From Candidatus Staskawiczbacteria bacterium RIFOXYB1_FULL_37_44 (GTDB taxonomy: Bacteria > Patescibacteriota > Minisyncoccia > Minisyncoccales > Staskawiczbacteraceae), in contig MHPJ01000001.1 in NCBI GenBank assembly GCA_001822065.1, positions 6,870 through 70,869 of the forward strand: a stretch of 64,000 nucleotides of DNA, given 5' to 3'. The position numbers and the translations under genes were made by a program. Of the stretch, positions 1 through 64,000 are shown piece by piece. Below the pieces are notes generated by a model. That model ran no database searches. It saw nothing but the letters and a program-made list of their open reading frames with translations, and had not been told where the DNA came from. Numbering within the stretch: the first letter of the stretch is position 1; the number at the start of each line of letters is the position of its first letter.

Positions 1-1
1 T

Positions 2-1216
2 TACCCTTTAAGGGATATTGCTTTCGGGGAAAAAGTAATAAATGCCAACAGCTATCATGGCATACCAAAAAAAGACAGAAATATTTGGGAACAAACCCGT
101 TCTTTATATGAAGTGGTTTCAAGATTAAAAAGAGTCCCGCTTATCGGCGACGTCTCTTTTTATATCATGGATACATTCCAGAAAATTTTGACTTATTATC
201 CAAAGAGAGATTTGTCAAAGCCGAATTTTGCGCTTAAAAATATTTTTTATTTCATTAAAAAGGGCTGGGGAAAAGATTTAATTGAACGGTTTAAAAAAAA
301 TCCCTTGCCAATGGTTTCCACTTTTTTTACTCCGGCCTTTATGGCGGAAGAACAAAATTATCCAGGTCAAATTTATTGTGTAATTTGCGATGCGGACATT
401 TCAAGGGCTTGGGTTTCTTTGAATCCTGAAGAAAGCAGAATAAAATATTTTGCGTCAAGCACATGGACAAGAGACAGGCTGAAGCTTTATGGGGTAAAAC
501 CGGAAAATATTTATTTAACAGGGTATCCTTTGCCAAAAGAAAATATTGGAGGCGAAGATATGGAAATTGTAAAAGAAGATATGCGCCACAGAATTTTAAA
601 TTTAGATCCAAAAGGAAAATATAGAAAAATGTATGCGTCGCTTGTTGATGGAACTTTGGGAAAACTTCCCGAAAAATCAAACCATCCGCTGACAATAATG
701 TTTTCCATTGGGGGAGCGGGCGCCCAAAAAGAAATTTGCTTGAAGGCGATAAACAGTTTAGCGGAAAAAATAAAAGAGAAAAAAGTGCGCTTTATAATTG
801 CAGTGGGCACCAGAAAAGAGCTGGCAAAATATTTTGCAGAAAATATTAAAGACATAAAATTTGACAATTGGCTGCGCATTTTATCGTCTGATTCAATTGA
901 CGATTACTTTAAAGATTTTGACAAAGCGCTGCGTGAAACAGATGTTTTGTGGACAAAGCCTTCCGAACTTTCTTTTTACGCGGGCTTGGGAATTCCAATA
1001 ATTATTGCCCCGACAATCGGCTCACAGGAAGATTTTAACAAAAGATGGCTTTTGCATATTGGAGCTGGCGCATTGCAGGAAGATCCAAAATATACGGAGC
1101 AGTGGTTCACCGATTTATTGAATGGCGGGGATTTCGCGGAAATTGCCATGCAAGGTTTTATAGAAATCCAAAAATTAGGCGCATATAATATTGAACGAAT
1201 AATATTCAATGGCTAA
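2..1216 (+). CDS. GT-B glycosyltransferase-like protein (MurG/UgtP, GT28-type C-terminal half); 5' end cut by window edge
   Basis: The frame is open from nt 2 with no stop upstream of the tracked GTG at 113, so the N-terminus lies outside the window. 'SIGGAGAQKE' and 'TKPSELSFYAGLGIPIIIAPTIGSQEDFN' resemble the GT28 donor-binding region. Confidence 0.5.
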   Translation, partial: YPLRDIAFGEKVINANSYHGIPKKDRNIWEQTRSLYEVVSRLKRVPLIGDVSFYIMDTFQKILTYYPKRDLSKPNFALKNIFYFIKKGWGKDLIERFKKNPLPMVSTFFTPAFMAEEQNYPGQIYCVICDADISRAWVSLNPEESRIKYFASSTWTRDRLKLYGVKPENIYLTGYPLPKENIGGEDMEIVKEDMRHRILNLDPKGKYRKMYASLVDGTLGKLPEKSNHPLTIMFSIGGAGAQKEICLKAINSLAEKIKEKKVRFIIAVGTRKELAKYFAENIKDIKFDNWLRILSSDSIDDYFKDFDKALRETDVLWTKPSELSFYAGLGIPIIIAPTIGSQEDFNKRWLLHIGAGALQEDPKYTEQWFTDLLNGGDFAEIAMQGFIEIQKLGAYNIERIIFNG

Positions 1217-2231
1217 TATAATAAAAATAGTTTTAATTTTATCGGCAATAATTTTTATTGTAATGGCCGCGGTTTTTTTTACTTATTTTTTTACCGGCAA
1301 AGCCGAAGTAAAAGATAAAATAACTTTTGGGGTTGACTTTTCGCAGTCTCAAGCAGAATATTTTAAACTTAACTGGAAAGCAACTTATTTGGCGATAATT
1401 AATGATTTAGGCGTAAAAAACATAAAATTGCATACAAATTGGAATTGGGTTGAAGGAAAAAAAGATGATTTTTATTTTGGCGATATTGATTGGCAGATAA
1501 AACAGGCAGAACAAAACAATGTAAAAATTATTTACGTGCTTGGAATGAAAACCGGCCGATGGCCAGAATGCCATATTCCCGGCTGGGCGCAAAATTTATC
1601 AGAAAGCAAGCAGCAAACAGAATTGCTAAAATATATAACAGAAGTTGTGCAAAGGTATAAAAATTCAAAAGTAATTGCTTATTGGCAAGTGGAAAATGAG
1701 CCCTTGTTCAGGTTTGGGCAGTGCCCGGCTTGGTATTATAAAAATGACAGCTTTTTAAAAACAGAAGTCGCTTTGGTAAAATCGCTCGACCCTTCGCGGC
1801 AAATAATTATTTCTGATTCTGGCGAGCAGTCTACGTGGGCAAACGCGGCAAAAATTGGGGACATTGTTGGTATCACAATGTACAGAAATGCCTGGGCTCA
1901 CGTAACAGACACTTTTGGATTCAATATAAATTATGCCTTCTTAAATTCGCAAACTTACGCAAAAAAAGCCCAACTAATAAAACAAATGTATGGTAAAGAT
2001 GTAATTTGTATAGAATTGCAGGCAGAGCCATGGGCTTCCGGGCCCTTAATGGCAACTCCCATTGAAGAGCAGGTAAAATCAATGAATCCGCAAATGTTTA
2101 CAGAAGATGTTGAATTTGCAAAAAATACCGGCTTGGACAAATTTTATTTTTGGGGAGTAGAGTGGTGGTACTGGATGAAAACAGTCCAAAATCAGCCAGA
2201 AATCTGGCAAAGGGCAAAGGCCTTATTCTAA
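1209..2231 (+). CDS. Membrane-anchored clan GH-A (TIM-barrel, GH5-like) glycoside hydrolase
   Basis: N-terminal TM helix (IVLILSAIIFIVMAAVFFTYFF). 'YWQVENEP' acid/base motif and 'ICIELQAEPW' candidate nucleophile strand. Overlaps the upstream stop by 8 nt. Confidence 0.55.
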   Translation: MANIIKIVLILSAIIFIVMAAVFFTYFFTGKAEVKDKITFGVDFSQSQAEYFKLNWKATYLAIINDLGVKNIKLHTNWNWVEGKKDDFYFGDIDWQIKQAEQNNVKIIYVLGMKTGRWPECHIPGWAQNLSESKQQTELLKYITEVVQRYKNSKVIAYWQVENEPLFRFGQCPAWYYKNDSFLKTEVALVKSLDPSRQIIISDSGEQSTWANAAKIGDIVGITMYRNAWAHVTDTFGFNINYAFLNSQTYAKKAQLIKQMYGKDVICIELQAEPWASGPLMATPIEEQVKSMNPQMFTEDVEFAKNTGLDKFYFWGVEWWYWMKTVQNQPEIWQRAKALF

Positions 2232-2349
2232 GCAAACTAAATTTTAGCAAAAACCATTGCCGTTGTCGTGCCGTTAACAGCGATTTTTATTTATGCTATT
2301 TAAATTAAGGTAGAAACAACAGTTCTTCACAATTTTAGGAGGGTTTGCA

Positions 2350-2873
2350 ATGGAATTTTCCTGGACGATCCTGTTTTGGGTTTTTATCGCGAACGCAGGA
2401 TACATGGGGTTTATGTATTTCCTGCAAGCCGTAGATAAGAGCTTGCCTCCGAGGTGGACTTACATCCCCGGCACTAACCAGAAATTCTTGTATGCGCAGG
2501 ATTTTCACACCTGCTCGTGGGGAGGTTTTTTGCAATTCCGTTGATTGCTAATGCATTCGCGCATTTGGCAATGAGCGGATTTGTCTGGTCATGGCAGTGG
2601 GTGATTTTCGCCGTTATTGCTGTTGTGGACGGTCTTGGTTTCTGGAAAATGTGCCTCGGCGAGAACCACAAGCCAGATCAAGGCTATCCTGAAGCCGGCA
2701 AGATAAGCTGGCACGGACTGTCGCATTTGCCATATCACGGCGTGTTCGTGGCAATGTCTATTTTCGTTATTTGGCACATTTTCGTCGGAAACCTACGAGG
2801 GCCGGTGCTCTATGTCGCGTTGTTAGGCGCCATGATATATATTGTGTTATTTGTTGCCGACATTAGGATTTGA
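2350..2873 (+). pseudogene. Polytopic membrane protein of unknown family, split by a frameshift at a T6 run (2526-2531)
   Basis: ORFs 2350-2544 and 2517-2873 overlap in adjacent frames. One extra T would read through as ...CSWGGFFAIPLIANAF.... AGGAGG RBS before 2350 and none before the GTG at 2517. Visibly GC-richer than its neighbours. Confidence 0.55.
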
Positions 2874-2901
2874 GAGTCTGATGGAGTTGTCGAGATCGTT
2901 A

Positions 2902-2936
2902 GCCGTTGAGCCCGAAAGGTCTCGCGGCTTTTTTAT
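2902..2936 (+). terminator. Rho-independent terminator-like hairpin plus T-run
   Basis: gccg..gagccc-gaaa-ggtctc.cggc followed by ttttttatt, directly after the stop at 2873. Confidence 0.55.
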
Positions 2937-2949
2937 TAAATTTTTATAA

Positions 2950-2985
2950 CATCTTGTAAATAGTAAAGCTTTACTAAATACAAGA
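2950..2985. repeat. 36-bp internally palindromic repeat, copy 1 (catcttgtaaatagtaaagctttactaaatacaaga)
   Basis: Identical to 3581-3616. Core agtaaagctttact is a perfect 14-bp palindrome with outer arms tcttgta/tacaaga. Confidence 0.95.
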
Positions 2986-3035
2986 CGAGATGTAAAATAG
3001 AATAGAGAAAACGAATAAAATAATAAAAAGATAAA

Positions 3036-3563
3036 ATGAAAATATCAATTACCGATGAATTTCTTTGGGATGTTTATAAGCTTTTAGAAAAAGCAGGCGA
3101 TGTCGCAGATTCTGCATTTAAACCCATAACGATGAGAAATTATCTGCCGGGAGAAGAATGTCCAATTTTTAAGAAATATAAGCACGATAAAAATAAAAGA
3201 AAATTTAGTAATTTAATGTATTATCTTAAAAAGAATGGTTATATCAAAGCAAAAAAAATAGAAAATGGGCAAGGAATAATGATTACAAAGGAGGGAATAG
3301 ATAAGGCGCTAAAAGCAAGTTTTGTTTTAGACGGACATAAAAAGAGAAAAGACGGAAAATGGGTTATGTTAATTTTTGATATACCTCAAAAGCAAAAAAC
3401 AGCTAGAATGTTGTTGCGAAGTATTTTAAGTAATTTAGGGTATAAATTGTTTCAGCAAAGCGTTTGGATTTCACCTTATGATATTTCAGAAAAAACAGAG
3501 AAATTGTTGCAACTGCATTCCCTGGAAAATTATATTAAAATATTTTTAATTGAAAAGCTATAA
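3036..3563 (+). CDS. PaaX-like regulator (N-terminal wHTH plus C-terminal PaaX_C/Cas2-like ferredoxin-fold domain)
   Basis: 'DGKWVMLIFDIPQKQKTARMLLRSILSNLGYKLFQQSVWISPYD' matches the W-x-[IV]-x-F-D-[IV]-P...R...L...GF..LQ.SVW..P signature of PaaX C-domains and Cas2-fold proteins. Confidence 0.6.
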   Translation: MKISITDEFLWDVYKLLEKAGDVADSAFKPITMRNYLPGEECPIFKKYKHDKNKRKFSNLMYYLKKNGYIKAKKIENGQGIMITKEGIDKALKASFVLDGHKKRKDGKWVMLIFDIPQKQKTARMLLRSILSNLGYKLFQQSVWISPYDISEKTEKLLQLHSLENYIKIFLIEKL

Positions 3564-3580
3564 TATTTTACGCTTATTGG

Positions 3581-3616
3581 CATCTTGTAAATAGTAAAGC
3601 TTTACTAAATACAAGA
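3581..3616. repeat. 36-bp internally palindromic repeat, copy 2
   Basis: 36/36 identical to 2950-2985. Begins 17 nt after the stop of the PaaX-like gene. Confidence 0.95.
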
Positions 3617-3658
3617 TAATACAAATCTGAAGATTTCTAAAGATTCAGTTCGAAAAAA

Positions 3659-3686
3659 TTGACATTTTGTGTTGAGGGTATAATAT
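3659..3686 (+). promoter_or_regulatory. Sigma-70-like promoter candidate for the HD-domain gene
   Basis: TTGACA (3659-3664), 16-nt spacer, TAATAT (3681-3686). An overlapping TATAAT has a spacer that is too short. Confidence 0.35.
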
Positions 3687-3741
3687 GAAAATGTTGCATC
3701 TTGAAAATAAAAACACCTAAATACAATACAGGAGGAGCGCC

Positions 3742-4341
3742 TTGGAAAATCTGATTAAAAGAATCGTACAAAGAGTCAGGCCGATTTATTTTGGCAGCAA
3801 ATTTTATCCAAAGACATGCTTTAAGCACGCTTTGCGCGTGTCAGAGTTTGCAAAAGATTTTTCTGTGAAACTTGGCGCCAGCCGGTTTATTTCCGAAGCT
3901 GGCGGATTGTTGCATGATATAGGAGCTGCAATGTATGGCCGCGATAATCATCATATCACGGGAGCGCAGGAAGCAACCCTTGTTCTTTTGGACTGCGAAT
4001 GCCCGCTGGATGCTGTCGGCCCAATTGTTAGCGCCGTATATTCTCACAGGGGAAGCGAAAAAATTCCTTTCAAAATTCCCGAAGCAAAGTGCGTGGCGGC
4101 GGCTGACGCGAAAGATCACTTCCTGTTTTTGGAAGAAGTGTGGCAGGCTCAAATGGGTTTGGGACGCACAGAATTGGAGGCGTATACAAGAGTTTCAGAA
4201 GAGTTGAAAAACGATTGGGAAAAAACCGATCCCGAAATCAAGCCCTTGCTTGATGGCGCATATGAAAAGGCAAGGCAAAAACTTCTAAAAATCGCTCTTG
4301 CAAACGGGCGCCATAAAAAAAGCCGCAAGGCGGCAAGGTAG
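3742..4341 (+). CDS. HD-domain phosphohydrolase
   Basis: 'HALRVSEFA' ... 'LLHDIG' H...HD motif. TTG start preceded by AGGAGG. GC-richer than the flanks. Confidence 0.6.
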   Translation: MENLIKRIVQRVRPIYFGSKFYPKTCFKHALRVSEFAKDFSVKLGASRFISEAGGLLHDIGAAMYGRDNHHITGAQEATLVLLDCECPLDAVGPIVSAVYSHRGSEKIPFKIPEAKCVAAADAKDHFLFLEEVWQAQMGLGRTELEAYTRVSEELKNDWEKTDPEIKPLLDGAYEKARQKLLKIALANGRHKKSRKAAR

Positions 4342-4348
4342 CTATAGC

Positions 4349-4384
4349 AGCCGTTGGTTTCTCAAGATTTCAGCGGCTTTTTCA
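4349..4384 (+). terminator. Possible intrinsic terminator
   Basis: agccgttg / cagcggct stem (one G-U pair) with a large loop, followed by tttttc. Confidence 0.4.
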
Positions 4385-4423
4385 TTGAATTTGAAAAAAA
4401 ATTAGGATATTATAAAATATATT

Positions 4424-5143
4424 ATGATAAGTATAATTATTCCAGCTTTAAATGAGGAGAAATATTTGCCGTTGCTTTTAGAGTCAATAAAAAAGCAAGA
4501 TTTTAGCGACTATGAAATTATTGTGGCTGATGCTGGATCAACAGATAAAACTTTGGAAATTGCCAAAAATTATGGCTGTAAAATTGTTGGCGGAGGCTTG
4601 CCGGCTAAAGGCAGAAACGAAGGGGCAAAAGTTGCCAGCGGAGAAATTTTGTTTTTTTGCGACAGCGACGTAATTTTAACAGACAATTTTTTTGAAAAGG
4701 GCTTGGAGGAATTTAAAAAAAGAAACCTTGATTTAGCCAGCGTAAGGCTTATTCCTGTGCCCAAAAATAAAGTTTCTTTTTTTCTTGTAAATATTTTTTA
4801 TAACTGGCTGATTATTTTGACAGAAAATATTTTGCCTCACGCGGCCGTGGGTATTTTTGTGAAAAAAGAAATTTTTGATAAAACAGGCGGGTTTGACGAA
4901 ACAGTAAAATTATCTGAAGACCACTATTTTGCAAGGCAGGCAAAAAAATTGCTCAAAGCCAATTTTGGAATTTTAAGATCTGTTGAAATTTTTGTTTCAG
5001 ACAGGCGGTTTAAAACCGACGGCTGGATGTCTGTTGGAACAAGATATTTTCTTTGCGAGCTTTATTCAATTTTTATCGGACCGGTAAAAACAGATATTTT
5101 TAAGTATAAATTTAACCACTATAAAGATAATAAAAAATTATAA
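4424..5143 (+). CDS. GT2 family glycosyltransferase
   Basis: 'ISIIIPALNEEKYLP', 'IIVADAGSTDKT', and DSD in 'FFCDSDVIL'. Confidence 0.8.
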   Translation: MISIIIPALNEEKYLPLLLESIKKQDFSDYEIIVADAGSTDKTLEIAKNYGCKIVGGGLPAKGRNEGAKVASGEILFFCDSDVILTDNFFEKGLEEFKKRNLDLASVRLIPVPKNKVSFFLVNIFYNWLIILTENILPHAAVGIFVKKEIFDKTGGFDETVKLSEDHYFARQAKKLLKANFGILRSVEIFVSDRRFKTDGWMSVGTRYFLCELYSIFIGPVKTDIFKYKFNHYKDNKKL

Positions 5144-5159
5144 AAAATAAAAATTTATC

Positions 5160-6455
5160 ATGAGCATGTATAAATTGCCAGAATCAAATATTCCGGAAAT
5201 GAAGAAAAAAATTATGGAGTTCTCAAAAAACAGAATTTTTTGGGGCGGAGTTTTTGTGCTGGTTGCGGGGAGCGCAATTGGCCTTGGCGCGGGTTTTGCG
5301 GTTTTAAAATATTTTCCTTCGCAAACGCAAGTATTTTTGCAATATTTCCAAGCAAAAGAAATTGCCCAGCCAACAATTAAAAGCCAGCCTGCTCTTGGAG
5401 AATATACTTCAAATGTTTCTTACGAGCAGGCAATAATTGACGCGTCAAAAGCTGTTTCTCCCTCGGTGGTGAGCATTGTAATTTCAAAAGACGTGCCGAT
5501 TTATGAACAGCAATATGTAAATCCATTCGGCCCGAATTCTCCGTTTGAATTTCTAATTCCTCAACAAGTTCAAAACGGAACGCAGTTGCAGGAAGTCGGG
5601 GCGGGATCTGGTTTTATTGTTTCAGCAGACGGTTTGGTTTTGACAAACAAGCACGTGGTTTCAGACAAACAAGCAGATTATACGGTTTACACAAGCGACG
5701 GAGAAAAATATACGGCAAAAGTTTTGGCCTTAGATCCTGTGCAAGATTTAGCTGTGATAAAAATTGAGGCAAATGGAAAAACATTTCAAAAAGCTGTAAT
5801 TGGAAACTCTTCGGGAATACAGCTCGGCCAGACTGCCATTGCCATTGGCAACGCGCTCGGGCAATTTAGCAATACGGTTTCCGTGGGCATTATTTCCGGG
5901 CTTGCCAGGACAATTTCTGCTTCAGACCAAATTGGAAGCGTTTCGGAAACCTTGGAAGGAATTATCCAGACAGACGCGGCAATCAACTCGGGAAATTCTG
6001 GCGGGCCATTGGTGAATTTAAAAGGAGAAGTTATTGGAATCAACACAGCAATGGCGCGGGGAGCGCAAAGCATCGGTTTTGCCATTCCAATAAATATGGC
6101 GAAGAAAGACATTGAGCAAGTTACAAAAACAAATAAAATTGTTTACCCTTTTTTAGGAGTAAGATACGCGCTTGTAGATGATAAAATAAAGCAAAAATAT
6201 AAATTATCAGTTAATTATGGAGCATTTGTGATTAGCGGGAGCAACGGCGAAACCGCGATAACCGCGGATTCTGCCGCAGACAGGGCAGGAATTAAAGAAA
6301 AAGATGTTATTTTGGAAATTAACAAAGAGAAGATTGCTTTAAACAATTCAATGGCAACAATAATTCAAAAATATAATCCCGGAGATAAAATAACTTTACA
6401 TATTCTGCGCGATAATAAAGAAATGGATGTTGACATAATATTGGGTTCGCGCTAA
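5160..6455 (+). CDS. htrA: HtrA/DegP-family serine protease (S1C) with C-terminal PDZ domain
   Basis: N-terminal TM helix. Triad context 'TNKHVV', 'DLAVIKI', 'GNSGGPL'. PDZ-like tail. Confidence 0.85.
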   Translation: MSMYKLPESNIPEMKKKIMEFSKNRIFWGGVFVLVAGSAIGLGAGFAVLKYFPSQTQVFLQYFQAKEIAQPTIKSQPALGEYTSNVSYEQAIIDASKAVSPSVVSIVISKDVPIYEQQYVNPFGPNSPFEFLIPQQVQNGTQLQEVGAGSGFIVSADGLVLTNKHVVSDKQADYTVYTSDGEKYTAKVLALDPVQDLAVIKIEANGKTFQKAVIGNSSGIQLGQTAIAIGNALGQFSNTVSVGIISGLARTISASDQIGSVSETLEGIIQTDAAINSGNSGGPLVNLKGEVIGINTAMARGAQSIGFAIPINMAKKDIEQVTKTNKIVYPFLGVRYALVDDKIKQKYKLSVNYGAFVISGSNGETAITADSAADRAGIKEKDVILEINKEKIALNNSMATIIQKYNPGDKITLHILRDNKEMDVDIILGSR

Positions 6456-6570
6456 ACTAAAAATATGAATCAAATCAGCCGTAAAACATCATTTTGGTTT
6501 TATTTTAGCTTCTTTAAGAAAGAGGTTGGTTTGAGAATTCTGAAATAAAACAAAAGTAATTAGAAAATTC

Positions 6571-6600
6571 AAACGAGCCTCTTTCCAGAGGCTCGTTTTA
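6571..6600 (+). terminator. Perfect 12-bp hairpin (aaacgagcctct-ttcc-agaggctcgttt)
   Basis: Lies between htrA and the small GC-rich ORF. The T-tract is weak, so it could be a terminator or a leader structure. Confidence 0.45.
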
Positions 6601-6627
6601 GTTCATTGGCCAAAGGAGGTTCTTACT

Positions 6628-6882
6628 GTGATAATTAGAATGAAACAAGGCGCGAGTCTGCTCATGGCTGAAGCGAATGCAAAAGTTCTTGCACAAGCCG
6701 GCTTTAATGTTCAAGTCAGAAACGGCGATGGCAATTTTACACTTGCCACGCTGGGTCTTGGAAACCAGTTTTTGCTTCGCGAGAAGCTAATACAGATGGA
6801 AAGCATCGTTGACGACAACAGTCTGTTCAACAATGAGCATGAGAGCTTCAAGGAGGCGTGGGAGTTTTTCCGCGCAAAGTGA
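6628..6882 (+). CDS. Hypothetical 84-aa protein
   Basis: GTG start 7 nt after AAAGGAGG. GC-richer than its surroundings and followed by a clear terminator. No motif recognised. Confidence 0.5.
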   Translation: MIIRMKQGASLLMAEANAKVLAQAGFNVQVRNGDGNFTLATLGLGNQFLLREKLIQMESIVDDNSLFNNEHESFKEAWEFFRAK

Positions 6883-6889
6883 TTCGTTT

Positions 6890-6917
6890 GCGGCTGGACT
6901 TATCCGGCCGCTTTTTT
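6890..6917 (+). terminator. Rho-independent terminator
   Basis: gcggctgg-acttat-ccggccgc followed by tttttt. Confidence 0.75.
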
Positions 6918-6996
6918 GTCTGTCTGTCTTGAAAACGTATTGAAAATATGGTAATATAATAATATAATTTTAATAATTTTTTATCATAATTTAAGT

Positions 6997-9720
6997 ATGA
7001 ACGGAGGAAATAATTTTACAAATAAAGCCCAAGACGCCTTAATGCAGGCACAGCAATTGGCGCAGGAAAAGGGCCAGCAGCAAATTGACGCTTTGCATTT
7101 GCTGTCGGTTTTGATTACGCAGGAAGGAAGCATAATTACCACAATTTTACAAAAACTTGGAATTGACGTAGAACTTTTAAAGAAAAAAGTGGATTTGCAA
7201 ATTTCAAAAATTCCAACAATTGCGTCTCCGCAGGCGTTTGGCCAGTTTTACCTGACTCAAGATATGGCAAAAGTTTTGGACAAAGCAAGGCAAGAAGCAA
7301 TAAAAATGAACGACGAGTTTATTTCTGTGGAGCATTTATTTCTGGCATTGCTTGACGCAAAGTCCGGAGCAAAAGATGTTTTGGAAAAAATTAACTTTTT
7401 AGCTTCTGGAGAAGGAAACAGCTTTAAAAATTCCAAGCTTGATTACGAAGCAGTGGCAAAAGTTCTGGGGCAAATAAGAGGCGGGCAGAGAATTACAGAT
7501 CCCGAGCCAGAATCAAAATACCAGGTTATAGAAAAATACACCAGAAACTTGACCAATTTGGCTGCGGCCGGAAAAATTGACCCGATAATCGGCAGAGATA
7601 ATGAAATCCGCAGGCTGATGCAAATAATTTCGCGCAGAACAAAAAATAATCCTGTTTTAATTGGAGAGGCTGGAGTTGGAAAAACAGCAATTGTTGAGGG
7701 GTTTGCCCAAAGAATTGCCCGGCAAAATGTGCCGGAATTCTTAAAGGATAAAGAAATAATTTCGCTGGATTTGGGAGCTATAATTGCAGGCACAAAATAT
7801 AGAGGAGAATTTGAAACAAGAATTAAAGCTTTGCTAAAAGAGCTTTCGCGGGCTGCTGGAAAATATATTTTGTTTATTGACGAATTACACACATTGGTGG
7901 GAGCTGGAGCGGCCGAAGGGGCAATTGATGCTTCAAATTTATTAAAACCTGCTTTGGCCCGCGGAGAATTGAGGGCAATTGGAGCAACAACTTTAAAAGA
8001 ATACCAAAAATATATTGAAAAAGACCCAGCTTTAGAAAGAAGGTTTCAGCCCATTTTTGTGCAAGAGCCGAACATAGATGATGCCACTGCAATTTTGCGC
8101 GGAATTAAAGAAAAATATGAAGTCCATCACGGCGTAAAAATAAAAGATTCGGCAATTAAAGCCGCAGTTGATTTGGCATCAAGATATATTGCCGACAGAT
8201 TTTTACCGGACAAAGCAGTTGATTTAATGGATGAAGCGGCTTCCGCGTTGAGACTGGAAATTGAATCCGATCCGCAAGAATTGGAAAAATTTGACGAGGA
8301 AATTACGAAACTTGAAATTGAAAAACAGGCTTTGAAAAAAGAAAAAGGCTCTGAAAGGAGGCTGAAAGTTATTGCCAGAGAATTGGCGGATTTAAACGAA
8401 AAAACCAAAGCTTTGCGCTTGAAATGGGGAGCTGAAAAAGAGCTGATAAATAAAATAAAAGGCATAAGGGAAAAATTAGACAGCTTGTCTTATCAAACAG
8501 AAATTGCCCAGCGCGAAGCGGATTTGGAAAAAGTTGCTGAAATAAAATATGGAAAAATTCCGGAATTGTTAAAACAATTGGCGGAAACCGAGCAAAAGCT
8601 TATTAAAATACAAAAAGAGCACCGATATTTAAAAGAAGAAGTTACGGAAGAAGAAGTTGCCAAAGTTGTTTCAAGGTGGACAGGAATTCCGGTTATGCGT
8701 TTGATTACAGAAGAAGCCAAAAAATTGGAAACAATGGAGGACACTTTAAACAGGCGCGTAATTGGTCAAGATGAAGCAATCTCAGCAATTTCAAGGGCAA
8801 TACGCAGGGCGCGAGCCGGAATTTCCGAAGAAAATAAACCCTTAGGATCTTTTCTATTTTTGGGGCCGACCGGAGTTGGAAAAACCGAAACAGCCCGCGC
8901 TTTGGCAGAATTTTTATTTGACGACGAAAAGGCAATGATACGGCTTGATATGTCTGAATATATGGAACGCCACACTGTTTCAAAAATGATCGGATCTCCT
9001 CCAGGATATGTGGGCTATGAAGAAGCCGGACAATTAACAGAAAAGGTAAGGCGCAGACCGTATTCTGTGCTTTTGCTAGACGAAATTGAAAAAGCGCACC
9101 CGGATGTTTTTAATATTTTACTTTCAATTTTTGAAGACGGCCGGCTGACAGATTCAAAGGGCAGAATGGTTTCTTTTAAAAATACAATAATTATAATGAC
9201 TTCAAACCTGGGGTCTGACTACATTAATAAAATGTCTTCGCTTGGATTTACCACAAGGGAAGAATTAGTTGAAAGGGAAAATATGCGGGAAAAAATATTT
9301 GACTCTTTGCGAGACGCTTTCAGACCGGAATTTTTAAACAGAATTGATGAAATTGTGATATTTAATTATTTAAAGCAAGAACAAATTAAAAAAATTGTTG
9401 ATTTAGAGCTTACAAAAGTTGAAAAACGTTTGGCTGCAAAAGAAATAAAAATTGAAATTTCTGAACAAGCAAAAGAGGTTTTGGTTAAAGATGGGTTTGA
9501 TGCAAATTTGGGAGCCAGGCCGCTAAAAAGGGTGATCCAAAGATTGATTTTGGATCCTTTGTCGGTAAAAATTGTTATCAGCGAAATTAGCGAGGGATCG
9601 CGCGTTTTAATTGGCGAGAAAGAAGGTAAAATTGTTTTTGACTCTCCCCTCGGCCGTAGCCTGAAGGCTTCGCCTACGGGCGAGGCAAACATTTCCAGGC
9701 TGGCTAAAGCAAAAAAATAA
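6997..9720 (+). CDS. clpB: ClpB disaggregase (class I AAA+ with middle coiled-coil domain)
   Basis: Clp_N repeats. Walker A motifs 'GEAGVGKT' and 'GPTGVGKT'. Long coiled-coil between the NBDs. 'SNLG' and sensor regions present. Unusual GC-rich C-terminal tail. Confidence 0.95.
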   Translation: MNGGNNFTNKAQDALMQAQQLAQEKGQQQIDALHLLSVLITQEGSIITTILQKLGIDVELLKKKVDLQISKIPTIASPQAFGQFYLTQDMAKVLDKARQEAIKMNDEFISVEHLFLALLDAKSGAKDVLEKINFLASGEGNSFKNSKLDYEAVAKVLGQIRGGQRITDPEPESKYQVIEKYTRNLTNLAAAGKIDPIIGRDNEIRRLMQIISRRTKNNPVLIGEAGVGKTAIVEGFAQRIARQNVPEFLKDKEIISLDLGAIIAGTKYRGEFETRIKALLKELSRAAGKYILFIDELHTLVGAGAAEGAIDASNLLKPALARGELRAIGATTLKEYQKYIEKDPALERRFQPIFVQEPNIDDATAILRGIKEKYEVHHGVKIKDSAIKAAVDLASRYIADRFLPDKAVDLMDEAASALRLEIESDPQELEKFDEEITKLEIEKQALKKEKGSERRLKVIARELADLNEKTKALRLKWGAEKELINKIKGIREKLDSLSYQTEIAQREADLEKVAEIKYGKIPELLKQLAETEQKLIKIQKEHRYLKEEVTEEEVAKVVSRWTGIPVMRLITEEAKKLETMEDTLNRRVIGQDEAISAISRAIRRARAGISEENKPLGSFLFLGPTGVGKTETARALAEFLFDDEKAMIRLDMSEYMERHTVSKMIGSPPGYVGYEEAGQLTEKVRRRPYSVLLLDEIEKAHPDVFNILLSIFEDGRLTDSKGRMVSFKNTIIIMTSNLGSDYINKMSSLGFTTREELVERENMREKIFDSLRDAFRPEFLNRIDEIVIFNYLKQEQIKKIVDLELTKVEKRLAAKEIKIEISEQAKEVLVKDGFDANLGARPLKRVIQRLILDPLSVKIVISEISEGSRVLIGEKEGKIVFDSPLGRSLKASPTGEANISRLAKAKK
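9643..9685. repeat. GC-rich hairpin element inside the clpB 3' end
   Basis: cctcggccgtagcc-tgaa-ggcttcgcctacgggcgagg forms a stem of about 14 bp with 2 mismatches. Encodes 'SPLGRSLKASPTGEA'. Confidence 0.7.
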
Positions 9721-9721
9721 T

Positions 9722-9743
9722 CCTTCGACAAGCTCAGGACAAG
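9722..9743. repeat. 'ccttcg..gctcaggacaa' GC-rich repeat, intergenic copy
   Basis: ccttcgacaagctcaggacaag. Related copies at 15861-15883 and 17521-17543. Confidence 0.7.
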
Positions 9744-9746
9744 TAA

Positions 9747-9780
9747 CAAAAAACGGCTCAGTACGTTGAGCCGTTTTTTG
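9747..9780. terminator. Bidirectional terminator between convergent genes
   Basis: An A-run, then acggctca-gtacgt-tgagccgt, then a T-run. Sits between clpB (+) and the ORF at 9787-10563 (-). Confidence 0.8.
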
Positions 9781-9786
9781 ATTGCT

Positions 9787-10563
9787 TTACGGATTTACCG
9801 TCATTGATATTGTGGCTATCGCGCTGTCTAAACTGCCGTCGTTCACTTTAAATGTAAAGCTGTCTGATCCCGTAAAATCTGTTGCCGGAAAATAGGTTAG
9901 ATTTGGAACTGTTCCAGACAATGTGCCGTGGGTTGGGTGTGTTAAAACAGTAAATGTTAGCGCTAAATTTTCAGGATCTGCGCCGGTCAGAGTTATTGCT
10001 TTTGAGGTATTTTTAGTTACGGTTACGCTTTGGGCGTTGGATGTTGGGGCCTGATTGTTAACCTGGACATTTCCCAGTGCGTCAATAAATTTTTGAAGGG
10101 CTGTTTGTTTTGCTGAATTTCTTTGCTGTATTGCAACAAGCAAATCGGCAAGGTATGTTTTTAATGATGAAATTCTTGCAGACTGGTTGCTTGAAGAATT
10201 TATTGCCAAAGTAAATTTGTCTCTCGCGGATTTTTTTGCTGTTTTAAATGCTGTATTCGCATCTTTTATAGCTTGGTTATAAGCTGTTCTTGCAGATTTT
10301 AATCCATTGTTATTTAAGAGTAAATTTACAGAAATTGCAGGCATATTGTCTCCCGATTCTGATCTGCCGATTATATCGCCGGCTATGTTTCCAAAAACTC
10401 TAAACGCGCCTTTTTGCATACTATTGTGCATATTGTTTATACTGAAAGATATTCGGTCTTCACGACCATTATCTTTTGCTTGCGTCGCCGAAGGCAAAGC
10501 GTTAACCCCGATCAAAGCGGCTGCTAAAAGAACAATTGTTGATTTTTTTATTTTGTTTATCAT
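9787..10563 (-). CDS. Secreted protein with C-terminal cadherin/Ig-like domain
   Basis: Signal peptide 'KKSTIVLLAAALIGVNALPSATQA'. C-terminal 'ITLTGADPENLALTFTVLTHPTHGTLSG...DSFTFKVNDG' is typical of bacterial cadherin-like/Ig-like repeats. Confidence 0.6.
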   Translation of the reverse strand: MINKIKKSTIVLLAAALIGVNALPSATQAKDNGREDRISFSINNMHNSMQKGAFRVFGNIAGDIIGRSESGDNMPAISVNLLLNNNGLKSARTAYNQAIKDANTAFKTAKKSARDKFTLAINSSSNQSARISSLKTYLADLLVAIQQRNSAKQTALQKFIDALGNVQVNNQAPTSNAQSVTVTKNTSKAITLTGADPENLALTFTVLTHPTHGTLSGTVPNLTYFPATDFTGSDSFTFKVNDGSLDSAIATISMTVNP

Positions 10564-10623
10564 TTTTTATTTAGATTATTTTTGTTAATATTATATTAAC
10601 GACCTTTATAATATATGTGACGG

Positions 10624-11124
10624 ATGAACTATCAAACTCTTTTTTTGGATGCTTATGAAAAATACGCAGACGATATTTATCGGCATTGCTATTTTAGGGT
10701 GTACAACAAAGAATTAGCCGAAGATATAACGCAGGAAACTTTTATAAAAACGTGGAAATATATAATAGAAGGCAAAGAAATTCAAAACATAAGGGCGTTT
10801 CTGTATAGAGTGGCGGTAAATTTGATTATTGACAATAGCCGGAAGAAAAAAGAGTTGGCGGGTGATGAACGTCTTAATAATATAAGGGCAGGCGAGGATA
10901 CAGAAGATAATATTTTTAACCGTTTTGACGCCAATAGAATAGTAAAACTGCTTGACAAGCTGGCAGAAAACCAAAAGCAGGTAATGGTAATGCGATATAT
11001 AGATGAGTTGAAGCCATCGGAAATTGCAGATATTTTGGGAGAGTCGCCAAACGCGGTTTCTGTGAGAATTAATCAAGCCACTAAAAAATTACGGGAAATC
11101 ATAAATAAAAAAAATGAACAATAA
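10624..11124 (+). CDS. ECF-type sigma-70 family sigma factor
   Basis: Region 2 'LAEDITQETFIKTWKY'. Region 4 HTH 'LKPSEIADILGESPNAVSVRINQATKKLRE'. Confidence 0.85.
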   Translation: MNYQTLFLDAYEKYADDIYRHCYFRVYNKELAEDITQETFIKTWKYIIEGKEIQNIRAFLYRVAVNLIIDNSRKKKELAGDERLNNIRAGEDTEDNIFNRFDANRIVKLLDKLAENQKQVMVMRYIDELKPSEIADILGESPNAVSVRINQATKKLREIINKKNEQ

Positions 11125-11938
11125 CATTAAAAAAATTTTAAAACCAGCCAGGCGAATAAAACTGGAAAAAGAAATTAAAGCCTCTATAAAAGGCGGGGTT
11201 TTGATGTTTATGAAAAATAATCCCTTGACAGAAACTCCAAAATTTGGCTTTTGGAAAATAATATTTTCTCAAAAATTAAAACCCGCTTACATTTCAATAT
11301 TGTCTTTAGTGGCAGTTTTGCTGGTGTCTGGAGCAGTGAGCGCGCAGGCCAGTTTGGCGCTTCCCGGAGATATTCTTTATCCCGTGAAAGTTGGAGTTAA
11401 TGAAAAGGTCCTGCAAGTTCTGGCTTTTTCCGACCAGGCGAAAATAAAATTAAGCGTCCGTTTGGCTGAAACGCGTTTAAAAGAAGCTGAAAAATTGGTG
11501 GTGGAAAACAGGATAACCAAAGACAACCAAATGCAAATTAATAATAATTTTAGCGCAAAAGCAGATGAGGTTTCAAAATCTATAAACAAACTAAATAGAG
11601 AAAAAATGGAGAATAGCGCGCAGAAAATCGCTGATGATTTTAATAAAACTTTAGAAATCCATACCAAAGTTTTAGAAAAAATCCAGCAGGAGAAAGATAA
11701 ATCTGACAAAGCGCGCGATAAAAATCGGGAAAATGTAGACTCTATAATAAACAGAGTAAACAGCGTCAGGGATAAAATTAACGCTGATATAAAAGAAAAT
11801 AAAATCAAAAATGAAAAGAAAGCAGAAGAAATAAGGCAAAAAGCAAATGAGCAAATTCAAAAAATAAAAGATAAGATAGAAAGCAACAAAGCAGAAAATA
11901 ATACTGAAAATAATATAGAAAATAATACTGAAAAATGA
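11114..11938 (+). CDS. Single-pass membrane protein, DUF5667-like (putative anti-sigma partner)
   Basis: Overlaps the sigma gene by 11 nt. TM helix 'AYISILSLVAVLLVSGAVSAQA'. 'LPGDILYPVKVGVNE...RLAETRLKEAEKL' followed by a charged coiled-coil tail. Confidence 0.6.
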   Translation: MNNNIKKILKPARRIKLEKEIKASIKGGVLMFMKNNPLTETPKFGFWKIIFSQKLKPAYISILSLVAVLLVSGAVSAQASLALPGDILYPVKVGVNEKVLQVLAFSDQAKIKLSVRLAETRLKEAEKLVVENRITKDNQMQINNNFSAKADEVSKSINKLNREKMENSAQKIADDFNKTLEIHTKVLEKIQQEKDKSDKARDKNRENVDSIINRVNSVRDKINADIKENKIKNEKKAEEIRQKANEQIQKIKDKIESNKAENNTENNIENNTEK

Positions 11939-11979
11939 GCTATACGTAATTTTCACGATCGTAAATTTCTTGTATAGCT
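11938..11979. repeat. CGATCG-centred palindromic repeat, copy B1
   Basis: agctatac-gtaattttcacgatcgtaaatttctt-gtatagct, with perfectly complementary 8-bp outer arms. Aligns with 12176-12216 and 12822-12862. Confidence 0.85.
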
Positions 11980-12005
11980 GGGAAAACTTGAAAAATAATA
12001 AAAAA

Positions 12006-12040
12006 GGCGTCCCGATCCCATAAGAGGGAGGGACGCTTTT
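12006..12040 (+). terminator. Rho-independent terminator
   Basis: ggcgtccc...gggacgc stem followed by tttt. Sits downstream of the gene at 11114-11938. Confidence 0.7.
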
Positions 12041-12175
12041 GGTCTTTCGCGCAAGTCGGCGTACATTGCCTAAACCTCAAAAATTGCGAGGAATTCTTCG
12101 ACTGTTTTGCAAAAATTATCAAACAATTTCTTGTGATGTCACGACTGTGAGAACTAAGATTTAACTGTATTTTAG

Positions 12176-12216
12176 TTATACAATAAATTCACGATCGTAA
12201 ATTTTACGTATGGCTG
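12176..12216. repeat. CGATCG-centred palindromic repeat, copy B2
   Basis: ttatacaataaattcacgatcgtaaattttacgtatggctg, immediately upstream of a promoter-like motif and the PaaX-like gene. Confidence 0.8.
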
Positions 12217-12217
12217 A

Positions 12218-12232
12218 TATTTGTGATAAAAT
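12218..12232 (+). promoter_or_regulatory. Extended -10-like motif tatttgtgataaaat
   Basis: This 15-mer is identical to 12922-12936 and contains TG-n-TAAAAT. It lies 2 nt after repeat B2. Confidence 0.45.
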
Positions 12233-12252
12233 ATTATAATAACTATTTTAAG

Positions 12253-12792
12253 ATGGCTGCTTTAAAAGAAAAAATATTATTATTGCTTTTTGGCGGGCTT
12301 GCTTTTGGTTGCGCTTATACTCCGCAAAAACAGTGGAAAGTTATTAAAACTATATCTGTTGAATGGAAAAAGATAGATAAAAAAGAATTATTTGCAGAAA
12401 TTCACAGATTGTATAGGTCAAAATTGGTGAAAAGAATAACCAATTCAGACGGAACACTCACGTTTATTTTAACTGAAAAAGGTAAATTAAGGGCCCTTAC
12501 TTATAGTTTTGAACATATGAAAATAGAAAAGAAAGACTGGGACGGCAAATGGCGATTTATTGTTTTTGATGTTCCCGAAAAGTTTAGAACCGGACGAGAT
12601 GCGCTAAGATGGAAAATTAAAAAACTTGGATTCTATGAATTACAAAAAAGCGTTTTTATTTTTCCTTATAAATGCGAAGACGAGATAAATTTTATTATAG
12701 AATTTTTTGGAATAAGAAAATATGTCAGGTATGGAATAATAGATTTTATTGATAATAAGGCGCACTTAAAACAAATTTTTGGGCTAAAATGA
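12253..12792 (+). CDS. PaaX-like regulator (wHTH plus PaaX_C/Cas2-like fold), paralogue of 3036-3563
   Basis: 'DGKWRFIVFDVPEKFRTGRDALRWKIKKLGFYELQKSVFIFPY'. The ATG at 12253 is preferred over the tracked GTG at 12223, which lies inside the promoter-like motif. Confidence 0.6.
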   Translation: MAALKEKILLLLFGGLAFGCAYTPQKQWKVIKTISVEWKKIDKKELFAEIHRLYRSKLVKRITNSDGTLTFILTEKGKLRALTYSFEHMKIEKKDWDGKWRFIVFDVPEKFRTGRDALRWKIKKLGFYELQKSVFIFPYKCEDEINFIIEFFGIRKYVRYGIIDFIDNKAHLKQIFGLK

Positions 12793-12821
12793 GAAAAATT
12801 ATAAAATAATCAGAAAAAACC

Positions 12822-12862
12822 AGCTATACGATAAATTCACGATCGTGAAAATTACGTATGGC
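12822..12862. repeat. CGATCG-centred palindromic repeat, copy B3
   Basis: agctatacgataaattcacgatcgtgaaaattacgtatggc. The core ttcacgatcgtgaa is a perfect 14-bp palindrome. Confidence 0.85.
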
Positions 12863-12921
12863 AGGTTTCTTTATCTTACCCTTACCTTGCCTTTTTATTT
12901 ATTTTTTGTTTATATTTTTTG

Positions 12922-12936
12922 TATTTGTGATAAAAT
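12922..12936 (+). promoter_or_regulatory. Extended -10-like motif tatttgtgataaaat, giving a near-leaderless start at 12943
   Basis: Identical 15-mer to 12218-12232. TAAAAT ends 6 nt before the ATG of the nuclease gene. Confidence 0.45.
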
Positions 12937-12942
12937 GTAGTA

Positions 12943-13512
12943 ATGAATTTCTGGGAAAAGAATAAATTATTTTTTGCAATAATTTTAGGAGCTGTAATAA
13001 TTGGAATTTTTGTTTATTTTAGCTTGGAAAATCAAAAAAAGATTGCTTCGTCGCTCGAAGCTCCTCGCAATGACGTTGTGGGAAAATCCGTGGAGGACGG
13101 GCCTCCCCTGACTGGAACTCCAATAGCTTCCGCGTGCGGGGTACATGAAAATACGTTTGTTACAAAAGTAATTGACGGCGATACGGTTGTGGTTGAGGGA
13201 GGATATCATGTGCGGCTTTTGGGAATGGACGCAGACGAAAAAAATTATCCTTGCTATGAGCCGGCTAAAACCCGACTTGAAAATTTAGTTTTGGGAAAAA
13301 TGGTAAAATTGGAAAAAGACAGAACAGATTTGGATCAGTATGGCAGGTGTTTGCGGTATATTTTTATCGGAAATACAAATATTGGCGCGCAGCTGGTAAA
13401 AGAAGGCATGGCAATTGCCAGATTTTATAATCCCGACATAAAATATAAAACAGAAATTGCCGAGGCCGAAAAGCGGGCGCAACAAAACAAAGCCGGCTGT
13501 AAATGGAAATGA
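12943..13512 (+). CDS. Membrane-anchored staphylococcal-nuclease-like (SNase/thermonuclease) protein
   Basis: N-terminal TM helix. 'VIDGDTVVVEGGYHVRLLGMDADE', 'GRCLRYIF' and 'NIGAQLVKEGMA' are SNase-fold motifs. Confidence 0.8.
   Translation: MNFWEKNKLFFAIILGAVIIGIFVYFSLENQKKIASSLEAPRNDVVGKSVEDGPPLTGTPIASACGVHENTFVTKVIDGDTVVVEGGYHVRLLGMDADEKNYPCYEPAKTRLENLVLGKMVKLEKDRTDLDQYGRCLRYIFIGNTNIGAQLVKEGMAIARFYNPDIKYKTEIAEAEKRAQQNKAGCKWK
13041..13075. repeat. GC-rich 35-bp element (gattgcttcgtcgctcgaagctcctcgcaatgacg) in frame in the nuclease gene
   Basis: 33/35 identical to 13757-13791. It is the reverse complement of the left arm of 16406-16438. Confidence 0.85.
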
Positions 13513-14957
13513 AATTTTTTGAAAAAAATCAAATTTTCGCATTTTTGGCGAGTCTTTCTTGTACTCTTGTTTTAGGCTTTTTTGTTTGGATCGCGTTTTT
13601 GAGTTCAAATAATTATTCTTTTATTTTTAACAAGGTTTTGGGGCAAGCCAATAAAATCGGTTATAAATTTTTTTCGGCAACAGTGAGCTTGCCTAATACC
13701 CAAGTTGAGGAAATAGTTCAGGAAACTGATTCTGCGCAAGATATAGTGCCAAATGAGATTGCTTCCTCGCCCGAAGCTCCTCGCAATGACGAAACAACAG
13801 AACAAGAAAGGCAAAATTTGCTTGATGACATTGCGGAAAAATTAGATGTAATTCAGCAAAAAGTTGATGAACTTGTTGCGCAATCAAAAACCGCAGACGA
13901 ACTGAAAATGGAAGAAGAAATTAAAAAAGACGAGGAAAAAAATACGGTTGTTTGCGCAGGGCAAATAAATATAAATACAGCTTCCGCAGAAGAATTGGAT
14001 AAAATGGCTCAAGTTGGTCCGGTAACGGCTCAAAAAATAATACAAGCCCGTCCATTTTATTCGCTTAATGATTTGTTAAGAGTGGGCGGGATAGGAGAAA
14101 TAACTTTACGAAAAATAATAGAGCAGGGGTGCGCTTATGTTGAATTTGTGACGCCGGCCGTTGCGCCGGCGCAGGTTGTTTATCCAAAAATTTTAATTTC
14201 AGAAGCGCAAATTTTGCCGATTAATCAAAGATTTGTCGAGCTTTACAACTCAAATTCAACAGATATTGATTTGACCAATTGGTATTTGCAAAGGAAAACA
14301 GCAACGGGCGAGGATTATTCAAGTTTTGTTACAAAAAATGATTTTGCGGGAAAAATAATTTTGGCAAATTCATATTTTTTAATTTCCCGGCAAATTGAAA
14401 ATGCCGATATTTTGCAAGAAATAATTTTAAGCGATAACAATTCTTTGGTTCTAAAAAATCCGGCGGGAGATACTTCTGATATTATGGATACCGCCAGCCC
14501 AAGCTCTGGCCAAAGTCTTTGCCTGCTGGACGCATGGGAAGTTTGTTCGCCAACTCCCAAAGCTTCCAATACAGTTTTTACTGAGCCGACTCCCCCGTCC
14601 TCAGATTCAACTTCTCCTGATCCCGATGTAATTTTACCAAGCATTGTAATATATAAAGTAATCGATATGGGCGGAGAATTTAGTATTGATTTGGCATTTT
14701 CAGAAAAAGTAAAGTACGAAATAATTATTGAATTTGGCGAAACTGAAATCAAAAAATGGTCTGGCGAAGCAAAAAATCCTCAACCAAAAATTTGGGATGG
14801 AAAAGATTCTTCGGGCACAATTGTTCCAGATGGCGTTTACACAATTAAAATTGAGATTACAGATTATACTCCAGAAAAAAATTTTGTTACTGACACAAGC
14901 AAAACAATTATAATTGATAATTCTCCAAACCTTGACTCGGGAGATTATAATCAGTAA
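13503..14957 (+). CDS. ComEA-like HhH DNA-binding protein with a lamin-tail domain and a FlgD-Ig-like C-terminus
   Basis: TM helix. 'ININTASAEELDKMAQVGPVTAQKIIQARPFYSLNDLLRVGGIGEITLRKI' (ComEA HhH). 'ISEAQILPINQRFVELYNSNSTDIDLTNWYLQRK' (LTD). 'IWDGKDSSGTIVPDGVYTIKIEITD' (FlgD-Ig-like). Confidence 0.75.
   Translation: MEMKFFEKNQIFAFLASLSCTLVLGFFVWIAFLSSNNYSFIFNKVLGQANKIGYKFFSATVSLPNTQVEEIVQETDSAQDIVPNEIASSPEAPRNDETTEQERQNLLDDIAEKLDVIQQKVDELVAQSKTADELKMEEEIKKDEEKNTVVCAGQININTASAEELDKMAQVGPVTAQKIIQARPFYSLNDLLRVGGIGEITLRKIIEQGCAYVEFVTPAVAPAQVVYPKILISEAQILPINQRFVELYNSNSTDIDLTNWYLQRKTATGEDYSSFVTKNDFAGKIILANSYFLISRQIENADILQEIILSDNNSLVLKNPAGDTSDIMDTASPSSGQSLCLLDAWEVCSPTPKASNTVFTEPTPPSSDSTSPDPDVILPSIVIYKVIDMGGEFSIDLAFSEKVKYEIIIEFGETEIKKWSGEAKNPQPKIWDGKDSSGTIVPDGVYTIKIEITDYTPEKNFVTDTSKTIIIDNSPNLDSGDYNQ
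13757..13791. repeat. GC-rich 35-bp element, second copy, in frame in the ComEA-like gene
   Basis: gattgcttcctcgcccgaagctcctcgcaatgacg. Encodes 'IASSPEAPRNDE', compared with 'IASSLEAPRNDV' in the neighbouring gene. Confidence 0.85.
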
Positions 14958-14966
14958 CGTAAATTT

Positions 14967-16064
14967 ATGGATTTGGAAAATTTGGAAAAAATTTTAGAAA
15001 ATGAGCCGGATTTTCGCTTGAAACAAGCGAATGAAGCGGTTTTTAAAAAATACATTTCCGATTGGAGTGATGCGACTTTTTTTACAAAAGAATTAAGGGA
15101 AAAATTAAACAAAGAATGCCCGCTGGAAATTTTGGCGGAGACATTATTTTCAAAAAATCAAAAAACAAATAATACCCATATTTTAACGACCGTTAAAAAC
15201 GGAGTATCGGGGGCAGATAGTGTGAAGGCTAAAATTACTTTAAAAGATGGTTTGGAAATAGAAACGGTTTTAATGCGCCACGAGGACGGAAGAAATACTG
15301 TTTGTGTTTCTTCTCAAGTTGGATGCCCGCTGGGATGTTTGTTTTGCGCCACAGGAAAAATGGGATTTAAGCGAAATTTGTCGGTTAATGAAATTTTAGA
15401 GCAGGCGATTTTTTTCAATCGCTATTTGAAAAAAATCGCCCTGAGCGAAGTCGAAGGGTCTTCCTTCGGCGTAACCAATGTTACTTTTATGGGAATGGGC
15501 GAGCCGTTTTTGAATTATGAAAATGTTCTAAAGGCAATAAGAATTTTAAACGATAAAAATTATTTCAACATCGGAGTAAGGTCAATTTCTGTTTCAACGG
15601 CCGGCATTGTTGAGGGAATTGAAAAATTTTTAAAAGAAGGTTTGCAGTTGAACTTGGCAATTTCTCTGCACGCGCCAAACAATAAATTGCGAACAGAGTT
15701 AATGCCGATAAGCAAAAAATATAGTTTAGAAAAAGTTTTGAGCGCCGTAGATAATTATATTTTAGCTACAAAAAGAAAAGTAATGTTTGAATATGTTTTA
15801 ATAAAAGACGTAAACGATTCAAAAGAATGCGCCGAAGAATTAGCAAAATTAATGCATAATCCTTCGACTCCGCTCAGGACAAGAAAATTATATTTTGTGA
15901 ACTTAATTTTGTATAATGCAACTGGCACTTTTAAACCATCAACACCTCAACGAGTTGAGGTGTTTAAAAAAATTCTCAAAAAATCCGGAGTCAATTTTGT
16001 CCAGCGCTATCGCTTTGGCGATGATATAAAAGCTGCTTGCGGGCAATTCGCAACATCTAAATAA
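14967..16064 (+). CDS. rlmN: 23S rRNA/tRNA adenine-C2 methyltransferase RlmN (radical SAM)
   Basis: 'CVSSQVGCPLGCLFCATG', 'FMGMGEPF', C-terminal 'AACGQ'. Carries two GC-rich in-frame inserts. Confidence 0.9.
   Translation: MDLENLEKILENEPDFRLKQANEAVFKKYISDWSDATFFTKELREKLNKECPLEILAETLFSKNQKTNNTHILTTVKNGVSGADSVKAKITLKDGLEIETVLMRHEDGRNTVCVSSQVGCPLGCLFCATGKMGFKRNLSVNEILEQAIFFNRYLKKIALSEVEGSSFGVTNVTFMGMGEPFLNYENVLKAIRILNDKNYFNIGVRSISVSTAGIVEGIEKFLKEGLQLNLAISLHAPNNKLRTELMPISKKYSLEKVLSAVDNYILATKRKVMFEYVLIKDVNDSKECAEELAKLMHNPSTPLRTRKLYFVNLILYNATGTFKPSTPQRVEVFKKILKKSGVNFVQRYRFGDDIKAACGQFATSK
15861..15883. repeat. 'ccttcg..gctcaggacaa' repeat copy inside rlmN
   Basis: ccttcgactccgctcaggacaag, read as 'PSTPLRTR'. 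Confidence 0.7.
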
Positions 16065-16159
16065 TCGTGCTATAATTATAAAACGTATTTTTTATTAAAG
16101 AGGCAAAAAGCACTTTGACTTTTTATTTATTTTTTGATAGTTTTATTGAATAAAAAACT

Positions 16160-16672
16160 ATGGAAGATAAAGAAGATAAAATTGTTAAGCTGACAAACGC
16201 GGTTTATAATTTACTGGAATTTTTTCCCCAAGATCCATTAAAAATAAAGATAAAAGATAAGGCTTTGGCAATTTTGGAAAACCCAAATTTTAAAGATGTT
16301 GATATTATTTTGAATTATTTGAAAATTGCAAAATTTCAAGGCTGGCTGAATTCGGTAAATTATTTAATTATTGTTGGAGAGTATGAAAAACTGGCGGTGG
16401 GGCTTCGTCATTGCGAGGAGCGTAGCGACGAAGCAATCCAGAGTGTTAGACTCGCTCGCAATGACGGGGACAAACTTACTCCAAGGCAAACCAAAATTCT
16501 GGAATTTTTAAGAAAAAATAAAAAAGCGCAGGTTATGGACTTACAGGTGGTTTTGCCAAACATCACAAAAAGGACAATAAGGCGGGATTTAGATGAACTT
16601 TTGAAGATAGGACAAATTGAGAGAGATGGGACATTTAATCAAATTGTTTACAAGATTAAGGTGTCCTATTGA
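16160..16672 (+). CDS. Two-domain protein: helical N-domain plus DeoR-type wHTH
   Basis: 'LTPRQTKILEFLRKNKKAQVMDLQVVLPNITKRTIRRDLDELLKIGQIERDG'. The interdomain linker is formed by a GC-rich palindromic insert. Confidence 0.6.
   Translation: MEDKEDKIVKLTNAVYNLLEFFPQDPLKIKIKDKALAILENPNFKDVDIILNYLKIAKFQGWLNSVNYLIIVGEYEKLAVGLRHCEERSDEAIQSVRLARNDGDKLTPRQTKILEFLRKNKKAQVMDLQVVLPNITKRTIRRDLDELLKIGQIERDGTFNQIVYKIKVSY
16406..16466. repeat. MITE-like GC-rich element with 12-bp terminal inverted repeats (cgtcattgcgag ... ctcgcaatgacg), in frame in a CDS
   Basis: The arms at 16406-16417 and 16455-16466 are exact reverse complements. Encodes 'RHCEERSDEAIQSVRLARNDG'. Confidence 0.85.
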
Positions 16673-16710
16673 CTTAATAACGTTTTTAGTATAAAATATA
16701 GAGATAAGCG

Positions 16711-17217
16711 ATGAGTAATTTGAACGAACAATTCGGCGAAATTTATGACCAGTATATTGAGAAAATATACCGTTTTGTTTACTTAAAGGTTAATTCCCAA
16801 GAAATAGCCGAGGATATTACTTCTAAAGTGTTTTTGAAGGGCTGGGAAGCGTTCCAGAGCCCTAAGGAAGAGATTAAAAATCAGGGTGCGTTTTTATACC
16901 AAATAGCCAGAAACGCTGTTGTAGACCATTATAGAGACAAAGGGAGGGCAAAGATGGTTGCAGTTGATGCCAGCTGGGAAATGGCTGACCCTGGGACAAG
17001 CGCTTATGATAAGGCTATTTTAAACGCAGATGTAAACATTGTTAAGGCAGGCATACAAAAGCTAAAAAAAGAACAGCAGGACATAATAATTTGGCATTAT
17101 TTGGAGGATATGCCAATACCGGAAATAGCTGAATTATTAGGCAAGCCGGCTGGCACAGTGCGAGTTATGCTTCACCGAGGTTTAAAAGACCTAAAAGACA
17201 TAGTTCAGGAGTCATAA
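16711..17217 (+). CDS. ECF-type sigma-70 family sigma factor (second copy)
   Basis: 'IAEDITSKVFLKGWE' (region 2). 'MPIPEIAELLGKPAGTVRVMLHRGLKDLK' (region 4). Confidence 0.85.
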   Translation: MSNLNEQFGEIYDQYIEKIYRFVYLKVNSQEIAEDITSKVFLKGWEAFQSPKEEIKNQGAFLYQIARNAVVDHYRDKGRAKMVAVDASWEMADPGTSAYDKAILNADVNIVKAGIQKLKKEQQDIIIWHYLEDMPIPEIAELLGKPAGTVRVMLHRGLKDLKDIVQES

Positions 17218-17232
17218 TAACGCTCGGCAACT

Positions 17233-17303
17233 GTCATCTCCGCGAAAGCGGAGATCCAGAGTAAGTGCATTTGACCATGGATTCCCGCTTTCGCGGGAAT
17301 GAC
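17233..17303. repeat. Intergenic GC-rich element made of two inverted self-hairpin arms
   Basis: gtcatctccgcgaaagcggagatcca (17233-17258) and tggattcccgctttcgcgggaatgac (17278-17303). Shares the gtcat...atccagagt / ...aatgac ends with 16406-16466. Confidence 0.8.
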
Positions 17304-17359
17304 AACAAGAATTGTAACAAATAGCGAGTTTGAGCGTCATACATATATACAGCACAAAT

Positions 17360-18025
17360 ATGACCGAAATAACAGAAAAACAACTTATTTATAAACTCCA
17401 TACTTTGAAAGAAATAAAACCCAGAAAAGAATGGGCTTCTTTGCTTAAATCGCAGATATTGGCGGAGAAAAAAGAAGTTGTTTTACATCAGGCAGGATTC
17501 ACGGATTTTATCAGTGCAGTCCTTCGCTTCGGCTCAGGACAAATTTTCTCCCGAAAATTTGCTTATTCTTTTGCGGCTGTATTAATTTTAATTGCCGGAG
17601 CATTTGGATTGGCAAGGTTATTGCCATCTGGAACAGCGCCTCAAAATTCAACAGCATCATTAACACAGCAAACCAGGACGCAATCTGAAGCAGAAAAAAA
17701 AGTTGTTGCAAATCTAAGCGAAAAAATAAAAGATTTAAAACAGGCTTTAATAGTTAATCCAAAGCAAGATTCGCAAACAGTAAAAGGAATTGCAGATAGT
17801 TTAAAAACATTGGCTGATTTATCTGGGAACGATTTGGATCAAGATGTAGAAGATTTGTATAGGACATTGGTATGGAGCCAGATTTACGATTTACAGCATT
17901 CAACTTTAACAGATAAAGGGAAAAAGGTATTGTCTAAAATAGAGGGTTTAACCGATCAGGAAAAGTATACGGAAGCATTAGAGGAAATTTTATTAATAAA
18001 CAAATCCGATACGTACATAAATTAA
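17360..18025 (+). CDS. Single-pass membrane protein, putative anti-sigma partner
   Basis: Sits directly downstream of the ECF sigma gene. TM helix 'FAYSFAAVLILIAGAFGLARL'. The ATG at 17360 is preferred over the tracked TTG at 17330. Confidence 0.45.
   Translation: MTEITEKQLIYKLHTLKEIKPRKEWASLLKSQILAEKKEVVLHQAGFTDFISAVLRFGSGQIFSRKFAYSFAAVLILIAGAFGLARLLPSGTAPQNSTASLTQQTRTQSEAEKKVVANLSEKIKDLKQALIVNPKQDSQTVKGIADSLKTLADLSGNDLDQDVEDLYRTLVWSQIYDLQHSTLTDKGKKVLSKIEGLTDQEKYTEALEEILLINKSDTYIN
17521..17543. repeat. 'ccttcg..gctcaggacaa' repeat copy inside the anti-sigma-like gene
   Basis: ccttcgcttcggctcaggacaaa, read as 'LRFGSGQI', a different frame from the rlmN copy. Confidence 0.7.
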
Positions 18026-18122
18026 ACATTTGATAAATCGCTAATTCGTTGTTAGTACGTAAAACAATGAGTTAATAAGGTCGACCGATGATAAAGTAAA
18101 AAATAATAAAAATTAAATTTAC

Positions 18123-18174
18123 CCAGTTAAATAGCGCTTCGCGCTAAATTTGCGAAGCAAATTTATTTAACCGG
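18123..18174. repeat. Nested hairpin cluster upstream of the surface-protein gene
   Basis: Outer arms ccagttaaata / tatttaaccgg. Inner hairpins gcgc-ttc-gcgc (18134-18144) and taaatttgc-gaa-gcaaattta (18145-18165). Confidence 0.7.
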
Positions 18175-18193
18175 GGAACAAAAACACAAAAAA

Positions 18194-20200
18194 ATGAGTA
18201 TAAAAAGAACAATTATTACAACCGTAGTCGCTTTGGCTTTGGTTGCAACAGTTGCTCCTGCCGCAGTCCAAGCTGACCAATTGTCAGATTTGATGGCTCA
18301 GATACAAGCTTTGCAAGCTCAATTACAGGCTTTGCAAGGAGGCGCTACACCGGTTCCAACTGGTATAGTTGCTTGTTCAGGAGTAACATTTACTAGAAAT
18401 TTAACAGTTGGCTCAACAGGACAAGATGTAAAATGCTTACAGGTCCTTTTGAACACCAACGGTTATACACTTGCAGCGACAGGAGCAGGTTCACCTGGAA
18501 TGGAAACATCTTACTTTGGTCCAGCGACCTTAGGAGCTGTAAAAGCATTTCAAGTAGCCAAAGGATGGACACCTGCAAATCAGGTTGGCCCATTAACAAG
18601 AGTCGCATTAAATGCTCTTATCTCAGGAACACCGACAACGGGTTTGCCAGCAGGTTGCACATCAACATCAGGATATAGCCCAACAACAGGCGTATCTTGC
18701 GCAACAGGTGCAACAACACCTGGGACAACAACACCTGGAGCAGTTGGATTTATCTCGGTAGCCACATTGGCTGCTTCACCAGCTGATAATGCAAACATTA
18801 CAGCAACATCAAATGTTCCTGTATACGGAATTAATGTTAAAGCAATTAATTCCGATATGGATGTTAATAGCGCCAAGATCGTATTGTATACAACAAAATC
18901 AAGCGCAGTTGAACATCCAGCGACATCAATGACAAATCTTTATGCCTATGATGGAAGCACATTGTTGGGCACATTTCCAATCAATACATCTACAGTCATA
19001 AAAGAAAGCAGCACTTATTACATGATTTTGTCAGGATTCCATTTCTTGGTTCCTGCCAATACCACAAAAGCGCTTACTTTCTCAGCCGATTTTGTTTCAG
19101 GATTGGAAACAGACAGAATATTGGAGATTGCCATGTATGATACAACTGCCATTGGAGCAACCGATGGTTCAGGTGTAAACAGAACATCTGGCTTGACACC
19201 AACATTGACATCTGGAAATCCTGCAGCAAACCAAAGAACACACACCATAAACTATGATGTAGTTGGAACCTCAACAGTGGTAGCAAGCATTGCCGGTTCT
19301 ACTCCAAAAGCAAGTTCTGTTAATGTTAACCACACAGATGGAGTATCAGATGTTCCAATGGCCGTGTTTAACTTCAAATCAACAACAGGAGCTTCTCAAA
19401 TAACCGATTTGGTTATTACAGCTCAAGGAAGCGATGTAGGAGTTGAACAGATTTCTGCTGTAAAATTGTACGACGGTTCAACATTGTTGGGCTCAATAAC
19501 ATTGTCCAGCGCAGTGTCCGGAGCAACAGCAACATTTAGCGACCTTACAATTGATGTTGCAAAAGATGCTACAAAGGTTTTGACTGCAAAAGCAGACATT
19601 GAGTCAGATGTTTTGAGCGATGGGAGTGAATACATAAAATTGGTTATAGCAAATCCAAGCACAGACGTTACTTTCAACAAGCCAAACTTGGCTGCAGCAC
19701 ATCCTACTGCAACATCAGCAGTTGCCGGAAACTTTATGTATTTGTATGATAACGTAGTTGCAACATGGTCACTTGTTAGCGCAACATCCTCATACACTTA
19801 CAACGCAACAACACCATCATCGTCATACACTTCAGGTAAAATTACCTTAAAAGTCCATTCAGATGGTGGAGACACTACAGAACCAGTTGCAGCCGACATA
19901 ACAGTCACTGCTTATGTAGATGGCGTGGCAAATGGCGCAGCAGTTTCTAAGACAATTACATTGACCCCAGACAATACCTCTGACCTCATTGCAAGCGGTG
20001 AGGATACCGAGGTAGTAATTGATGTTTCTGAGCCAAGAGGAGTAACCGCATCTTCAGGTTCTTACTCTGGCACTGGCTTCGTTGACTTCAGAGTCACCAA
20101 CCTTGCTTGGGTAACAACAGATGGAACATATACATCCACTGAAACTGCTCAGACATGGGGATTGGATACATTTAAGACTCCAGCAGTAAACGCTCAGTAA
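18194..20200 (+). CDS. Secreted cell-surface protein with a peptidoglycan-binding (PG_binding_1) domain and a long Thr/Ser/Ala-rich beta-rich region
   Basis: Signal peptide '...VAPAAVQA'. Coiled 'LMAQIQALQAQLQALQ'. 'GSTGQDVKCLQVLLNTNGY...GPATLGAVKAFQ'. Cys-loop 'GCTSTSGYSPTTGVSC'. GC-richer codon usage. Confidence 0.65.
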   Translation: MSIKRTIITTVVALALVATVAPAAVQADQLSDLMAQIQALQAQLQALQGGATPVPTGIVACSGVTFTRNLTVGSTGQDVKCLQVLLNTNGYTLAATGAGSPGMETSYFGPATLGAVKAFQVAKGWTPANQVGPLTRVALNALISGTPTTGLPAGCTSTSGYSPTTGVSCATGATTPGTTTPGAVGFISVATLAASPADNANITATSNVPVYGINVKAINSDMDVNSAKIVLYTTKSSAVEHPATSMTNLYAYDGSTLLGTFPINTSTVIKESSTYYMILSGFHFLVPANTTKALTFSADFVSGLETDRILEIAMYDTTAIGATDGSGVNRTSGLTPTLTSGNPAANQRTHTINYDVVGTSTVVASIAGSTPKASSVNVNHTDGVSDVPMAVFNFKSTTGASQITDLVITAQGSDVGVEQISAVKLYDGSTLLGSITLSSAVSGATATFSDLTIDVAKDATKVLTAKADIESDVLSDGSEYIKLVIANPSTDVTFNKPNLAAAHPTATSAVAGNFMYLYDNVVATWSLVSATSSYTYNATTPSSSYTSGKITLKVHSDGGDTTEPVAADITVTAYVDGVANGAAVSKTITLTPDNTSDLIASGEDTEVVIDVSEPRGVTASSGSYSGTGFVDFRVTNLAWVTTDGTYTSTETAQTWGLDTFKTPAVNAQ

Positions 20201-20246
20201 TATTTGTTAGCCGCCTTCTTGTGAAAGGCAGACGAGCAAAGCAAAA

Positions 20247-20269
20247 AGCCACCGAAAGGTGGCTTTTTG
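20247..20269 (+). terminator. Rho-independent terminator
   Basis: agccacc-gaaa-ggtggct followed by ttttt. Confidence 0.85.
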
Positions 20270-20273
20270 TTGC

Positions 20274-20296
20274 TTGTTGAAGTCAGACTTCAACAA
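20274..20296. repeat. REP-like palindrome, left copy
   Basis: ttgttgaagtc-a-gacttcaacaa (11-bp arms). Confidence 0.9.
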
Positions 20297-20324
20297 ACTT
20301 TAAAAAGATGCTATTATAAAGATA

Positions 20325-21026
20325 ATGCGCAAAGAACCATATACAGTCGGCGATTTTATTCATGTGTATAATCGCGGAAATCGGAAACAACCAATAGTTC
20401 TTGATACAAAAGATCAGTGGCGCTTTCTTTTGATGCTCCGTTATTTTAACGATGAGCATTCTTCTTCAAATCCTCTGCGTTACCTGTTGAAGTCTGACTT
20501 CAACAGGGCTTTCGAGTGGCCGCCCGATTGGCCGGCGCACAAACCATTGGTCAATATTGTTTGTTTTACGCTTATGCCAAATCATTACCATTTAATTTTA
20601 GAAGAAATTTCAGAGGGGGGCATAACAAAATTTATGAGAAAATTTGGAACAGGAATGACAAATTATTTTAATACAAAACATAAAGAATCGGGCAGATTAT
20701 TTCAAGGGGCGTTTAAAGCAAAAAGAATTGATGCGGAGAATTATCTTTCTTATCTTACAGTATACATTCAAGTTAAAAATGTTTTTGAATTATATGCAGG
20801 CGGGATTAAAAAAGCAGTAAATAATTTTGACGATGCTTTTCGGTGGGCAGTTGAATATCCATATTCCAGTCTTGCCGATTATGCCGATAATCGAAATTCT
20901 CCAATTGTTGAAAAAAGTGTTGCAGGCGGCATGTTTTCTTCTGTTGGAGAGTATCGAAATTTTTCTAAACAGTGTATGCTGAATATGAATTTGCAGGATA
21001 AACTTGGCGATCTCGCATTTGAATAA
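20325..21026 (+). CDS. REP-associated tyrosine transposase (RAYT) / IS200-like Y1 HUH transposase
   Basis: 'HVYNRGNRKQPI', HUH motif 'MPNHYHLILEE', catalytic-Tyr region 'YLTVYIQVKN', 'EYPYSSLADY'. Confidence 0.8.
   Translation: MRKEPYTVGDFIHVYNRGNRKQPIVLDTKDQWRFLLMLRYFNDEHSSSNPLRYLLKSDFNRAFEWPPDWPAHKPLVNIVCFTLMPNHYHLILEEISEGGITKFMRKFGTGMTNYFNTKHKESGRLFQGAFKAKRIDAENYLSYLTVYIQVKNVFELYAGGIKKAVNNFDDAFRWAVEYPYSSLADYADNRNSPIVEKSVAGGMFSSVGEYRNFSKQCMLNMNLQDKLGDLAFE
20483..20507. repeat. REP-like palindrome, internal copy in opposite orientation
   Basis: cctgttgaagtc-t-gacttcaacagg (12-bp arms). Encodes 'LLKSDFNR' within the RAYT ORF. Confidence 0.9.
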
Positions 21027-21055
21027 GCTTGTTGAAGTCAGACTTCAACAAGCTT
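21025..21055. repeat. REP-like palindrome, right copy (15-bp arms)
   Basis: aagcttgttgaagtc-a-gacttcaacaagctt. Sits between the convergent stops of the RAYT gene and the O-antigen-ligase-like gene. Confidence 0.9.
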
Positions 21056-23366
21056 AAAAACTTTTAATAAATTGTTCAATCTGGGGTTTTAGTTCGGGAT
21101 TTGTTTTAATTATTTCTTGAGCTAATTGTTTTGCCATTACATAGTTCCCCAATTCTTTGTGGCAAAGCATAATAGATGTTTTGTATTGCACTTCTCCCGG
21201 ATTTATTTCAGATAATTTTTGATAAAGAGGCAGCATTTCTTTGTAATTTTCAGTTTCCAAGTATGCTGCTACAAGCTGTCTTAACGCAATTTCACTATCT
21301 TCCACGGAATATCCATTCTCTTTTGCCTTTTCTGCAAATTCTTTTCCAGCTTTAATGTCTCCTAAATAAATATTAATTAATCCGGAAATCCAAAGACATT
21401 CACGGCTTTGGGGGAAGGTTTTTAGGCAATAGACCGATTCTTCTTTTGCTCTTTTCAAATCTTCTAAGGATACAGTAGCCATAAAAGAACTAAAAAGAAT
21501 TGTGGGGTTTCTTGGGCTTAATTTCAGGGCTTTATTGAAAGCGTCATTGGATTTGTTTATAAGCTCCGGATCGTTTTTTTCTTTTGCAATTGTTGCCAAA
21601 GATTCTCCCAAACGGAGCCAATTTTTGTAATCATATGGTTGGAGCTCAGTATTTTTTTGGGAAATTTCTGACACTTTTTTTGAAAGCTGGGCATTTTCAT
21701 CTGGATGTTTAATTATTCTGTTTATCAACATATTTAGGTATACAGAATTTGTGTAAGGAAGAAAAAAGGTATTTATTTTTGACTGTTTGTCTAAAATTTT
21801 GGAAGCGCCCTGCCAGTCGTTATATTCGTTTGCCAGCGTTTGGGCAATAATAATTTGTTTATTCATCTGCAAAGGAAAAAAGTTATATTGCCAAAGGAAT
21901 ATTATTAAAACCAGAAATAAAACGCAAAGAGCCGGAATTTTGATAAATTTTAATCTATTTGTTATTACTTCGCTCCTCCCGCCTTCGCCAAGGCTTCGGC
22001 GGGCATGCGCAATAACGTCGACTTGATTTGCATTTGCAGAGTAAATTAAATGTATAGAGTAGGCCGCCAAAAAGAAAAAAATAAGCATAATTGCAAAGCC
22101 GTCAATGGATGCCAAAGACGCTATAGAAAAAGCCAAAAGCCCTGCTTGCAGTCCGTTGGCAGCCGGGTATTGATGTTTAATTTTTTGCAGACCCCAAAAA
22201 AGAGAAAATAAAAAAACAAGATAAAAAATTAAAGCAAAAATTCCGGAATCAACTAAAATTTGTATCAAGTAATTATGCGCCCTGTCAAAATCTTTTAGGT
22301 CTTTCATTATGGGCAAAGTAGGGTCATAATGTTTGTTGAAGGCGACATAAAAGTTTTCCGGGCCGTATCCAAAAAATGGCCTTTCCAAAAAGGCTGATAT
22401 TGATATTTTCCATGCAGATGTTCTTGCCGGATCAGCTGAAAAACCACGCGTTAAGGATGTTATTCTTATTGTCGGTTCTTTTAATAAATTAGGCCATTTT
22501 CCATAAATTTGCGGGTGGCTGCTTAAAAAAAAGATAAAAATGAGAAGTACAATAGGTAAAATTATTGCGCCCGTTTTTATTTTTTTCATCTTTTTAGGAT
22601 TAAAAATTAAAAACCAAAAAATTCCAATCGAAAGTCCTAAAAAAGCGGCTCTGCCTTGCGCTATAAAAATAATTGAAAAGGAATAGAAAATAACCAAAAA
22701 TAAATAAAAATATTTTTTTATATTGCGTTTTTCTAAGATAAAGAAAGAAAACGCCACAAAGAACATGGGCAGAAGATAAAGAGAAAGTATTAATGAATTT
22801 CCTAGGGTTGAGCTTGGTCTTGTGTTTGTGTGAGTAAAAATATTATCTAAAACCCCGAATAGTTGGAAAATTGCCACCAATCCCACCAAAAATCCGATAA
22901 CCAGAGAAAAGTCAAGAAGTTTTTTCCAGTGTTCTTTTTTGACAATTGCCAAAGTTAAAAATAAAAAAAGAACGAAAAAAGTAAAATTTATAAAGCCCGC
23001 GCCTCTTTCGGGAGTTCCCCATAAGCTACGAGATACGTCGAGTGAAAGCAGTGTAGAAACGAAAACAATAAAGAAATAAGCCAAAAGCGAAATTATTGGT
23101 ATAAAAACCGCAGAGCGCGGGTTTAACGCCTCTTTCCAGCCCGAGGCTGGTCCGCCTTGGTCGGATATTTTTTTTAAGCTTATTTTTTCTTTAAACAAGT
23201 AAATAAAACCTAAAATAGCCAGTATCGATCTGAACGCAATTGCTTGCGTATATGATGGGGGTGTAAACCATGGCGGGATATTTAACGCCGGCAAGGCCAA
23301 CATTATAAAAAATCCGATTATATATATCAAATAAGAGATTTTATTATTTTCGTTGATTTTAGACAT
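21054..23366 (-). CDS. O-antigen ligase/polymerase-like (Wzy_C-type) polytopic membrane protein fused to C-terminal TPR repeats
   Basis: More than 10 predicted TM helices in the N-terminal 450 aa. TPR-like C-terminal third ('AFNKALKLSPRNPT', 'YLGDIKAGKEFAEKAKE'). Two GC-rich in-frame inserts. Confidence 0.65.
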   Translation of the reverse strand: MSKINENNKISYLIYIIGFFIMLALPALNIPPWFTPPSYTQAIAFRSILAILGFIYLFKEKISLKKISDQGGPASGWKEALNPRSAVFIPIISLLAYFFIVFVSTLLSLDVSRSLWGTPERGAGFINFTFFVLFLFLTLAIVKKEHWKKLLDFSLVIGFLVGLVAIFQLFGVLDNIFTHTNTRPSSTLGNSLILSLYLLPMFFVAFSFFILEKRNIKKYFYLFLVIFYSFSIIFIAQGRAAFLGLSIGIFWFLIFNPKKMKKIKTGAIILPIVLLIFIFFLSSHPQIYGKWPNLLKEPTIRITSLTRGFSADPARTSAWKISISAFLERPFFGYGPENFYVAFNKHYDPTLPIMKDLKDFDRAHNYLIQILVDSGIFALIFYLVFLFSLFWGLQKIKHQYPAANGLQAGLLAFSIASLASIDGFAIMLIFFFLAAYSIHLIYSANANQVDVIAHARRSLGEGGRSEVITNRLKFIKIPALCVLFLVLIIFLWQYNFFPLQMNKQIIIAQTLANEYNDWQGASKILDKQSKINTFFLPYTNSVYLNMLINRIIKHPDENAQLSKKVSEISQKNTELQPYDYKNWLRLGESLATIAKEKNDPELINKSNDAFNKALKLSPRNPTILFSSFMATVSLEDLKRAKEESVYCLKTFPQSRECLWISGLINIYLGDIKAGKEFAEKAKENGYSVEDSEIALRQLVAAYLETENYKEMLPLYQKLSEINPGEVQYKTSIMLCHKELGNYVMAKQLAQEIIKTNPELKPQIEQFIKSF

Positions 23367-23369
23367 GGT

Positions 23370-24140
23370 TTATTTTATTTTTGGAATTGTTTGCAGAAAG
23401 AGTTTTTTAACATTTTCAGCATTTTTCCCGAATATTTTTAAAATTTCTTCCCATGTAACTGTCTCCTTTTCCATCCAGCTGTCATAATCTGTTGACATTG
23501 CCACTGCCGCATATTTGATGCCTGCTTCATTGGCAAGAATACATTCAGGAGCTATGGACATGTTAATTACATCAGCTCCCCAAATCCGAAACATTTTTGA
23601 CTCTGCGCGGGTTGAGAATCGAGGTCCTTCTATTGTTATCACTGTTCCTTTGTGGTGCAGTTTGAGTTGCAATTCTTTTGCGCTTGCAATTAAAATCTTC
23701 CGTAAATCCTCTGAAAAAGGGTCAGGCATGGCAGTATGCTTTGCATTTTTCGCTCCGCCAGAAAATTCCTCATAATAGGTTATTTTTCTATGTCTTGTAA
23801 AATCAATAAATTGATCTAGCGCAACAAGATCGCCTCGTTCTATTTCTTTTTTTAGGCTTCCGCAGGCAGTACTGGCAAGTATGCTTTTTACGCCAAGTTC
23901 TTTCAAGGCCATAATATTCGCTCTGAAATTGACTTGTGTTGGAGGAATGGTATGACGTCTGCCGTGTCTTGCCAAAAATACAACTTTTTTTCCATGTATT
24001 TCGCCAATTTTTAATGGAGAACTCGGTCGGCCGTATATAGTGTCTGCCTCAAAATCTTTTGCATTTTCTAAAATATCTGCATCATCAAGGCCAGAGCCTC
24101 CTATTATGCCAATTTCCGCAGAAAATTTTTGAATTTCCAT
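23370..24140 (-). CDS. mtnP: S-methyl-5'-thioadenosine phosphorylase (PNP family 2)
   Basis: 'IGIIGGSG', 'FLARHGRRHTIPPTQVNFRANI', 'MSTDYDSW'. Confidence 0.8.
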   Translation of the reverse strand: MEIQKFSAEIGIIGGSGLDDADILENAKDFEADTIYGRPSSPLKIGEIHGKKVVFLARHGRRHTIPPTQVNFRANIMALKELGVKSILASTACGSLKKEIERGDLVALDQFIDFTRHRKITYYEEFSGGAKNAKHTAMPDPFSEDLRKILIASAKELQLKLHHKGTVITIEGPRFSTRAESKMFRIWGADVINMSIAPECILANEAGIKYAAVAMSTDYDSWMEKETVTWEEILKIFGKNAENVKKLFLQTIPKIK

Positions 24141-24278
24141 TTTATTATTTGACCTTTTAATAAATTTCTTCCTTTAAGCTCCTTAACTATATCAACGGCA
24201 GCTTTCATTGTACCTCCAGTAGCTAAAACATCGTCAACCAGCAAGATTTTTTAGTTTAATTAGATTATTGTTTTCCAT
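24141..24278 (-). pseudogene. Remnant of a type-I phosphoribosyltransferase (PRPP-binding loop only)
   Basis: The minus strand reads 'KILLVDDVLATGGTMKAAVDIVKELKGRNLL', directly preceded by TAA. An upstream ATG (24278) is out of frame across an A6 run (24247-24252). Even if repaired, the ORF would be under 60 aa. Confidence 0.55.
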
Positions 24279-24432
24279 ATTGGTTTATGATATAAATAAA
24301 AAAGTAAAAAAGCAACAACAAAAATGAAAAAAATGCCCAAATAGTAGATAAAAAAGAAGTTATAAAAAAATGGCGGCACAAAAATATTAGGCCGTTATGC
24401 ATTAGCTGTAATGATAGAAAAAGAAATAAATT

Positions 24433-25149
24433 ATGAGAAAAGTGGAAAAAAAACTTAATAGTTTTAAGGCAGTAATTTTGGCTGGCGGGCAGGGGACTCG
24501 TTTGTATCCGATAACAAGAGAAATACCAAAGCCGCTACTTCCGGTAAATAAAAAGCCGATTATTAATTATTTGGTTGATTTATTTCATTCTTACGGAGTA
24601 AAAGACATTGCCATTTTGATCAGTGAAGATCAGTTTGAGGATTTTGTCTGGTGGAAAAAACGTTATTATCCTAAAAATAATATTTTGCTGAAAAAAGAAA
24701 AGGAGCCGTTAGGAACTTTTGGCGGACTTTTTTTTCTAAAGAATTGGGTCGGGAAAAATTTGTTCTTTTTTACTAATGGAGATGAATTGAAAGAAATTAA
24801 TTTATTTAAAATGGCTGAATTCCATAAAAAAATAAATCCTATAGCTACCGTAGCATTGGTTGAAACATCAAATCCTTGCGAATACGGAGTAGCGGTTTGT
24901 GATTCGAATTTTGTAAAAGAATTTATAGAAAAACCCAAAAATCCGTTATCAAACTATGTGAATTCCGGTATTTCCTTATTTTCACCGAAAGTCTTTGATT
25001 ATCATCCTGGACCCAAATTTTTAATGTACGAAAAAGATTTATTTCCAATTTTATCGAAGGAAAAAAAATTGGCTGGTTTTAAATTCAAGGGTAAATGGAT
25101 AGACACTGGCACATGGGAGAGATACAGTAAAGCTTTAGATATGTGGTAA
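24433..25149 (+). CDS. Sugar-1-phosphate nucleotidyltransferase (mannose-1-P guanylyltransferase-like)
   Basis: 'AVILAGGQGTRLYPITREIPKPLLPV'. First gene of a block that contains gmd and fcl. Confidence 0.7.
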   Translation: MRKVEKKLNSFKAVILAGGQGTRLYPITREIPKPLLPVNKKPIINYLVDLFHSYGVKDIAILISEDQFEDFVWWKKRYYPKNNILLKKEKEPLGTFGGLFFLKNWVGKNLFFFTNGDELKEINLFKMAEFHKKINPIATVALVETSNPCEYGVAVCDSNFVKEFIEKPKNPLSNYVNSGISLFSPKVFDYHPGPKFLMYEKDLFPILSKEKKLAGFKFKGKWIDTGTWERYSKALDMW

Positions 25150-25163
25150 AATTATTTCGAAGG

Positions 25164-25221
25164 TGCTATAATTTGACACTTTTTGACCTCTATTGACACC
25201 AATTCAATAAGGGATTATTAT
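25164..25221 (+). promoter_or_regulatory. Promoter/operator region: extended -10, three TTGAC repeats phased at 10 bp, second -10
   Basis: TGcTATAAT (25164-25172). TTGAC at 25173, 25183 and 25193. TTGACA(25193)-17 nt-TATTAT(25216-25221), 10 nt before the ATG at 25231. Confidence 0.45.
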
Positions 25222-25230
25222 TAAATAGTT

Positions 25231-25485
25231 ATGAATATTCCAGCTGAAATTCAACCTAAAAAAATATATACCCCCAAAGAAGCTAGGGATTTTTTAAAAG
25301 TTTCGGAAAGCACGATGAAAAGAATGCTAAAAAGAGGCATCATTAAAGCATATAAGGTTTCAGGCCAATATAGAATTTGGGGAAGCGAAATATTGGTTCT
25401 TGTATCTCCAAAACTGGAATCTGGAGTATATAAAGTTTACAAAAAAATAAGAGAAAATACGCATAAGGCTATTGAAAAATGGTAA
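25231..25485 (+). CDS. Small HTH DNA-binding protein (excisionase/MerR-like HTH_17)
   Basis: 'YTPKEARDFLKVSESTMKRMLKRGIIKAYKVSGQYRI'. Confidence 0.6.
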   Translation: MNIPAEIQPKKIYTPKEARDFLKVSESTMKRMLKRGIIKAYKVSGQYRIWGSEILVLVSPKLESGVYKVYKKIRENTHKAIEKW

Positions 25486-25510
25486 TTTTAGCATTATTAA
25501 ATTAAGGAAA

Positions 25511-26323
25511 ATGATTGGAAAACAAAAAATAGGCATATTGGGGGTTGGCATGGTAGGGGGCTCTCTTAAAAGATATTTTGAAAAACAGGAAAATGTGGAG
25601 CTTTTTTTGTATGATAAAAAAGGATTGGGTTCTTTGGGGGATTTGAATAAGGCCGATTTTGTTTATGTGTGTCTCCCAACTCCTTATGTTTCTGAAAAAG
25701 GATGCGATACTTCTATTATAGAAGAAGGAGTAAAAAATATTTCAGGAAACAAAATTATTATAATTAAATCAACTGTTATTCCGGGCACAACAGATAAAAT
25801 GCAGGAAAAATTTCCTCAACACAAATTTTTATTTAACCCTGAATTTTTAACCGAAGCCACTGCCGACCAAGATATGTTTTTACCCGATAGGCAAATAATG
25901 GGTTACACAAAAGAAAGTTATAGTATTTCTAAAAATGTTTTACAGCAGCTTCCTTTAGCTCCGTACGAGGATATAGTGCCGGCTATAGTGGCTGAATTTA
26001 TAAAGTATGCCAATAATACATGGTTTGCCGTAAAAGTTGCAATGAACAATGAGCTGTATGACCTGGCAAAAAAAACGGGCATTTCTGAAGAAGAATGGGA
26101 AAAACTGGTATCTGGGATAGCATCTGACAAGAGAGTGGGGAGGACTCATTTAACGATAGTACATAAGGAAAAAAGAGGATATTGGGGCAAATGCTTGCCA
26201 AAAGATATAAAAGCTTTGCTGAAATTTGCTGAAGATTCCGGCGTTGAGATGCCTGTTCGTGAGGCTGCAAATAAATATAACGACAAATTATTAAACTCGC
26301 AGGGAGTTAAGGAATTTATATAA
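25511..26323 (+). CDS. Short UDP-glucose/GDP-mannose dehydrogenase-family protein lacking the C-terminal nucleotide-sugar-binding domain
   Basis: '[12 protein letters not shown]', '[13 protein letters not shown]', catalytic-Cys context '[10 protein letters not shown]'. About 270 aa. ATG at 25511 preferred over the TTG at 25472. Confidence 0.6.
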
Positions 26324-26327
26324 ACAT

Positions 26328-27395
26328 ATGGTTGAAGAGCAAGAAAATAGGAAAAAAGCGCTTATAACTGGGATCACTGGACAAGACGGCTCATATTTAG
26401 CTGAGTTTTTGATTTATAAGGGGTATGAGGTTCATGGGATAATAAGAAGGGCGAGCACATTTAATACTCAGCGCATAGATCATATTTATCAAGATCCTCA
26501 TGCTAATAATGTCAGATTGTTTAATCATTACGGTGACTTAACGGATGCTGGAAATTTAGAAAAAATTATAAACCAAGTAAAGCCAGATGAAATATATCAT
26601 TTGGGAGCGCAATCGCATGTAAGGGTTAGTTTTGATATGCCAGAATTTACCTCAAATACTGTGGCGCTTGGAACTTTGAGGATTTTGGAGGCTATAAAGA
26701 ATTCCAGCAGGCCAATTAAATTTTATAACGCTGCTTCTTCCGAAATGTTTGGATCTTCTAATCCTCCGCAAAATGAAGAAACTATTTTTCATCCTAGGTC
26801 GCCGTATGCAGCAGCAAAAGTTTTTTCTTATGAAATAACGCGGGTTTACAGGGAATCGTATGGTATTTTTGCGTGCAACGGTATTTTGTTTAACCATGAA
26901 TCTCCGCGAAGAGGAGAAACATTTGTTACCAGAAAAATAACAAGAGCGATAGCTATAATAAAGGCCGGGTTAGATAAAAAGATATACCTGGGTAATTTAG
27001 ATGCTAAAAGGGACTGGGGATATTCTCCAGAGTATATTGAGGCAATGCACCTAATGCTTCAGCAAGACAAGCCCGCAGATTATGTAATAGGGACTGGCGA
27101 AACCCATACCGTAAAAGAATTTTTAGAGAAGGCTTTTGAATATTCAGGCTTGGGCGATTGGCAAAATTATGTTGAAATTGATCCTGCATATTTTAGACCC
27201 GCTGAAGTAGAAGTTTTGATTGCAGACGCAAAAAAATCAAAAAAAGAGCTGAGCTGGACGCCAAAGATAAAATTTGATGATTTAGTAAAAATAATGGTTG
27301 ATTCTGACATGAGGGCATTAAAATTAACTCCACCCGGAGAAGGAGACAAAATATTAAAAGAAAAATTCTCCGAAAAATGGTGGAGAGTTGATTAA
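26328..27395 (+). CDS. gmd: GDP-mannose 4,6-dehydratase
   Basis: '[44 protein letters not shown]', 'SPYAAAK'. Confidence 0.9.
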
Positions 27396-27397
27396 CT

Positions 27398-28345
27398 ATG
27401 ATTGACCTTAAAACAAAAAAAATTTTAATAACCGGAGCCAACGGATTTGTGGGCAAGCATTTGGTCCAAAACTTATTGGAACTGAAAAATGTTTCGCTAA
27501 ATAATTTGTACACGCCGGATTTCAAGGAATTAGATTTAAGAAAATGGGAGGATTGCCAGAAAGCTGTGCAAGGCAAGGATGTTGTTATACATTTGGCCGC
27601 CAAAGTGGGCGGAATAGGTTTAAACAGGGAAATACCGGGAGAAATGTTTTATGACAATATTATAATGGGTACGCAATTAATGGAGGCTGCGCGACAAGCG
27701 AAGGTGGAAAAGTTTGTGGCTTTAGGTACAATATGCGCTTATCCCAAATTTACGCCCCTGCCCTTTAAGGAAGAATATTTGTGGTCAGGGTATCCCGAAG
27801 AAACTAATGCTCCTTATGGGTTGGCTAAAAAAATGTTATTAGTGCAAGCTCAATCCTACAGGCGGCAATACGGATTTAATGCCATTTATTTATTGCCCGT
27901 TAATATGTATGGTCCCGGAGACAATTTTGACCCCAAAAAATCGCATGTCATTGCAGCCCTTATCAAAAAAATCTACGAAGCGAAAAAGGATAATAAAAAA
28001 TATATTGAAGTTTGGGGTTCGGGCTCTGCAACAAGAGAGTTTCTTTATGTCGAAGACGGAGTGGAGGGAATTATTTTGGCTGCTGAAAAATATGACAAGC
28101 CAGATCCGATAAATTTGGGTTCTGGCGCAGATATTTCAATAAACGATTTAGCGGTTTTGATCTGCAAATTGATGGATTTCAAAGGAGAAATTCGTTGGGA
28201 CAAATCAAAACCGGACGGTCAGCCAAAGCGCCTTTTAGAAGTTTCTAAAGCCCAGAAAGAATTCGGCTTTAAATCAAAGACTAACTTAAGAGAAGGATTG
28301 CAGAAAACAGTCAAATTTTATTTGGAAAATGAAAACAAACAATAA
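27398..28345 (+). CDS. fcl: GDP-L-fucose synthase (GDP-4-keto-6-deoxymannose 3,5-epimerase/4-reductase)
   Basis: 'ILITGANGFVGKHL', 'LGTICAYPKFTPLPFKEE', 'NAPYGLAKK'. Directly follows gmd. Confidence 0.8.
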   Translation: MIDLKTKKILITGANGFVGKHLVQNLLELKNVSLNNLYTPDFKELDLRKWEDCQKAVQGKDVVIHLAAKVGGIGLNREIPGEMFYDNIIMGTQLMEAARQAKVEKFVALGTICAYPKFTPLPFKEEYLWSGYPEETNAPYGLAKKMLLVQAQSYRRQYGFNAIYLLPVNMYGPGDNFDPKKSHVIAALIKKIYEAKKDNKKYIEVWGSGSATREFLYVEDGVEGIILAAEKYDKPDPINLGSGADISINDLAVLICKLMDFKGEIRWDKSKPDGQPKRLLEVSKAQKEFGFKSKTNLREGLQKTVKFYLENENKQ

Positions 28346-29810
28346 AATTTTACAATTTAAATCTTTGCTTTGGGGAAACAAAACCGTAAAGCAGACAATA
28401 TTCAAAAATAGTTTTTGGTTGATATTTGCAGAGGGAATTAATAAGGTTGTAAAACTTTTTTTACTTATCTATATTGCTAAAATTTTCGGACCATTGGAAT
28501 ACGGCAAATTCAGTTTTGCCCTTGCCTTTATAGGTCTGTTTGCAATTTTCCCTAATTTTCTTTCTCCGTCAATTATTGTAAGAGAATTTTCTGGCGATAA
28601 GGAAAAAGAGAAAGAGTTTTCTTCTGTTCTAACCTTTAGAATCATCTTTGGCATCCTGGCTTTAATTTCGATAACAATCGGCTCTTTCTTTATCACACAT
28701 GATATTTCGGTCAGGAAGTTAATTTTTATTTTAGCATTCTATATTCAAATCGACAGTCTCTCCGATTTTTTATCTTTATTCTTTCAGGCAAGACAAAGAA
28801 TGGAGTACCAATCTTTTTCTAAAATTACGAAAAGTATTTTACTTGTGGGATTTGCATTCTTTTTAATTTTTATAGATCCTTCAATTCAAAATCTAGGTTA
28901 TGGCTATTTACTTTCCAGTATTTTGGCGATGATTCTTATTTTGTTTTTTTTCCACAAAAAAATTTATCCAATATCTATAAGCTTAAATAAGAAAATATGG
29001 CAGAGATATTTCTCTCTTCTGTGGCCCGTGGCTTTAGCTGGCTTTTTTCTTTCTCTTACTGCGCAAATGGATGCAGTAATCATGGGACGTATGAATATGA
29101 TTTCTCAGATAGGATATTATAGCGCAGCCCTAAAAATATTAGCCGGGGTTTTTATTCCCTTAGCCCTGCTCAACATAGTTTTTTATCCGGCTATAAATAA
29201 GGCATTCATTGAGGGAAAAGAAAAATTTCAAAAAATTTGGGATTTCCAGATAAGCTTAATGGTTTCTTTACTCTTACCATTATTGGTTGGATGTATTGTT
29301 TTGGCGCCAAAAATTATAAATTTTATTTACGGTGGCAGTTATTCGGCATCAATTTTAGTTTTTCAAATTTTACTTTTCTCAGGAATTATTGTTTTTATAA
29401 ACAAACTTTTTAGCCAGGTTTTATATATTTTGAACAGGCAAAATATGTTTTTATGGATAAATTTAGTCGGAGCGGTAGTGAATATTGGTTTGAATCTTTT
29501 TTTAATACCGCGTTTTGGTATATATGGAGCAGCAGTAGTTAACCTGATCACTTTTTCTGTAATTTTTGTCATTACTATTGCGATTTTAAGGAAATTTATC
29601 TCAATTAGTTTTTTCGATTCCAAATTTTTTGTAACCTCGGCTATTTCAGGACTTGCATGCATTGTGATGTATTTTGCTATTTCAGTTCCCAAGGTTTATG
29701 ATTTGCACGTTGTTTTTTCAGTTTTTATAGGGATGGTTATTTATTCAACTATATTTTTTATTTCTAAATTTTTTCTTAAAAATATCGGGTTAGTAAAAGA
29801 AATTTTTTAG
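28329..29810 (+). CDS. wzx: Wzx-type (MOP superfamily) oligosaccharide flippase
   Basis: 493 aa and highly hydrophobic, with about 12-14 TM helices. N-terminal 'KNSFWLIFAEGINKVVKLFLLIYIAKIFG' is typical of polysaccharide-biosynthesis flippases. Confidence 0.7.
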   Translation: MKTNNKILQFKSLLWGNKTVKQTIFKNSFWLIFAEGINKVVKLFLLIYIAKIFGPLEYGKFSFALAFIGLFAIFPNFLSPSIIVREFSGDKEKEKEFSSVLTFRIIFGILALISITIGSFFITHDISVRKLIFILAFYIQIDSLSDFLSLFFQARQRMEYQSFSKITKSILLVGFAFFLIFIDPSIQNLGYGYLLSSILAMILILFFFHKKIYPISISLNKKIWQRYFSLLWPVALAGFFLSLTAQMDAVIMGRMNMISQIGYYSAALKILAGVFIPLALLNIVFYPAINKAFIEGKEKFQKIWDFQISLMVSLLLPLLVGCIVLAPKIINFIYGGSYSASILVFQILLFSGIIVFINKLFSQVLYILNRQNMFLWINLVGAVVNIGLNLFLIPRFGIYGAAVVNLITFSVIFVITIAILRKFISISFFDSKFFVTSAISGLACIVMYFAISVPKVYDLHVVFSVFIGMVIYSTIFFISKFFLKNIGLVKEIF

Positions 29811-29824
29811 AAAATTTAAATTTT

Positions 29825-30631
29825 ATGGCTTTATCAAATAAAACAAAAATTGGAATTGTAGGCATGGGATTTTTAGGGGGGGCGGTTAAATACTGGTTTG
29901 ACAAGCAAGAATTTCCAGCATTTTTTTACGATAAATATAAAGGGGTGGGATCTGTGGAAGAAATCAATAATGCCGAGATAATATTTATTTGCCTGCCCAC
30001 TCCTTTTTTAGAAGAAGAGAACAAAGGGTTTGATGATTCAGCCATATGGGAAACTTTAGATTTGATTGATGGGCAGAAAATTATAGTCATAAGATCTACG
30101 GTTTTGCCCGGCTCAACCGAAAAATACCAGAAAAACTTTCCGCATCATAAGTTTCTAATGAACCCGGAATTTTTAGTTGCAAAAACAGCGATACAAGATT
30201 TTATAAATCCAAACAGGCAGATAATTGGATGTACTGAGGTCAGTAAAGACGTGGCCGAAAATGTACTGAAAATTTTACCAAAAGCGCCGTTTGAAAAAAT
30301 AGTTTCGGCCACAGAAGCTGAAATGATTAAATATTTTGGAAATGTTTTTTTGGCAAACAGGTTAATTTTTGCAAACCAAATGTACGATATTTGCCAAAAA
30401 ATTGGAGCAGACTACGAAACCGTTAAGGAGTGCGCCGGATCCGACTCAAGGATAGGGCTAAGCCACTTTGATGTTCTTTGCGATGGTTATAGGGGTTATT
30501 CAGGAGCTTGCTTGCCAAAGGATACAAAGGCATTAATTCAGTTTGCCCAAAAAGTAGGAGTTGATGCAAAACTGCTAAAAACTATCGACGAGATAAATAA
30601 TAAGTTGATCGACGGAAATAATCATGATTAA
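29825..30631 (+). CDS. Short UDP-glucose/GDP-mannose dehydrogenase-family protein, paralogue of 25511-26323
   Basis: 'KIGIVGMGFLGGAV', 'NPEFLVAKTAIQD', 'GYSGACLPKD'. 268 aa. Confidence 0.6.
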   Translation: MALSNKTKIGIVGMGFLGGAVKYWFDKQEFPAFFYDKYKGVGSVEEINNAEIIFICLPTPFLEEENKGFDDSAIWETLDLIDGQKIIVIRSTVLPGSTEKYQKNFPHHKFLMNPEFLVAKTAIQDFINPNRQIIGCTEVSKDVAENVLKILPKAPFEKIVSATEAEMIKYFGNVFLANRLIFANQMYDICQKIGADYETVKECAGSDSRIGLSHFDVLCDGYRGYSGACLPKDTKALIQFAQKVGVDAKLLKTIDEINNKLIDGNNHD

Positions 30632-31589
30632 ATCTAAAGAAAAAATTCTGGTTACGGGAGGCGCTGGTTTCATAGGGTCTCATTTATGCGAAAGGCTGTT
30701 GAGGGAAGGTTTTTCTGTTATTTGTCTTGATAATTTTAGTGATTTTTATGACCCTAAATTAAAGGAAGACAATGTAAAAGAAATGATTGGCAATAAAAAA
30801 CTCTCATTAGTGAGGGGAGACATTCTAGATAAAAATTTATTAAAAAAAATATTTTCTGCAAACAAAATTTTTAAAATTGTTCATTTGGCCGCCATACCCG
30901 GTGTGCGCCAATCCATAAAAACCCCTTTTGATTATATAGATGTCGATATTAAGGGCACAGTCAATCTTCTTGAAATGGCAAAAGAGTATAAAGTTTTTCA
31001 ATTTATATTTGGATCTTCTTCGACTGTTTACGGACAAGACTCTAAGTCGCCGTTTTCCGAAGACGAAACAAATCTCATTCCGGTTTCGCCATACGGAGTT
31101 AGTAAATTATCAGCAGAAATATTCTGCCGCACCTATAGCAAACTTTATAAAATTCCCACTACTATTCTTAGATTTTTTTGTGTTTTTGGACCAAGGGAAA
31201 GGCCCGAGCTGGTTTTACCAAAATTTGTGGCGCTGGCTGAAGCCGGAAAGGCGATTTCCCAGTATGGATCAGGAGAATCTGCCAGAGATTATACCTACAT
31301 TGACGATATTGTAGAAGGTATAATGAAAGCCGTTAAGAAAGAATTTAGTTTTGAAATATTCAATTTAGGCAATTCAAGTCCTGTAAAGTTAAAAGACTTG
31401 ATAAAAACTATTGGTGAAAAATTAAAAGTTGAATTAAAAATAGAAAATATGCCAGACCAACTTGGAGATGTGCCAATTACTTATGCAAATATTTCAAAAA
31501 GCAAAAAAATACTTGGGTGGCATCCAAAAGTTTCTTTGGGAGCTGGTGTGGATAAATTTTTAATTTGGCATAAAAATAAAAATCGTTAA
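30624..31589 (+). CDS. NAD-dependent nucleotide-sugar epimerase (UDP-glucuronate 4-epimerase-like extended SDR)
   Basis: 'ILVTGGAGFIGSHLCERLL', 'SPYGVSKLSAE'. Confidence 0.7.
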   Translation: MIKSKEKILVTGGAGFIGSHLCERLLREGFSVICLDNFSDFYDPKLKEDNVKEMIGNKKLSLVRGDILDKNLLKKIFSANKIFKIVHLAAIPGVRQSIKTPFDYIDVDIKGTVNLLEMAKEYKVFQFIFGSSSTVYGQDSKSPFSEDETNLIPVSPYGVSKLSAEIFCRTYSKLYKIPTTILRFFCVFGPRERPELVLPKFVALAEAGKAISQYGSGESARDYTYIDDIVEGIMKAVKKEFSFEIFNLGNSSPVKLKDLIKTIGEKLKVELKIENMPDQLGDVPITYANISKSKKILGWHPKVSLGAGVDKFLIWHKNKNR

Positions 31590-31598
31590 AAATAAATT

Positions 31599-32492
31599 AT
31601 GATAATAACATGCCTTATCGGAGATCCCGTCGAGCAAAGCGTGTCTCCGTATATGTACAATTATTTTGGATTTAGAGCGGGCTTGCCCTATTATTCCCAC
31701 ATAAAAATAAGGGTGCATGCGGAAAATGAAGGCAATTTGAAAAAAGCAATCCAAGCAGCTAAGTTTTTGGGTTTCGCGGGCATTAATATAACGATTCCTT
31801 ATAAAACAAAAGTTTTAAAATATTTAGATAAAATTGATAAAAAAGCTGCAGCAGCAGGAATAGTTAACGCTATAGTTAATAGAAATGGAAAGCTTGTCGG
31901 ATACAACACAGACAGCGCCGGCGCTTTGTTGGCCATAGAAAAAAGATTGAGGAAAATTAAAGCGAGCGATAAAATTTTAATTTTTGGCGCGGGGGGCGCC
32001 TCTAGGGCTGTCACGGTTGCAATTTCTACAAGGACTAAAAACATAACCCTAATAAATAGAAAAGAAGATTTTCAGCTTGCTCAGTCTCTAAGAGACGATG
32101 TCAAAAAATTAGGAATTTCAATAAATATATTACCGCTTAATGAAGAAAATATTATTCGGGAATTTGTCAGAGCAGATTTTGTTATAAATGCCACGCGCTT
32201 GGGAATGGTGCCGAATATAAAAGAAAGTATAATATCTAAATCGCAGTTTAGCAAAATCAGCAAATTAACTCCGCTAAAGAAAAAGTTATTTTTTGATGTA
32301 GTTTTTAATCCCTATACAACAGAGTTTTTAAAGATGGCAAAAAAATATAATGCGAAAACTTGCCAAGGTTTATATATGACAATTTATCAAGGGGCGGCTT
32401 CCTTTGAGCTTTGGACCGGTAAAAAGGTAAGCAAAAAAGATGTAGATTTTATTCATAAAGTTATTAAACAAAAAATGGGAATTAAAAGTTAA
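31599..32492 (+). CDS. Shikimate/quinate dehydrogenase (AroE)-family oxidoreductase in a glycan context
   Basis: 'SVSPYMYN', 'INITIPYK', 'VGYNTDSAG', 'FGAGGASRAV', 'IYQGAASFELWTG'. Confidence 0.7.
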   Translation: MIITCLIGDPVEQSVSPYMYNYFGFRAGLPYYSHIKIRVHAENEGNLKKAIQAAKFLGFAGINITIPYKTKVLKYLDKIDKKAAAAGIVNAIVNRNGKLVGYNTDSAGALLAIEKRLRKIKASDKILIFGAGGASRAVTVAISTRTKNITLINRKEDFQLAQSLRDDVKKLGISINILPLNEENIIREFVRADFVINATRLGMVPNIKESIISKSQFSKISKLTPLKKKLFFDVVFNPYTTEFLKMAKKYNAKTCQGLYMTIYQGAASFELWTGKKVSKKDVDFIHKVIKQKMGIKS

Positions 32493-32502
32493 ACTAACAA
32501 GC

Positions 32503-33501
32503 ATGAAAAACAAAAAAATAATTTATGGGATTGTCGGGTGCGGGCGAGTTTTTCCCGTACACGTTGACGCAATTAAAAAAGATAAAAATAGCCGGTTAAA
32601 AGCGGTTTTTGATATTGACAGAAGGGCGGCCGAAAAAGCCGCAAAAAAATATAGTTGTCAGGCAAAAGGAAGTCTGGCAGAGTTGTTGTCGGATCCTGAA
32701 ATAGACGTAATTAATATTTGCACGCCCCATCATACTCATAAAAATATTATCTTAGAGGTGATTAAAGCTGGTAAATATTGCATTTGCGAAAAGCCCTTGT
32801 GCTTGAACAAAAAGGAGGGAGAAGAAATTATTAAAAGCAAGTATTATAAAAACAATGTTTTTGTAATGTTTCAGAACAGATTTAACCCAGCGATGCAATT
32901 TTTGTCTAAAGCTATAAAAGAGGACGCCTTGGGTAAAATAATACTTTGCTCGGTATCTCTCCGCTGGTGGAGAGACGATAGTTATTTTATGGATGAATGG
33001 CACGGGAGCAAGAAGAAGGTGGGAGGAATGCTATATAACCAGGCATCTCACGTGCTTGATATTATGAGAAAGATTTGCGGAGAGCCAAAAAGCGTAAAAA
33101 AAGTGGAGGCTTCTTTGCGAAAAAATATAAATATTGACGATATTTATGAGGGCAATATTGTTTTTAATAACGGTACTATTGGAAACGTTGAAGTGACCAC
33201 TTACGCAGGGTATAAGGATTGGGAAGTGTCTATGTTTGTCATTGGAGAAAAGGGTACCATAAAGATAGGCGGACTTTCAATAAATAATGTAGAATATGTA
33301 GATGTTAAAAACAAAAACTTTGCGAAAATGGCGCCTAAATATTGTGAGAAAATAAAAACAGGTTATGGCAATAGCCACCCGAGAGTTATATCCGCTTTCA
33401 GCGAATGGTTGTTAGGGGGAAAAAGACATCCTGATTTGGTTTCAGCAAAAGAAGGAGTGTTGTCAACAATGTTTTTTGAAAAATTATATAACGGCAAATA
33501 A
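32503..33501 (+). CDS. Gfo/Idh/MocA-family NAD(P) oxidoreductase
   Basis: 'YGIVGCGRVFPVHVDAI', 'CEKPLCLN'. Confidence 0.75.
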   Translation: MKNKKIIYGIVGCGRVFPVHVDAIKKDKNSRLKAVFDIDRRAAEKAAKKYSCQAKGSLAELLSDPEIDVINICTPHHTHKNIILEVIKAGKYCICEKPLCLNKKEGEEIIKSKYYKNNVFVMFQNRFNPAMQFLSKAIKEDALGKIILCSVSLRWWRDDSYFMDEWHGSKKKVGGMLYNQASHVLDIMRKICGEPKSVKKVEASLRKNINIDDIYEGNIVFNNGTIGNVEVTTYAGYKDWEVSMFVIGEKGTIKIGGLSINNVEYVDVKNKNFAKMAPKYCEKIKTGYGNSHPRVISAFSEWLLGGKRHPDLVSAKEGVLSTMFFEKLYNGK

Positions 33502-33519
33502 GTAAAAAATTTAAAAACT

Positions 33520-34443
33520 ATGAAAGATATTTCTCAAAATGATATTCAAAATAATGTTCCTCTCGTAACAAGGAAAGATTTCCAGAGGGAAATTTTAGTT
33601 GGCAATAGCCAGATAGGCGGAGGAATAATTACTATTATAGCTGGCCCTTGCACAGTAGAAAGCAAAACTCAAATTTTTAAAATTGCAAAAGCTGTAAAAG
33701 AGGCCGGAGCTACAATGTTAAGAGGAGGGGTTTTCAAGCCTTTAACTTTTCCTTACGGAGATCCTTTGGGAAGGGCTGATGCCGACTCAAACGGTCCAAG
33801 CAGAGATAGAAAGGAAATTTTAAGTAAAAAAGAACTTTTTGAAAATGCAGAAAAAAGGCTATCTTATTTAAAGGAAGCGGGCGAAAAATACGGATTGCCT
33901 GTGATTTCGGAAATTCTTTATGCTGATTCTGTGAAAATGATGGAAAAATATGTTGATATGTTTCAGGTTGGATATCGCCACATGTTTAACATGGATTTAA
34001 TAGAGGCGCTTTCCAAAACAGAAAAACCAATACTATTAAAAAGACATTATGGCGAAAGTTTAAGATCGCTTTTGGGAGTTGCAGAACATTACGAAGCCCG
34101 TGGAAAACATAATTTTGTTTTTTGCGAAAGAGGCGTTTCGGTACCCCATACCCATAATGTTGAATCTAGAGCGATAATTGATATACAAGCAATCATTGCT
34201 TTAAAGGAATATGCCCCAAGCGTGCCGGTAATAGTTGATCCTAGCCATGCTACTTTTAAAAGAAGTTATGTTGCTGGAGTTTCGAGGGCGGCAATTGCCG
34301 CTGGAGCCGACGGGCTTTTGATTGAGGTTCATCCAGATCCAGAAAATGCATGGGTTGACCCTTTGATGTCATTGGATTTTAATTCTTTTGCAAAACTTGT
34401 TAAAGAAATTGAAGAAATCGCGAAGATTTTAGAAAAAAAATAA
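33520..34443 (+). CDS. Divergent DAHP synthase (type I-beta)/KDO8P-synthase-family PEP aldolase
   Basis: '[10 protein letters not shown]', '[13 protein letters not shown]', 'LLKRH', '[10 protein letters not shown]', '[16 protein letters not shown]'. Canonical KPRT and GIRTFE are replaced, and there is an insertion of about 25 aa. Confidence 0.7.
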
Positions 34444-34459
34444 ACCTGACGACCAACAC

Positions 34460-35824
34460 ATGAAAACAGTTTCTATCATTATTAGGACAAAGAACGAAGA
34501 AAGATGGATAAACCATTGCTTGAGTTCTATTTTTAGTCAGAATTTTAAAGATTTTGAAGTAATTATTGTTGACAACGGAAGCCAAGACAGAACTATTGAA
34601 AAGGCAAGGCAATACCCAGTTAAGATTGTTAATTATAGCGAAAAAGAATTTAAGCCCGGAAAGGCGATAAACGAAGGCATTAGAGCTTCAAACAGCAAAT
34701 ATATAGTTGTTCTTTCCGGCCATTGCATACCCACTAATGATATGTGGCTGGAAAATTTTATCAAGGAAATTGAATCTCGGCCAGATGTAGCTGGGGTTTA
34801 CGGGAGACAAGAACCCCTTCCTTTCAGTAGCGACATAGATAAAAGAGATTTGCTTTTTACTTTTGGTTTAGAAAAAAAAGTGCAGGCTAAAGACACTTTT
34901 TTTGATAATGCAAACAGCATTGTCAAAAGAGAAATTTGGGAAAAGTTTCCTTTCGACGAACAAGTACTGCATATCGAAAACCTTATTTGGGGTAAAGAAG
35001 TTATAAAAAACGGATACAAGATAATTTATTCTCCCGATGCTAGTGTTTATCACCACCATGGCATTCATCATGGAGGAGATTTAAAGAGGGCAAGAGAAGT
35101 GGTAGAAATATTAGAAGGAATAGATTTATCAAAAGAAAAAAGAGCAGTAGATATTACCGAATTAAAAGTTGCCGGAATAATTCCTGCCAAGGGTAAAGTA
35201 GAATTTTTGGGAGGAAGACCTTTGATTGAATACACAATTTTACGCGCCAAAGAATCTAAATACTTAAATTTGATAGTCGTTACAACAGATAACCCGGAAA
35301 TTGCCGATATTGCTAGAAATCTAGGAGTGCATTTTATATTTATTTATCCGAAAGAATTGGCCGAGGAACACGTAGAAATAAAAGAAGTATTAGGTTATGC
35401 TGTTTCTGAATTTGAGAAAATGAAAATTATCCCTGACGTTGTGGCCTATCTTAGCCCAACATATCCCTTTAGGCCCAAAGGGTTAATTGATGAAATAATT
35501 AAAGATTTAATTAATGGCGGATACGATAGCGTGCTGCCCGTGCTGCCCGAATACAGATCTTGCTTTATTAAAGAAGATGAAAAAGTTAAGAGATTGGATA
35601 GGGGTTTTATGCCTATGCAATTTAAAGAGCCGCTTTATACAGGCCTTTCGGGATTGGTTACTGTTTCTTATGTTGATGTTATTAAAAAAGAGCAAAATAG
35701 GCTTGGAGAGAGATTGGGAATGGTAGAAGTTGATAATATTCTTTACTATATTGATATTGGAAAATCTAAAGCAAAGGAGATGGCCGAGATTTTAATTAAA
35801 GATTGGTGGCCAAAAAATCAATAA
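34460..35824 (+). CDS. Fusion protein: N-terminal GT2 glycosyltransferase plus C-terminal cytidylyltransferase-like (CTP_transf_3) domain
   Basis: 'VSIIIRTKNEERWI', 'IIVDNGSQDRT' at the N-terminus. 'VAGIIPAKGKVEFLGGRPLIEYTI...VVTTDNPEIADIA' at the C-terminus. Confidence 0.65.
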   Translation: MKTVSIIIRTKNEERWINHCLSSIFSQNFKDFEVIIVDNGSQDRTIEKARQYPVKIVNYSEKEFKPGKAINEGIRASNSKYIVVLSGHCIPTNDMWLENFIKEIESRPDVAGVYGRQEPLPFSSDIDKRDLLFTFGLEKKVQAKDTFFDNANSIVKREIWEKFPFDEQVLHIENLIWGKEVIKNGYKIIYSPDASVYHHHGIHHGGDLKRAREVVEILEGIDLSKEKRAVDITELKVAGIIPAKGKVEFLGGRPLIEYTILRAKESKYLNLIVVTTDNPEIADIARNLGVHFIFIYPKELAEEHVEIKEVLGYAVSEFEKMKIIPDVVAYLSPTYPFRPKGLIDEIIKDLINGGYDSVLPVLPEYRSCFIKEDEKVKRLDRGFMPMQFKEPLYTGLSGLVTVSYVDVIKKEQNRLGERLGMVEVDNILYYIDIGKSKAKEMAEILIKDWWPKNQ

Positions 35825-35846
35825 TTTTTAATTCAAAGTAATAGAC

Positions 35847-36566
35847 ATGCCAGAAAAAAAACAAAATGTAGTTGCTGTGATTCCTGCGAGAGGTGGGTCA
35901 AAGGGCGTTCCGGGAAAAAATATTAAATTATTAGGAGGAAAACCCTTAATTTCTTATGTTCTTGAGGCTGCAAAAAAATGCCAGCTTATAGACCGTATAA
36001 TTGTTTCCACTGATGACGAACAAATAGCTGAAGTTGCTAAAAAATACGGAGCAGAAGTCCCCTTTATGAGGCCAGCAGAATTAGCAGAGGATGCAACGCC
36101 CACTGAACTCGTTTTAAAACACGCGGTAGAATGGCTTGAGCAAAATGAAAAATACAAAACAGACATTGTTGTTTTTTTTCAATTAACTGATCTTCCAAGA
36201 ACAAAAGGGCTCATCGAAAAGGTTGTTAGTAGAATTTTAGAAGACGATTCATTGGATTCTGTTTTTGTAGCTACTTGCACTCGAAAAAATTATTGGCGAA
36301 AAAAAGATGGCAAATGGCAGAGATTAGCCCAAGATATTATGCCATATGGACCAAGACAGAAAAAGGAACCGCTTTATAGGGAAGACACCGGATTGGCCTG
36401 CGCGACAAGGGCAAGATTTATAAAAGAAGGCAGAAGAGTAGGAGATAATGTTGATATTATTATTAATGACGCTGATTTTTCTATTGATATAAACGATCCA
36501 ATAGATTATTGGTTGGCCGAAAGATACTGGGAAAGAGGAATTGATCTCTCAAAATATGAACCATAA
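35847..36566 (+). CDS. Acylneuraminate/ulosonate cytidylyltransferase (NeuA/KdsB-like)
   Basis: 'VAVIPARGGSKGVPGKNIKLLGGKPLISY', 'IIVSTDDEQIAEVA'. Confidence 0.8.
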   Translation: MPEKKQNVVAVIPARGGSKGVPGKNIKLLGGKPLISYVLEAAKKCQLIDRIIVSTDDEQIAEVAKKYGAEVPFMRPAELAEDATPTELVLKHAVEWLEQNEKYKTDIVVFFQLTDLPRTKGLIEKVVSRILEDDSLDSVFVATCTRKNYWRKKDGKWQRLAQDIMPYGPRQKKEPLYREDTGLACATRARFIKEGRRVGDNVDIIINDADFSIDINDPIDYWLAERYWERGIDLSKYEP

Positions 36567-37002
36567 ATATATAAAAAATAATTGTGAGTCTTGCCAAAGA
36601 ATATTAAGTGGCGCAGGAAAAATTAAAGAATACAAATGTTGGTTTTTGGAGCACGTGGGCGAGCCTATTCCTGTAAATGGGTGGCTGGTTTTGCGCCTAA
36701 AAAGACACGGCGAAGGATTAGTAAGCATGAATAAAGAAGAATCCGAGGAGTTAGGCCAAATTTTGAACAGCCTGCCAAAAGCGCTTAAAGAAGTTACCAA
36801 CGCAACGCAAATATATTTGTGCTCTTTTAACGAATCAGTTCCTCATTTGCATTTTCATTTTATCCCGCGTAGAGCGGAAGAAAAAAGAAGAACCATAGAT
36901 TTTTTCATTCTTCAAAATGAAGTAAAATCCGGTAAAGTGTCTGCGATAGCGGCAAGCGAAACAGCTTCTTTAATCAGAAATATTAAAATAAGATTAAATT
37001 AA
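36556..37002 (+). CDS. HIT-family (histidine triad) nucleotide hydrolase/transferase
   Basis: 'VPHLHFHFIPR' triad. N-terminal 'CESC'. ATG at 36556 preferred over the TTG at 36541. Confidence 0.65.
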   Translation: MNHKYIKNNCESCQRILSGAGKIKEYKCWFLEHVGEPIPVNGWLVLRLKRHGEGLVSMNKEESEELGQILNSLPKALKEVTNATQIYLCSFNESVPHLHFHFIPRRAEEKRRTIDFFILQNEVKSGKVSAIAASETASLIRNIKIRLN

Positions 37003-37011
37003 TAAAACAAT

Positions 37012-37947
37012 ATGTTTGAACAAGAAACCATTGACCTGTACAAAAAATTAGTGAAAGAGGCAGCAGAAACAGACATAGGTTGGAGACACTCGCCTGTTGA
37101 AGATTGGAAAATAGACTATTTCGCAAAAAATTTTAATGAAAATAATCTTATTAATTTCAGAAGAACGCCATTAGTTGAAGGCGTGATAAGTTTCCCTGAC
37201 AGGCCGCTAAGAAAAGGCGTAAGGCTAACTCAACCATGGTTGTCTGGCCTACCCCTTTGGCAAAAAATAAGGGGAATAAGAGATATTTTGGTTGAACTAT
37301 ATCCTTTAAATTCTTATTTTAAAATTAATTTATCGGAAGTTGGTGATAGCCCAGTCGGGAATCCTTGTTATTATAGTTTTGGCAATATAAAAATTACAGA
37401 CCTTGCAATTAGAATGTGTTTTTATCGCAAGTATATTGAGAAAGAATTTAAGCATGCGAGTAATATACTTGAAATTGGCGGGGGTTTTGGTGGATTATGT
37501 CTAAAGCTTATGCAGTCTAAAATTTTAAATCCTCAAAAATATTTTTTTACGGATTTGCCGGAAAATCTCGCCCTGGCTTTTTATTATCTAAAAAATAATA
37601 ATTTTAATGTGAAGGTTTTTGAAAGGGGACAAGACATAGAAAGGGATTCAGGAAAAGTTGTCTACATTGTAGCGCCATGGAAACTCAAGGATTTAAATGT
37701 GCGGATGGATCTTTTTATCAATACAATGAGTTTTCAACATATGACCAGAGAGAATATTGTTTATTATTTGTCAGAAATTAATAGGTTGAATACTAAAAAT
37801 TTATTTTTAGTGAACAGGGACGGCAAAAGAGATGCGACGGATTTAAAAATCAGCGAATATCCTATTCCTGAAAAATATATTTTGTCCAAAGAAGAAAAAT
37901 ATCTGTTTTCAAACCACCTTATGAGGAAGTATAGTCTAATCAATTAA
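37012..37947 (+). CDS. Class I SAM-dependent methyltransferase (putative sugar O-methyltransferase)
   Basis: 'ILEIGGGFGGLCLKL' motif I. Confidence 0.55.
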   Translation: MFEQETIDLYKKLVKEAAETDIGWRHSPVEDWKIDYFAKNFNENNLINFRRTPLVEGVISFPDRPLRKGVRLTQPWLSGLPLWQKIRGIRDILVELYPLNSYFKINLSEVGDSPVGNPCYYSFGNIKITDLAIRMCFYRKYIEKEFKHASNILEIGGGFGGLCLKLMQSKILNPQKYFFTDLPENLALAFYYLKNNNFNVKVFERGQDIERDSGKVVYIVAPWKLKDLNVRMDLFINTMSFQHMTRENIVYYLSEINRLNTKNLFLVNRDGKRDATDLKISEYPIPEKYILSKEEKYLFSNHLMRKYSLIN

Positions 37948-37957
37948 ATTTTAAAAT

Positions 37958-38713
37958 ATGTTTGCAAAATCACCATCGTTTAGCGTAAGCGGAAAAAAAT
38001 TCAACGTTATAATTTTAGCATCTGGATTAGGAGCAAGACTAAAACCGGAAACTGATAATATTCCAAAGCCGTTGGTTGAGTTAGATGCGCAAGGAACAAA
38101 GGCTATTGATTATTTGATACAAAAATTCCAATATGTGGCGGGCAGATTAATTATAACAACTGCATATTGCGCCGACTTGCTTGAAGCTTATGTGAAAGGA
38201 AAATACTCTACTATGGATCCTCTTTTTGCCAGAGTCCCCGAGCTTATAAGCCCTGGCGCTTCTTTGATTGCCGGCTTAGATCAGGCGGCATCTGATTTGC
38301 CTACTATAATATTGTTTTGTGATTATATTGTTGAAGATTATATACCTGTTGATAATGATGCTTTGTGCGTGAGTAAAAAACCCGAAGGAGATTATGTTGT
38401 AGACTCTCATCCAAAAGGCATACCCACAATAGAAGAAGAAGTAATTACTGACTTGGCGCCCAACCAAGATCTTTTGAAAGATCGTTACGGCGGTTTTACC
38501 GGCATAGGAATATTCCACGACACATTGTTTTTAAAGTCGATTGCTTACACAAAAGCTTATGAGAAAAAAATGGATGTTGCTTATGACTTTGATATAATTA
38601 AAGAATACATAAAAAAAGTTAAAACAATGCCAATATACGTTTCAAAACTTTACGAATTTGGTACAATGGACGCCTTAAAGAAAATACGAGAAATTCACAA
38701 TTACTCTAGATAA
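37958..38713 (+). CDS. Sugar-phosphate nucleotidyltransferase-like protein
   Basis: 'VIILASGLGARLKPETDNIPKPLVEL'. Confidence 0.6.
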   Translation: MFAKSPSFSVSGKKFNVIILASGLGARLKPETDNIPKPLVELDAQGTKAIDYLIQKFQYVAGRLIITTAYCADLLEAYVKGKYSTMDPLFARVPELISPGASLIAGLDQAASDLPTIILFCDYIVEDYIPVDNDALCVSKKPEGDYVVDSHPKGIPTIEEEVITDLAPNQDLLKDRYGGFTGIGIFHDTLFLKSIAYTKAYEKKMDVAYDFDIIKEYIKKVKTMPIYVSKLYEFGTMDALKKIREIHNYSR

Positions 38714-38715
38714 AT

Positions 38716-39780
38716 ATGCAAATTACAGAAAGCATAATAAATAGAATGTCAGGAATTAAAGGAAGGCCGGTTTTGGTTGGAGTTTGTGGACGGGCTGGAA
38801 GCGGGAAATCTACACTTGCTAAAAAAATAAAAGAAGAATTGGAGGGCCAGGGAATAAAATCTGTTTCATATTCTGGCGATTGGAGATTTAAACTCGACTC
38901 GCAGGGCAGAAAAATGTTTCTTGATGAAAAATGGCTTTCGGGACTGGATGAATATTTACGAGCGGTAAACCAATTTAATTGGTGGGATTTTGAAAAAATA
39001 TACGCCGATTTAAATCTGTTAAAAGCCGGCCAGTCTGTTTTTTTAACAAATGCTTATAGCCGCGAGACTGGACGCAAGGATTTAAATAAAGAAATCAAGG
39101 GAACGGAAAACGGGGTTATATTTTATGAGAGTTGTATCTTGGGGGGGATTGATATTTTAGACAATCTAGACATTATTATTTTGCTTAATACGCCAGACAA
39201 TGTTTGCTTTTCTAGGCTGGCAGAGAAAGATTCAAAGAGGAGGACCTTTCCCGACCTCCTTGCCAGGCAATTGGTTACGCTTTACAGCGAAAATATTTTT
39301 TTAGAGTCGATTTTAGATAAATTCTCTAAAAAGTTATTAACTTGTAGTTCCGACGGATGGATCGGCGAATTTCCAATAATTTTTAAGGTCAGCCAAATTC
39401 CAGTGCCGATTAGCTATCAAAAAAACACCAATGGCACAAAGGGGACAATTTTTTGCGACCTAGACGGAACTTTGATAAAACACGTGCCCGTTCCTCCTGA
39501 AGTGGGAGAGGATATAGAAATAATCGACGGTTCTGTTGAAAAAGTAAAAGAATTTAAGGAAAAGGGGTATTATTTGGTTTTGACGACGTCGAGGCCATAC
39601 CATAAAATTTTTGGAATTTTAGGCAAGCTCAAATTTTTGGGAATAGAGTTTGACCAGGTAATTTGTGATTTGCCATTAGGCGCAAGATATTTAATAAATG
39701 ACAGCAAGAACGAAGAAATTAGAGCCATTTCGCATCCCTTAAAAAGAAACGAAGGGTTAAAAGGTGTAAAAATTGATTAA
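38716..39780 (+). CDS. Fusion: P-loop kinase (uridine kinase/PRK-like) plus HAD-superfamily phosphatase
   Basis: 'GVCGRAGSGKSTLAKK' Walker A. C-terminal 'IFCDLDGTLIKH' (HAD motif I) and 'VLTTSRP' (motif II). Confidence 0.65.
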   Translation: MQITESIINRMSGIKGRPVLVGVCGRAGSGKSTLAKKIKEELEGQGIKSVSYSGDWRFKLDSQGRKMFLDEKWLSGLDEYLRAVNQFNWWDFEKIYADLNLLKAGQSVFLTNAYSRETGRKDLNKEIKGTENGVIFYESCILGGIDILDNLDIIILLNTPDNVCFSRLAEKDSKRRTFPDLLARQLVTLYSENIFLESILDKFSKKLLTCSSDGWIGEFPIIFKVSQIPVPISYQKNTNGTKGTIFCDLDGTLIKHVPVPPEVGEDIEIIDGSVEKVKEFKEKGYYLVLTTSRPYHKIFGILGKLKFLGIEFDQVICDLPLGARYLINDSKNEEIRAISHPLKRNEGLKGVKID

Positions 39781-39781
39781 A

Positions 39782-40390
39782 ATGCAGAACAAATATAATT
39801 TTGCAGCTAATTTAATAAAACACGATTCTAAAAATGTTTTGGATGTAGGTTGCCGAAAAAAAGAAATCAAAGACTGCTTGTCGAAAAATGTTCGTTACCA
39901 AGGGTTAGATTTTATGGAAGGCGACGAAGTAATCGCCTGTAATCTAGAAAATGGCATACCCTTGGAAAACAAATCGTTTGACTTGATTTTTGCTTTAGAT
40001 ATTTTAGAGCACGTAGAAAATGTCCACTTTCTTTTTGAGGAAATGTTAAGAGTTGCTAAAAAGGAAGTAATTATTGCTTTGCCCAATGAATATCACTGGT
40101 CTCGTCGCCTGAAATTTTTGCTAGGAAAGGATTTACTATATCATCATATTTTTTTTAAGGAAAAAACAATAGACAGGCACAGGTGGATAACTTCTTACTA
40201 TTCTTCTTGCGATTTTGTAAAATTCAACGCTAAAAATTATAAAGTGGAGGTATTTAATTGGATATATGTTTACCAAAAATTCAGATTTTTTTATAAAATT
40301 GATAAGTTTTTTTCAAAATTTTGGCCGAATCTATTTGTTTGTGCGACTTTTTTTAGAATAGATTTAACCGACAGACAAAAATTAAAATAA
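39782..40390 (+). CDS. Class I SAM-dependent methyltransferase
   Basis: 'VLDVGCRKKE', 'FALDILEHVEN'. ATG at 39782 preferred over the TTG at 39773. Confidence 0.6.
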   Translation: MQNKYNFAANLIKHDSKNVLDVGCRKKEIKDCLSKNVRYQGLDFMEGDEVIACNLENGIPLENKSFDLIFALDILEHVENVHFLFEEMLRVAKKEVIIALPNEYHWSRRLKFLLGKDLLYHHIFFKEKTIDRHRWITSYYSSCDFVKFNAKNYKVEVFNWIYVYQKFRFFYKIDKFFSKFWPNLFVCATFFRIDLTDRQKLK

Positions 40391-41587
40391 ATGAATAATA
40401 ATATAATTAACAACGATAAAAAAACAGTATTCTTTGGTCCATTTATTGGTGAATTGGGGTGGGAATTGTCATATTGGCAGGGCTGGGTCAAAAAAATGTG
40501 TAGAGAGAGATATGACTCATATAGAAAAATTACAGCAAGCTACCCTGGCAAGGAGCCGTTTTATCCGGATGTAGACGAATTTTGGCAACTTCCGGAAGAC
40601 TTTTTAAAGTTAAGGGTTTGTGCTCGCGCTTACGCTTCTGATTTTTGGAAGGGAAATATTCCCAAAGGAGACAATGCTGATAGTTTTGACAAAAACATAA
40701 GCCAGCACGCCGACAATCTTTTAAAATATTTTAGAAACAAGCTCCCTTCCGACACAATATTTTATACTCCTTATAAATTGAATCGTTATATGCTTGATAA
40801 TAAAAAGCATTTTTTGGGAAGCATATTTATGAAGGGCTTCAATGATATTCCTAAAATTTTTTCGCCTCCGTTTGAGCATCAAATATTCGGAGAATTAAAT
40901 CCGACGCCAAAAGGAGAAATTTTTTTAAGAAAGATTTTTGATCCTAACAAAAGAATGATAGCCATATTCCCAAGATATCGTTTGGGTAGAAGAATCGATA
41001 AAAATTGGCAAAAGGAAAAGTATGATTTACTAATAAAAAATTTGCAAAAAAAATATCCAAACCATGTAATAGGAATATTCGGTTCGTCCTGCGGATCTTA
41101 TTACGCAAGAGAAAATATTGGAAATTGCATAAATTTTGTGAATGTTGATGAAAGAATACGGCTCAACGTCCAGCTTGCTGCTTTAAAACGAGCCGATGTG
41201 GCGATTGGCGGGCAGTCTGGCGCCCTAATTATGGCATTGTTGGCTAAATGTCCTGTGGCGGGTTGGGGATTTATGGACGCAGAAAAACAAATGAAAGGGC
41301 AGAACTTTTTAAACACAAGATTCATTTATTGGCCGGAGGTTGACCCTCCGGTAGCAGTGATAGAAAACTTGGCAACGCTTATGATTGAAAAAAAAGAAAA
41401 AGAAGTGATTAATTTAAAAATGCCCGAAGGAGGATGGAGTTTTGAGGTAAAAAAATCTTTTGCTGGCAGGGTAGCCGATAAAGTAAAAAAAATTATTAGG
41501 GAGCCCTTTGTTGGATTGATTCCGGCTTATTTTAAGAAAAATAATTTTAAAGAGGGTTTATTAAATTTACCTTCAATATATAAATAA
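40391..41587 (+). CDS. Hypothetical protein, possibly a GT-B-like glycosyltransferase
   Basis: 'FFGPFIGELGWELSYWQGW' N-terminal motif and context only. No family confidently recognised. Confidence 0.3.
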   Translation: MNNNIINNDKKTVFFGPFIGELGWELSYWQGWVKKMCRERYDSYRKITASYPGKEPFYPDVDEFWQLPEDFLKLRVCARAYASDFWKGNIPKGDNADSFDKNISQHADNLLKYFRNKLPSDTIFYTPYKLNRYMLDNKKHFLGSIFMKGFNDIPKIFSPPFEHQIFGELNPTPKGEIFLRKIFDPNKRMIAIFPRYRLGRRIDKNWQKEKYDLLIKNLQKKYPNHVIGIFGSSCGSYYARENIGNCINFVNVDERIRLNVQLAALKRADVAIGGQSGALIMALLAKCPVAGWGFMDAEKQMKGQNFLNTRFIYWPEVDPPVAVIENLATLMIEKKEKEVINLKMPEGGWSFEVKKSFAGRVADKVKKIIREPFVGLIPAYFKKNNFKEGLLNLPSIYK

Positions 41588-41600
41588 TATTCTAAATCAT

Positions 41601-42632
41601 ATGAAAAAAGTTTTAGTTACAGGAGGTTGCGGATTTTTGGGATCACACGTTTGCGAATATTATATAAAAAATGGGGATCAAGTGATTGCTTTTGATAACA
41701 TGACAAAGTATGAGCTTACTAGAACGGGATACGCAACCGAAAAATCCAGAAATTATAATTGGGATTTTTTAAAAAAACTGGGAGTTATTCTGATTAAGGG
41801 CGACGTAAGAAATTATGAAGAATTAATGGAAGCTGCAAGGGGCTGTGATTTCATTGTTCATACAGCAGCCCAGCCTGCAATGACAATAAGCTGGGAAGAC
41901 CCAGAGCTTGATTTTTCAACAAACGTGAGGGGAACTTTTAATGTTCTGAAGGTGGCAAAAAAATTGAAGGTGCCGATTGTTTCCTGCGCCAGTATACACG
42001 TTTATGGAAATAAGATAAATGATAATTTAAAAGAGTCAGAAACAAGATACTTAAGGGAGCCGGTGGAAATTGATGAAACTTATCCTGTAATGCAGGGCAT
42101 TCTCACTCCTTTGCATGCATCTAAAGAATCGGCCGAACTTTATGTGCAAACTTTTATTGACACATATAAATTAGAGGCGGCAAGTTTCCGATTTACTGGA
42201 TTATACGGACCAAGGCAGTTTGGCGGAGAAGACCATGGGTGGGTTGCAAATTTTGCCATAAGAGCCGTTTTAGGCGAGCCGATAAATATTTATGGTACAG
42301 GAAAACAGTTAAGAGATATTTTATATGCCAGAGACGCAGTTCTGGCTTTTGACAGCTTCTATAAAACTAGGAAATCGGGAATTTATAATATTGGAGGCAG
42401 CTCAAAAACCGCCATATCTTTGATTGAGTGTGTTAAACTTTTAGAAGAAGTCTTAGGAAAAAAACTTGATGTTAATTTTTTGCCCGACAGGCATGGAGAC
42501 TTGCGATATTTTGTTTGTGACACAAAAAAAGCTAAAAAAGATCTTGATTGGCAGGCGGAAGTTCTGCCCAAAGAAGGAGTAACTAATTTGGTAAACTGGA
42601 TTAAAGAAAATCAAAATTTATTTAAGAAATAA
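41601..42632 (+). CDS. Extended-SDR nucleotide-sugar epimerase/dehydratase (CDP-paratose/tyvelose 2-epimerase-like) with an atypical catalytic motif
   Basis: 'VLVTGGCGFLGSHV'. The expected S-P-Y-x-x-S-K position reads 'TPLHASK'. Confidence 0.6.
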   Translation: MKKVLVTGGCGFLGSHVCEYYIKNGDQVIAFDNMTKYELTRTGYATEKSRNYNWDFLKKLGVILIKGDVRNYEELMEAARGCDFIVHTAAQPAMTISWEDPELDFSTNVRGTFNVLKVAKKLKVPIVSCASIHVYGNKINDNLKESETRYLREPVEIDETYPVMQGILTPLHASKESAELYVQTFIDTYKLEAASFRFTGLYGPRQFGGEDHGWVANFAIRAVLGEPINIYGTGKQLRDILYARDAVLAFDSFYKTRKSGIYNIGGSSKTAISLIECVKLLEEVLGKKLDVNFLPDRHGDLRYFVCDTKKAKKDLDWQAEVLPKEGVTNLVNWIKENQNLFKK

Positions 42633-42653
42633 TAATATTAAAGATATTAACAT

Positions 42654-43397
42654 ATGGCCCTATCTAAAGAAGAAATTTTAAAAAAAGTTCATGAGGTCCC
42701 TTTCTGGGGTCACTCTATTCCTTTGGGAAACGATATTGTGACTCCCGGGAAGGTGATGGATAATTTATTGACTTTGGAAAGATTACAGTTGCCCATGACC
42801 CTGAAAGGCAAGCGAATTCTTGATATAGGCGCATGGGATGGATATTATAGTTTTGAATGTGAGAAAAGAGGAGCTGATGACGTTGTAGCGATTGATAATC
42901 TTTATAGAATGCAAAGACCCGATGAAACACAATATGCAAATTTAGGTTCTAAAGGCTTTCAGGTTGCAAAAGAGATATTAAACTCAAAGGTAAAATATTA
43001 TGATATGGACGTATATGATATCTCTGAAAAGAATTTAAATGGTAAGTTTGATATAGTATTATTTTTGGGATTGCTATATCATTTAAAATATCCTGTTTTA
43101 TCATTTGAAAAGATATCAAATATCTGCAAAGATGTGTTGATTATAGAGAGCGCATATGTAAAGACTTTCACATCAAGACCCATTTTGGAATATGCGCAAG
43201 GAAATACTTTTAATCAGGATCCAACGAACTGGCATATACCGAATATTCCAGCAATAGAGGGCATGGCAAGAGATGCGGGGTTTAAAAAAATTGAAGTTTT
43301 ATTCAAAACACCCTTGAATATTAAAAGTTTAGTTGGAGGAATTTTAGGAATAAAAAATCCTCGTTACGGTCGTGTTATTCTAAGAGCAACAAAATAA
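42654..43397 (+). CDS. Class I SAM methyltransferase (DUF1698/CmoB-like)
   Basis: 'FWGHSIPLGNDIVTPG', 'ILDIGAWDGYYSFE'. Confidence 0.6.
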   Translation: MALSKEEILKKVHEVPFWGHSIPLGNDIVTPGKVMDNLLTLERLQLPMTLKGKRILDIGAWDGYYSFECEKRGADDVVAIDNLYRMQRPDETQYANLGSKGFQVAKEILNSKVKYYDMDVYDISEKNLNGKFDIVLFLGLLYHLKYPVLSFEKISNICKDVLIIESAYVKTFTSRPILEYAQGNTFNQDPTNWHIPNIPAIEGMARDAGFKKIEVLFKTPLNIKSLVGGILGIKNPRYGRVILRATK

Positions 43398-44122
43398 TGA
43401 AAGCTTTAATATTAGCCGGCGGCAGAGGAAAGCGCCTTGGCGAATTATCTCAAAACAAAAATAAATGCATGACCGAGGTTAAGGGCAGGCCGTTAATACA
43501 ATACAGCCTTGATTTGGCGTGTAAAATGAATATTTCGGAAATGGTGATTTTAGTCGGTTATAGAGCAGAAGATATAACGAGCGCTTTTGGAACAGAATAC
43601 AAGGGAATTCCCATAAAATATGCTGTGCAGCCGGAACAAAAAGGACTGGTTAATGCTATTGAATGCGCAGCTCCCAGTCTTGGCGGCGAAGATTTTATCT
43701 TGATGCTCGGGGATGAACTAATGATACAGCCAAGACACCAGCAAATGCTGGATATGTATAAAAAAGAAGGATTGTTTGCCGTATGCGGAGTTATTAATGC
43801 CCCAGATAAGAATCTTGTCAAAAAGACTTATTGCGTAGTTGAACGGGAGAACAATATAATTTCCCGGCTGATTGAAAAACCGGAAAACCCCTTAAATAAT
43901 ATTATGGGAACAGGGAATGTTATTTTAAAAAATGAAATTTTGTCATATATACCAAAAACTCCCATCAATGCAAATAGAGGGGAAAAAGAATTAGTAGATT
44001 TAATCCAGTGCGCCATTGATGACGGCAAAATAGTAAAATCATTTTATATCTGCGATAGCTATCTCAACATCAATAATGCGGAAGAATTAAAAGAGGCAGA
44101 ATCTTCTTTTTATCATCCTTAA
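43397..44122 (+). CDS. Sugar-1-phosphate nucleotidyltransferase
   Basis: 'ALILAGGRGKRLGELSQNKNKCMTEVKGRPLIQY', 'LMLGDE'. Confidence 0.65.
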   Translation: MKALILAGGRGKRLGELSQNKNKCMTEVKGRPLIQYSLDLACKMNISEMVILVGYRAEDITSAFGTEYKGIPIKYAVQPEQKGLVNAIECAAPSLGGEDFILMLGDELMIQPRHQQMLDMYKKEGLFAVCGVINAPDKNLVKKTYCVVERENNIISRLIEKPENPLNNIMGTGNVILKNEILSYIPKTPINANRGEKELVDLIQCAIDDGKIVKSFYICDSYLNINNAEELKEAESSFYHP

Positions 44123-44126
44123 ACAA

Positions 44127-45491
44127 ATGAAAATACTTTTTTACACCCATACTCCAAGAGCTTTTAGAACAACTTTAATTGGATATCTTTATGAACTTTG
44201 CCAGATTCACGAAGTTGTTTTGCTTGCTGAAAAATTAGACCAGGAAACAGAAACAGCATTAAAGAGAAAAGACTTGTTTCCGCGATTGTCAAAAATTATT
44301 ACAGTTGAACAATTTACCGGGCGGAAAAGGGGATTGCTTGCCAAAAATAAATATTTTTTTACTTTGGCGAAAGAAGTGGTTTTAAGCCACATGCCAGATG
44401 TCGTCATTTTGGCCAGTGATTTTCATCCGTTTGAATTATATTTGGCAAGGTTTGCCAAAAAAAATGGGGCGCTGGTCATAACGACTCAAGCTTTTTTTTC
44501 AATGGTCGATTGGTCAGAAACCTCAAGAATTGCCGATTTATCTAATGCTCATTTAAAATTATCTGCCATGATGCCTTTAAAGATCCGTCTTTTTTTAATA
44601 AAGTGTCGTGAATATTTTGGCCATTTTTTATATTATTGGTTTTTACCGGCGTCAAATCTCCAAAAACCTTTTTTGGGGGAAAGCAGTCTTAATTTGCATC
44701 GCGGGTGGGTGGGAATGAGGGATTCGGACTGCCAGACTGTTTTTTCTAAAATAGATTACGATATTTATTCCCGTATTTATTTGAAATGCGGGGTTCCGGT
44801 TGAAAAAATGTTCATATTGCCCCATCCATTACAACTGGAAGCCAGGGAATTTTTTGAAAAAATATATTTTTCCAAATTTAAAAAAGAAAAAAATGGACGG
44901 AAAATAGCAAGCGTCATGCTTTCAAGTCAAAAAGCCCTCGGGTTTCACAAGGATAATCTTTTACCGATTCCTCCTCTTGAACGGGAGAAGAAATGGTCTC
45001 AGGCTATAAAATTAATGAGTCAAATTTTGGAAGGGTGGCAAATTTATATTAAACCCCACCCGAGTACGAAAAATATAGATCATCTGAAGGAAGTTTTCGA
45101 ACAGATTTCCAGCGACATTAAGGTAACCGACCCCAAAGAACCAGTCGATAAATATATTGAGATGGCCGATGTTGTTGTTGAGCTACCCCCGTCGCTCGGC
45201 ACGTCTCTTTTTACCGCTTTATTGCAATGTCCCGAAAAACCCATTATTTCTTTGGACCTTTATAATGAACTTGCAGGGGATGGGTATAAGAATTTTCCGG
45301 GAGTAGAATATATCGATGCTGAAAATAAATTTGCTACTGTTTTGAAAGAAATCAAAGAAGATAAATATCGGAAAAATAATTTTTCCAGCAATAATTCTAA
45401 ATCAGAATTATGGCCGCTGGAATTCGAAAATATCGAGAAATTGATAGATTATTTGACCAAAAAGCCAAGAAAATTAAAATCACCGGATTAA
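44127..45491 (+). CDS. Hypothetical protein (glycan-locus context; possibly a transferase)
   Basis: Long intact ORF tightly packed in the operon. No motif recognised. Confidence 0.3.
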   Translation: MKILFYTHTPRAFRTTLIGYLYELCQIHEVVLLAEKLDQETETALKRKDLFPRLSKIITVEQFTGRKRGLLAKNKYFFTLAKEVVLSHMPDVVILASDFHPFELYLARFAKKNGALVITTQAFFSMVDWSETSRIADLSNAHLKLSAMMPLKIRLFLIKCREYFGHFLYYWFLPASNLQKPFLGESSLNLHRGWVGMRDSDCQTVFSKIDYDIYSRIYLKCGVPVEKMFILPHPLQLEAREFFEKIYFSKFKKEKNGRKIASVMLSSQKALGFHKDNLLPIPPLEREKKWSQAIKLMSQILEGWQIYIKPHPSTKNIDHLKEVFEQISSDIKVTDPKEPVDKYIEMADVVVELPPSLGTSLFTALLQCPEKPIISLDLYNELAGDGYKNFPGVEYIDAENKFATVLKEIKEDKYRKNNFSSNNSKSELWPLEFENIEKLIDYLTKKPRKLKSPD

Positions 45492-45498
45492 AATATCT

Positions 45499-47331
45499 AT
45501 GAACCATCATACAAATAAAGAAAGAAAATTGAAAATAATCCAGCAATGGCAGACATTTGGCAGACTTCATCCGGGATTATTGGGTGACGATGTTTATGAG
45601 TCTGTCAAAAAATATGGAATAACTTCTTTGCAATCTTATGTTTATTGGGCTGAAATCGAAAAAAAAGAGAATGAAATAGATTTCTCCGTTTATGATGAAT
45701 TGGTTGAAAAGATTGCCAAGCATAAACTTAAATGGACGCCATTTATAATTCTTGGGCCGAATTATTCAGTACCCCAGTGGTTTCACATAAGTAAGGAATC
45801 AGTATATGCCAAATGTATTGAACATAACAGAGAATGCGATATTCAGAGCATCTGGAATCCTTTCATTCCAAAACATGTAGAAAGGTTTATAAAATTGTTA
45901 TCAGAAAGGTATGGTGACAGGAATATAATTGAAAGCGTATTATTGGGGATAAACGGAGTTTGGGGGGAAGCTATTTTTCCTTCTTCTGACGGCGTTTACC
46001 GGATAGGACACAAACATGGCGGATGGTGGTGCAACGATAAATATGCCAAAAGAGATTTTATCGAGTCCTGTAAAGAAAAATTTGATAACATACATTTTTT
46101 GAATGAGAGCTGGGGAACAGGATTTGAGGACTTTGAAAGTATCACCTGGCCCGTTAAGCAAATATCCTTGCCGATTGATATAGCATACAGAATAGCACAT
46201 CGGGTTTGGTCAAAATTATTAAATGTACGAGACAACTCTTTATATTGGTATCTGGAAAGGTTTTTTGAAAAAAGGCTCTTTCATGGTATGATGTCAAATG
46301 TAAAGGAAAAAAATCGGTATCTTTTTTTTGCAAAATGGTATCTTGATTCAATGACAGCTTTTGCGGATGAATGGCTGAAAATGGCTAAAAAATATTTTCC
46401 CAAAGATTCTGTGTATCTCGTAACCGGAGGCTATGGAGATACCATGAATGGCGCCGATTTTACGGCCCAAGCGAAGATATCCGCAAAAAACAATTGCGGA
46501 GTCAGGGTGACGAATATGGTTTGCGATTATTCGGAAAGCTTTGCCAATAAAAGTTTGATTTCCACGGCCGCTGAATATTATGGGGCGCCCATCCAAACGG
46601 AAGAGGCCATAGAGACTTCCCCCAGCGAAGTTAAAATGAGAATATTCGATTACGCTTCCGGGAATATTGACGGAATTTATTTTAAGACACTTTTTGGGAT
46701 TGACTATGGTGTAAAAGTTTCATGCACAAATAAGAGCGATAATGGAATTCCTATCGGTAAACCAAGCGAAGTGGCAGATAATTTATTGTCAAATCGCAAA
46801 TATTTATTCTTTGGAAAAAGAAAAACGGAAGTTGCCCTGCTACTGGCAAACGGCTCGTTTGCGATATCGCCCCGGCTTTTAAAATTAAATTACGAACTGG
46901 CCAAGACGTTAAGAAAATATATCGACTTCGATATCATAGATGAAAACCTGATAGAAGATTCCATTTTAAGCAAGTATCGTTTTTTAATTGACTTTCGCAA
47001 CCCTGTTATTAATGAAAAAATCCTTAAAAAAATAGAAGATTGGCTTAAAAAAGGAGGAATTCTGTTGCGCTCAAAAGAAGGAGAGGTTGAAGAATTTATC
47101 GAAGAAATCGCTGGAAATATTTTTAATGGAGAAGGTAAATATCCGTGGCCATCAGTTTATCCGCATTCCAAGAATCCTACTGACGTATATTTTATTAAGG
47201 CAGATGATAGTTTAATTTTATATAATGATTCAGCGCGGAGTATAGAAGAAAAGATATATATTAACAAAAATAAAGCGTCGAGTTTTTTATTAAAACCAAA
47301 AGAGATAAAAATTTTATCTCTGGAAATATAA
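45499..47331 (+). CDS. Glycoside-hydrolase-like TIM-barrel protein (GH42/GH14-like N-terminus)
   Basis: 'SYVYWAEIEKKENEIDFSVYDELVEKIAKHKLKWTPFIILGPN' resembles the N-terminal strands of GH42/GH14 barrels. No signal peptide. Confidence 0.4.
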   Translation: MNHHTNKERKLKIIQQWQTFGRLHPGLLGDDVYESVKKYGITSLQSYVYWAEIEKKENEIDFSVYDELVEKIAKHKLKWTPFIILGPNYSVPQWFHISKESVYAKCIEHNRECDIQSIWNPFIPKHVERFIKLLSERYGDRNIIESVLLGINGVWGEAIFPSSDGVYRIGHKHGGWWCNDKYAKRDFIESCKEKFDNIHFLNESWGTGFEDFESITWPVKQISLPIDIAYRIAHRVWSKLLNVRDNSLYWYLERFFEKRLFHGMMSNVKEKNRYLFFAKWYLDSMTAFADEWLKMAKKYFPKDSVYLVTGGYGDTMNGADFTAQAKISAKNNCGVRVTNMVCDYSESFANKSLISTAAEYYGAPIQTEEAIETSPSEVKMRIFDYASGNIDGIYFKTLFGIDYGVKVSCTNKSDNGIPIGKPSEVADNLLSNRKYLFFGKRKTEVALLLANGSFAISPRLLKLNYELAKTLRKYIDFDIIDENLIEDSILSKYRFLIDFRNPVINEKILKKIEDWLKKGGILLRSKEGEVEEFIEEIAGNIFNGEGKYPWPSVYPHSKNPTDVYFIKADDSLILYNDSARSIEEKIYINKNKASSFLLKPKEIKILSLEI

Positions 47332-47336
47332 ATAAA

Positions 47337-48521
47337 ATGATCAAAAATTTTAGAAAAATTAAAGGAGTTAAAAGGTTTTTTGACAAGCATTTTGACGAGG
47401 TTTTTTATTTTTTAAAGAAGAGAAGATTCGTTAAGGCTTATAATCTTATTTGGAGTCAATTGTGGGTAAGAGATTTGGATGGAGGTAAATTTGACTGGAT
47501 ATTCAGGCGCTTTCCGCAATTAGCTCCTTATCCTAAGGAAATTGAAATAGAAATTACCACGAGGTGTTATATGAAATGCATAATGTGCGAGCACACCCAT
47601 TGGAAAGATGAAAATTATCGGAGCCAAGATATGAATTTCGAGCAATTCAAATCAATCATAAATCAATTCCCTCACTTGCGTTACATCAACGTTACGGGGG
47701 AAGGAACCGGGTTTTTGAATAAGGATTTTTTTAAAATGTTGGATTATTTGAATAAAAAGAACGTAAATACGATGTTCGTGGAGAATTTCGATTTGTTTGA
47801 CGAGGAAAAAATTAAGAAGATAATTGATTTGGATGTAGAGCGGATTGAGGTATCTCTCGACGCCGCTACCGAAGATACTTATAAAAATATTAGGATAGGA
47901 GCTAAATGGGACAGGGTGATGGAAAACTTAAAAAAAATGAGAGAAATGAAGATTAAACACAAGACTCCATTCCCGTATATTTTTTTCAGACTTATAGCGA
48001 TGAAAAATAATGTTCACGAAATACCGGCATTGGCTAGATTAATAGGAGAACTCGATATAAATTTAGGAAAAATAACCGATTTCCAGATAGTTGGCCTTTT
48101 GAGTTTTCCCGAAATCGAACACCTTAATGTTGAAAATATTTCGGAGCAAATTATAAAAGAAGCCGATTCCATAGCAAAAGAAATGAATATAAATCTGATC
48201 TGGTCTCATACGTCGAACAATTGCAGCAGTAATAATTTTTGCGCAAAGTGGCTGCAACCGTATATTATGATAGACGGTTCTGCTATTTTGGACTGCGCCT
48301 TGATGATGGAGAATAACCGTTCCCAATTGAAAAGAACCTCTTTGGGCAACTTATTTAATCAGAATTTTAGAGAAATATGGGACAGTCCGCGCTATCAACG
48401 GATACGCAAAGGCATAAATAAAATAAATGGACCCGTGCCGAAATTATGCGAAGGATGCAGAGGGTATGACACCAAACAAAGAGAAAAATTATTTGGGATC
48501 ATGAGCGATAACAAGAATTAA
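47337..48521 (+). CDS. Radical SAM enzyme with C-terminal Cys-rich (SPASM/twitch-like) region
   Basis: 'TTRCYMKCIMCEH' CX3CX2C. C-terminal 'NNFCAKW...LDCALM...PKLCEGCRGY'. Confidence 0.7.
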   Translation: MIKNFRKIKGVKRFFDKHFDEVFYFLKKRRFVKAYNLIWSQLWVRDLDGGKFDWIFRRFPQLAPYPKEIEIEITTRCYMKCIMCEHTHWKDENYRSQDMNFEQFKSIINQFPHLRYINVTGEGTGFLNKDFFKMLDYLNKKNVNTMFVENFDLFDEEKIKKIIDLDVERIEVSLDAATEDTYKNIRIGAKWDRVMENLKKMREMKIKHKTPFPYIFFRLIAMKNNVHEIPALARLIGELDINLGKITDFQIVGLLSFPEIEHLNVENISEQIIKEADSIAKEMNINLIWSHTSNNCSSNNFCAKWLQPYIMIDGSAILDCALMMENNRSQLKRTSLGNLFNQNFREIWDSPRYQRIRKGINKINGPVPKLCEGCRGYDTKQREKLFGIMSDNKN

Positions 48522-48530
48522 TTCAAGATT

Positions 48531-49691
48531 ATGCGAGTATTGATTGTCCATCCAAAATTTTACATATATGGTGGCGCAGAATTGGTGATAATAAAGCTCG
48601 CCAATTACTTGGCGAGGAAAGGCATTGAGAATGCCATTTTGACGACTTCTATTTTACCCGAAATAGAGAAGGACTTATTAGATACTAAAATAATCATTCG
48701 GAAAGAGCCGGATATTCCATTTGTTTCACCTGGTTTTAAGGTGATTCTTGCCATTTGGAGAGGAATTTATGATAATTTAAATAATTTCGATCTGATAAAC
48801 ATACATAATTATCCGGCCGAACTTTCGTTTTTCCCTTTCAGAAAAAAGGCTGTTTGGCTGTGTAATGAGCCTCCAGGATTTGTCTTAAGGTCGAAATCGG
48901 AATTATCTTTGTTTTTGAAATTGGCCAAAGGAGTAATTTCAAAATTTGATAAATTTGTAGTCAGGCACTTCATAAAAAATGTGATTGTGGCGGACGAATT
49001 TAATGCTAGGAGATTTGAAGGGTTGTATGGTTTGAGGCCGGAAATAATAAATTATGGAATTGATTACAATTTTTTTTCGCAAGCCGATCCGGAAAAAGTA
49101 AAAAAAGAGTATTGTTTAAATAATAATTTTGTTATTCTCCAGGTAGGAATACTGACGCCCTTGAAAAATCAAATTGAGAGCATTAAGACCGTTGAGAAAT
49201 TAAAGTATAAAATTTCTAATGTAAAATTGATACTTGCAGGATTGGCAGATAAAGAATATAAGCTGAAACTGGAAAAATATATTCAAGAAAAAAAGTTAGA
49301 AGAATATGTGATTTTCACTGGCCAGTTGAACGGAGAGAAAATAAGGGATTTATATCATGCGTGCGATGTTTTACTGCATCCGATTAAGACTCAAGGGGGG
49401 TGGTTGTCTCCCTTTGAAGCTCTTTGCGCCAAAAAACCAATTATTGTTTCTTCTGAAATGAGCGCCTCTGATATAATAAAAAAAGAAAAAATAGGCGTTG
49501 TTACAGATGATTATGAAAAAATTGTAATGGAAATATACAAGAACAAAAATGAATATCTCAAGATGGGAGAAAGGGGAAGGGAGTTCGTCAAAAATAATTT
49601 AAGCTGGGAATCTTTTTGCCAAAAAAATTTAAATTTATTCCAAAAAATCTTTAAACCTTTAATTATTGGAAATGAAAATATTCTACGATAA
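48531..49691 (+). CDS. GT4-family (GT-B) glycosyltransferase
   Basis: 'IYGGAELVIIKLANYL'. C-terminal 'GGWLSPFEALCAKKPIIVS'. Confidence 0.65.
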   Translation: MRVLIVHPKFYIYGGAELVIIKLANYLARKGIENAILTTSILPEIEKDLLDTKIIIRKEPDIPFVSPGFKVILAIWRGIYDNLNNFDLINIHNYPAELSFFPFRKKAVWLCNEPPGFVLRSKSELSLFLKLAKGVISKFDKFVVRHFIKNVIVADEFNARRFEGLYGLRPEIINYGIDYNFFSQADPEKVKKEYCLNNNFVILQVGILTPLKNQIESIKTVEKLKYKISNVKLILAGLADKEYKLKLEKYIQEKKLEEYVIFTGQLNGEKIRDLYHACDVLLHPIKTQGGWLSPFEALCAKKPIIVSSEMSASDIIKKEKIGVVTDDYEKIVMEIYKNKNEYLKMGERGREFVKNNLSWESFCQKNLNLFQKIFKPLIIGNENILR

Positions 49692-50754
49692 CCAGGTTTT
49701 TTCCCAGAAGTATGGAGGGGTGTCAAAATATTTTGCCGAGCTGATAAAAGCCATCGGACGTTTTGATGTAGAGATTGTTTTTTCTAAAACATTATCAGAG
49801 AACGCCTATTTGCCCGATAAGTTTAAGACGTCTGTCGGTTTTTTTTCCAACATTAAATTCAAAGGAAAGAGAAGTCTATTAAATTTTGTCAATAATCAAT
49901 TTTCCAAGGGAATATTGCGGAAAGGCGGATACGATATATTCCATCCTACGTATTACAGTCCGTATTTTTTATCGAAAAATATCAGAAAACCGATCGTCAT
50001 AACGGTCTTTGATATGATACACGAGCTTTTCCCCGCCTATTTTTCATCTTTTGATAAAACCGTTGAGTACAAAAACAAAGTTCTCAGAAGGGCCGATAAA
50101 ATCATAGCCATTTCAGAGTCAACAAAAAAAGATTTATGTCGACTGACGAACATCCGACCCGAAAAAATTTCAGTGATATATTTGGCCGGCTCTCTTTCAG
50201 AAATTTTTTCTAAAAAAATTACGGTCCCCAACAGATATTTGCTTTTCGTCGGGCAAAGGAAAGGATATAAAAATTTTACTTTTTTTATCCAGTCAATTTC
50301 ACCTTTACTCAAAGAGAAAAAAATATCAATTCTCTGTGCCGGTGGCGGTAATTTTAGCGTTGACGAAAGGAAAATAATTTCCGATCTCGGAATTCAGGAT
50401 TATGTTTTCCAACGGGAGGTTAATAGCGGAGAATTAAAATATTGCTACCAAAAGGCGACTGCTTTTGTTTTCCCGTCGCTTTATGAGGGATTTGGGATAC
50501 CTGTCCTGGAAGCTTTTTCCTGCGGTTGTCCTGTTATTTTGAGTAACTCAAGCAGTTTTCCTGAAGTGGCGGGGGATGCCGGTATATATTTTGAACCCCA
50601 AAACAAGGAATCCATCTTTGAGGCGATTTCTACGATTTTAAACGAAAATTTCGATAAGGAATATTTTATCAATAAAGGCTATGCCATTTCGAATAGTTTT
50701 ACCTGGGATAAAACGGCCAGGCAAACGCTAGAAATATATAAAAAACTAACATAG
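49672..50754 (+). CDS. GT4-family glycosyltransferase
   Basis: 'PSLYEGFGIPVLEAFSCGCPVILSNSSSFPEVAGDA' (EX7E). Confidence 0.8.
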   Translation: MKIFYDNQVFSQKYGGVSKYFAELIKAIGRFDVEIVFSKTLSENAYLPDKFKTSVGFFSNIKFKGKRSLLNFVNNQFSKGILRKGGYDIFHPTYYSPYFLSKNIRKPIVITVFDMIHELFPAYFSSFDKTVEYKNKVLRRADKIIAISESTKKDLCRLTNIRPEKISVIYLAGSLSEIFSKKITVPNRYLLFVGQRKGYKNFTFFIQSISPLLKEKKISILCAGGGNFSVDERKIISDLGIQDYVFQREVNSGELKYCYQKATAFVFPSLYEGFGIPVLEAFSCGCPVILSNSSSFPEVAGDAGIYFEPQNKESIFEAISTILNENFDKEYFINKGYAISNSFTWDKTARQTLEIYKKLT

Positions 50755-50764
50755 AAAGATTTAA

Positions 50765-51721
50765 ATGAAATATCTAATTACCGGATTTTCCGGTTTCGTC
50801 AGTGCCCATTTTGTTAAATATTTGTCTGGAGCAGAAAAAAATGTCAGCATCTGCGGCCTCGATATCGTCGAGCCAGCTTTCGATTTTAAAAATTATAAAA
50901 ATGTTAGCCTCAGTTTTTTGAAAGTTGACCTTTTGGATAAAAATAAAGTTAAAAAAATAATTTTAAAATTTCAGCCTAATTTTATTCTACACCTAGCTTC
51001 CCTCAGCAGTGTCGCTTTTAGCTGGCAGAATCCGATTATCAGTTTCAACAATAATAATAATATTTTTTTGAATATTCTTGAAGCCGTTAGAGAGACGGGC
51101 ATTAAATGCCGGATATTATCGGTGGGCTCTTCGGAGGAATACGGTCTCGTCCAAGACAAAGATATTCCATTGACCGAGTCGTCTCCGTTGAACCCTACAA
51201 GCCCTTATGCCGTCGCCAGGGTTTCTCAGGAGTTGCTTTCTAAAATTTATTTTTGCGGATATGGCATAGACATCATCATGACCAGATCTTTCAATCACGT
51301 CGGTCCCGGACAGAGAGAAATGTTTGCCGTGCCCTCTTTTGCCAAACAGATGGTGGAAATGAAGAAAAAAAACAGACACAATGGATCCCTGCGAGTCGGC
51401 AATACCGAGATAGTGCGGGATTTTTTAGATGTTCGCGATGTGGTGAAGGCTTATTATCTGCTTTTTCAAAGAGGCAAAGCCGGAAAAATATACAATGTTT
51501 GCGGCGGTCGAGGAATATCTCTTAAAGAATTAATAAATCTGATAGCCGATTATTTAAAAATAAAAGTTGCTTTGAAGGTGGACCGGTCATTGGTTAGGCC
51601 GAATGATAACCCTGTGGTCATAGGAGATAATAAAAAAATTAAAGAAGAGTTAGGCTGGTGGCCAACCATACCCTTAGAAGAAAGCATAGCCGATATTTGC
51701 GATTACTGGATGAAAAAGTGA
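50765..51721 (+). CDS. Extended-SDR nucleotide-sugar reductase/epimerase (GDP-6-deoxy-4-keto-hexose reductase-like)
   Basis: 'YLITGFSGFVSAHF', 'SPYAVARVSQE' (YxxxR instead of YxxxK). Confidence 0.55.
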   Translation: MKYLITGFSGFVSAHFVKYLSGAEKNVSICGLDIVEPAFDFKNYKNVSLSFLKVDLLDKNKVKKIILKFQPNFILHLASLSSVAFSWQNPIISFNNNNNIFLNILEAVRETGIKCRILSVGSSEEYGLVQDKDIPLTESSPLNPTSPYAVARVSQELLSKIYFCGYGIDIIMTRSFNHVGPGQREMFAVPSFAKQMVEMKKKNRHNGSLRVGNTEIVRDFLDVRDVVKAYYLLFQRGKAGKIYNVCGGRGISLKELINLIADYLKIKVALKVDRSLVRPNDNPVVIGDNKKIKEELGWWPTIPLEESIADICDYWMKK

Positions 51722-51749
51722 GTGATTAAAAATTGATAAAACTGGAATT

Positions 51750-52598
51750 ATGTTAACTATCTTTGCTATTCCAAAATCATTTGAAGGCGATATTGCCATA
51801 TCTCAGGAGAACGCCATTAAAAGTTGGCTTTTGCTTTTGCCAAAACCGCAAATTATTTTGTTTGGAGATGAAATAGGAATAAAAGAAATATCAGACAAGT
51901 TTGGCATCCAACACGTAAAAGACGTCAGAAAAAATGAATTTGGCACTCCTTTGTTGAACTGGGTTTTTGACAAGGCAAAAGATTTGGCAGAAAATAATAT
52001 TTTGGCGTATGTTAATTCAGACATTATTTTGACTCAGGATTTTATAGATGCCGTAAGTCGCATTAAGGAGAGTAAATTTGTCTCCTTTTTAGCGTCTGGG
52101 CAAAGGGAAGATTTGGATTTAAACAAACTTGTTGATTTTTCTAAAGAAGGTTGTATTGATAATCTTAAAAAAAAGGGAATAAAACATGGCATGTCGGGTA
52201 TGGATTATTTTATTTTTCCTAGAAATTTTTCTGTAAATTTACCCGATTTTGCTGTTGGTATTTCTGGCTGGGATAGCTGGCTTGTATATCAAACAAAGCG
52301 CTTGAAAATTCCCTTTATAGATGCCACTTTGTTGATCACGGCAATTCATCAAAATCACTTGCCACGCCACCAAAAAAAACTCTCATACGAACAAGAGAAA
52401 AAAGAAAATTTCAAGTTAGCGGGAGGGCAAATCAATATGATGAGTTTGCGGGAGGCAGATTGGATTTTAACTAAGGATGGGATAAAAAGGCCGGGTTTTC
52501 CCAGGATTATTTTTTGTAAACTATCTTTATTTTATCCATGGAGAATGATTTTTTTATTTAAAAGGAAAATTGATAGTTTTATGGGCAGATCAACATGA
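51750..52598 (+). CDS. Hypothetical protein, possibly a GT-A-like glycosyltransferase
   Basis: 'IFAIPKSFEG...NAIKSW', 'AYVNSDIIL'. Context only. Confidence 0.3.
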   Translation: MLTIFAIPKSFEGDIAISQENAIKSWLLLLPKPQIILFGDEIGIKEISDKFGIQHVKDVRKNEFGTPLLNWVFDKAKDLAENNILAYVNSDIILTQDFIDAVSRIKESKFVSFLASGQREDLDLNKLVDFSKEGCIDNLKKKGIKHGMSGMDYFIFPRNFSVNLPDFAVGISGWDSWLVYQTKRLKIPFIDATLLITAIHQNHLPRHQKKLSYEQEKKENFKLAGGQINMMSLREADWILTKDGIKRPGFPRIIFCKLSLFYPWRMIFLFKRKIDSFMGRST

Positions 52599-53878
52599 AA
52601 ATTTCTCTGAAAAATCTATCAATAACGCTTTTATTGGGAGCCATAATGCTTTTTCCTAGTTTTGTTGTTGGAAGAATTTCTAGCGGTAATACAATAGAGC
52701 TTAGAATCGAAGATTTTTTGCTTTTGTTTTTCGGTATTGTGGCGCTTGCTTACTTTTTAGTAAACGGAAAATCTAAATTTAGGAAACCTCCATTTTTTAT
52801 GCCGATTTTATTTTGGTTGGCAATTGAGTTTTTCAGCGTGCTTATAAATTTAATTTTGGGGAATTTATTTGTTATCGATCGGGCAATTTTTTATTTTTTG
52901 AAGGAGATAGAGCTCATATTTTTGTATTTTTTTGTTTATTGGAGTTTAGAAGATATAAAATCTATAAAAAATGTAATCAAATTTACTTTATTTTTTACAG
53001 CCCTAAATGTAGCGTATGTTTTCTACCAAATAGTTGTTCATAATCAGGTTGGCGAATACGGTACCGCTGCTTTACCTGAATATGGAGTATTTCCTACAGG
53101 AGCTTTTTTTGTTCTACTTTTTATATTTTTACTATCTTATTTTATCTTTTATTATAATAATTTGGACAGGAAATTATGGAAAAAGATACTCATGGGAGGG
53201 ATTGCTATATCGCCAGCTGTAGGGGTTTTTGGATCTGGATCTAAGACAAATTTCATAGCTTTACTTTTTTCTTTTGTAGCAATTTTTTTGCTTGCTTTTT
53301 TTAAAAAAAATACGAAAACTGCAAAAATGTTTATAATAGGTTTTATTGTCTTAATTTTTTTGCTTGCTTTTTTTGCTTATTCGGTTTTATATATCAAGAA
53401 TATCGTCCGGATAATGGATATCTTTGGTTTGCACAAAATTGTATCAAATTATTCGTCAGGTCGCATCGTGGTAATAAAAATTGTATGGAAAGAGTTATAT
53501 GACAAGTTTAATCAGCAGCCGCTTTCAATTTTATTCGGTTTTGGTGTCGGCTATATTACCGAAGCGCACAATCAATTTTTACGTAATTTTGGGGAAATTG
53601 GGATTCTAGGCAGTTTAGCTTTTTTAGTTATGATTTTTTTAATATTTAGGGAGGGATTTAGAATATATAATAATAGTAACGACCTATTTTTAACTGCAAT
53701 GGGAGTTATTATAATAGTAATGACGTCGGCGATGATGGTTTTTTCATTCACGACAGATCCTTTTTTCTCCGTAAAAACATCCGAAGTTTACTGGTTTTTT
53801 ATGGCCATATGCGCCGCGGTTACATCAATGGAATCAAAGAGGGGTATAAAAGAAAATAAATCAGTAAACATTTATTAG
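52595..53878 (+). CDS. wzy: Wzy-type O-antigen/oligosaccharide polymerase-like membrane protein
   Basis: 427 aa with about 10-12 TM helices, located in a Wzx/PGT locus. No conserved motif is expected for Wzy. Confidence 0.5.
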   Translation: MKISLKNLSITLLLGAIMLFPSFVVGRISSGNTIELRIEDFLLLFFGIVALAYFLVNGKSKFRKPPFFMPILFWLAIEFFSVLINLILGNLFVIDRAIFYFLKEIELIFLYFFVYWSLEDIKSIKNVIKFTLFFTALNVAYVFYQIVVHNQVGEYGTAALPEYGVFPTGAFFVLLFIFLLSYFIFYYNNLDRKLWKKILMGGIAISPAVGVFGSGSKTNFIALLFSFVAIFLLAFFKKNTKTAKMFIIGFIVLIFLLAFFAYSVLYIKNIVRIMDIFGLHKIVSNYSSGRIVVIKIVWKELYDKFNQQPLSILFGFGVGYITEAHNQFLRNFGEIGILGSLAFLVMIFLIFREGFRIYNNSNDLFLTAMGVIIIVMTSAMMVFSFTTDPFFSVKTSEVYWFFMAICAAVTSMESKRGIKENKSVNIY

Positions 53879-53915
53879 TTTTCATAAAAATGTTAAAATA
53901 ATTGAACTTAAATTT

Positions 53916-54965
53916 ATGAATTGGAAAAGTGCTATAAAACATTTGGTTTTTATTAGAAATAAGCCGTTGGTCATTTTTGGGATGGCAAAGGGATTTTTTA
54001 AAGCTATTGTCTTAAGACAAAACGTTTTGAGAACGGTAGACTTAGCTGTTACCTATAACTGCCATTATAAATGCGAGTATTGTTCGGCTTTCCTTCTTAA
54101 AAAAGAGGGTAAAGAGGTTTTAACAGTAGAACAGATTAAAAATATTTGGGAGCAGGCCAGATCGCTCGGCGCAATGCATATTAATCTTACTGGAGGAGAA
54201 CCGTTGATGAGAGACATAGATGAGCTTTGCCGCATTATTAAAAATTTTTCTCCTGAAAAGACATTAGTGTCTATGGTTACGAATAGCGTTCTTGTGACTA
54301 AAGAAAAACTAAAAAAGTTGAAAGAAGCGGGATTGGATACGTTGCAACTAAGTATTGAAAGTTTGGATCCGAAAATAAATGACAGGATTAGAGGGATAAA
54401 AGGCGTTACTCAAAAAACGACAGAGGCGCTTAGGTTTGCTAAAGAGCTGGGGCTTAATGTATGTCTTAGTGCAGTTGCTTGCCATGATAATCAAACAGAA
54501 TTAAAAAAACTGTTGGATTTTGCAAAAAAAGAAGATGTTTTCCTTTTGTTAAATACGGCCTCTTCCGTAGGAAAATGGCAGGAAAAAAGTGAAATGAAAA
54601 TGGTTGAAAAAGATATCGTTTTGTTTGAAGATTTTATGAAAGACGCATATGTCAGGAGTGACACTTCTTTCAATTTTTCAGGTAAAAGCGGGTGTCCGGG
54701 TGGAAAGGAGAGGATTCACATTACAGCTTATGGGGATGTTATCACATGCCCCTTGGTTCAAGTGAGCTACGGTAATGTTTTGAAAGAGTCATTACAAACG
54801 ATTTACAAACGCATGAACCGTATGCCCTTTATTAAAAAATATAGCAGATTATGTAAGCACAGTTTTGATGATGAATATTATCAGCAGATATGCAGGCCAG
54901 CTGAACAAATAAAAAATCCCCCTATGAGCGTTTTTTCCCATCCAAACATAGAAAATATTGATTAA
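53916..54965 (+). CDS. Radical SAM enzyme (second copy, with C-terminal Cys cluster)
   Basis: 'TYNCHYKCEYCSA', 'LTGGEPL'. C-terminal 'GCPGG...ITCPLV'. Confidence 0.7.
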   Translation: MNWKSAIKHLVFIRNKPLVIFGMAKGFFKAIVLRQNVLRTVDLAVTYNCHYKCEYCSAFLLKKEGKEVLTVEQIKNIWEQARSLGAMHINLTGGEPLMRDIDELCRIIKNFSPEKTLVSMVTNSVLVTKEKLKKLKEAGLDTLQLSIESLDPKINDRIRGIKGVTQKTTEALRFAKELGLNVCLSAVACHDNQTELKKLLDFAKKEDVFLLLNTASSVGKWQEKSEMKMVEKDIVLFEDFMKDAYVRSDTSFNFSGKSGCPGGKERIHITAYGDVITCPLVQVSYGNVLKESLQTIYKRMNRMPFIKKYSRLCKHSFDDEYYQQICRPAEQIKNPPMSVFSHPNIENID

Positions 54966-54975
54966 GAGATTATTT

Positions 54976-55668
54976 ATGAAGCTTTCAATAATAATTCCCT
55001 GTTTCAATGAAGAGGCGACAATATCAAAGATTATACAAAGAGTAGCAGATGTTGACTTAATCGGCATAGAAAAAGAAATTATTGTGGTTGACGACGGATC
55101 AGACGATAGAACTTTTGGGACATTAAAACAGCTCAAAAATAAGTTTGATTTTCAGCTGTTTAATCATGGGATAAACCTCGGCAAAGGGGCAGCAATAAAA
55201 ACGGCCTTAAAAAATATCAGTGGCGATTATGTTATCATACAAGATGCTGATTTAGAATATAATCCCGAAGATTATAAAAAACTTTTACGTTGCGTACAGG
55301 AAAAGAGCGCTCAGGTTGTTTACGGATCAAGGTATTCTGGATCGGAAGGTAAATATTCCCACCCATTTTTTTACTTTGGTGGCAGGATTTTGACTTGGCT
55401 TACAAATTTGTTATATGGCACAAGGATTAGTGACGAAGCAACGTGCTATAAACTTTTTAAAAGAGAAGTTATTTCTAAGATTGATTTAAAGTGTAAGGGG
55501 TTTGATTTTTGTCCGGAAATTACTGCAAAAGTGTTAAAAAAAGGGATTAAAATATATGAGGTACCGATTGGGTATTCTCCCCGCAATATTGAAGATGGAA
55601 AAAAAATAAAGCTAAAAGATGGGCTTTATGCTATTTGGATTTTGATAAAATATAAATTTATAGATTGA
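54976..55668 (+). CDS. GT2 polyprenyl-phosphate glycosyltransferase (DPM1/GtrB/ArnC-like)
   Basis: 'LSIIIPCFNEE', 'IIVVDDGSDDRT', 'IIQDADLEYNPED'. Confidence 0.75.
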   Translation: MKLSIIIPCFNEEATISKIIQRVADVDLIGIEKEIIVVDDGSDDRTFGTLKQLKNKFDFQLFNHGINLGKGAAIKTALKNISGDYVIIQDADLEYNPEDYKKLLRCVQEKSAQVVYGSRYSGSEGKYSHPFFYFGGRILTWLTNLLYGTRISDEATCYKLFKREVISKIDLKCKGFDFCPEITAKVLKKGIKIYEVPIGYSPRNIEDGKKIKLKDGLYAIWILIKYKFID

Positions 55669-55670
55669 AC

Positions 55671-56225
55671 ATGGATTCTTTATTAGACAAGCTATTTCGT
55701 TTTTGGAGAACGCAAAAGGTCATTAATCATATTCTCAAAGGATCAATAGTGTGCGACATCGGTTGCGGTTTAGATGTTTATTTTCTAAACAGAATAAAGC
55801 GATCGATAAAAAAAGGAGTTGGTTTGGATCAGGATTTATGCGACTACACAGAAGGAAATTTAGAATTTAAAAATATAAAAATAGATAGCAATTTGCCTTT
55901 TCCAGATGATTATTTTAATGCAGCTACGATGGTTGCTTTTTTAGAGCACATAGAAAGTCCAGAGATTATAACGGGGGAGGCTTTTAGGATTTTAAAAAAG
56001 GGAGGAAAGTTGATATTGACTACGCCATCTCCAATATCTAAACCAATTTTAATTTTTTTAGCTTTTCTGAGCCTCATAGACAAAAGGGAAATTTCAAGCC
56101 ACAAAAATTATTTTTGGCCGAAAGATATTAGGAAAATACTGAGCGGCGCAGGATTCAATAAAGAAAACGTAAAAATAAATTTTTTTGAATTTTTTACTAA
56201 CATTGTAGCGGTAGCAACAAAATGA
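55671..56225 (+). CDS. Class I SAM-dependent methyltransferase
   Basis: 'VCDIGCGLD', 'AFLEHIESP', 'KKGGKLILTT'. Confidence 0.6.
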   Translation: MDSLLDKLFRFWRTQKVINHILKGSIVCDIGCGLDVYFLNRIKRSIKKGVGLDQDLCDYTEGNLEFKNIKIDSNLPFPDDYFNAATMVAFLEHIESPEIITGEAFRILKKGGKLILTTPSPISKPILIFLAFLSLIDKREISSHKNYFWPKDIRKILSGAGFNKENVKINFFEFFTNIVAVATK

Positions 56226-57319
56226 CCATTTTTAAAAAATATCTTTTACTTACTTTTTTTGTAGCATTTTTGAATTTACTGATTATCTTATTTTTTTTCG
56301 TTCCCAGGCTAAATGCTACTGACAGCGCACAGTATATCTCAACGATTCTGCATCTTTCGGGCGACCATTCAGAAACTCTGTATCCCTTTAGAGTTATAAA
56401 CCCTTTACCCGTTTTAATAGGAGCAATCCTTTCGCCGTTTATGTCGGCTTCTGCAACTCTTATATTGCAAAATATATTTTTTTATTTTGGCTCGGTTTTA
56501 GTTATTTTTTTATTGATAAATTCAGTTTATAAAAACGAGAAACAGGCTTTTTATGGGGCAATTCTATTTTCAACAGCCTATCCCGTAATGGCTTATGGCT
56601 TGTCTCCACTTACCGATTTTAGCGGGTGGTTTTTCTATATCCTATGTATTTATCTTACAGTAAGATTTTTTAAAAAGCCGATTTTAAGAAAGAGTTTTCT
56701 TATTGGACTTTTGGGCGGAATAGGCATGCTGTTTAAGGAAAATTTAGCCGCCTTGCCGATTTTTTTCTTTGTATTTGTTTTCGTATGCGCAAATTTTTCT
56801 CTTAGGAACAAGGTAAGACATATTTGTGTATTTCTATTGGCATTTTTTTTACCCGTTATTACTAGCGAAGTTATGATCTATCATTTTTTTTCTTACTCAA
56901 TGATACAATGGTATTTAAACGTTTCTTTAACCCACGGCAATTCATTTATTTATGCATATAGTCCGCTTAGAATCGTCATTGAAATTGCCAGAGTGTTTTC
57001 TTTCGGATGGATTTTTTTCCTAGCAGGACTCATTAGGGAAATAAGAACAAAAGATAAAAATCGGACTAAAATTTTAATCTCCTTAATCCTACCTTCCTTA
57101 TCCTTTTTCCTTTGGGCGTTTCCTCATAATAGAATTGCTTTTATTTCGGCCCCTTTAATTATTTTACTGGGAAGCTTCGGATTTATAGAATTATTTAAAA
57201 ATAATAAATATAGCAGATATATAGAAATAACCCTTTTGTTTTTTTACATTTTTATAAATTATTTTTTGGTCGAATTTTTATTAAAATATGGAGACGCATT
57301 AAGAATATATTTTAAATAA
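56222..57319 (+). CDS. GT-C fold membrane glycosyltransferase (ArnT/PMT-like)
   Basis: More than 9 TM helices. The first-loop acidic motif 'ATDSAQYIS' is analogous to the D/E-x-D...Y loop of GT-C enzymes. Confidence 0.55.
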   Translation: MTIFKKYLLLTFFVAFLNLLIILFFFVPRLNATDSAQYISTILHLSGDHSETLYPFRVINPLPVLIGAILSPFMSASATLILQNIFFYFGSVLVIFLLINSVYKNEKQAFYGAILFSTAYPVMAYGLSPLTDFSGWFFYILCIYLTVRFFKKPILRKSFLIGLLGGIGMLFKENLAALPIFFFVFVFVCANFSLRNKVRHICVFLLAFFLPVITSEVMIYHFFSYSMIQWYLNVSLTHGNSFIYAYSPLRIVIEIARVFSFGWIFFLAGLIREIRTKDKNRTKILISLILPSLSFFLWAFPHNRIAFISAPLIILLGSFGFIELFKNNKYSRYIEITLLFFYIFINYFLVEFLLKYGDALRIYFK

Positions 57320-57328
57320 TCAGAAAAT

Positions 57329-57700
57329 ATGAGCCCGTTTATCTTTTTAGCAATATCTATAATATCTACAGTAACCGGCCAACTTTTATTAAAAAAGGGG
57401 GTTTTACTAGTGGGAAAAATAGAATTTTCCCTTAACGGCATTTTTAATTTAGCCTTGCAGTTCTTTAAAAATGCATACCTGTTTTTCGGTCTTTGCCTTT
57501 TCGTGTTCGCCTTTATTTTTTGGGTTTTTGCCCTGTCGAAAAAAGATCTCGGCATTATTTATCCTATTTCAAGCAGTTTGGTGCTTTCTTTAATAGTTTT
57601 TGGGTCATTTTTGTTTTTTAAGGAAAGTATTTCTTTATGGCAGATTTCTGGAATTGTTTTTATAATTTTTGGCATTTTTTTATTATTGTTTAAGGGTTGA
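57329..57700 (+). CDS. Small 4-TM EamA/SMR-like transporter (ArnE/ArnF-like lipid-linked sugar flippase candidate)
   Basis: 123 aa with 4 hydrophobic helices. Located between the GT-C and GT2 genes. Confidence 0.5.
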   Translation: MSPFIFLAISIISTVTGQLLLKKGVLLVGKIEFSLNGIFNLALQFFKNAYLFFGLCLFVFAFIFWVFALSKKDLGIIYPISSSLVLSLIVFGSFLFFKESISLWQISGIVFIIFGIFLLLFKG

Positions 57701-57705
57701 CTAAA

Positions 57706-58692
57706 ATGGAAAAATTAGTTTCAATAATAATCCCTTGCAGGAACGAAGAAGAATTTATTTCAAGATGCCTATATTCTGTTTTAAATAACGATTATCCAAA
57801 AGATAAATTGGAAATTTTTGTTGCAGACGGAGAAAGCCAAGATAAAACCCGTGAAATTGTCAGCAGATACATAATCAAGTATCCTTTTATAAAGTTATTG
57901 AATAATCCAAGACATATTGCTGCTTCTGCGCTTAATTTGGGGATTAAAGAGTCAATGGGAAGTATTATTATAAGAATGGACGCGCATGCAATTTACGATA
58001 AAAATTATATATCTAAGTGCGTTTGTTATTTGCAAAACTACGACGCTGATAATGTGGGGGGAGTAATATATATAATCCCAAGGGAAAACACGCCTGTCGG
58101 CAGGGGGATTGCAAAAGCAATGTCATCTTTTTTGGGAACCGGGGGCGCGCATTATAAGCTTGGAGCTAAAAGCTTCAAAGAAGTTGATACGGTTCCATTT
58201 GGATGTTTTAAAAGGAGTATATTTGATAAAGTTGGTTTTTTCAATGAGAATCTCAAAAGAAGCCAGGATCTGGAATTTAATTTGCGTATTAAAAGAGCCG
58301 GCGGTAAGATTTATTTGTTTCCGGACATTGTAAGCGATTATTACTCGCGCTCCGGGCTAAAAGATTTTTTCATTTACAATTTTAAAAACGGCATTTGGGC
58401 TATTTATCCTTTTAAATTTGTTAAAACGTTATTTAAGCCAAGGCACTACGCGCCGTTAGTATTTGTTTTGGGGCTAACTTTTCTGTTTATGGCTGGCCTT
58501 TTTGTGAGACCATTTTTGTATATGTTTTGGACTGTAATTATTTTATATTTAGCGATTATATTATATGCAGCTGCTAAAGTTTCGTTAAAAGAAAAAGATG
58601 CAACATATCTATTCTCTTTGCCGGTTGCTTTGGCCGTCAGACACTTTTCTTATGGGTTGGGGTCTATTTTTGGTATAATAAAATTATTATAA
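57706..58692 (+). CDS. GT2 glycosyltransferase with C-terminal TM helices
   Basis: 'VSIIIPCRNEEEFI', 'FVADGESQDKT', 'RMDAHA'. Hydrophobic C-terminal 90 aa. Confidence 0.75.
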   Translation: MEKLVSIIIPCRNEEEFISRCLYSVLNNDYPKDKLEIFVADGESQDKTREIVSRYIIKYPFIKLLNNPRHIAASALNLGIKESMGSIIIRMDAHAIYDKNYISKCVCYLQNYDADNVGGVIYIIPRENTPVGRGIAKAMSSFLGTGGAHYKLGAKSFKEVDTVPFGCFKRSIFDKVGFFNENLKRSQDLEFNLRIKRAGGKIYLFPDIVSDYYSRSGLKDFFIYNFKNGIWAIYPFKFVKTLFKPRHYAPLVFVLGLTFLFMAGLFVRPFLYMFWTVIILYLAIILYAAAKVSLKEKDATYLFSLPVALAVRHFSYGLGSIFGIIKLL

Positions 58693-58693
58693 A

Positions 58694-59287
58694 ATGATAA
58701 AAAGATTATTTGATATAATTTCATCTGTAATTGGTTTGTCAATTGTTTCGCCGATTTTTTTATTCGTGGTTTTTTTGATAAAAAAAGAATCTCCTGGGCC
58801 GATTTTTTATAAAGCCCAAAGAATCGGTAAGAAGGGAAAGCCTTTTAGTATGTATAAATTTAGAACAATGGTTGAAAATGCCGATAAAATTGGCGGATCC
58901 TCCACGCCCAACGATGATCCCAGGCTTACTAAAATCGGTTTATTTTTAAAAAAATACCAGTTAGATGAGTTGCCGCAGTTGTTCAATGTGCTAAAAGGTG
59001 ATATGAGTATAGTAGGACCCAGGCCGCAGGTTTCTTGGGCAGTTCAGCTTTACACGCCAGAAGAAAAGCAGGTTTTGAGTATGCTTCCCGGTTTGACCGA
59101 TTGGGCTTCTTTATGGAATTTTCATGAAGGAGAAATTTTAGAAGGCAGCAATAACCCCGACAAAGATTATATGGAAAAAATACATCCTGAAAAGATGCGT
59201 CTGCAGTTAAAATATGTAAAAAATCATTCTTTTTGGGTTGACCTTAAAATAATATTTAAAACTTTGCTAAAAGTAATTAAGGGATGA
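58694..59287 (+). CDS. Polyprenyl-phosphate sugar-phosphate transferase (small monotopic PGT, PglC/WbaP C-domain type)
   Basis: 'RLFDIISSVIGL', 'PGPIFYKAQRIGKKGKPFSMYKFRTM', 'DELPQLFNVLKGDMSIVGPRP'. Confidence 0.9.
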   Translation: MIKRLFDIISSVIGLSIVSPIFLFVVFLIKKESPGPIFYKAQRIGKKGKPFSMYKFRTMVENADKIGGSSTPNDDPRLTKIGLFLKKYQLDELPQLFNVLKGDMSIVGPRPQVSWAVQLYTPEEKQVLSMLPGLTDWASLWNFHEGEILEGSNNPDKDYMEKIHPEKMRLQLKYVKNHSFWVDLKIIFKTLLKVIKG

Positions 59288-59296
59288 TATAAAAAA

Positions 59297-60064
59297 ATGA
59301 AAAAAAATAATTCAAAGAAAAGCGCTAAGGCAGAAGGAGGTCTTAGAACGTCCCAGGAGAAAGAGGTCGGCACGGAGCTTGCCAAAATTTTTACTGAATC
59401 CGCGGACCCTTTGCAAACACGGCTTGATAATTTTCCCAAATATATAAGGCGCCAAAAACTGACAAGATTGCTTTCACTATATGAAATATTTAAAAAAGTC
59501 GTGAATATAAAAGGTTCAATTGTAGATTGCGGAGTTTACCGGGGATTTAGCTTAATGTCTTGGGCGCAAATGAGTGCGGTTTTGGAGCCGAATAATTTTA
59601 CTAGGAGGATTTATGGATTTGATACTTTTGAGGGATTTCCCGGATTGTCGGAAAAAGACGAAAGCAAGATTGGTGCTATATCAAAGGGCGCATTAAGTGC
59701 TGATTCTTTTGAGGAGCTGAGAAAACTTTCAAAAGCATATGACAACAATAGATTTTTGGGGCACATTAATAAGATTGAGCTTATTAAAGGGGATTCTTCA
59801 AAAACAATTCCATATTTTATCAAAAAAAATCCGCAGCTCGTTGTAAGTTTATTATTTTTGGATTTTGACTTGTTTGAGCCCACAAAAGTTGCTCTTGAAA
59901 ATTTTTATCCAAGAATGCCCAAGGGTTCAATTCTTGCTTTTGACGAATTAGATAATCCATTATGGCCGGGTGAAACATTAGCATTGCTGGAAACAATTGG
60001 AATTAGAGAATTGAAAATAGAAAGAGTGGATTTCGATCCTTACATAGGTTACGTTATTTTGTAA
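59297..60064 (+). CDS. TylF/MycF-family (macrocin-type) sugar O-methyltransferase
   Basis: 'DCGVYRGFS', 'GFDTFEGFP', 'FLDFDLFEPT'. Confidence 0.7.
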   Translation: MKKNNSKKSAKAEGGLRTSQEKEVGTELAKIFTESADPLQTRLDNFPKYIRRQKLTRLLSLYEIFKKVVNIKGSIVDCGVYRGFSLMSWAQMSAVLEPNNFTRRIYGFDTFEGFPGLSEKDESKIGAISKGALSADSFEELRKLSKAYDNNRFLGHINKIELIKGDSSKTIPYFIKKNPQLVVSLLFLDFDLFEPTKVALENFYPRMPKGSILAFDELDNPLWPGETLALLETIGIRELKIERVDFDPYIGYVIL

Positions 60065-60065
60065 A

Positions 60066-60857
60066 ATGGACTATAATAGCATTTCAAAAAATATAAGAAA
60101 AAAGATTCTGAAAATGAAATATGAATCCCAAGAGGGGCACATTGGGTCTGCTTTGTCTTGTGTTGATATTTTAAACGTGCTTTATTTTAAAATACTTAAA
60201 ATTGATCCAAAAGATCCTTTGAATGAAGATAGGGATAGACTTGTTTTCAGCAAAGGCCACGCTGCCGCTGCGTTATATGCAGTTTTATCTGAAAAAGAAT
60301 TTTTTGAAGAAAAAATTCTTGATGCATATTGCAAAGATGGTAGCAAATTAGCAGGTCATTCTACGAGAGGATCTGTGCCTGGAATAGAAATTTCTGCTGG
60401 CTCTTTGGGTCACGGCTTGCCTATGGCTTCGGGTATGGCTTTAGCTGGCAAAAAGGATAATAAAAATTATAGAGTTTTTGTTTTAATGTCTGACGGAGAA
60501 ATGGATGAGGGAACAACATGGGAATCGGCTTTGTTTTCAGCTCACCATAAATTAGATAATTTAACCGTGATTGTTGATTATAATAAATGGCAGGCATTTG
60601 GTCGGACTAACGAAGTTTTAAATTTAGAGCCATTAGCAAAAAAATGGGAGAGTTTTGGCTGGAGCGTTAAGGAGATAAATGGTCATAATTTTTTAGAAAT
60701 TGAAAATGTGTTATCTATAGTTCCGTTTGAAAAAGTAAAACCTAATGTTGTTATCGCAAATACGATTAAGGGAAAGGGAGTAGAATTTCTAGAAGATAAA
60801 TTAGAATCACATTACACGCATATTACAAAAGAAGATTATGAGAAAAGCATTCGTTAA
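60066..60857 (+). CDS. Transketolase, N-terminal (TPP-binding) subunit
   Basis: 'GHIGSALSCVDILNVLY', 'SKGHAAAALYAVL', 'GSLGHGLP', 'SDGEMDEGTTWE'. Confidence 0.85.
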   Translation: MDYNSISKNIRKKILKMKYESQEGHIGSALSCVDILNVLYFKILKIDPKDPLNEDRDRLVFSKGHAAAALYAVLSEKEFFEEKILDAYCKDGSKLAGHSTRGSVPGIEISAGSLGHGLPMASGMALAGKKDNKNYRVFVLMSDGEMDEGTTWESALFSAHHKLDNLTVIVDYNKWQAFGRTNEVLNLEPLAKKWESFGWSVKEINGHNFLEIENVLSIVPFEKVKPNVVIANTIKGKGVEFLEDKLESHYTHITKEDYEKSIR

Positions 60858-61758
60858 AACTTTAATTGAGTTGGCAGAAAAAGATGACAGAGTTTATCTT
60901 CTGACAGGTGATCTGGGCTTTCACGCCTTGGAAGGTTTTGCTGAAAAATTTCCAGAAAGGTTTTTAAATTGCGGGGTGGCTGAACAAAATATGATGGGTG
61001 TGGCTGCTGGACTTGCTTTGTCCGGGAAAAAACCTTATGTTTATTCAATAGTGCCTTTTGTTACTTTAAGATGTTTAGAGCAAATAAGAATCGACGTGTG
61101 TTATCATAATTTAGATGTTAAAATAATAGGAATCGGCGGAGGATTTTCTTATGGAACTTTAGGATCAACTCATTCTGTTATGGAAGAGATGGCTATTTTA
61201 AGAACTATTCCAAATATGTCGGTTTTTTCTCCTGCTGACCTTTTAGAAACAGAAGAGTTATTTTTAAAAACTTATGAAAATAAAAATCCGGCATATTTTA
61301 GATTATCAAATATTGGGCAGTATGAAGTTTACGATAAAAATCCTAATCTTGAAATTGGCAAGCCAAATGTGGTTAAAGATGGAGCAGATGGAGTTATTGT
61401 CGCTACGGGTTTGATGGTTTCTATATGTTTGGATATTATAAAAAAGATAAAAAATGAAAATAATATAAACCTGAAATTATTAAGTGTTCACACCGTAAAG
61501 CCGTTAGATGAAAAATTATTAATGGAACAGATAAGTGACTTTAAAAAAATTTTTGTTATTGAGGAGCACAGCGTTATTGGCGGATTGGGATCTATTGTCG
61601 CTGAAGTATTAGCAGATTCGGGATATGGAGGAATTTTAAAAAGGGTTGGTATGGATGACGAATTTTTAAAGGAGATTGGGACGGCCGATTATTTACGCGC
61701 AAAGCATATAGTTAAGAAAAATGGCGCGATAGAAGATATTTTAAATTATTTTAAATAA
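60838..61758 (+). CDS. Transketolase, C-terminal (pyrimidine-binding) subunit
   Basis: 'FLNCGVAEQNMMGVAAGLALSGKKPYV'. Overlaps the N-subunit gene by 20 nt. Confidence 0.85.
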   Translation: MRKAFVKTLIELAEKDDRVYLLTGDLGFHALEGFAEKFPERFLNCGVAEQNMMGVAAGLALSGKKPYVYSIVPFVTLRCLEQIRIDVCYHNLDVKIIGIGGGFSYGTLGSTHSVMEEMAILRTIPNMSVFSPADLLETEELFLKTYENKNPAYFRLSNIGQYEVYDKNPNLEIGKPNVVKDGADGVIVATGLMVSICLDIIKKIKNENNINLKLLSVHTVKPLDEKLLMEQISDFKKIFVIEEHSVIGGLGSIVAEVLADSGYGGILKRVGMDDEFLKEIGTADYLRAKHIVKKNGAIEDILNYFK

Positions 61759-61768
61759 AAAAGATAAT

Positions 61769-62866
61769 ATGAAAGTTCCGTTTGTAAATTATCCGTTGCA
61801 GTATAAAAATATAGAAACAGAAATTGATTCCGCAATAAAAAAGATTTTGAATAATGGGGATTTGATATTGCGCCAAGATGTGGATGATTTTGAAAAAAAT
61901 ATGGCTGATTTTTTGGGCGTCAAATATGCGGTTGGAGTAAACTCCTGTACTGATGCTTTAATATTTTCTTTGAAATCAGCAGGCATAAAAGAAGGAGACG
62001 AGGTTATTACTGTTTCTCATACCTTTTTTGCCACTATTGAGGCGATTATTCATTGCAGAGCAAAACCTGTTTTAGTAGATGTTGGGGAAGACTTTGTAAT
62101 GGATGTTTCTAAGGTTGAAAGCAATATAACAGATAAAACTAAAGCTATAATTCCGGTCCATTTTAATGGACATATGGTTGATATGGACAAGCTTAATGAG
62201 ATAGCAAAAAGGCATAATTTAATTATTATTGAAGATGCAGCTCAAGCCCTTGGCGCCGCATTTAACAATAAAAAAGCTGGCTCCCTGGGTTTAGCTGGGT
62301 GTTTCAGTTTTTATCCTGCAAAATTATTGGGTGCTTTCGGTGATGCCGGAATTGTTGCAACCAACGACCAAGTTCTAGCCAAAAACATACGTTTGCTAAG
62401 GAATCACGGTTTACGCACAAAAACAGAAATATTGTTGTTTGGATTTACAAGCAGATTAGATAATTTACAGGCAGCTGTTTTAAATGTAAAATTTAAATAT
62501 TTGGACCAGTGGATACAACGAAGAAGAAAAATAGCTGAAATTTATAAAGACAAGTTGTTTGATGTTAAAAATATAAAACTACCTTTTAACTCTGGCGGAA
62601 GATTTTTTGATGTTTTTCAAAACTTTGTCATACGCGCTGAAAAAAGAGACGAATTATTTATTTTTTTAAAAGAAAAAGAAATTGAAACTTTGGTAAAAGA
62701 TCCTGTGCCAAACCATTTGCACTTAGGTTTGAGACTTGATCATTTTAATCTTCCATTGACCGAACGCCTAGCCAAAGAGGTTATTTCTCTGCCGATGTAC
62801 CCAGAACTCACAGACGAGCAGGTAAACTACGTAATAAGTTGTGTTAAAGAATTTTATAAGTTATAA
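61769..62866 (+). CDS. DegT/DnrJ/EryC1/StrS-family PLP-dependent sugar aminotransferase
   Basis: 'AVGVNSCTDAL', 'IIEDAAQALGA', 'SFYPAKLLGAFGDAG' (PLP Lys). Confidence 0.85.
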   Translation: MKVPFVNYPLQYKNIETEIDSAIKKILNNGDLILRQDVDDFEKNMADFLGVKYAVGVNSCTDALIFSLKSAGIKEGDEVITVSHTFFATIEAIIHCRAKPVLVDVGEDFVMDVSKVESNITDKTKAIIPVHFNGHMVDMDKLNEIAKRHNLIIIEDAAQALGAAFNNKKAGSLGLAGCFSFYPAKLLGAFGDAGIVATNDQVLAKNIRLLRNHGLRTKTEILLFGFTSRLDNLQAAVLNVKFKYLDQWIQRRRKIAEIYKDKLFDVKNIKLPFNSGGRFFDVFQNFVIRAEKRDELFIFLKEKEIETLVKDPVPNHLHLGLRLDHFNLPLTERLAKEVISLPMYPELTDEQVNYVISCVKEFYKL

Positions 62867-62869
62867 ATT

Positions 62870-64000
62870 ATGGATTTGCCAATTTATTTGAGAAAAAGTA
62901 TAAATCGTTTTCCTTGGTCAAGGATGGCAATTTTATTCTTGGCGGATATTGTTTTAATCATTTTTTCTCTATGGATTTCTTTTTCCCTTAGATTCGACGG
63001 GAATATTCCCGTTCAATATTTTTCAATGATAAAAAACGTCTCGATTTTGGCGGCATTTTTTTGCATTCCTATATTTTATTCTGTTGGATTATATTCTTTT
63101 TCCTGGTCATATGTGGGAATAACTGAATTACTCTCTCTATTAAAGGCTTCGTTTATTGCATTCTTATTTTTAACAACAACTATTTATCTTTCTAAGGAAT
63201 TTCCTGTTTTTAAAGGTTATCCACGCTCGACTCTGATTACCGGGCTTTGCCTGGTAATTATTTTTTGCGGTTCTGTCCGGCTGTCTAAAAGAATATATTT
63301 GGCATTATATAAAAAAGACATCGGGAAAAAAAGAACTTTGATTGTTGGGGCAGGAGACGCCGGCGAGCAGATTTTAAGAAGCGTGATAAGCTCTCCCTTT
63401 ACCGATTATTTTCCTATTGGATTTGTTGACGATAGCGATACAAAGAAGGGCGTTATTATTCATGGGTTGAAAGTTTTGGGAAAAATATCAGATATCCCTG
63501 AAATTGCAGAAAAAAACAGCATAAGCCAACTAATTATTGCATTGCCTTCGGCTGGAAATGCAATAATTAGAAAGGCAATTGAGATAGCGAGGATTGCAGG
63601 AATAAAAAAAATTAAAATTGCTCCAGCGTTAAACGAAATTATCAGCGGAGAGATTTCTTTTAAGAATCTCAAGGATGTGGACGTTGGAGATATTTTAAGC
63701 CGGGAGCAGATTTTTTTGGACACAAAACAAATAGAGGCTTTTATAAAAAATAAAACAGTTTTAATTACCGGGGCGGCAGGCTCAATAGGATCTGAATTAT
63801 CTCGCCAAACTGCCAAATTTAATCCGTCATTAATTTTATTATTGGACCAGGACGAAACGGGAATTTTTAATATTTCTAATGAGCTGGAAAATAGTTTTCC
63901 TAATTTAAAAATTAAATCCATAATTGCAGATATTGGAGACAAAGGTAGAATTAGCGAAATTTTGGGCGCTTTCCATCCAAAAATTGTTTTTCACGCGGCA
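62870..64000 (+). CDS. Membrane-bound CapD/PglF/WbpM-type nucleotide-sugar 4,6-dehydratase; 3' end outside the window
   Basis: Not in the ORF track because there is no stop before the window end. My translation from the ATG at 62870 gives 4 TM helices, 'RTLIVGAGDAGEQILRSV', 'VLITGAAGSIGSEL' and '...KIVFHAA'. Confidence 0.85.
   Translation, partial: MDLPIYLRKSINRFPWSRMAILFLADIVLIIFSLWISFSLRFDGNIPVQYFSMIKNVSILAAFFCIPIFYSVGLYSFSWSYVGITELLSLLKASFIAFLFLTTTIYLSKEFPVFKGYPRSTLITGLCLVIIFCGSVRLSKRIYLALYKKDIGKKRTLIVGAGDAGEQILRSVISSPFTDYFPIGFVDDSDTKKGVIIHGLKVLGKISDIPEIAEKNSISQLIIALPSAGNAIIRKAIEIARIAGIKKIKIAPALNEIISGEISFKNLKDVDVGDILSREQIFLDTKQIEAFIKNKTVLITGAAGSIGSELSRQTAKFNPSLILLLDQDETGIFNISNELENSFPNLKIKSIIADIGDKGRISEILGAFHPKIVFHAA

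Follow-up and report, generated by a model that had tools for sequence, protein, structure and literature searches.

The repressor PaaX, which responds to phenylacetyl-CoA and controls the paa operons of E. coli and Pseudomonas (structures 8a39 and 3l09), is built from a winged helix followed by a Cas2-like dimerisation domain and, in a chain of ~305 residues, a C-terminal helical effector domain. Its E. coli operator is a widely spaced inverted repeat, TGATTC-N27-GAATCA (39 bp), and by steric hindrance the protein represses the promoter of its own gene (PMC9493321). LacI (O1/O2/O3), GalR (OE/OI), and DeoR have more than one palindromic operator around a promoter, with looping possible over a few hundred bp, and in the RAYT and IS200/IS605 TnpA systems copies of a palindrome stand on both sides of a small gene. 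The genomes of candidate-phyla-radiation bacteria are small, and to our knowledge almost nothing is known about gene regulation in them; a literature search for PaaX together with Cas2, the candidate phyla radiation, or Patescibacteria found nothing.

The window (the whole 64-kb stretch of DNA that was analysed) carries a gene for a PaaX-like protein from uncultured groundwater bacteria, which lies between two copies of a 36-mer. The features of the locus are:

2950..2985, no strand assigned: upstream copy of the palindrome (putative operator U), with the 34-bp palindrome at 2952-2985 and the dyad between 2968 and 2969
2970..2998, + strand: predicted sigma-70-type promoter of the regulator gene, from a consensus scan (TTTACT as -35, 17-nt spacer, TAAAAT as -10)
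3036..3563, + strand: gene for the predicted winged-helix plus Cas2-like protein (Pfam PaaX_M, AF2 model, Foldseek, residue-base fit)
3581..3616, no strand assigned: downstream copy of the palindrome (putative operator D), starting 17 nt past the stop, with the dyad between 3599 and 3600

An exact search confirms the pair that the initial annotation reported: the 36-mer, CATCTTGTAAATAGTAAAGCTTTACTAAATACAAGA, is present on the + strand at 2950-2985 and 3581-3616, with 36/36 positions identical and a spacing of 631 bp, and the copies enclose a single ORF, 3036-3563 (175 aa). Within each copy, TCTTGTA-AA-TAGTAAAGCTTTACTA-AA-TACAAGA forms a 34-bp palindrome with two A/A mismatched pairs; its 7-bp outer arms, which lie 11-17 bp from the dyad, are as first described, but the perfect centre is 16 bp rather than 14. 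Allowing 3 mismatches brings up no third copy in the 64 kb (100 shuffles give an expectation of 0), a relaxed scan of the window for the arm-plus-core pattern finds nothing beyond the two known copies, and a metagenome scan of limited coverage gave the same locus only. Neither a repeat array nor a CRISPR array is present in the 64 kb, and no Rfam family is matched anywhere in the window. The resemblance to a CRISPR repeat that had been pointed out is superficial because there is no array (an absence already recorded), whereas the relationship of the C-terminal domain of the protein to Cas2 is real.

The product of ORF 3036-3563 is best read as a PaaX-type protein cut short, in which a probable winged helix and a Cas2-fold domain are present and the effector domain is not. 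Residues 103-171 match Pfam PaaX_M (PF20803) with 69 bits against a cut-off of 24 (E=3.9e-19); the PaaX_C domain is not matched, the chain stopping at residue 175, directly after the Cas2-like domain, and the NCBIfam PaaX model TIGR02277 gives 25.8 bits, under its cut-off of 264.55. In the AF2 model the C-terminal domain (pLDDT 85-90) has the elements E109-114, H121-134, E137-140, E143-146, H151-160, and E167-172, a ferredoxin-like fold. The N-terminal domain is modelled with low confidence (pLDDT 40-70), and its elements H43-49, H51-66, E70-75, and E78-83 make up a helix-helix-beta-hairpin at a pLDDT of only 53-70. Pfam HTH families give no match to this domain at E<0.1, and Foldseek also returns MarR/F-93-type winged helices. 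E. coli PaaX (8a39) is the top Foldseek match, ahead of Cas2 structures; many Cas2 chains are matched with a probability of 1.0.

The likeness to Cas2 and its VapD relatives is seen in profile searches as matches below the curated cut-offs (TIGR01573, 21.7 versus 24.5; PF09827, 16.1 versus 23.8); PADLOC matches nothing more than sub-family Cas2 models (E around 1e-5), with no defence-system context around the gene. (Some database entries carry the name Cas2.) Unlike Cas2, the protein is fused to a probable winged helix, and the locus has two single palindromic sites with no CRISPR array or neighbouring cas gene; cas genes are likewise missing near the gene in 8 source contigs and from the neighbour clusters of 80 loci. 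All of 120 sequences keep D115, the Cas2 active-site Asp at the end of beta-1, and the FDIP of the protein aligns with FDMP in E. faecalis Cas2. This Asp is missing from 3kfw, the structure of a PaaX-like protein; its retention here leaves room for catalytic activity.

Compared with PaaX, then, the protein has 175 residues rather than ~305 and the family retains the Cas2 Asp, while the span of the palindromes (34-38 bp) is near that of the PaaX operator. The differences extend to the sites: the central core is conserved and base-specific, and the Cas2-like domain apparently reads it; another putative operator is found past the stop codon; and there are many paralogues per genome, each with its private site. 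Catabolic paa genes are not among the neighbours in the window or in relatives. A genuine RAYT/IS200-IS605-type locus is present in the window at 20325-21026; in contrast to such systems, the protein described here has no HUH/Tyr motif, its palindromes are not dispersed in the genome, their central bases are symmetric as for duplex reading, and the module is syntenic and vertically inherited.

The bracket design is general. Among ~77-80 related loci from Patescibacteria, a locus-specific palindrome (34-48 bp) is found just 5' of the start codon and again 0-30 nt past the stop in at least 54 of ~77, with the homologous palindromes at the two gene ends aligning on their centres in 54 loci. In most of the ~77 loci the best ungapped matches between upstream and downstream regions score 20-39, as against 8-11 for control regions, and 85 strong palindromes adjoin family genes versus 29 in the other ~475 kb. 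The dyad of the downstream copy typically lies 14-45 nt past the stop, and inter-dyad distances are 561-691 bp (median 605). Palindromes differ among paralogues (seven paralogues in one assembly, CAYIDV01, have seven different ones), but share a layout in which a strictly symmetric centre of 8 bp is separated by a variable spacer from outer arms at 11-17 bp from the dyad; asymmetric pairs make up 0-5% in the central 8 bp versus 16-27% at positions 5-10. Changes within a copy tend to be mirrored (47 aabb columns versus 18 abab and 8 abba), and at L090, L092, and L094 each copy has perfect 20-24-nt arms, yet the two copies differ from each other. In many loci the copies have diverged at non-specificity positions while core and arms stay. 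The family comprises 2,865 clusters (50% identity, E<=1e-10); paralogues are 45-75% identical to one another, and several are found per genome, in intergenic gaps between housekeeping genes.

The window itself holds a second example. The locus at 11938-12862, with which a comparison had been suggested, is real and has the same bracket design built on a different palindrome, in three copies:

11938..11978, no strand assigned: extra third copy of the paralogue's palindrome, abutting the stop of the upstream gene, with 1 mismatch to the relaxed pattern
12174..12214, no strand assigned: upstream copy of the paralogue's palindrome, core CGA|TCG
12253..12792, + strand: paralogous gene of the second subfamily, for a predicted winged-helix plus Cas2-like protein, 179 aa from ATG 12253, with a PaaX_M match
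12822..12862, no strand assigned: downstream copy of the paralogue's palindrome, from a repeat search

(The mechanical ORF begins at GTG 12223; database homologues have 179 aa, as from ATG 12253.) The 64-kb window contains no copies of this palindrome beyond these three. The paralogue scores 78 bits with PaaX_M (E=6e-22) and contains the motifs FDVPEK and LQKSVF.

The evidence that connects each protein to its palindrome is covariation between residues and bases. Residue 141 follows the dyad base pair (Q with G|C, K or R with A|T, H with C|G), residue 118 follows the core (E with CG, Q with AA), and residue 59, in the predicted recognition helix of the winged helix, follows the outer arm (K with TAC, N with TCTT, Q with TAG). 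Two residues of the Cas2-like domain track the core and one of the predicted winged helix tracks the arm. The window protein fits, with Q118/Q141 and an AAG|CTT core and with N59 and a TCTT arm. No within-clade shuffle equals the observed covariation (0/5000), a phylogenetic control that is partial, one clade contributing 23-33 of the 51 sequences. The residue rule predicts the core in 14/14 held-out loci and is right in 7/7 members of the 23%-identical second subfamily; these include the paralogue in the window, whose equivalents of E118/K141 agree with its CGA|TCG core. Only this per-residue covariation is informative, unlike a whole-domain, Mantel-type comparison of protein distance with site distance, in which the correlation is weak (r about 0.17-0.20) and the domains are not separated.

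The position of the upstream copy relative to the promoter is also telling. In the window the predicted -35, TTTACT, sits in the right half of the upstream palindrome, and no -10 box is found at the equivalent position past the downstream copy. Across the family, TTnACA (-7..-2 from the dyad) and TATAAT (+16..+21) recur in upstream copies. In the clade of the window the -35 lies in the right half-site, and a conserved -10-like box (TAAAAT/TATAAT, often with TG before) follows the palindrome by 5-9 nt in the closest relatives, L009, L010, L019, L025, L040, and L066. The modal distance from dyad to ATG is 27 nt, which fits a leaderless mRNA, and in ~20 of 54 loci the promoter falls within the upstream palindrome and transcription is expected to start at the ATG, which would leave the upstream copy out of the gene's own mRNA.

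Taken together, these sequence comparisons make it likely that the locus specifies a short PaaX-type autorepressor with two private operators bracketing its own gene. The recurring bracket, the covariation, and the promoter elements all speak for the initial suggestion of cognate operators and autoregulation. The protein most likely binds duplex DNA as a two-fold symmetric dimer at both palindromes. In such a complex the Cas2-like domains would be placed over the dyad, reading the 6-8 bp at the centre (AAAG|CTTT in the window), while the two winged helices would read the outer arms 11-17 bp away (TCTTGTA in the window). Binding at the upstream site, which overlaps the predicted promoter, would then repress the gene's own transcription, and every paralogue of a genome would have its own orthogonal palindrome.

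The downstream site would be a second genuine binding site after the stop, where it may serve in cooperative looping, as a roadblock or insulator between transcription units, or, in some loci, in control of the next gene. Looping, which the initial annotation also raised, is neither favoured nor disfavoured by the inter-dyad distances, which are uninformative since they show no 10-11-bp periodicity. In contrast to LacI, GalR, and DeoR, the second site is placed beyond the 3' end of the regulator gene, ~600 bp off and fixed beside the stop, and no tetramerisation domain is evident in the protein. The further proposal that the downstream copy controls the HD-phosphohydrolase gene in the window is not supported: a syntenic relative, L009, keeps both copies but has no HD gene, a separate HD promoter is predicted, its -35 lying 60 bp downstream of the dyad, and a downstream copy is also present in 6 of 11 loci whose next gene is convergent. 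It is not obvious what output a regulator confined to sites around its own gene would have, and the downstream gene is not conserved; moreover, copy-by-copy palindromy maintained through mirrored double changes is not required by operator function alone.

The surroundings of the gene bear on whether the module is an insert. In the window its neighbours are a glycoside hydrolase, a membrane protein, an HD hydrolase, GT2, HtrA, and ClpB, and in relatives they include DprA, TopA, FemAB, FtsW, MurF, LigA, and SecY. The initial annotation had remarked that the flanking genes are GC-richer than the enclosed segment, and they are (48% and 46.5% versus 29%); with a window mean of 35.7%, however, it is the flanking genes rather than the ORF that are the stronger GC outliers. 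In L009, whose protein is 75% identical, the module has the same place and orientation, with DUF6938/GH upstream, HtrA downstream, and both copies kept; the gene next to it varies (HD in the window, a membrane protein and a glycosyltransferase in L009), and the GC-rich flanking genes of the window are missing, so these would be the lineage-specific newcomers. A Hin-type inversion switch was considered and rejected: the orientation relative to syntenic neighbours is identical in the window and L009, the contigs with this exact protein all share one orientation, and no recombinase domain is found. The AAA..AAA/AAA..AAA arrangement of the window copies is the product expected of an inversion between copies of the AAA..TTT and TTT..AAA kinds, as at L009, L011, and L038.

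Three other explanations of the brackets can be weighed against the autorepressor. The palindromes might act as RNA or single-stranded DNA hairpins, either terminators or insulators at both gene ends or transcript sites processed or bound by an RNase-like Cas2 domain. Each copy does fold stably (-11 to -18 kcal/mol, z -3.5 to -5.2), the mirrored changes and the mutually unlike perfect palindromes of L090, L092, and L094 would fit, the Cas2 Asp is invariant, and across the family downstream copies adjoin the stop with a T-rich stretch tending to come next. The window's downstream copy lacks a T-tract, however, and self-complementarity is strictest in the 4 bp to each side of the dyad, just where the loop would have to form; such symmetry of the central 8 bp is needed by a two-fold duplex reader and not by a hairpin loop, and so favours duplex reading. 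Hairpins also sit poorly with the loci whose promoter places the upstream copy outside the gene's own mRNA, and with the covariation of residue 59 with the arm in a geometry like that of the PaaX duplex operator. Template-switch correction of quasi-palindromes, an established mutational mechanism, could equally have produced the mirrored changes. Mismatches of the G-U type are slightly commoner than A-C (86 versus 61), a difference too weak to use as a strand-specific RNA signal. Hairpins are thus an unlikely basis for the design, although a downstream copy may serve both as an operator and as a 3' hairpin.

It is more improbable still that the copies are the ends of a mobile or recently inserted cassette, for which the protein would supply the nuclease or recombinase (a Cas2-derived enzyme, say, working at the dyads in excision, homing, or inversion), in line with the second initial reading of the repeats as cassette boundaries. 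Transposase genes, too, are flanked by their own binding sites, and the scatter of paralogues between housekeeping genes, the AT-rich ORF, the invariant Asp, and the possible origin of the window's copies by centre-to-centre exchange between those of L009, L011, and L038 could be accommodated. As an AT-rich insertion, though, a cassette was rejected in view of synteny and the lineage-specific flanks; the module is vertically inherited, DprA-X-TopA synteny recurs in several genomes, and 23 of 23 contigs with the exact protein show one orientation and one context. Profile search finds no recombinase domain or transposase motif in the protein, and at 45-75% identity the paralogues are not recent copies. 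Solo copies and empty sites are absent from the window, and the metagenome scan returned one short contig with the same locus, weak evidence since JGI contigs known to carry the locus were evidently not covered. Least credible is that two independent regulatory or terminator palindromes, unrelated to the enclosed protein, are kept alike by gene conversion. The copies, identical and 631 bp apart, are close enough for conversion, but brackets with locus-specific sequences recur in at least 54 loci, many with copies that differ at non-specificity positions but keep core and arms, and a covariation that is predictive in held-out loci already contradicts the idea.

A bolder and tentative proposal is that the Cas2-fold domain does more than dimerise and is a sequence-reading, and perhaps still catalytic, head on the palindrome dyad, with a simple, re-programmable code between amino acids and bases. 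The face around D115, with E/Q/K118 and Q/K/H141, would possibly contact the central base pairs; in the strongest version the protein possibly cleaves or nicks DNA at the dyad, an activity whose footprint would be the mirrored evolution seen in the palindromes.

Several copies per genome of this family lie beside core genes such as topA, ftsW, femAB, murF, and ligA, and because each member has its own putative binding site on both sides of the gene, they constitute a natural library of protein/operator pairs from which the recognition rule can be read directly in sequence. Such orthogonal pairs could become compact synthetic-biology parts. Reading of the central bases by the Cas2-like domain, if it takes place, would put the Cas2 fold to a new use in DNA recognition and would clarify the relation of PaaX-type repressors to Cas2. 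Were the reading-head proposal correct, the family would represent an evolutionary bridge between Cas2 and PaaX and a major class, so far undescribed, of proteins that bind DNA site-specifically, or of nickases, in candidate-phyla-radiation bacteria.

The 36-mer CATCTTGTAAATAGTAAAGCTTTACTAAATACAAGA occurs at 2950-2985 and 3581-3616 (36/36 identical), as the initial annotation had reported, and no further copy was found elsewhere in the 64-kb window, either with up to 3 mismatches allowed (chance expectation, 0) or with a relaxed pattern in which arms and core were fixed. The two copies enclose, as was also claimed, only a PaaX-like gene: a single ORF (3036-3563, 175 aa) that matches Pfam PaaX_M ('PaaX central Cas2-like domain') with E=3.9e-19 and CRISPR_Cas2 below threshold. 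Each copy holds a 34-bp palindrome with two A/A mismatched pairs; its 7-bp outer arms are as first described, but its perfect centre spans 16 bp rather than 14 bp. The source is a Patescibacteria genome from the Rifle aquifer, and the locus recurs with identical gene order in GCA_001820435.1 and 22 other contigs.

Among solved structures Foldseek ranks E. coli PaaX first (8a39, E=8e-5) and then numerous Cas2 chains and winged-helix proteins; model confidence is lower for the N-terminal helix-helix-wing unit. The family retains the Cas2 motif FD(I/V/M)P, with which FDMP of E. faecalis Cas2 aligns and whose D115 is invariant in 120 sequences; unlike the family, the PaaX-like Rv0674 (3kfw) has no Asp at the equivalent position. 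Scores stay below the curated cut-offs for both PaaX (25.8 vs 264.6) and cas2 (21.7 vs 24.5), and the C-terminal effector domain of PaaX is missing. Judged by these matches, the ORF product is a putative DNA-binding protein of truncated PaaX type that contains a Cas2 fold.

The family is well conserved (45-77% identity) in Staskawiczbacteria and other Patescibacteria, with several paralogues per assembly (among these hits, 7 in CAYIDV01 and 4 each in MHOR01, JBBTVU01 and JBBTQB01). When 350 nt upstream and 250 nt downstream of each gene were compared at 80 loci fetched from species-representative genomes, the best ungapped match was 20-39 in most loci vs 8-11 in control regions located another 900 nt out. 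The matches correspond to near-perfect palindromes of ~34-42 bp, the upstream one typically ending 5-60 nt 5' of the start codon and the downstream one beginning 0-30 nt past the stop, and 54 loci have centre-aligned palindromes at both ends that are at least 60% identical. Strong palindromes (score at least 13) in the 514 kb of fetched DNA number 85 adjoining family genes vs 29 elsewhere, the majority of the latter being GC-rich, terminator-like hairpins. A second subfamily (928 clusters at 90% identity) has the same design in 5/6 newly fetched loci, and a profile run against 1.84 billion representatives returned 2,865 clusters at E<=1e-10, nearly all of 170-235 aa.

Some related loci have further features. 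Three genome contigs (L012, L053, L086) begin ~15 nt inside the family gene, just 3' of the expected upstream palindrome; long perfect palindromes probably break assemblies, so that family copies may be under-counted in MAGs. Locus L069 carries a third copy of its own palindrome 1.1 kb upstream (~1880-1920), before the preceding gene, which is thereby bracketed too. Family-like solo palindromes occur at L013 4698, L049 1024, L076 3771 and L080 3853. Directly 3' of the downstream palindrome, the syntenic relative L009 (~3570-3640) has a short tandem repeat of four 17-bp units, GAGATGGTTTGTTTAAT, and L019 has a similar repeat, GGATTTTTGATAA.

Palindrome sequences vary between loci and among paralogues within one genome, while the layout is common. 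The central 8 bp are asymmetric in 0-5% of sites and the variable positions 5-10, counted from the dyad, in 16-27%, figures that carry some ascertainment bias because dyads were located via palindrome score. The central hexamer is AAGCTT, CGGCCG, CGATCG, AACGTT, CAATTG or CAGCTG; the conserved outer arm occupies positions 11-17, with A at +/-17 and T at +/-11 family-wide, and roughly one helical turn separates the two conserved blocks of a half-site. In length the whole family palindrome is comparable to the operator of E. coli PaaX, TGATTC-N27-GAATCA (PMC9493321).

Scoring alignment columns against half-site positions by mutual information at 51 loci links both protein domains to these blocks. 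The strongest pairs form two sets: residue 59, within H51-66, the predicted recognition helix of the N-terminal winged-helix domain, with positions 14-16, and residues 118, 120, 125 and 141, in the beta1-alpha1 loop, alpha1 start and beta2-beta3 turn of the Cas2-like domain, with positions 1-6.

Residues and the bases that accompany them (a colon marks the dyad)
Residue 141 Q: G:C dyad, 31/34
Residue 141 K/R: A:T dyad, 12/13
Residue 141 H: C:G dyad, mostly
Residue 118 E: CG at positions 3-2
Residue 118 Q: AA at positions 3-2
Residue 59 K: TAC arms
Residue 59 N: TCTT arms
Residue 59 Q: TAG arms

The values observed for 141, 118, 59 and 125 were reached in 0/5000 within-clade site shuffles at three thresholds; with one clade so large, this controls only in part for phylogeny. 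From residues 118 and 141 together, the core was predicted correctly in 14/14 held-out loci and in 7/7 second-subfamily members (23% identical; E,K giving CGA:TCG), including the window paralogue; N59, Q118 and Q141 of the window protein agree with its TCTT arms and AAG:CTT core. In established Cas2 structures the Asp at the end of beta1 sits on the dimer two-fold axis. Since the covarying loop and turn share, by fold topology, the edge of this Asp, the analogy points to a Cas2-like dimer sitting across the dyad, its winged helices over the arms.

The palindromy is kept copy by copy. Both arms of one copy differ from both arms of the other (aabb) in 47 columns, against 18 abab and 8 abba, and in subfamily 2 perfect palindromes with 20-24-nt arms differ between copies at 2-4 mirrored positions. 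Operator function does not need this. Quasi-palindromes are known to be corrected by template switching, a mutational process that needs no selection and could possibly have produced the mirrored changes. It is also possible that hairpin or cruciform forms are functionally important; however, the central bases, which would form the loop, are strictly symmetric (with dyads placed by palindrome score), which favours reading of the site as duplex.

Centre-aligned upstream copies contain a predicted promoter, with TTnACA at -7 to -2 and TATAAT at +16 to +21; conservation of the final three -10 bases is seen in upstream copies and not in downstream ones. Dyad and ATG are most often 27 nt apart, which places the A of the ATG 7 nt past the predicted -10 box, a motif-predicted leaderless arrangement found in about 20/54 loci. 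In the clade of the window protein (TCTTACA/TCTTGTA arms) the predicted promoter is shifted: the window -35 (TTTACT, 2970-2975) would lie within the right half-site, and the -10 (TAAAAT, 2993-2998) is conserved in the clade 5-9 nt past the palindrome, often TG-extended in relatives. In both arrangements protein on the upstream palindrome would occlude the promoter, as bound PaaX does at Px (PMC9493321), and this overlap implies autorepression. The operator reading of the initial annotation thus appears essentially right, in that private palindromes bracket the gene, the upstream one overlaps a predicted promoter, and residues covary with bases.

Downstream copies are equally palindromic (130 asymmetric pairs vs 137 upstream) and retain the core and arm bases of the upstream copy, and for these reasons we take the downstream copy, on sequence, to be a true second binding site. 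The proposal that it controls the HD-phosphohydrolase gene is not supported, since L009 keeps both copies with other genes in place of the HD gene; its presence is not tied to a particular target. Where the next gene is co-oriented, 46/66 loci have a downstream copy; where it is convergent, 6/11 do. In the few loci whose next gene starts 27-36 nt from the downstream dyad, a geometry as at the regulator's own start, that gene may plausibly be under direct control; in the window, the HD gene has a predicted promoter of its own, with its -35 (TTGACA, 3659-3664) 60 bp downstream of the dyad. The spacing between dyads (median 605 bp) follows no helical phasing. Downstream copies adjoin the stop codon, often with T-rich sequence next, and may double as a 3' hairpin; no T-tract follows the window's copy.

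The alternative that the repeats bound an inserted cassette drew on the GC contrast, which is real (regulator ORF 29%, flanking genes 48% and 46.5%); the flanks, however, deviate further from the window mean (35.7%) than the ORF does. In L009 (protein 75% identical) the module has the same place and orientation, with the same glycoside hydrolase on one side and HtrA on the other, and both GC-rich genes are missing, so that the flanks are the variable parts and the cassette reading is rejected. Housekeeping contexts, DprA-X-TopA among them, are met repeatedly in different genomes. The proposed search for solo 36-mer copies and empty sites, as well as alternative orientations, found none in the window, 23 contigs and a single metagenome scan of poor coverage, whose sole hit, L089, is the same locus. 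This 1688-bp contig lacks ~107 bp (L089 770-790; window ~2931-3037) comprising the upstream palindrome, predicted promoter and first bases of the start codon, and represents either a deletion variant present in the population or an artefact of assembly at the palindrome. The membrane-protein gene at 2350-2873 (48% GC) is split into two overlapping ORFs (2350-2544, 2517-2873), called identically in other assemblies of the source genome; from its absence in L009 it is likely a recently acquired gene or pseudogene. Elsewhere, copies of the hairpin GCTTGTTGAAGTCAGACTTCAACAAGC at 20272-20305 and 21027-21060 bracket an IS200-like Y1 transposase/RAYT-like gene (20325-21026), which scores 24.5 bits with Pfam Y1_Tnp and falls below the cut-off of NCBIfam REP_Tyr_transpos; a third copy of the hairpin lies inside the ORF (20482-20515).

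The paralogue locus named in the initial annotation is real and has its own, different palindrome in three copies:

11938-11978, extra copy (copy 1)
12174-12214, upstream copy (copy 2)
12822-12862, downstream copy (copy 3)
12223/12253-12792, paralogue ORF

The 195 bp between the extra and upstream copies (11979-12173) contain a terminator-like hairpin (ggcgtccc...gggacgctttt) and no convincing ORF. Nearby, a 41-nt repeat (90% identical; 13035-13075 and 13751-13791) lies inside two adjacent genes, an SNase-like gene (12943-13512) and a gene at 13503-14957, and encodes SS(L/P)EAPRND in both.

A literature search found no paper describing the generality of the bracket, orthogonal paralogue sites or an amino-acid/base rule. 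Taken together, these comparisons indicate that the bracket is general across a very large candidate-phyla-radiation family, that the sites of its paralogues are orthogonal, and that a predictive amino-acid/base rule places the central base pairs with the Cas2-like domain, each of which is new with respect to tool output and the literature searched.

Follow-up and report, generated by a model that had tools for sequence, protein, structure and literature searches.

The PaaX-like genes and their palindromes

The stretch of DNA analysed here, 64 kb from Candidatus Staskawiczbacteria bacterium RIFOXYB1_FULL_37_44 and referred to below as the window, carries on its plus strand two paralogous genes for small PaaX-like proteins, B (12253–12792, 179 aa) and A (3036–3563, 175 aa), the latter belonging to a sister system. 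The initial annotation had called the B frame PaaX-like, and Pfam bears this out: PaaX_M (PF20803), with a cut-off of 24 bits, scores 78.2 bits in B and 69.0 bits in A. The two proteins are 32% identical over the C-terminal 106 residues, and B is 100% identical to a protein of Candidatus Staskawiczbacteria RIFOXYD2_FULL_37. The AlphaFold2 model of B (pLDDT 78.8) displays a winged helix of three helices and a β-hairpin wing (residues 3–75) followed by a Cas2-like β-α-β-β-α-β unit. The fold search places E. coli PaaX first among PDB entries (8a39, probability 0.99, 149 aligned columns), ahead of Cas2 and VapD. Nonetheless, B is a truncated PaaX-like protein, neither PaaX nor Cas2. B and A reach 29.8 and 25.8 bits with the PaaX equivalog TIGR02277, which has a curated cut-off of 264.55, and neither has a Pfam match to the PaaX N-terminal domain or to PaaX_C (PF08223), their lengths of 179 and 175 aa comparing with ~300 aa in PaaX. 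Scores with the Cas2 profiles are also below threshold (PF09827, 16.8 bits against 23.8; TIGR01573, 18.2 and 21.7 bits against 24.5), and Tandem Repeats Finder detected no array of CRISPR-like period or copy number in the 64 kb. The name ‘CRISPR-associated endonuclease Cas2’, given to A and B orthologues in some public records, is probably wrong. Among the window neighbours scanned with Pfam, a minority of the window's proteins, there is no cas1 or other cas gene and, near A or B, no paa gene; those recognized are an ECF sigma factor, DUF5667, SNase, ComEA-like and HD-domain proteins and a glycosyltransferase.

Three palindromes accompany the B gene, two on its 5′ side and one on its 3′ side, at the positions where ~41-bp copies had originally been described: B1 (GAGCTATACGTAATTTTCACGATCGTAAATTTCTTGTATAGCT, 11938–11979, no strand assigned), B2 (AGTTATACAATAAATTCACGATCGTAAATTTTACGTATGGCT, 12176–12216, plus strand) and B3 (CAGCTATACGATAAATTCACGATCGTGAAAATTACGTATGGCA, 12822–12862, plus strand). 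They are the only ~42-bp palindromes with the TTCACGATCGTRAA core in the 64 kb. The core TTCACGATCGTGAA, allowing up to two mismatches, matches B1, B2 and B3 alone, where 0.10 matches are expected by chance and none of 100 shuffles produced three; the looser pattern WWWNNNRCGATCGYNNNWWW yields no further match in the window. B1 directly follows the stop codon TGA (11936–11938) of the upstream DUF5667 gene (11114–11938) and is an extra, ‘solo’ copy, absent from relatives with a single upstream copy (e.g. L084 and L081). It matches B3 better in inverted orientation, with 91% complementarity over 43 nt including CCAG/CTGG flanks. B3 lies 30 nt downstream of the stop codon of the PaaX-like gene; its RNA is predicted to fold into a long hairpin with a U-rich stretch behind it. 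GGCAGGT..ACCTTGCC was considered as a separate terminator hairpin after B3 and dropped, since folding instead lengthens the B3 hairpin.

The upstream palindrome is closely associated with the promoter. The predicted −35 box of the B gene, TTTACG (12203–12208), lies inside the right arm of B2, and the 15-mer TATTTGTGATAAAAT (12218–12232, plus strand) holds a TG-extended −10 box (TGATAAAAT), with TAAAAT at 12227–12232. In close relatives the palindrome is followed after 12 nt by the TG-extended TAAAAT and this, after 6 nt, by the ATG, a −10-to-ATG spacing from which the orthologue mRNAs are predicted to be leaderless; in the window ~12–15 extra nucleotides separate the −10 box from the ATG. In B loci less closely related to the window, the right outer arm itself reads TGnTAnnAT. 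Judging from these motifs, the upstream palindrome carries or abuts the promoter of its gene, which is often of the leaderless type. The 15-mer recurs, as previously reported, as an exact duplicate (12922–12936, plus strand; none expected by chance) 6 nt upstream of the ATG of the SNase-like nuclease gene (12943–13512), where it would give a leaderless-type promoter built like that of the regulator in relatives.

The segment between B1 and B2, ~200 bp that had been left without a trusted ORF, is now partly explained: its 196 bp contain a terminator hairpin and a conserved block. The GC-rich hairpin GGCGTCCC..GGGACGC (12005–12040, no strand assigned), flanked by an A-run and a T-run, is predicted by folding to be a strong bidirectional intrinsic terminator closing the ECF-sigma/DUF5667 operon; a simple terminator scan missed it because its stem is bulged. 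Next to it, a ~70-nt block on the minus strand (12041–12110; fold z = −2.0) aligns with L084 (CTAAACCTC.AAAAT.GC.A.GAATTC.TCG). This block is an uncertain candidate for a small RNA, with a promoter-like GTGACA-16-GATAAT at 12142–12115 and the hairpin, read as 12040–12005, as putative terminator. Rfam gave no match at gathering thresholds in the whole window and chance-level matches only in 11850–12300, and no tRNA or tmRNA genes were found in the window. Two ORFs of the spacer were rejected by eye, a minus-strand one of 60 aa, which reads through the terminator, and a plus-strand one of 41 aa, which is not conserved in L084.

The sister locus has the same palindrome/promoter arrangement. Gene A is bracketed by an exactly repeated 36-bp palindrome, CATCTTGTAAATAGTAAAGCTTTACTAAATACAAGA, with an AAGCTT centre and unrelated to the B type: A1 upstream (2950–2985) and A2 downstream (3581–3616), both on the plus strand. 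The −35 box TTTACT (2970–2975) lies in the right arm of A1 and is followed by the −10 box TAAAAT (2993–2998). A third, degenerate copy (3696–3730, plus strand), recognized from the repeat family and by eye, retains the outer arms CATCTTG.AAATA / TAAATACAA around a shortened centre and lies just downstream of a TTGACA-N17-TATAAT promoter (~3661–3689) of an HD-domain gene (3742–4341). An A-like match at 25127 was discarded as it forms no palindrome.

Conservation and covariation across Patescibacteria

For the B family we surveyed 80 Patescibacteria genomes with 78 testable orthologues, calling palindromes whose 20-nt arms had 16 or more pairs and counting as near those between −350 and +200 of the orthologue. 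Such palindromes are 44 times denser near the B orthologue than in the flanking 532 kb of the 80 genomes, and 72 of the 78 palindromes near B orthologues have a CGATCG-type centre. With the centre pattern imposed, the density is 3.19/kb near the gene against 0.021/kb elsewhere (534 kb, 80 genomes), a ~150-fold difference. At least one CGATCG-type 40-bp copy is present at 73 of the 78 B loci, and at 57 there are copies on both sides. For the A family, 80 further loci gave 124 palindromes near the gene (2.8/kb) and 31 elsewhere (0.11/kb). The original proposal that each paralogue has its own palindrome family holds across genomes: B-type palindromes are 40 bp long with CGATCG, CTATAG or CTATCG centres, whereas A-type ones are 36 bp long with centres that are mostly AAGCTT or CGGCCG and also CAGCTG. 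The A centres are fully symmetric hexamers, in six versions, in 105 of the 124 palindromes, and about a quarter of the B centres (CTATCG, CGGTCG) are asymmetric. Each protein family retains 55–85% identity across Patescibacteria lineages and is confined to this phylum as far as observed here. Two ancient paralogue families share the bracketed layout across the phylum, with protein and palindrome changing together.

Between loci, the upstream and the downstream copy lie at widely varying distances from the gene, with no sign of a helical-phase constraint on copy spacing. In the A family ~9 nt separate the upstream palindrome from the ATG and ~4 nt the stop codon from the downstream one, the commonest distances being 28 nt from centre to ATG and, for the downstream copy, 22 nt; the downstream palindrome keeps a fixed distance from the stop codon of its own gene, the distance to the next gene ranging from −19 to 241 nt. 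The immediate neighbours in the 80 loci are mutually unrelated (150 neighbours in 126 clusters). Among relatives with 76–82% identity the order ClpB, gene, LTD protein, radical SAM, DeoR-like and sigma factor is stable. The window differs from its close relatives by three genes inserted upstream; a B-like copy at the ClpB end, as a mark of this insertion, was looked for and not found. The nuclease gene lies downstream of the orthologue in the window and upstream in L089, and is absent beside it in L081, L084 and L086; no SNase homologue was found in the 80 distant loci.

The idea that protein and operator have co-evolved is supported by covariation between residues and bases in both families. 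In APC-corrected mutual information, with kinship ignored and shuffle maxima of 0.32–0.35, the recognition helix of A opens with residue 59, which varies with positions −16/−15 (K with AC, N with CT; 0.74); residue 118 of A, immediately behind FDIP in its Cas2-like domain, varies with −3/−2 (E with CG, Q with AA; 0.44); and in helix 1 of the Cas2-like domain of B residue 112 follows position −4 (R with A, K with G; 0.52) and residue 116 reaches 0.49. B has an invariant Glu at the equivalent of A residue 118 together with a CG centre, so the pairing of E with CG holds in both families. On this measure, recognition-helix residues appear to track the outer arms and Cas2-like residues the centre. 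Conservation in the aligned sequences agrees: the Cas2-like half, which accounts for 31 of the 42 invariant residues, would face the conserved centre and the variable winged helix the variable arms. The FD[IV]P motif contains an invariant Asp. These pairings suggest a simple recognition rule, in which residue 59 goes with the outer-arm dinucleotide, Glu or Gln after FD[IV]P with a CG or AA centre, and R or K at 112 with A or G at ±4.

Operator reading and competing explanations

As judged by sequence comparison, the palindromes are specific to their gene family, conserved in position, overlapping with promoters and covarying with both protein domains. We propose, with a probability of roughly 0.6, that B1, B2 and B3 are cognate operators of the protein encoded between them, which would be an autorepressor with a geometry like that of E. 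coli PaaX. A two-fold symmetric dimer would sit on the ~40-bp duplex with its paired Cas2-like domains over the conserved centre RCGATCGY, and the two winged helices would recognize the outer arms (in this clade GCTATAC / GTATAGC); A/T tracts at ±8 to ±12 may aid bending or wrapping of the DNA. Since B2 contains the −35 box and abuts the TG-extended −10 box of the gene's own promoter, its occupancy should block RNA polymerase, so that the B gene would repress itself. B1 and B3 would be further cognate sites, most likely acting either as a second operator, for cooperative binding or for a loop that takes in the ~0.6-kb gene, or as a means of silencing a mirror-image promoter box which the symmetry of the operator creates on the opposite strand. 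By sequence, the gene, its promoter and two operators appear to form a self-contained unit, with the neighbouring nuclease outside it.

Several observations stand against this operator reading. A classical operator does not explain why arms of 18–20 bp are self-complementary and yet differ between genomes, nor the compensated changes between copies within one genome, 40 double changes against ~11 expected (174 are one-sided; clean examples are L075, L022, L024, L026 and L089). Autorepression offers no standard role for a copy so close behind the stop codon, asymmetric centres in about a quarter of the B family do not fit either, and the window's copies belong to the less perfect palindromes. 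Furthermore, with almost no sites seen away from the gene, little besides the gene itself would be regulated, which is odd for such conserved families.

The first two of these observations could instead be explained if the palindromes acted as RNA or as extruded or single-stranded DNA hairpins, with one protein molecule binding the loop by its Cas2-like domain and the distal stem by its winged helix; as RNA, the hairpin might be a 3′-UTR stabilizer or a processing or termination element. Arms that differ completely between genomes remain up to 20/20 paired, the downstream copy lies between stop codon and transcript end, as B1 does behind its upstream gene, and RNases are named among the Cas2/VapD relatives in the fold matches. 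Moreover, the B3 and B1 regions fold as long hairpins (z = −3.3 and −4.2, the latter for 11936–12050, which includes the hairpin at 12005–12040). Coding-strand G·T mismatches also exceed A·C ones (105 versus 73, p = 0.02), but this excess is weak and unconvincing as an RNA signature, as 241 of the 419 arm mismatches are neither. The symmetry of the arms could also be maintained without selection for a hairpin, by template-switching correction of quasi-palindromes. What makes the hairpin explanation unlikely is the upstream copy, which lies 5′ of the −10 box and, relatives' mRNAs being predicted as leaderless, outside the transcript of its own gene, and whose outer arm doubles as promoter boxes. 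In addition, the innermost 4 nt, unable to pair, are symmetric in six A-family versions, so that two-fold recognition of duplex DNA fits better than that of an unpaired loop. Nor do the palindromes look like intrinsic terminators: their arms are AT-rich and most copies have no following T-run, A-run/T-run flanks being found in a few lineages (e.g. L030 and L046), and separate terminator hairpins lie 3′ of B1 and of the downstream copies in L084 and L086. According to the operator reading, recognition would be of the duplex and not of a hairpin.

We consider it improbable that palindrome, gene and palindrome form an autonomous element whose protein goes beyond repression, its Cas2 fold recognizing the palindrome centre, and perhaps cutting or pairing it, where a cruciform or hairpin is extruded. 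If this were true, it would represent an unrecognized site-specific DNA-handling system built on the Cas2 fold, with a wide distribution in Patescibacteria, and might shed light on the way in which Cas2 acquired its handling of duplex DNA.

The initial annotation had further suggested joint control of the regulator and the nuclease/ComEA-like operon, exerted by way of the 15-mer they share and of the palindromes on either side of the regulator gene. The exact duplication of the 15-mer is beyond chance, B3 lies ~90 bp upstream of the −10 box of the nuclease gene, the L089 orthologue also adjoins an SNase-like gene, although on the opposite side, and the gene that follows paralogue A has the degenerate A-type site at its promoter. 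However, the 15-mer is outside the palindrome and corresponds to a promoter core, a TG-extended −10 box with leaderless spacing, that is common to the orthologue promoters of relatives, and the downstream palindrome follows the stop codon of its own gene rather than the start of the next. With the nuclease found neither in the 80 distant loci nor beside the orthologue in L081, L084 and L086, synteny also speaks against nuclease and ComEA as conserved partners, and we regard co-control as having little probability.

Finally, we think it very improbable that the unit is mobile or selfish, a cassette in the manner of RAYT/REP elements or integron attC cassettes, with the palindromes as ends or recombination sites cut or joined by the Cas2-like domain with its conserved Asp. 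The compactness of the unit, the unrelated neighbours in distant genomes, the local rearrangements among close relatives (the shifting nuclease and the three upstream genes of the window), the invariant FD[IV]P Asp and solo palindromes (e.g. L001 near 4831 and L063 near 1824) are what such a cassette would show, but the three copies in 64 kb at one locus and the 0.02/kb elsewhere in the 534 kb surveyed are not those of a dispersed repeat, MITE or REP, the identity retained across lineages agrees with a cellular gene passed on vertically, the position between ClpB and the sigma factor is stable in relatives, profile searches found no transposase or integrase domains and no target-site duplications were noticed. 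The ‘cassette-specific ends’ of the initial annotation, taken in the sense of a mobile cassette, are therefore not upheld.

Relation to known systems

Patescibacteria have tiny genomes with few regulators, and almost nothing is known of their gene control; the two ancient conserved paralogue families described here would each come with a readable, putative cognate site. No paper on this arrangement came up in literature searches for PaaX together with Patescibacteria, candidate phyla radiation, Cas2-like or palindrome.

The closest known system is PaaX of E. coli and Pseudomonas (PDB 8a39, 3l09; TIGR02277), which responds to phenylacetyl-CoA and, like the model of B, has an N-terminal winged helix followed by a Cas2-like middle domain. 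For E. coli PaaX, a review (PMC9493321) gives TGATTC-N27-GAATCA (39 bp) as the binding site and steric hindrance as the means by which the protein represses transcription from its own Px promoter. The long inverted-repeat operator of PaaX, ~39–40 bp, resembles the B palindromes in size, and by analogy we propose that B likewise represses its own promoter by blocking RNA polymerase. The differences are that PaaX has the inducer-binding PaaX_C domain at its C-terminus, which A and B (175–179 aa) lack, and that the putative A and B operators, present on both sides of the gene, are palindromic throughout and have a conserved centre, with a leaderless-type promoter and no paa genes nearby.

Cas2 and VapD are ferredoxin-like nucleases, and the Cas2 dimer binds duplex DNA in the Cas1–Cas2 complex. 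The C-terminal domain of B is of the Cas2 fold, with a motif like ..V.FD[IV]P......R..L...GF...Q.SVF that includes the strand-1 Asp; unlike Cas2, it is fused to a winged helix. The centre-covarying residues of A and B lie at the junction of strand 1 and helix 1, and residues N10, R14 and R16 of E. coli Cas2, at a comparable place in the fold, touch duplex DNA (PMC8390960), an analogy of fold position only, as hhalign of B against E. coli Cas2 left this region unaligned. A possible implication of our data is a Cas2-fold domain able to read bases in duplex DNA; none of the papers found in our searches describes such a role.

REP/RAYT systems and integron attC sites share with the A and B loci a gene flanked by palindromes that vary in sequence, keep their self-complementarity and show compensated changes. 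In contrast to them, the palindromes described here are not dispersed, always enclose the same conserved gene and hold a stable position in close relatives, and profile searches revealed no tyrosine transposase or integrase. GalR (OE/OI), DeoR and lambda CI (looping between OL and OR) are repressors that use two separated operators cooperatively. As in the B locus, two to three operator copies lie hundreds of base pairs apart around the promoter, which offers a possible reason for the downstream copy. The difference is that here the second site is located right behind the stop codon of the regulator, so that the loop would enclose the regulator gene alone.

Palindromes bracketing the two PaaX_M genes

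The gene of protein B (179 aa, 12253–12792) is surrounded by three copies of a palindrome, present where the initial annotation had placed them: B1 (11938–11979) starts immediately 3′ of the stop codon of a DUF5667 gene, B2 (12176–12216) lies upstream of gene B and B3 (12822–12862) downstream. Their core, TTCACGATCGTRAA, has no other occurrence in the 64 kb (chance expectation 0.10), and a looser generic pattern for such sites retrieves the same three matches only. B1 is best matched by B3 inverted (91%). The gene of the 175-aa paralogue A (3036–3563) is flanked on both sides by an exactly repeated 36-bp palindrome with an AAGCTT centre, unrelated to the B-type. The 30 nt preceding B1 and B3 are ~75% alike, which may be chance given the AT-rich DNA; the ENN(T/I) repeats at the C terminus of the DUF5667 protein are encoded by a tandem repeat directly 5′ of B1 (GAAAATAATACT, a 12-nt unit in 3.4 copies, 11894–11934). 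A degenerate third A-type copy, with outer arms retained and centre shortened, is found at 3696–3730, immediately 3′ of a near-consensus promoter TTGACA-N17-TATAAT (~3661–3689). Given this site at its promoter, the HD-domain gene at 3742–4341 may be a genuine target of paralogue A.

The window genome belongs to Patescibacteria (CPR), and Candidatus Staskawiczbacteria RIFOXYD2_FULL_37 has a protein 100% identical to B. Against Pfam PaaX_M (‘PaaX protein central Cas2-like domain’), B scores 78 bits and A 69, with a cut-off of 24; the two paralogues share just 32% identity, over the C-terminal 106 residues. AlphaFold2 models B (pLDDT 78.8) as three helices plus a beta-hairpin wing (residues 3–75) preceding a ferredoxin-like unit; in the PDB the model most resembles E. 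coli PaaX (8a39, probability 0.99), then Cas2 and VapD proteins, which align to the C-terminal half. B is not PaaX proper: it scores 29.8 bits where the equivalog cut-off is 264.6, the C-terminal PaaX_C domain is missing and no paa genes lie nearby. Nor is it Cas2: its scores are below threshold and none of the neighbours scanned is a cas gene. A search of the window for a CRISPR-like array by period or copy number found none. Some public records label orthologues as ‘CRISPR-associated endonuclease Cas2’ and others as ‘DNA-binding transcriptional regulator PaaX’, the cut-off being reached for neither. A- and B-type genes are often a few genes apart on one contig (e.g. COU96_00625 and COU96_00645).

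An unbiased scan (20-nt arms, at least 16 pairs) of 80 B-type orthologue loci from Patescibacteria assemblies, one genome per species, revealed 78 palindromes near the gene (−350 to +200, 45 kb) against 21 in the other 532 kb, a 44-fold enrichment. The centre is CGATCG or one of its variants CTATCG, CTATAG, CGGTCG, CGACCG and CGGCCG in 72 of these 78; a scan requiring the centre pattern gives 3.19 palindromes per kb near the gene and 0.021 per kb elsewhere. Among the 78 loci with room on both sides, 73 have at least one copy and 57 a copy on each side. Two upstream copies and one downstream, as in the window, recur in three loci (L023, L035, L070) and apparently in L036, where the second upstream copy was read by eye. 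In 80 metagenome loci of the A-type, 124 palindromes lie near the gene and 31 elsewhere; they are 36 bp long, compared with 40 bp in the B-type, and centred on AAGCTT (54), CGGCCG (31), CAGCTG (8), CGATCG (6), AACGTT (4) or CAATTG (2). The earlier claim of a separate palindrome for each paralogue thus stands phylum-wide. One genome (L051) has two B-type paralogues 1.5 kb apart (3929–4480 and 6020–6574), each bracketed by its own palindromes with similar outer arms (TCACTTA) and different inner parts. Solo CGATCG-type palindromes with no adjacent PaaX_M gene occur at L001 ~4831, L021 ~3642 and L063 ~1824, of which one follows fusA, another adjoins gatB and the third lies 5′ of a helicase-like gene. 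In L001, the solo copy and the copies flanking the PaaX_M gene have the inner TTCTACGATCGTAGAA in common, but the outer arms of the solo copy are different and perfectly paired.

Promoters and neighbouring genes

At locus B of the window, a predicted −35 element, TTTACG, lies inside the right arm of B2, next to a TG-extended TAAAAT, and locus A is designed alike. In the closest relatives (76–82% identical proteins), 12 nt separate the palindrome from a TG-extended TAAAAT (or a close variant) and another 6 nt separate this box from the ATG, a spacing from which their regulator mRNA is predicted to be leaderless. More distant B loci carry TGnTAnnAT as the outer right arm itself, and in the A family the commonest centre-to-ATG distance, 28 nt, leaves 9 nt between a −10-like outer arm and the start codon. 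The upstream palindrome therefore overlaps or abuts promoter elements, and a protein bound there would cover the promoter.

The initial annotation also proposed that the regulator is co-controlled with the nuclease/ComEA operon, whose SNase-like gene lies at 12943–13512. The 15-mer TATTTGTGATAAAAT on which the two were linked is indeed exactly duplicated (0 expected by chance); it is a TG-extended −10 box, that is, a promoter core outside the palindrome, and the nuclease start TGATAAAATGTAGTAATG repeats the leaderless layout of the regulator's own start in relatives. The immediate neighbours of the 80 B orthologues (150 proteins) fall into 126 clusters, and no SNase homologue was found in these 80 loci. 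Close relatives have the order ClpB, palindrome, gene, palindrome, LTD/ComEA-like, radical SAM, DeoR-like, sigma factor; no nuclease adjoins the orthologue in L081–L084 and L086, and in L089 an SNase-like gene is instead upstream of the palindrome. As a general trait, co-control thus lacks support, though it may conceivably operate in this one genome. The SNase-like ATG follows its TG-extended −10 box by 6 nt (12922–12945), a layout shared with regulator genes in related genomes, and the mRNA is probably leaderless. A GC-rich repeat, ..GCTTCGTCGCTCGAAGCTCCTCGCAATGACG, at 13035–13075, 13751–13791 and 16406–16424 (minus strand), is in frame in the SNase-like, ComEA/LTD-like and DeoR-like genes (shared peptide, e.g. 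IASS(L/P)EAPRND) and looks like a small intragenic repeat element.

Between B1 and B2, a strong bidirectional terminator hairpin (~12005–12040) serves the upstream operon, and a ~70-nt block is conserved with the ClpB–palindrome spacer of L084 (L084:250–290). A promoter-like GTGACA-16-GATAAT on the minus strand (12142–12115) could drive a candidate ~100-nt small RNA, in the region 12041–12142, ending at the hairpin (12040–12005); its fold z-score is only −2.0 and it has no Rfam match. Three genes, encoding an Ig-like secreted protein (minus strand), an ECF sigma factor and the DUF5667 protein, separate ClpB from the regulator in the window (9750–11938), whereas ClpB is directly adjacent in L081, L084 and L086. 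The extra palindrome, B1, sits at the right-hand edge of this block.

Covariation of protein residues and palindrome bases

Protein alignment columns were compared with palindrome positions by average-product-corrected mutual information, a statistic that ignores shared ancestry; permuting sites among loci gave maxima of 0.32–0.35. In the A family, the top pair (0.74) links residue 59, which opens the helix before the wing, to bases −16/−15 (K with AC, N with CT), and the second (0.44) links residue 118, which immediately follows the FDIP motif in the Cas2-like domain, to bases −3/−2 (E with CG, Q with AA). Residues 116, 128 and 141 likewise track the centre. The top two pairs of the B family involve residues 112 (0.52; at −4, A goes with R and G with K) and 116 (0.49), both in helix 1 of the Cas2-like domain. 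Moreover, B has an invariant Glu at the equivalent of A residue 118 together with a CG-type centre, the same rule as in A, and both window proteins fit: N59 and Q118 of protein A go with ATCTTG...AAGCTT, R112 and D116 of protein B with A at −4. The pattern is persuasive despite the kinship-blind statistic, because it is domain-consistent, appears twice independently, includes a rule common to both families and is obeyed by the window proteins. Of 42 invariant residues, 31 are in the Cas2-like half. Judged from these alignments, the conserved Cas2-like half would face the conserved centre and the variable winged helix the variable arms.

A proposed autorepressor compared with PaaX and Cas2

E. 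coli PaaX binds a 39-bp inverted repeat (TGATTC-N27-GAATCA) and, through steric hindrance, keeps its own promoter repressed (PMC9493321). Since the sites around the A and B genes are of the same size, we propose a symmetric-dimer autorepressor: the Cas2-like pair would lie over the centre of the palindrome, the two winged helices would sit ~15 bp out, one on each side, and the bound dimer would repress the gene's own promoter.

Several features are misfits to a plain operator and keep alive the alternative that the palindromes act as a hairpin or cruciform. Arms are wholly different between genomes, yet up to 20/20 self-complementary; copies within a genome often differ by compensated changes (40 versus ~11 expected, with 174 one-sided; clean cases in L075, L022, L024, L026 and L089); and the A-family downstream copy stays close to the stop codon of its own gene (commonest distance 22 nt), with −19 to 241 nt to the next gene. 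Against this alternative, the RNA signature is weak (G·T versus A·C mismatches 105 to 73, most mismatches being of other kinds), the upstream copy is outside the gene's transcript, and the A family has six different versions of the centre in which the innermost bases, unable to pair in a hairpin, are symmetric. Long quasi-palindromes could stay symmetric without selection through template-switch correction. That the palindrome–gene–palindrome unit is a mobile cassette, as its compactness and differing contexts among distant genomes might suggest, is unlikely, because it is not dispersed in the DNA scanned around these loci, conservation is good in families A and B alike (55–85% identity) and the unit's position is stable among close relatives.

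In E. coli Cas2, N10, R14 and R16 at the strand 1/helix 1 junction contact duplex DNA (PMC8390960). The covarying residues of A and B would occupy the same part of the fold, a comparison by analogy only, because hhalign could not align the sequences. Literature searches found no description of a palindrome-bracketed PaaX-like gene. The arrangement is best read as a variant of the PaaX-like autorepressor, unusual in having putative operators on both sides of the gene, palindromes that remain symmetric while their sequence drifts and a Cas2-fold domain that apparently reads bases.

Follow-up and report, generated by a model that had tools for sequence, protein, structure and literature searches.

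This locus raises the question of whether a peptide shared by two neighbouring membrane-anchored proteins is a conserved protein motif or the in-frame footprint of a repeat defined at the level of DNA. The window, that is the whole stretch of 64,000 nucleotides that was analysed, comes from Candidatus Staskawiczbacteria (Patescibacteria/CPR), a tiny, uncultured, groundwater-type bacterium with a GC content of about 35%. Our preferred answer, to which we give roughly four chances in five, is that each of the two 35-bp sequences represents one unit of a palindromic, REP-type repeat that belongs to the CGTC-tagged superfamily and is tolerated in frame in linkers. The features concerned are the following.

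12943-13512, plus strand: first host gene, a membrane-anchored thermonuclease with one transmembrane (TM) helix and an SNase domain (PF00565).
13041-13075, plus strand: first monomer (single module) in the long form, GATTGCTTCGTCGCTCGAAGCTCCTCGCAATGACG, in the nuclease gene.
13503-14957, plus strand: second host gene, a membrane-anchored ComEA-like protein with an N-terminal TM segment, HHH_3 and LTD (lamin-tail) domains.
13757-13791, plus strand: second monomer, GATTGCTTCCTCGCCCGAAGCTCCTCGCAATGACG, in the ComEA-like gene.
16160-16672, plus strand: third host gene, a two-domain protein with a C-terminal DeoR-type HTH (HTH_DeoR).
16406-16440, copy on the minus strand: third copy, the left arm of an inverted dimer including its CCA tail (33-nt copy at 16406-16438), in the HTH_DeoR gene.
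16451-16466, plus strand: truncated right arm of the same dimer, CTCGCTCGCAATGACG, with the tag-side box kept and the GATTGCTTC box lost.
17233-17303, no strand: intergenic inverted dimer of the classical CGTC-1 type, a related repeat with TGTC tags.

The two monomers are identical at 33 of 35 positions, exactly as the original prediction had it, and no match to the 35-mer with up to three mismatches occurred in 100 dinucleotide-preserving shuffles. Similarity between their flanks ends about 6 nt upstream of each copy, and the window averages about 35% GC, which agrees with the description of the surroundings as unrelated and AT-rich. The nuclease copy is laid out as a GATTGCTTC box, a 14-nt centre, a CTCGCAATGAC box and a final G, which belongs to the CGTC tag in reverse complement. 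The element had also been described as the reverse complement of one arm of the palindrome at 16406-16466; this holds, with a centre that is 2 nt shorter, and the 33-nt copy likewise found no match in the shuffles. Read on its tag strand, the left arm consists of the CGTC tag, ATTGCGAG-GAGCGTAGCGAC-GAAGCAAT and the CCA tail, and the palindrome runs from the 33-nt copy through the CCA tail and a short spacer into the truncated second arm.

Both 35-mers are in frame and read (K/E)IASS(L/P)EAPRND. In the nuclease, IASSLEAPRND occupies residues 33-43, immediately past the TM helix, and in the ComEA-like protein IASSPEAPRND occupies residues 86-96, about 50 residues past the TM segment and ahead of a conserved QDQLDDIQEKLD block. 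Because the N-terminal TM segments upstream are conserved in orthologues, the two copies are truly internal; the translations and these conserved segments confirm that both lie in frame in the linker behind the TM anchor. Comparison of orthologues places the nuclease copy in the hypervariable linker that joins the TM helix to the SNase domain, and the AlphaFold2 model of the protein gives residues 31-60 mean pLDDT values of 64, 48 and 50, with most of the domain above 90. The site in the ComEA-like protein corresponds to a variable acidic linker in eight syntenic orthologues, and the dimer in the HTH gene lies in a variable inter-domain linker. This third protein has no TM segment, and its copy is inverted and in another frame than the other two; the dimer reads RHCEERSDEAIQSVRLARND, its left arm being read in frame as RHCEERSDEAIQ. 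It is important to point out that five of the six reading frames of the 35-mer are open, so that preservation of the frame is, taken alone, weak evidence of special selection.

The orthologues show at which level the sequence is conserved. Taken together, six nuclease orthologues of other assemblies match the window copy at 154 of 156 box positions (12 + 14 nucleotides per gene); in the nuclease domain of the same six genes, third-position identity at conserved four-fold codons is 42-59% and nucleotide identity 71-80%. The codons that are shared are rare in this genome (TCG 11%, CGC 10% and GAC 32% of their synonymous sets). The peptide itself recurs in nuclease orthologues, as IASSLEAPRND in P0026 and as IASSPEAPRND in P0096, and a check for orthologues that encode it with different codons came back negative: those with the peptide use the same codons. 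Orthologues without the insert are in turn the rule, since the element is absent from all eight syntenic ComEA-like orthologues, from all three HTH orthologues (L123, L124 and L127) and from 104 of 119 nuclease orthologues (about 87%). The 15 carriers are scattered over the nuclease-domain tree, where they require 12 parsimony steps; checked for a single origin, they cluster on it weakly (P = 0.025), the tree being a poorly resolved one of a 120-residue domain. The nearest nuclease orthologue reaches 71% identity, and no alignment of the linkers is possible.

What the orthologous nuclease linkers contain is instructive in its own right, as many different GC-rich, repeat-derived peptides occupy the same place. 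Full dimers are found in frame in two of them (L125 and L321, the latter with a centre, GCCTGAAGCTCC, similar to that of the window), and a third (L142) holds an in-frame hybrid dimer composed of a CGTC-1 arm and an ATTGC arm. The left arms of the dimers are read in other frames or orientations, giving SLRG..NEAI and VIASQQAKQS. The right-hand module always has one frame and one orientation in the nuclease orthologues, which is unexpected under simple repeated random insertion. Overall, the identical and rare codons, the absence from most orthologues and the occurrence in other frames and places support the original prediction of a DNA-level repeat rather than a protein motif.

The element extends far beyond this lineage. 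A scan of one genome per species with the pattern GATTGCTTC-N4-30-CTCGCAATGAC yielded at least 120 loci in more than 12 phyla, and modules with these two boxes also occur in viral contigs, the count being a lower bound. The matches listed include Alpha- and Gammaproteobacteria, Desulfobacterota, Chloroflexota, Bacteroidota, Cyanobacteria, Zixibacteria, Planctomycetota, Patescibacteria, Campylobacterota, Bacillota, Melainabacteria and Ignavibacteria. Three features that lie outside the search pattern, namely the base that completes the tag, an inverted partner and a leading CTG, could be read from 165 modules among the matches listed. The base after AATGAC is G in 102 modules (62%, CGTC tag) and A in 55 (33%, TGTC tag); an inverted partner lies within 90 nt upstream in 107 of the 165, with a median spacer of 26 nt; and CTG stands ahead of GATTGC, equivalent to a CCAG tail on the tag strand, in 62. 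The arms of a dimer are usually unlike, pairing a short CGAAGC form with a long GAGCGAAGCGAC form. Modules inside long ORFs are a minority, with 6 of 71 in loci below 45% GC and 9 of 77 at 45-55% GC, so that about 90% of the copies in low-GC genomes lie outside long ORFs and the usual form is mostly intergenic and mostly an inverted dimer, again among the matches listed.

About 20 box nucleotides of the ATTGC sub-type are nearly invariant across phyla. The 143 distinct centres of at least 8 nt among the matches listed contain a perfect stem of at least 4 bp in 66 cases and of at least 5 bp in 33, and their mean best stem is 3.63 bp vs 2.61 bp after shuffling; the module centre is a hairpin whose sequence varies while its pairing is kept. 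When the short and the long consensus are folded as RNA, AUUGC pairs with GCAAU. The dimer in the HTH gene folds as one long hairpin (16403-16469) with -15.8 kcal/mol as DNA (z -3.7) and -31.9 kcal/mol as RNA (z -5.1). The two single 35-mers had no unusual hairpin stability relative to shuffles (z -0.3 to -1.3), and they are degenerate or atypical hairpins. The repeat is defined at the DNA level, absent from most orthologues, sited in linkers and widely distributed, and its anatomy matches a known family.

That family is the CGTC REPs, whose descriptions in Di Nocera 2013 (BMC Genomics 14:522, PMC3733652) give a CGTC tag with the variants TGTC and CCTC, AT-initiated stems, a CCA tail and mostly inverted dimers, often heterodimers, whose spacers measure about 20-100 nt, and include intragenic units, with no transposase linked to them; the stem is continuous over 8-9 bp and the loop has 4-5 nt. 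The terminal letters ...AATGACG, which read CGTCATT... on the opposite strand, are common to the three window copies and the truncated arm, and the outer stem starts A-T then T-A (CGTC-ATTGC...GCAAT-CC). The CCA tail is present in the left arm of the HTH-gene dimer (GCAAT-CCA); the nuclease and ComEA-like monomers have CTT and TCA instead, and many copies in CPR and Chloroflexota have TCC or TCT. The inverted-dimer habit is seen at 16406-16466 and in L124, L125 and L321, as well as in the hybrid of L142, and the ATTGC-type modules are mostly intergenic with an in-frame intragenic minority among the matches listed. Placement in the superfamily is based on the CGTC tag, a stem starting with AT, the tail where present and the tendency to form dimers; stem and loop have other sizes than those published, since the ATTGCGAG type has five continuous outer base pairs, a TTC/TC internal loop and a variable inner hairpin. 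It is a variant sub-type within the CGTC superfamily and has none of the four canonical shapes as these are described in words. No transposase, RAYTs included, was present among the genes checked around the copies (PaaX/Cas2-like, nuclease, ComEA-like, RlmN-like and HTH), and in the same publication CGTC repeats have no known RAYT association and no known dedicated transposase.

The published shape does occur in the window, in the intergenic dimer at 17233-17303. It is built as (T)GTCATCTCCGC-GAAA-GCGGAGATCC, a 21-nt spacer and GGATTCCCGC-TTTC-GCGGGAATGAC(A), and with stems of about 9 bp (one T:G pair in the left arm) and a GAAA loop it falls within the 8-9 bp and 4-5 nt of the described families; its folding z-scores range from -6.5 to -8.5. 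Translation of the opposite strand gives SFPRKRES, which is among the CGTC-1 peptides given in the text of Di Nocera et al. (PMC3733652). At the syntenic spot L124 has two ATTGCGAG-type dimers in its place. The dimer starts 16 nt past the stop codon of a sigma-factor-like gene (16711-17217); that gene was recognised solely by its translation.

The preferred reading can be put as a sequence of events. The unit comprises an unpaired CGTC tag, an AT-starting stem (ATTGC/GCAAT), an internal loop of 3x2-3 nt, a variable inner hairpin and a CCA-like tail. In most genomes among the matches listed it takes the form of an intergenic, tail-to-tail inverted dimer just 3' of genes, which as RNA or single-stranded DNA can form a single long hairpin. 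In Staskawiczbacteria, units may have landed, or been copied locally, into three genes within 3.4 kb, and arrival was probably by insertion, short-range copying or both. The copies would persist in poorly structured, fast-evolving linkers between an anchor or N-terminal domain and a functional domain, because such sites, together with a sequence open in five of six frames, allow the addition of about 11 polar residues. The encoded peptide would then have no function of its own, and disruptive insertions would presumably have been removed by selection.

Under local copying, one monomer would not have arrived independently but would derive from the other, at a distance of 716 bp, through gene conversion, template switching or a short-range transposition. 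This would complement the repeat reading rather than replace it, and we regard it as a tentative possibility. All three ATTGC-type loci of the 64-kb window lie within 3.4 kb, for which the chance with three random points is 0.008, and the two 35-mers, with their two differences, agree in orientation, frame, length and an uncommon CGAAGCTC centre. However, similar centres elsewhere (in L321 and behind the P0026 and P0096 peptides) point to a sub-family and not to a private duplicate, and the copies have no flanking sequence in common. By comparison, a genuine protein motif is largely refuted and very improbable; it would be conserved as amino acids and could, for instance, serve processing, sorting or interaction in the juxtamembrane linker of secreted proteins. 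IASS..PRND does stand in one frame both in the ComEA-like protein and in 15 of the 119 nuclease orthologues, and these proteins are membrane-anchored and extracytoplasmic. But the codons are identical and rare where synonymous sites elsewhere are near saturation, and most orthologues do without the peptide. The HTH gene and the dimer left arms read the same DNA in a different frame or orientation, and most copies in low-GC genomes are not in long ORFs at all.

Selection might instead act on the in-gene copies as nucleic acid, through an mRNA hairpin or rare codons that slow the ribosome past the anchor, or through a protein-binding or recombination site that diversifies the linker; this we consider unlikely. 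A pause in translation after a signal or TM segment can help membrane targeting. The nuclease copy lies 6-17 codons past its TM helix, the boxes are invariant inside a rapidly evolving linker, the orthologous linkers have accumulated many GC-rich repeat-derived peptides at one place, and in the argument of Di Nocera et al. (PMC3733652) many REPs act as RNA elements. Against this, single modules fold no better than shuffles, the large majority of nuclease orthologues lack the element, the ComEA-like copy is some 50 codons past its TM segment and the HTH protein has none, and recent insertion or gene conversion from other copies would also account for the invariance. An assembly or binning artefact, be it a chimeric join or a misplaced collapsed repeat, is suggested by the source, a metagenome-assembled genome, but its probability is negligible: the nuclease with its insert is recorded from about 20 contigs of several sources, the frames continue through the element into conserved domains, and comparable in-frame copies exist in independent assemblies (L121, L125, L142, L321, L322 and L323).

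On the reading of tolerated CGTC-type units, the finding is what published work would lead one to expect: copies inside genes, in frame and in flexible linkers, had already been described for the superfamily (PMC3733652, in its account of intragenic units), and the element is an ordinary member of a known repeat superfamily. What appears to be new is the host phylum, Patescibacteria/CPR, and a sub-type whose 5-bp ATTGC/GCAAT stem is followed by an internal loop and a covarying inner hairpin, set apart from CGTC-1 to CGTC-4 by their descriptions in the text. Literature searches for such palindromic, in-frame, MITE, REP or REPIN repeats in CPR retrieved no paper from the library consulted, and searches by sequence strings (TCATTGCGAG, CTCGCAATGA and others) returned unrelated primers alone. 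For annotation the consequence is a warning: IASSxxAPRND, RHCEERSDEAI, SLRGxxxxEAI and VIPAKAGIQ in CPR proteins are footprints of DNA repeats, carry no conserved motif or homology signal and can lead clustering and motif discovery astray. Protein-coding palindromes, known from Rickettsia, are extended to a second lineage with small, AT-rich genomes, and one CGTC-type sub-family whose boxes are nearly identical in more than a dozen phyla and in viral contigs sharpens the old question of how CGTC repeats spread and stay uniform without a known transposase. A bolder interpretation, which we rate as a long shot, would make the ATTGCGAG-type unit a pan-bacterial, phage-borne mobile hairpin, its roughly 20 invariant box nucleotides and covarying stem recognised by a putative widespread enzyme and its copies in CPR surface proteins kept in place actively, whether through selection on DNA or RNA or through concerted evolution; juxtamembrane linkers of secreted CPR proteins would then be preferred landing pads that diversify those proteins.

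Several other known systems were compared. Rfam gave no family at gathering score over the whole window, a permissive Rfam scan of 12900-17400 gave chance matches to eukaryotic snoRNAs and miRNAs alone, and the window scan detected no tRNA or tmRNA. The Bradyrhizobium repeats Br-REP1 and Br-REP2 (PMC5082802) have different sequences. A CRISPR-like array does not fit, as the spacers between tandem copies in Chloroflexus (L007) are identical and the copies in the window are isolated. A DNA-uptake sequence, as suggested by the ComEA and nuclease hosts, is unsupported, since a third copy lies in an HTH gene and the distribution is cross-phylum and mostly intergenic. MITEs that make in-frame fusions (ERIC, BOX, Correia and others; PMC10969869) are likewise small non-autonomous repeats that add peptide to ORFs, but they are typically far longer, and neither a target-site duplication nor terminal inverted repeats that match a known insertion sequence were identified here. 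GTAG REPs and REPINs, which depend on RAYTs (TnpA-REP, Y1 HUH transposases), resemble the element as short GC-rich hairpins with an unpaired 4-nt tag that form inverted dimers, vary in copy number between lineages and are occasionally intragenic; they differ in having a GTAG tag with a cognate RAYT and lineage-specific sequences, where the tag here is CGTC or TGTC and the boxes are common to many phyla.

Closer still are the Rickettsia palindromic elements (RPEs; 2000/2002, cited in PMC3733652, PMC3767692 and PMC10969869), described there as palindromes in frame in unrelated genes of a small, AT-rich genome. In these accounts they occur in unrelated housekeeping genes, in solvent-exposed segments and with an ATGAC end motif, which is also found here, and different RPE groups can occupy the same site of a gene across species (PMC3767692). 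CGTC-1 corresponds to RPE-6 and CGTC-4 to RPE-4 (as equated in PMC3733652), and the RPE-6 peptides given in the text, VIPAKAGI, SFPRKRES and DSRFRGND, recur in the orthologues and in the intergenic dimer of the window. The RPEs described are usually units of about 70-150 bp in an intracellular alphaproteobacterium, whereas two of the copies here are bare 35-bp monomers in a free-living or epibiotic CPR bacterium; the ATTGCGAG type was compared with the numbered RPEs of the RPE-4/6/7 group by features (ATGAC end, CGTC-1 peptides). The CGTC REPs themselves have, as described, a continuous stem and a small loop in place of the 5-bp ATTGC/GCAAT stem, pyrimidine (or purine) internal loop and inner hairpin of 0-9 bp seen here, and the phyla named for them in PMC3733652 are five, with CPR not among these. 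In all else the likeness is close: one end carries CGTC or TGTC unpaired, the stem opens with A-T pairs, and part of the copies have a short CCA-type tail; to these come inverted hetero- or hybrid dimers with spacers of at least 20 nt, intergenic positions just 3' of genes in distant phyla, occasional in-frame copies in linkers or loops and, within the window itself, a textbook dimer of the CGTC-1 type.

Three genes of the window carry copies of a GC-rich element with conserved ends (boxes) around a centre, and a dimer of another repeat type lies nearby:

12943-13512: nuclease gene, one transmembrane (TM) helix and a staphylococcal-nuclease domain; element read as IASSLEAPRND, residues 33-43
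13041-13075 (+): GATTGCTTCGTCGCTCGAAGCTCCTCGCAATGACG, 35-bp monomer in the nuclease gene
13503-14957: ComEA-like gene, N-terminal TM segment, then HHH_3 (ComEA-like) and lamin-tail domains; element read as IASSPEAPRND, residues 86-96
13757-13791 (+): GATTGCTTCCTCGCCCGAAGCTCCTCGCAATGACG, 35-bp monomer in the ComEA-like gene
16160-16672: HTH gene, C-terminal DeoR-type HTH; inverted dimer read as RHCEERSDEAIQSVRLARND
16406-16438 (-): third copy, 33 nt, centre 2 nt shorter, followed by CCA and a 10-nt spacer
16451-16466: truncated second arm CTCGCTCGCAATGACG, pairing with the third copy as an inverted dimer
17233-17303: intergenic dimer, CGTC-1 type, starting 16 nt past the stop codon of a sigma-factor-like gene

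The monomers differ at 2 of 35 positions; the pair stands on the plus strand where the original prediction had placed a 33/35 match, and none of 100 dinucleotide-preserving shuffles of the window contained a match as good. Similarity stops about 6 nt upstream of either 35-mer (family D5) and the mean GC content of the window is about 35%, in agreement with the AT-rich, unrelated surroundings that had been described, while the minus-strand copy bears out the proposed reverse-complement relation to one arm of the palindrome at 16406-16466. No further copy was found in the rest of the 64-kb window, and the chance that three random points all fall within 3.4 kb is about 0.008. Five of the six reading frames of the 35-mer are open (the sole stop lies in the frame ...CAA TGA), and the peptide IASS(L/P)EAPRND follows the TM anchor in both proteins, as predicted. 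The copies sit in linkers that are both hypervariable and poorly structured. A protein of Candidatus Staskawiczbacteria bacterium RIFOXYD2_FULL_37 (Parcubacteria, CPR) matches the nuclease at 100% identity; the AlphaFold2 model of the nuclease has good confidence for the helix and the domain, and residues 31-60 are mostly coil with block-mean pLDDT values of 64, 48 and 50.

Comparison of orthologues shows that the copies are DNA-level repeat units. Across 120 nuclease homologues (56-78% identity over the aligned part; 119 scorable for the element), the TM helix and nuclease domain align well and the intervening stretch varies freely in length and sequence; IA(S/T)S...RN(D/N) is present in this linker in 15 of 119 and absent from the other 104. 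In all six carriers whose DNA was compared (loci L121, L125, L142, L321, L322 and L323, from other assemblies), the element is one DNA sequence, GATTGC(T/C)(T/A)CGTCG...CTCCTCGCAATGACG, with 154 of 156 box nucleotides (12 + 14 per carrier) identical to the window copy, compared with 71-80% nucleotide identity in the nuclease domains and 42-59% identity at third positions of their conserved four-fold codons. The codons of the element are rare in this genome (TCG 11% of Ser, CGC 10% of Arg, GAC 32% of Asp); a genuine protein motif had been expected to appear in different codons, and the use of the same, rare ones by the carriers speaks for an element at the DNA level. The other host genes have orthologues, located by synteny in loci from other assemblies, that lack the element: all eight ComEA-like orthologues have a variable acidic linker in its place, and all three HTH orthologues are without it at a variable inter-domain linker. 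The original observation is confirmed, and its interpretation as a DNA-level repeat rather than a protein motif is supported.

A pattern scan of one genome per species (GATTGCTTC-N(4-30)-CTCGCAATGAC) returned at least 120 loci. Among the matches listed, an inverted partner lies at most 90 nt upstream in 107 of 165 modules (median spacer 26 nt) and the base completing the tag yields CGTC in 62% and TGTC in 33%; CTG precedes GATTGC in 62 of 165 modules, which reads as a CCAG tail on the opposite strand. None of these features is demanded by the pattern. Because partner, tag and tail recur, the full unit can be written as (C)GTC-ATTGCGAG-[centre]-GAAGCAAT-CCAG, spacer, CTGG-ATTGCTTC-[centre]-CTCGCAAT-GAC(G), the centres of the two arms usually being different. 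The centre is a hairpin that changes in sequence and keeps its pairing, for example GGCAC-TTC-GTGCC, GCCGCC-AGA-GGCGGC, CCCCGATG-TGA-CATCGGGG and GGCTTCC-CTCCA-GGAAGCC. Among the 143 different centres that are 8 nt or longer, 66 contain a perfect stem of 4 bp or more and 33 one of 5 bp or more; the best stem averages 3.63 bp, versus 2.61 bp after shuffling. Predicted folding sets dimers apart from monomers, with z-scores of -3.7 to -4.2 (DNA) and -5.1 (RNA) for 16403-16469 and of -6.5 to -7.1 (DNA) and -8.5 (RNA) for 17232-17308; single 35-mers, at only -0.3 to -1.3 for DNA and RNA, fold no better than shuffled sequence.

The matches listed include many from Bradyrhizobium, Sphingomonas, Rhodospirillales and Rickettsiales, and others from Gammaproteobacteria, Desulfobacterota, Chloroflexota, Pedobacter, Mucilaginibacter, Flavobacterium, Nostoc, Microcoleus, Zixibacteria, Planctomycetota, Patescibacteria, Helicobacter rodentium, Sporomusa, Melainabacteria and Ignavibacteria. 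A separate scan, of IMG/VR viral contigs, gave further matches, those listed being a minimum. The usual habitat is intergenic: long ORFs are informative in loci below 45% GC, and there, among the matches listed, a long ORF encloses only 6 of 71 modules. Some predicted viral contigs (IMG/VR; L215, L236, L277) hold 5-6 copies per 6-13 kb, all in a single orientation in L215 and L236. In a Chloroflexus sp. MAG (L007, 1372-1869), the module GATTGCTTCGCCGCCGTTGGCGGCTCGCAATGAC forms a tandem array whose spacers, about 17 nt long, are nearly identical; a CRISPR array was rejected on account of these spacers, and the array is a clustered arrangement of the module.

Other repeats occur nearby. A second GC-rich repeat, CTGAGCGAAGTCGAAGG, lies at 15441-15457 (+) and 15861-15877 (-), the copies differing at one position (chance expectation 0.06), both in frame (LSEVEG, PSTPLR) within an RlmN-like radical-SAM gene (14967-16064). 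Neither segment is present in the orthologues of L123, L124 or L127; those of L124 and L127 bear different, lineage-specific inserts at the same four positions in loops, and that of L123 has none. Three copies of another element, AT-rich and roughly 45-66 nt long (11916-11981, 12152-12217, 12800-12865; 61-71% identity to the reference copy, inverted arms 83-91% complementary, palindromic core AGCTATACG..TTCACGATCGTGAA..CGTATAGCT), flank a small minus-strand ORF and a PaaX/Cas2-like gene (12223-12792) and could be an operator or terminator. A hairpin, GCTTGTTGAAGTCAGACTTCAACAAGC, occurs three times within 800 bp (20272-20305, 20482-20515, 21027-21060), and an exact 36-nt palindromic repeat, CATCTTGTAAATAGTAAAGCTTTACTAAATACAAGA, twice, 631 bp apart (2950-2985, 3581-3616). 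The linkers of the nuclease orthologues (P0002-P0120) hold, by lineage, further peptides typical of GC-rich repeats (DVGRLPVL, GGTSDVP, YSNIPRNNGI, SRSQSDRGSST, GDSPYFLRSQKIRTES, DKSPAGHFDGP), and NPPSPKASEGH precedes the TM helix. Repeat insertions in general appear to accumulate in the TM-to-domain linker.

Units would reach genes by insertion, short-range copying or both, with disruptive insertions purged and the 11 added polar residues probably neutral. The clustering, together with the shared CGAAGCTC centre, speaks for local copying on at least one occasion. Among nuclease orthologues, the frame and orientation of the right-hand module are always the same and its boxes are invariant, yet carriers are scattered over the nuclease-domain tree (15 carriers need 12 parsimony steps; permuted labels give a mean of 14.4). 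It is possible that the linker is a hot spot that received many independent insertions of which one frame survived, which could, following the positive-inside rule, reflect alternative frames placing Arg/Lys-rich peptides beside the membrane's outer face. Alternatively, one old insertion may have stayed uniform through selection or gene conversion, with loss on many occasions.

Prokaryotic palindromic repeats (REPs) were divided by Di Nocera, De Gregorio & Rocco 2013 (PMC3733652) into GTAG- and CGTC-tagged superfamilies. The authors describe CGTC repeats with an unpaired CGTC (often TGTC) tag, stems that nearly always begin A-T and a CCA tail, found just downstream of genes mainly as inverted dimers, often heterodimers and at times hybrid dimers; they report no linked transposase, and CPR is not among the five phyla they name. 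Our literature searches turned up no account of these repeats in CPR. The element shares the tag, AT-start stem, dimer habit and genomic distribution; the CCA tail is present in the dimer arm and many copies elsewhere but absent from both monomers. The canonical stem runs for 8-9 bp without a break and closes a loop of 4-5 nt, but that of the element has 5 bp, then an internal loop and an inner hairpin that varies. On comparison with the text descriptions of the families, the element is therefore classed as a variant sub-family of the CGTC-tagged superfamily. The authors equate CGTC-1 with the Rickettsia palindromic element (RPE) RPE-6 and CGTC-4 with RPE-4, and mention occasional in-frame copies, whose location in flexible linkers or loops is suggested to make them neutral. 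Intragenic peptides tabulated in that paper (VIPAKAGI, SFPRKRES, DSRFRGND, WIPAFAGMT) recur here: VIPAKAGIQ is fused to IASS..PRND in nuclease orthologues P0022 and P0038 (the latter from L142), and the opposite strand of the 17233-17303 dimer reads SFPRKRES. At the syntenic position in L124 (6866-7057), two complete ATTGCGAG-type dimers stand back to back right after the stop codon of the sigma-factor-like gene; different repeat types therefore share one site. RPEs, as portrayed in PMC3767692, occupy solvent-exposed positions, with different groups at the same gene site between species, and the nuclease linker follows this pattern. The significance of the finding is modest: the kind of element and the kind of event are known from these systems, and what appears new is the host phylum and an apparently unnamed sub-type.
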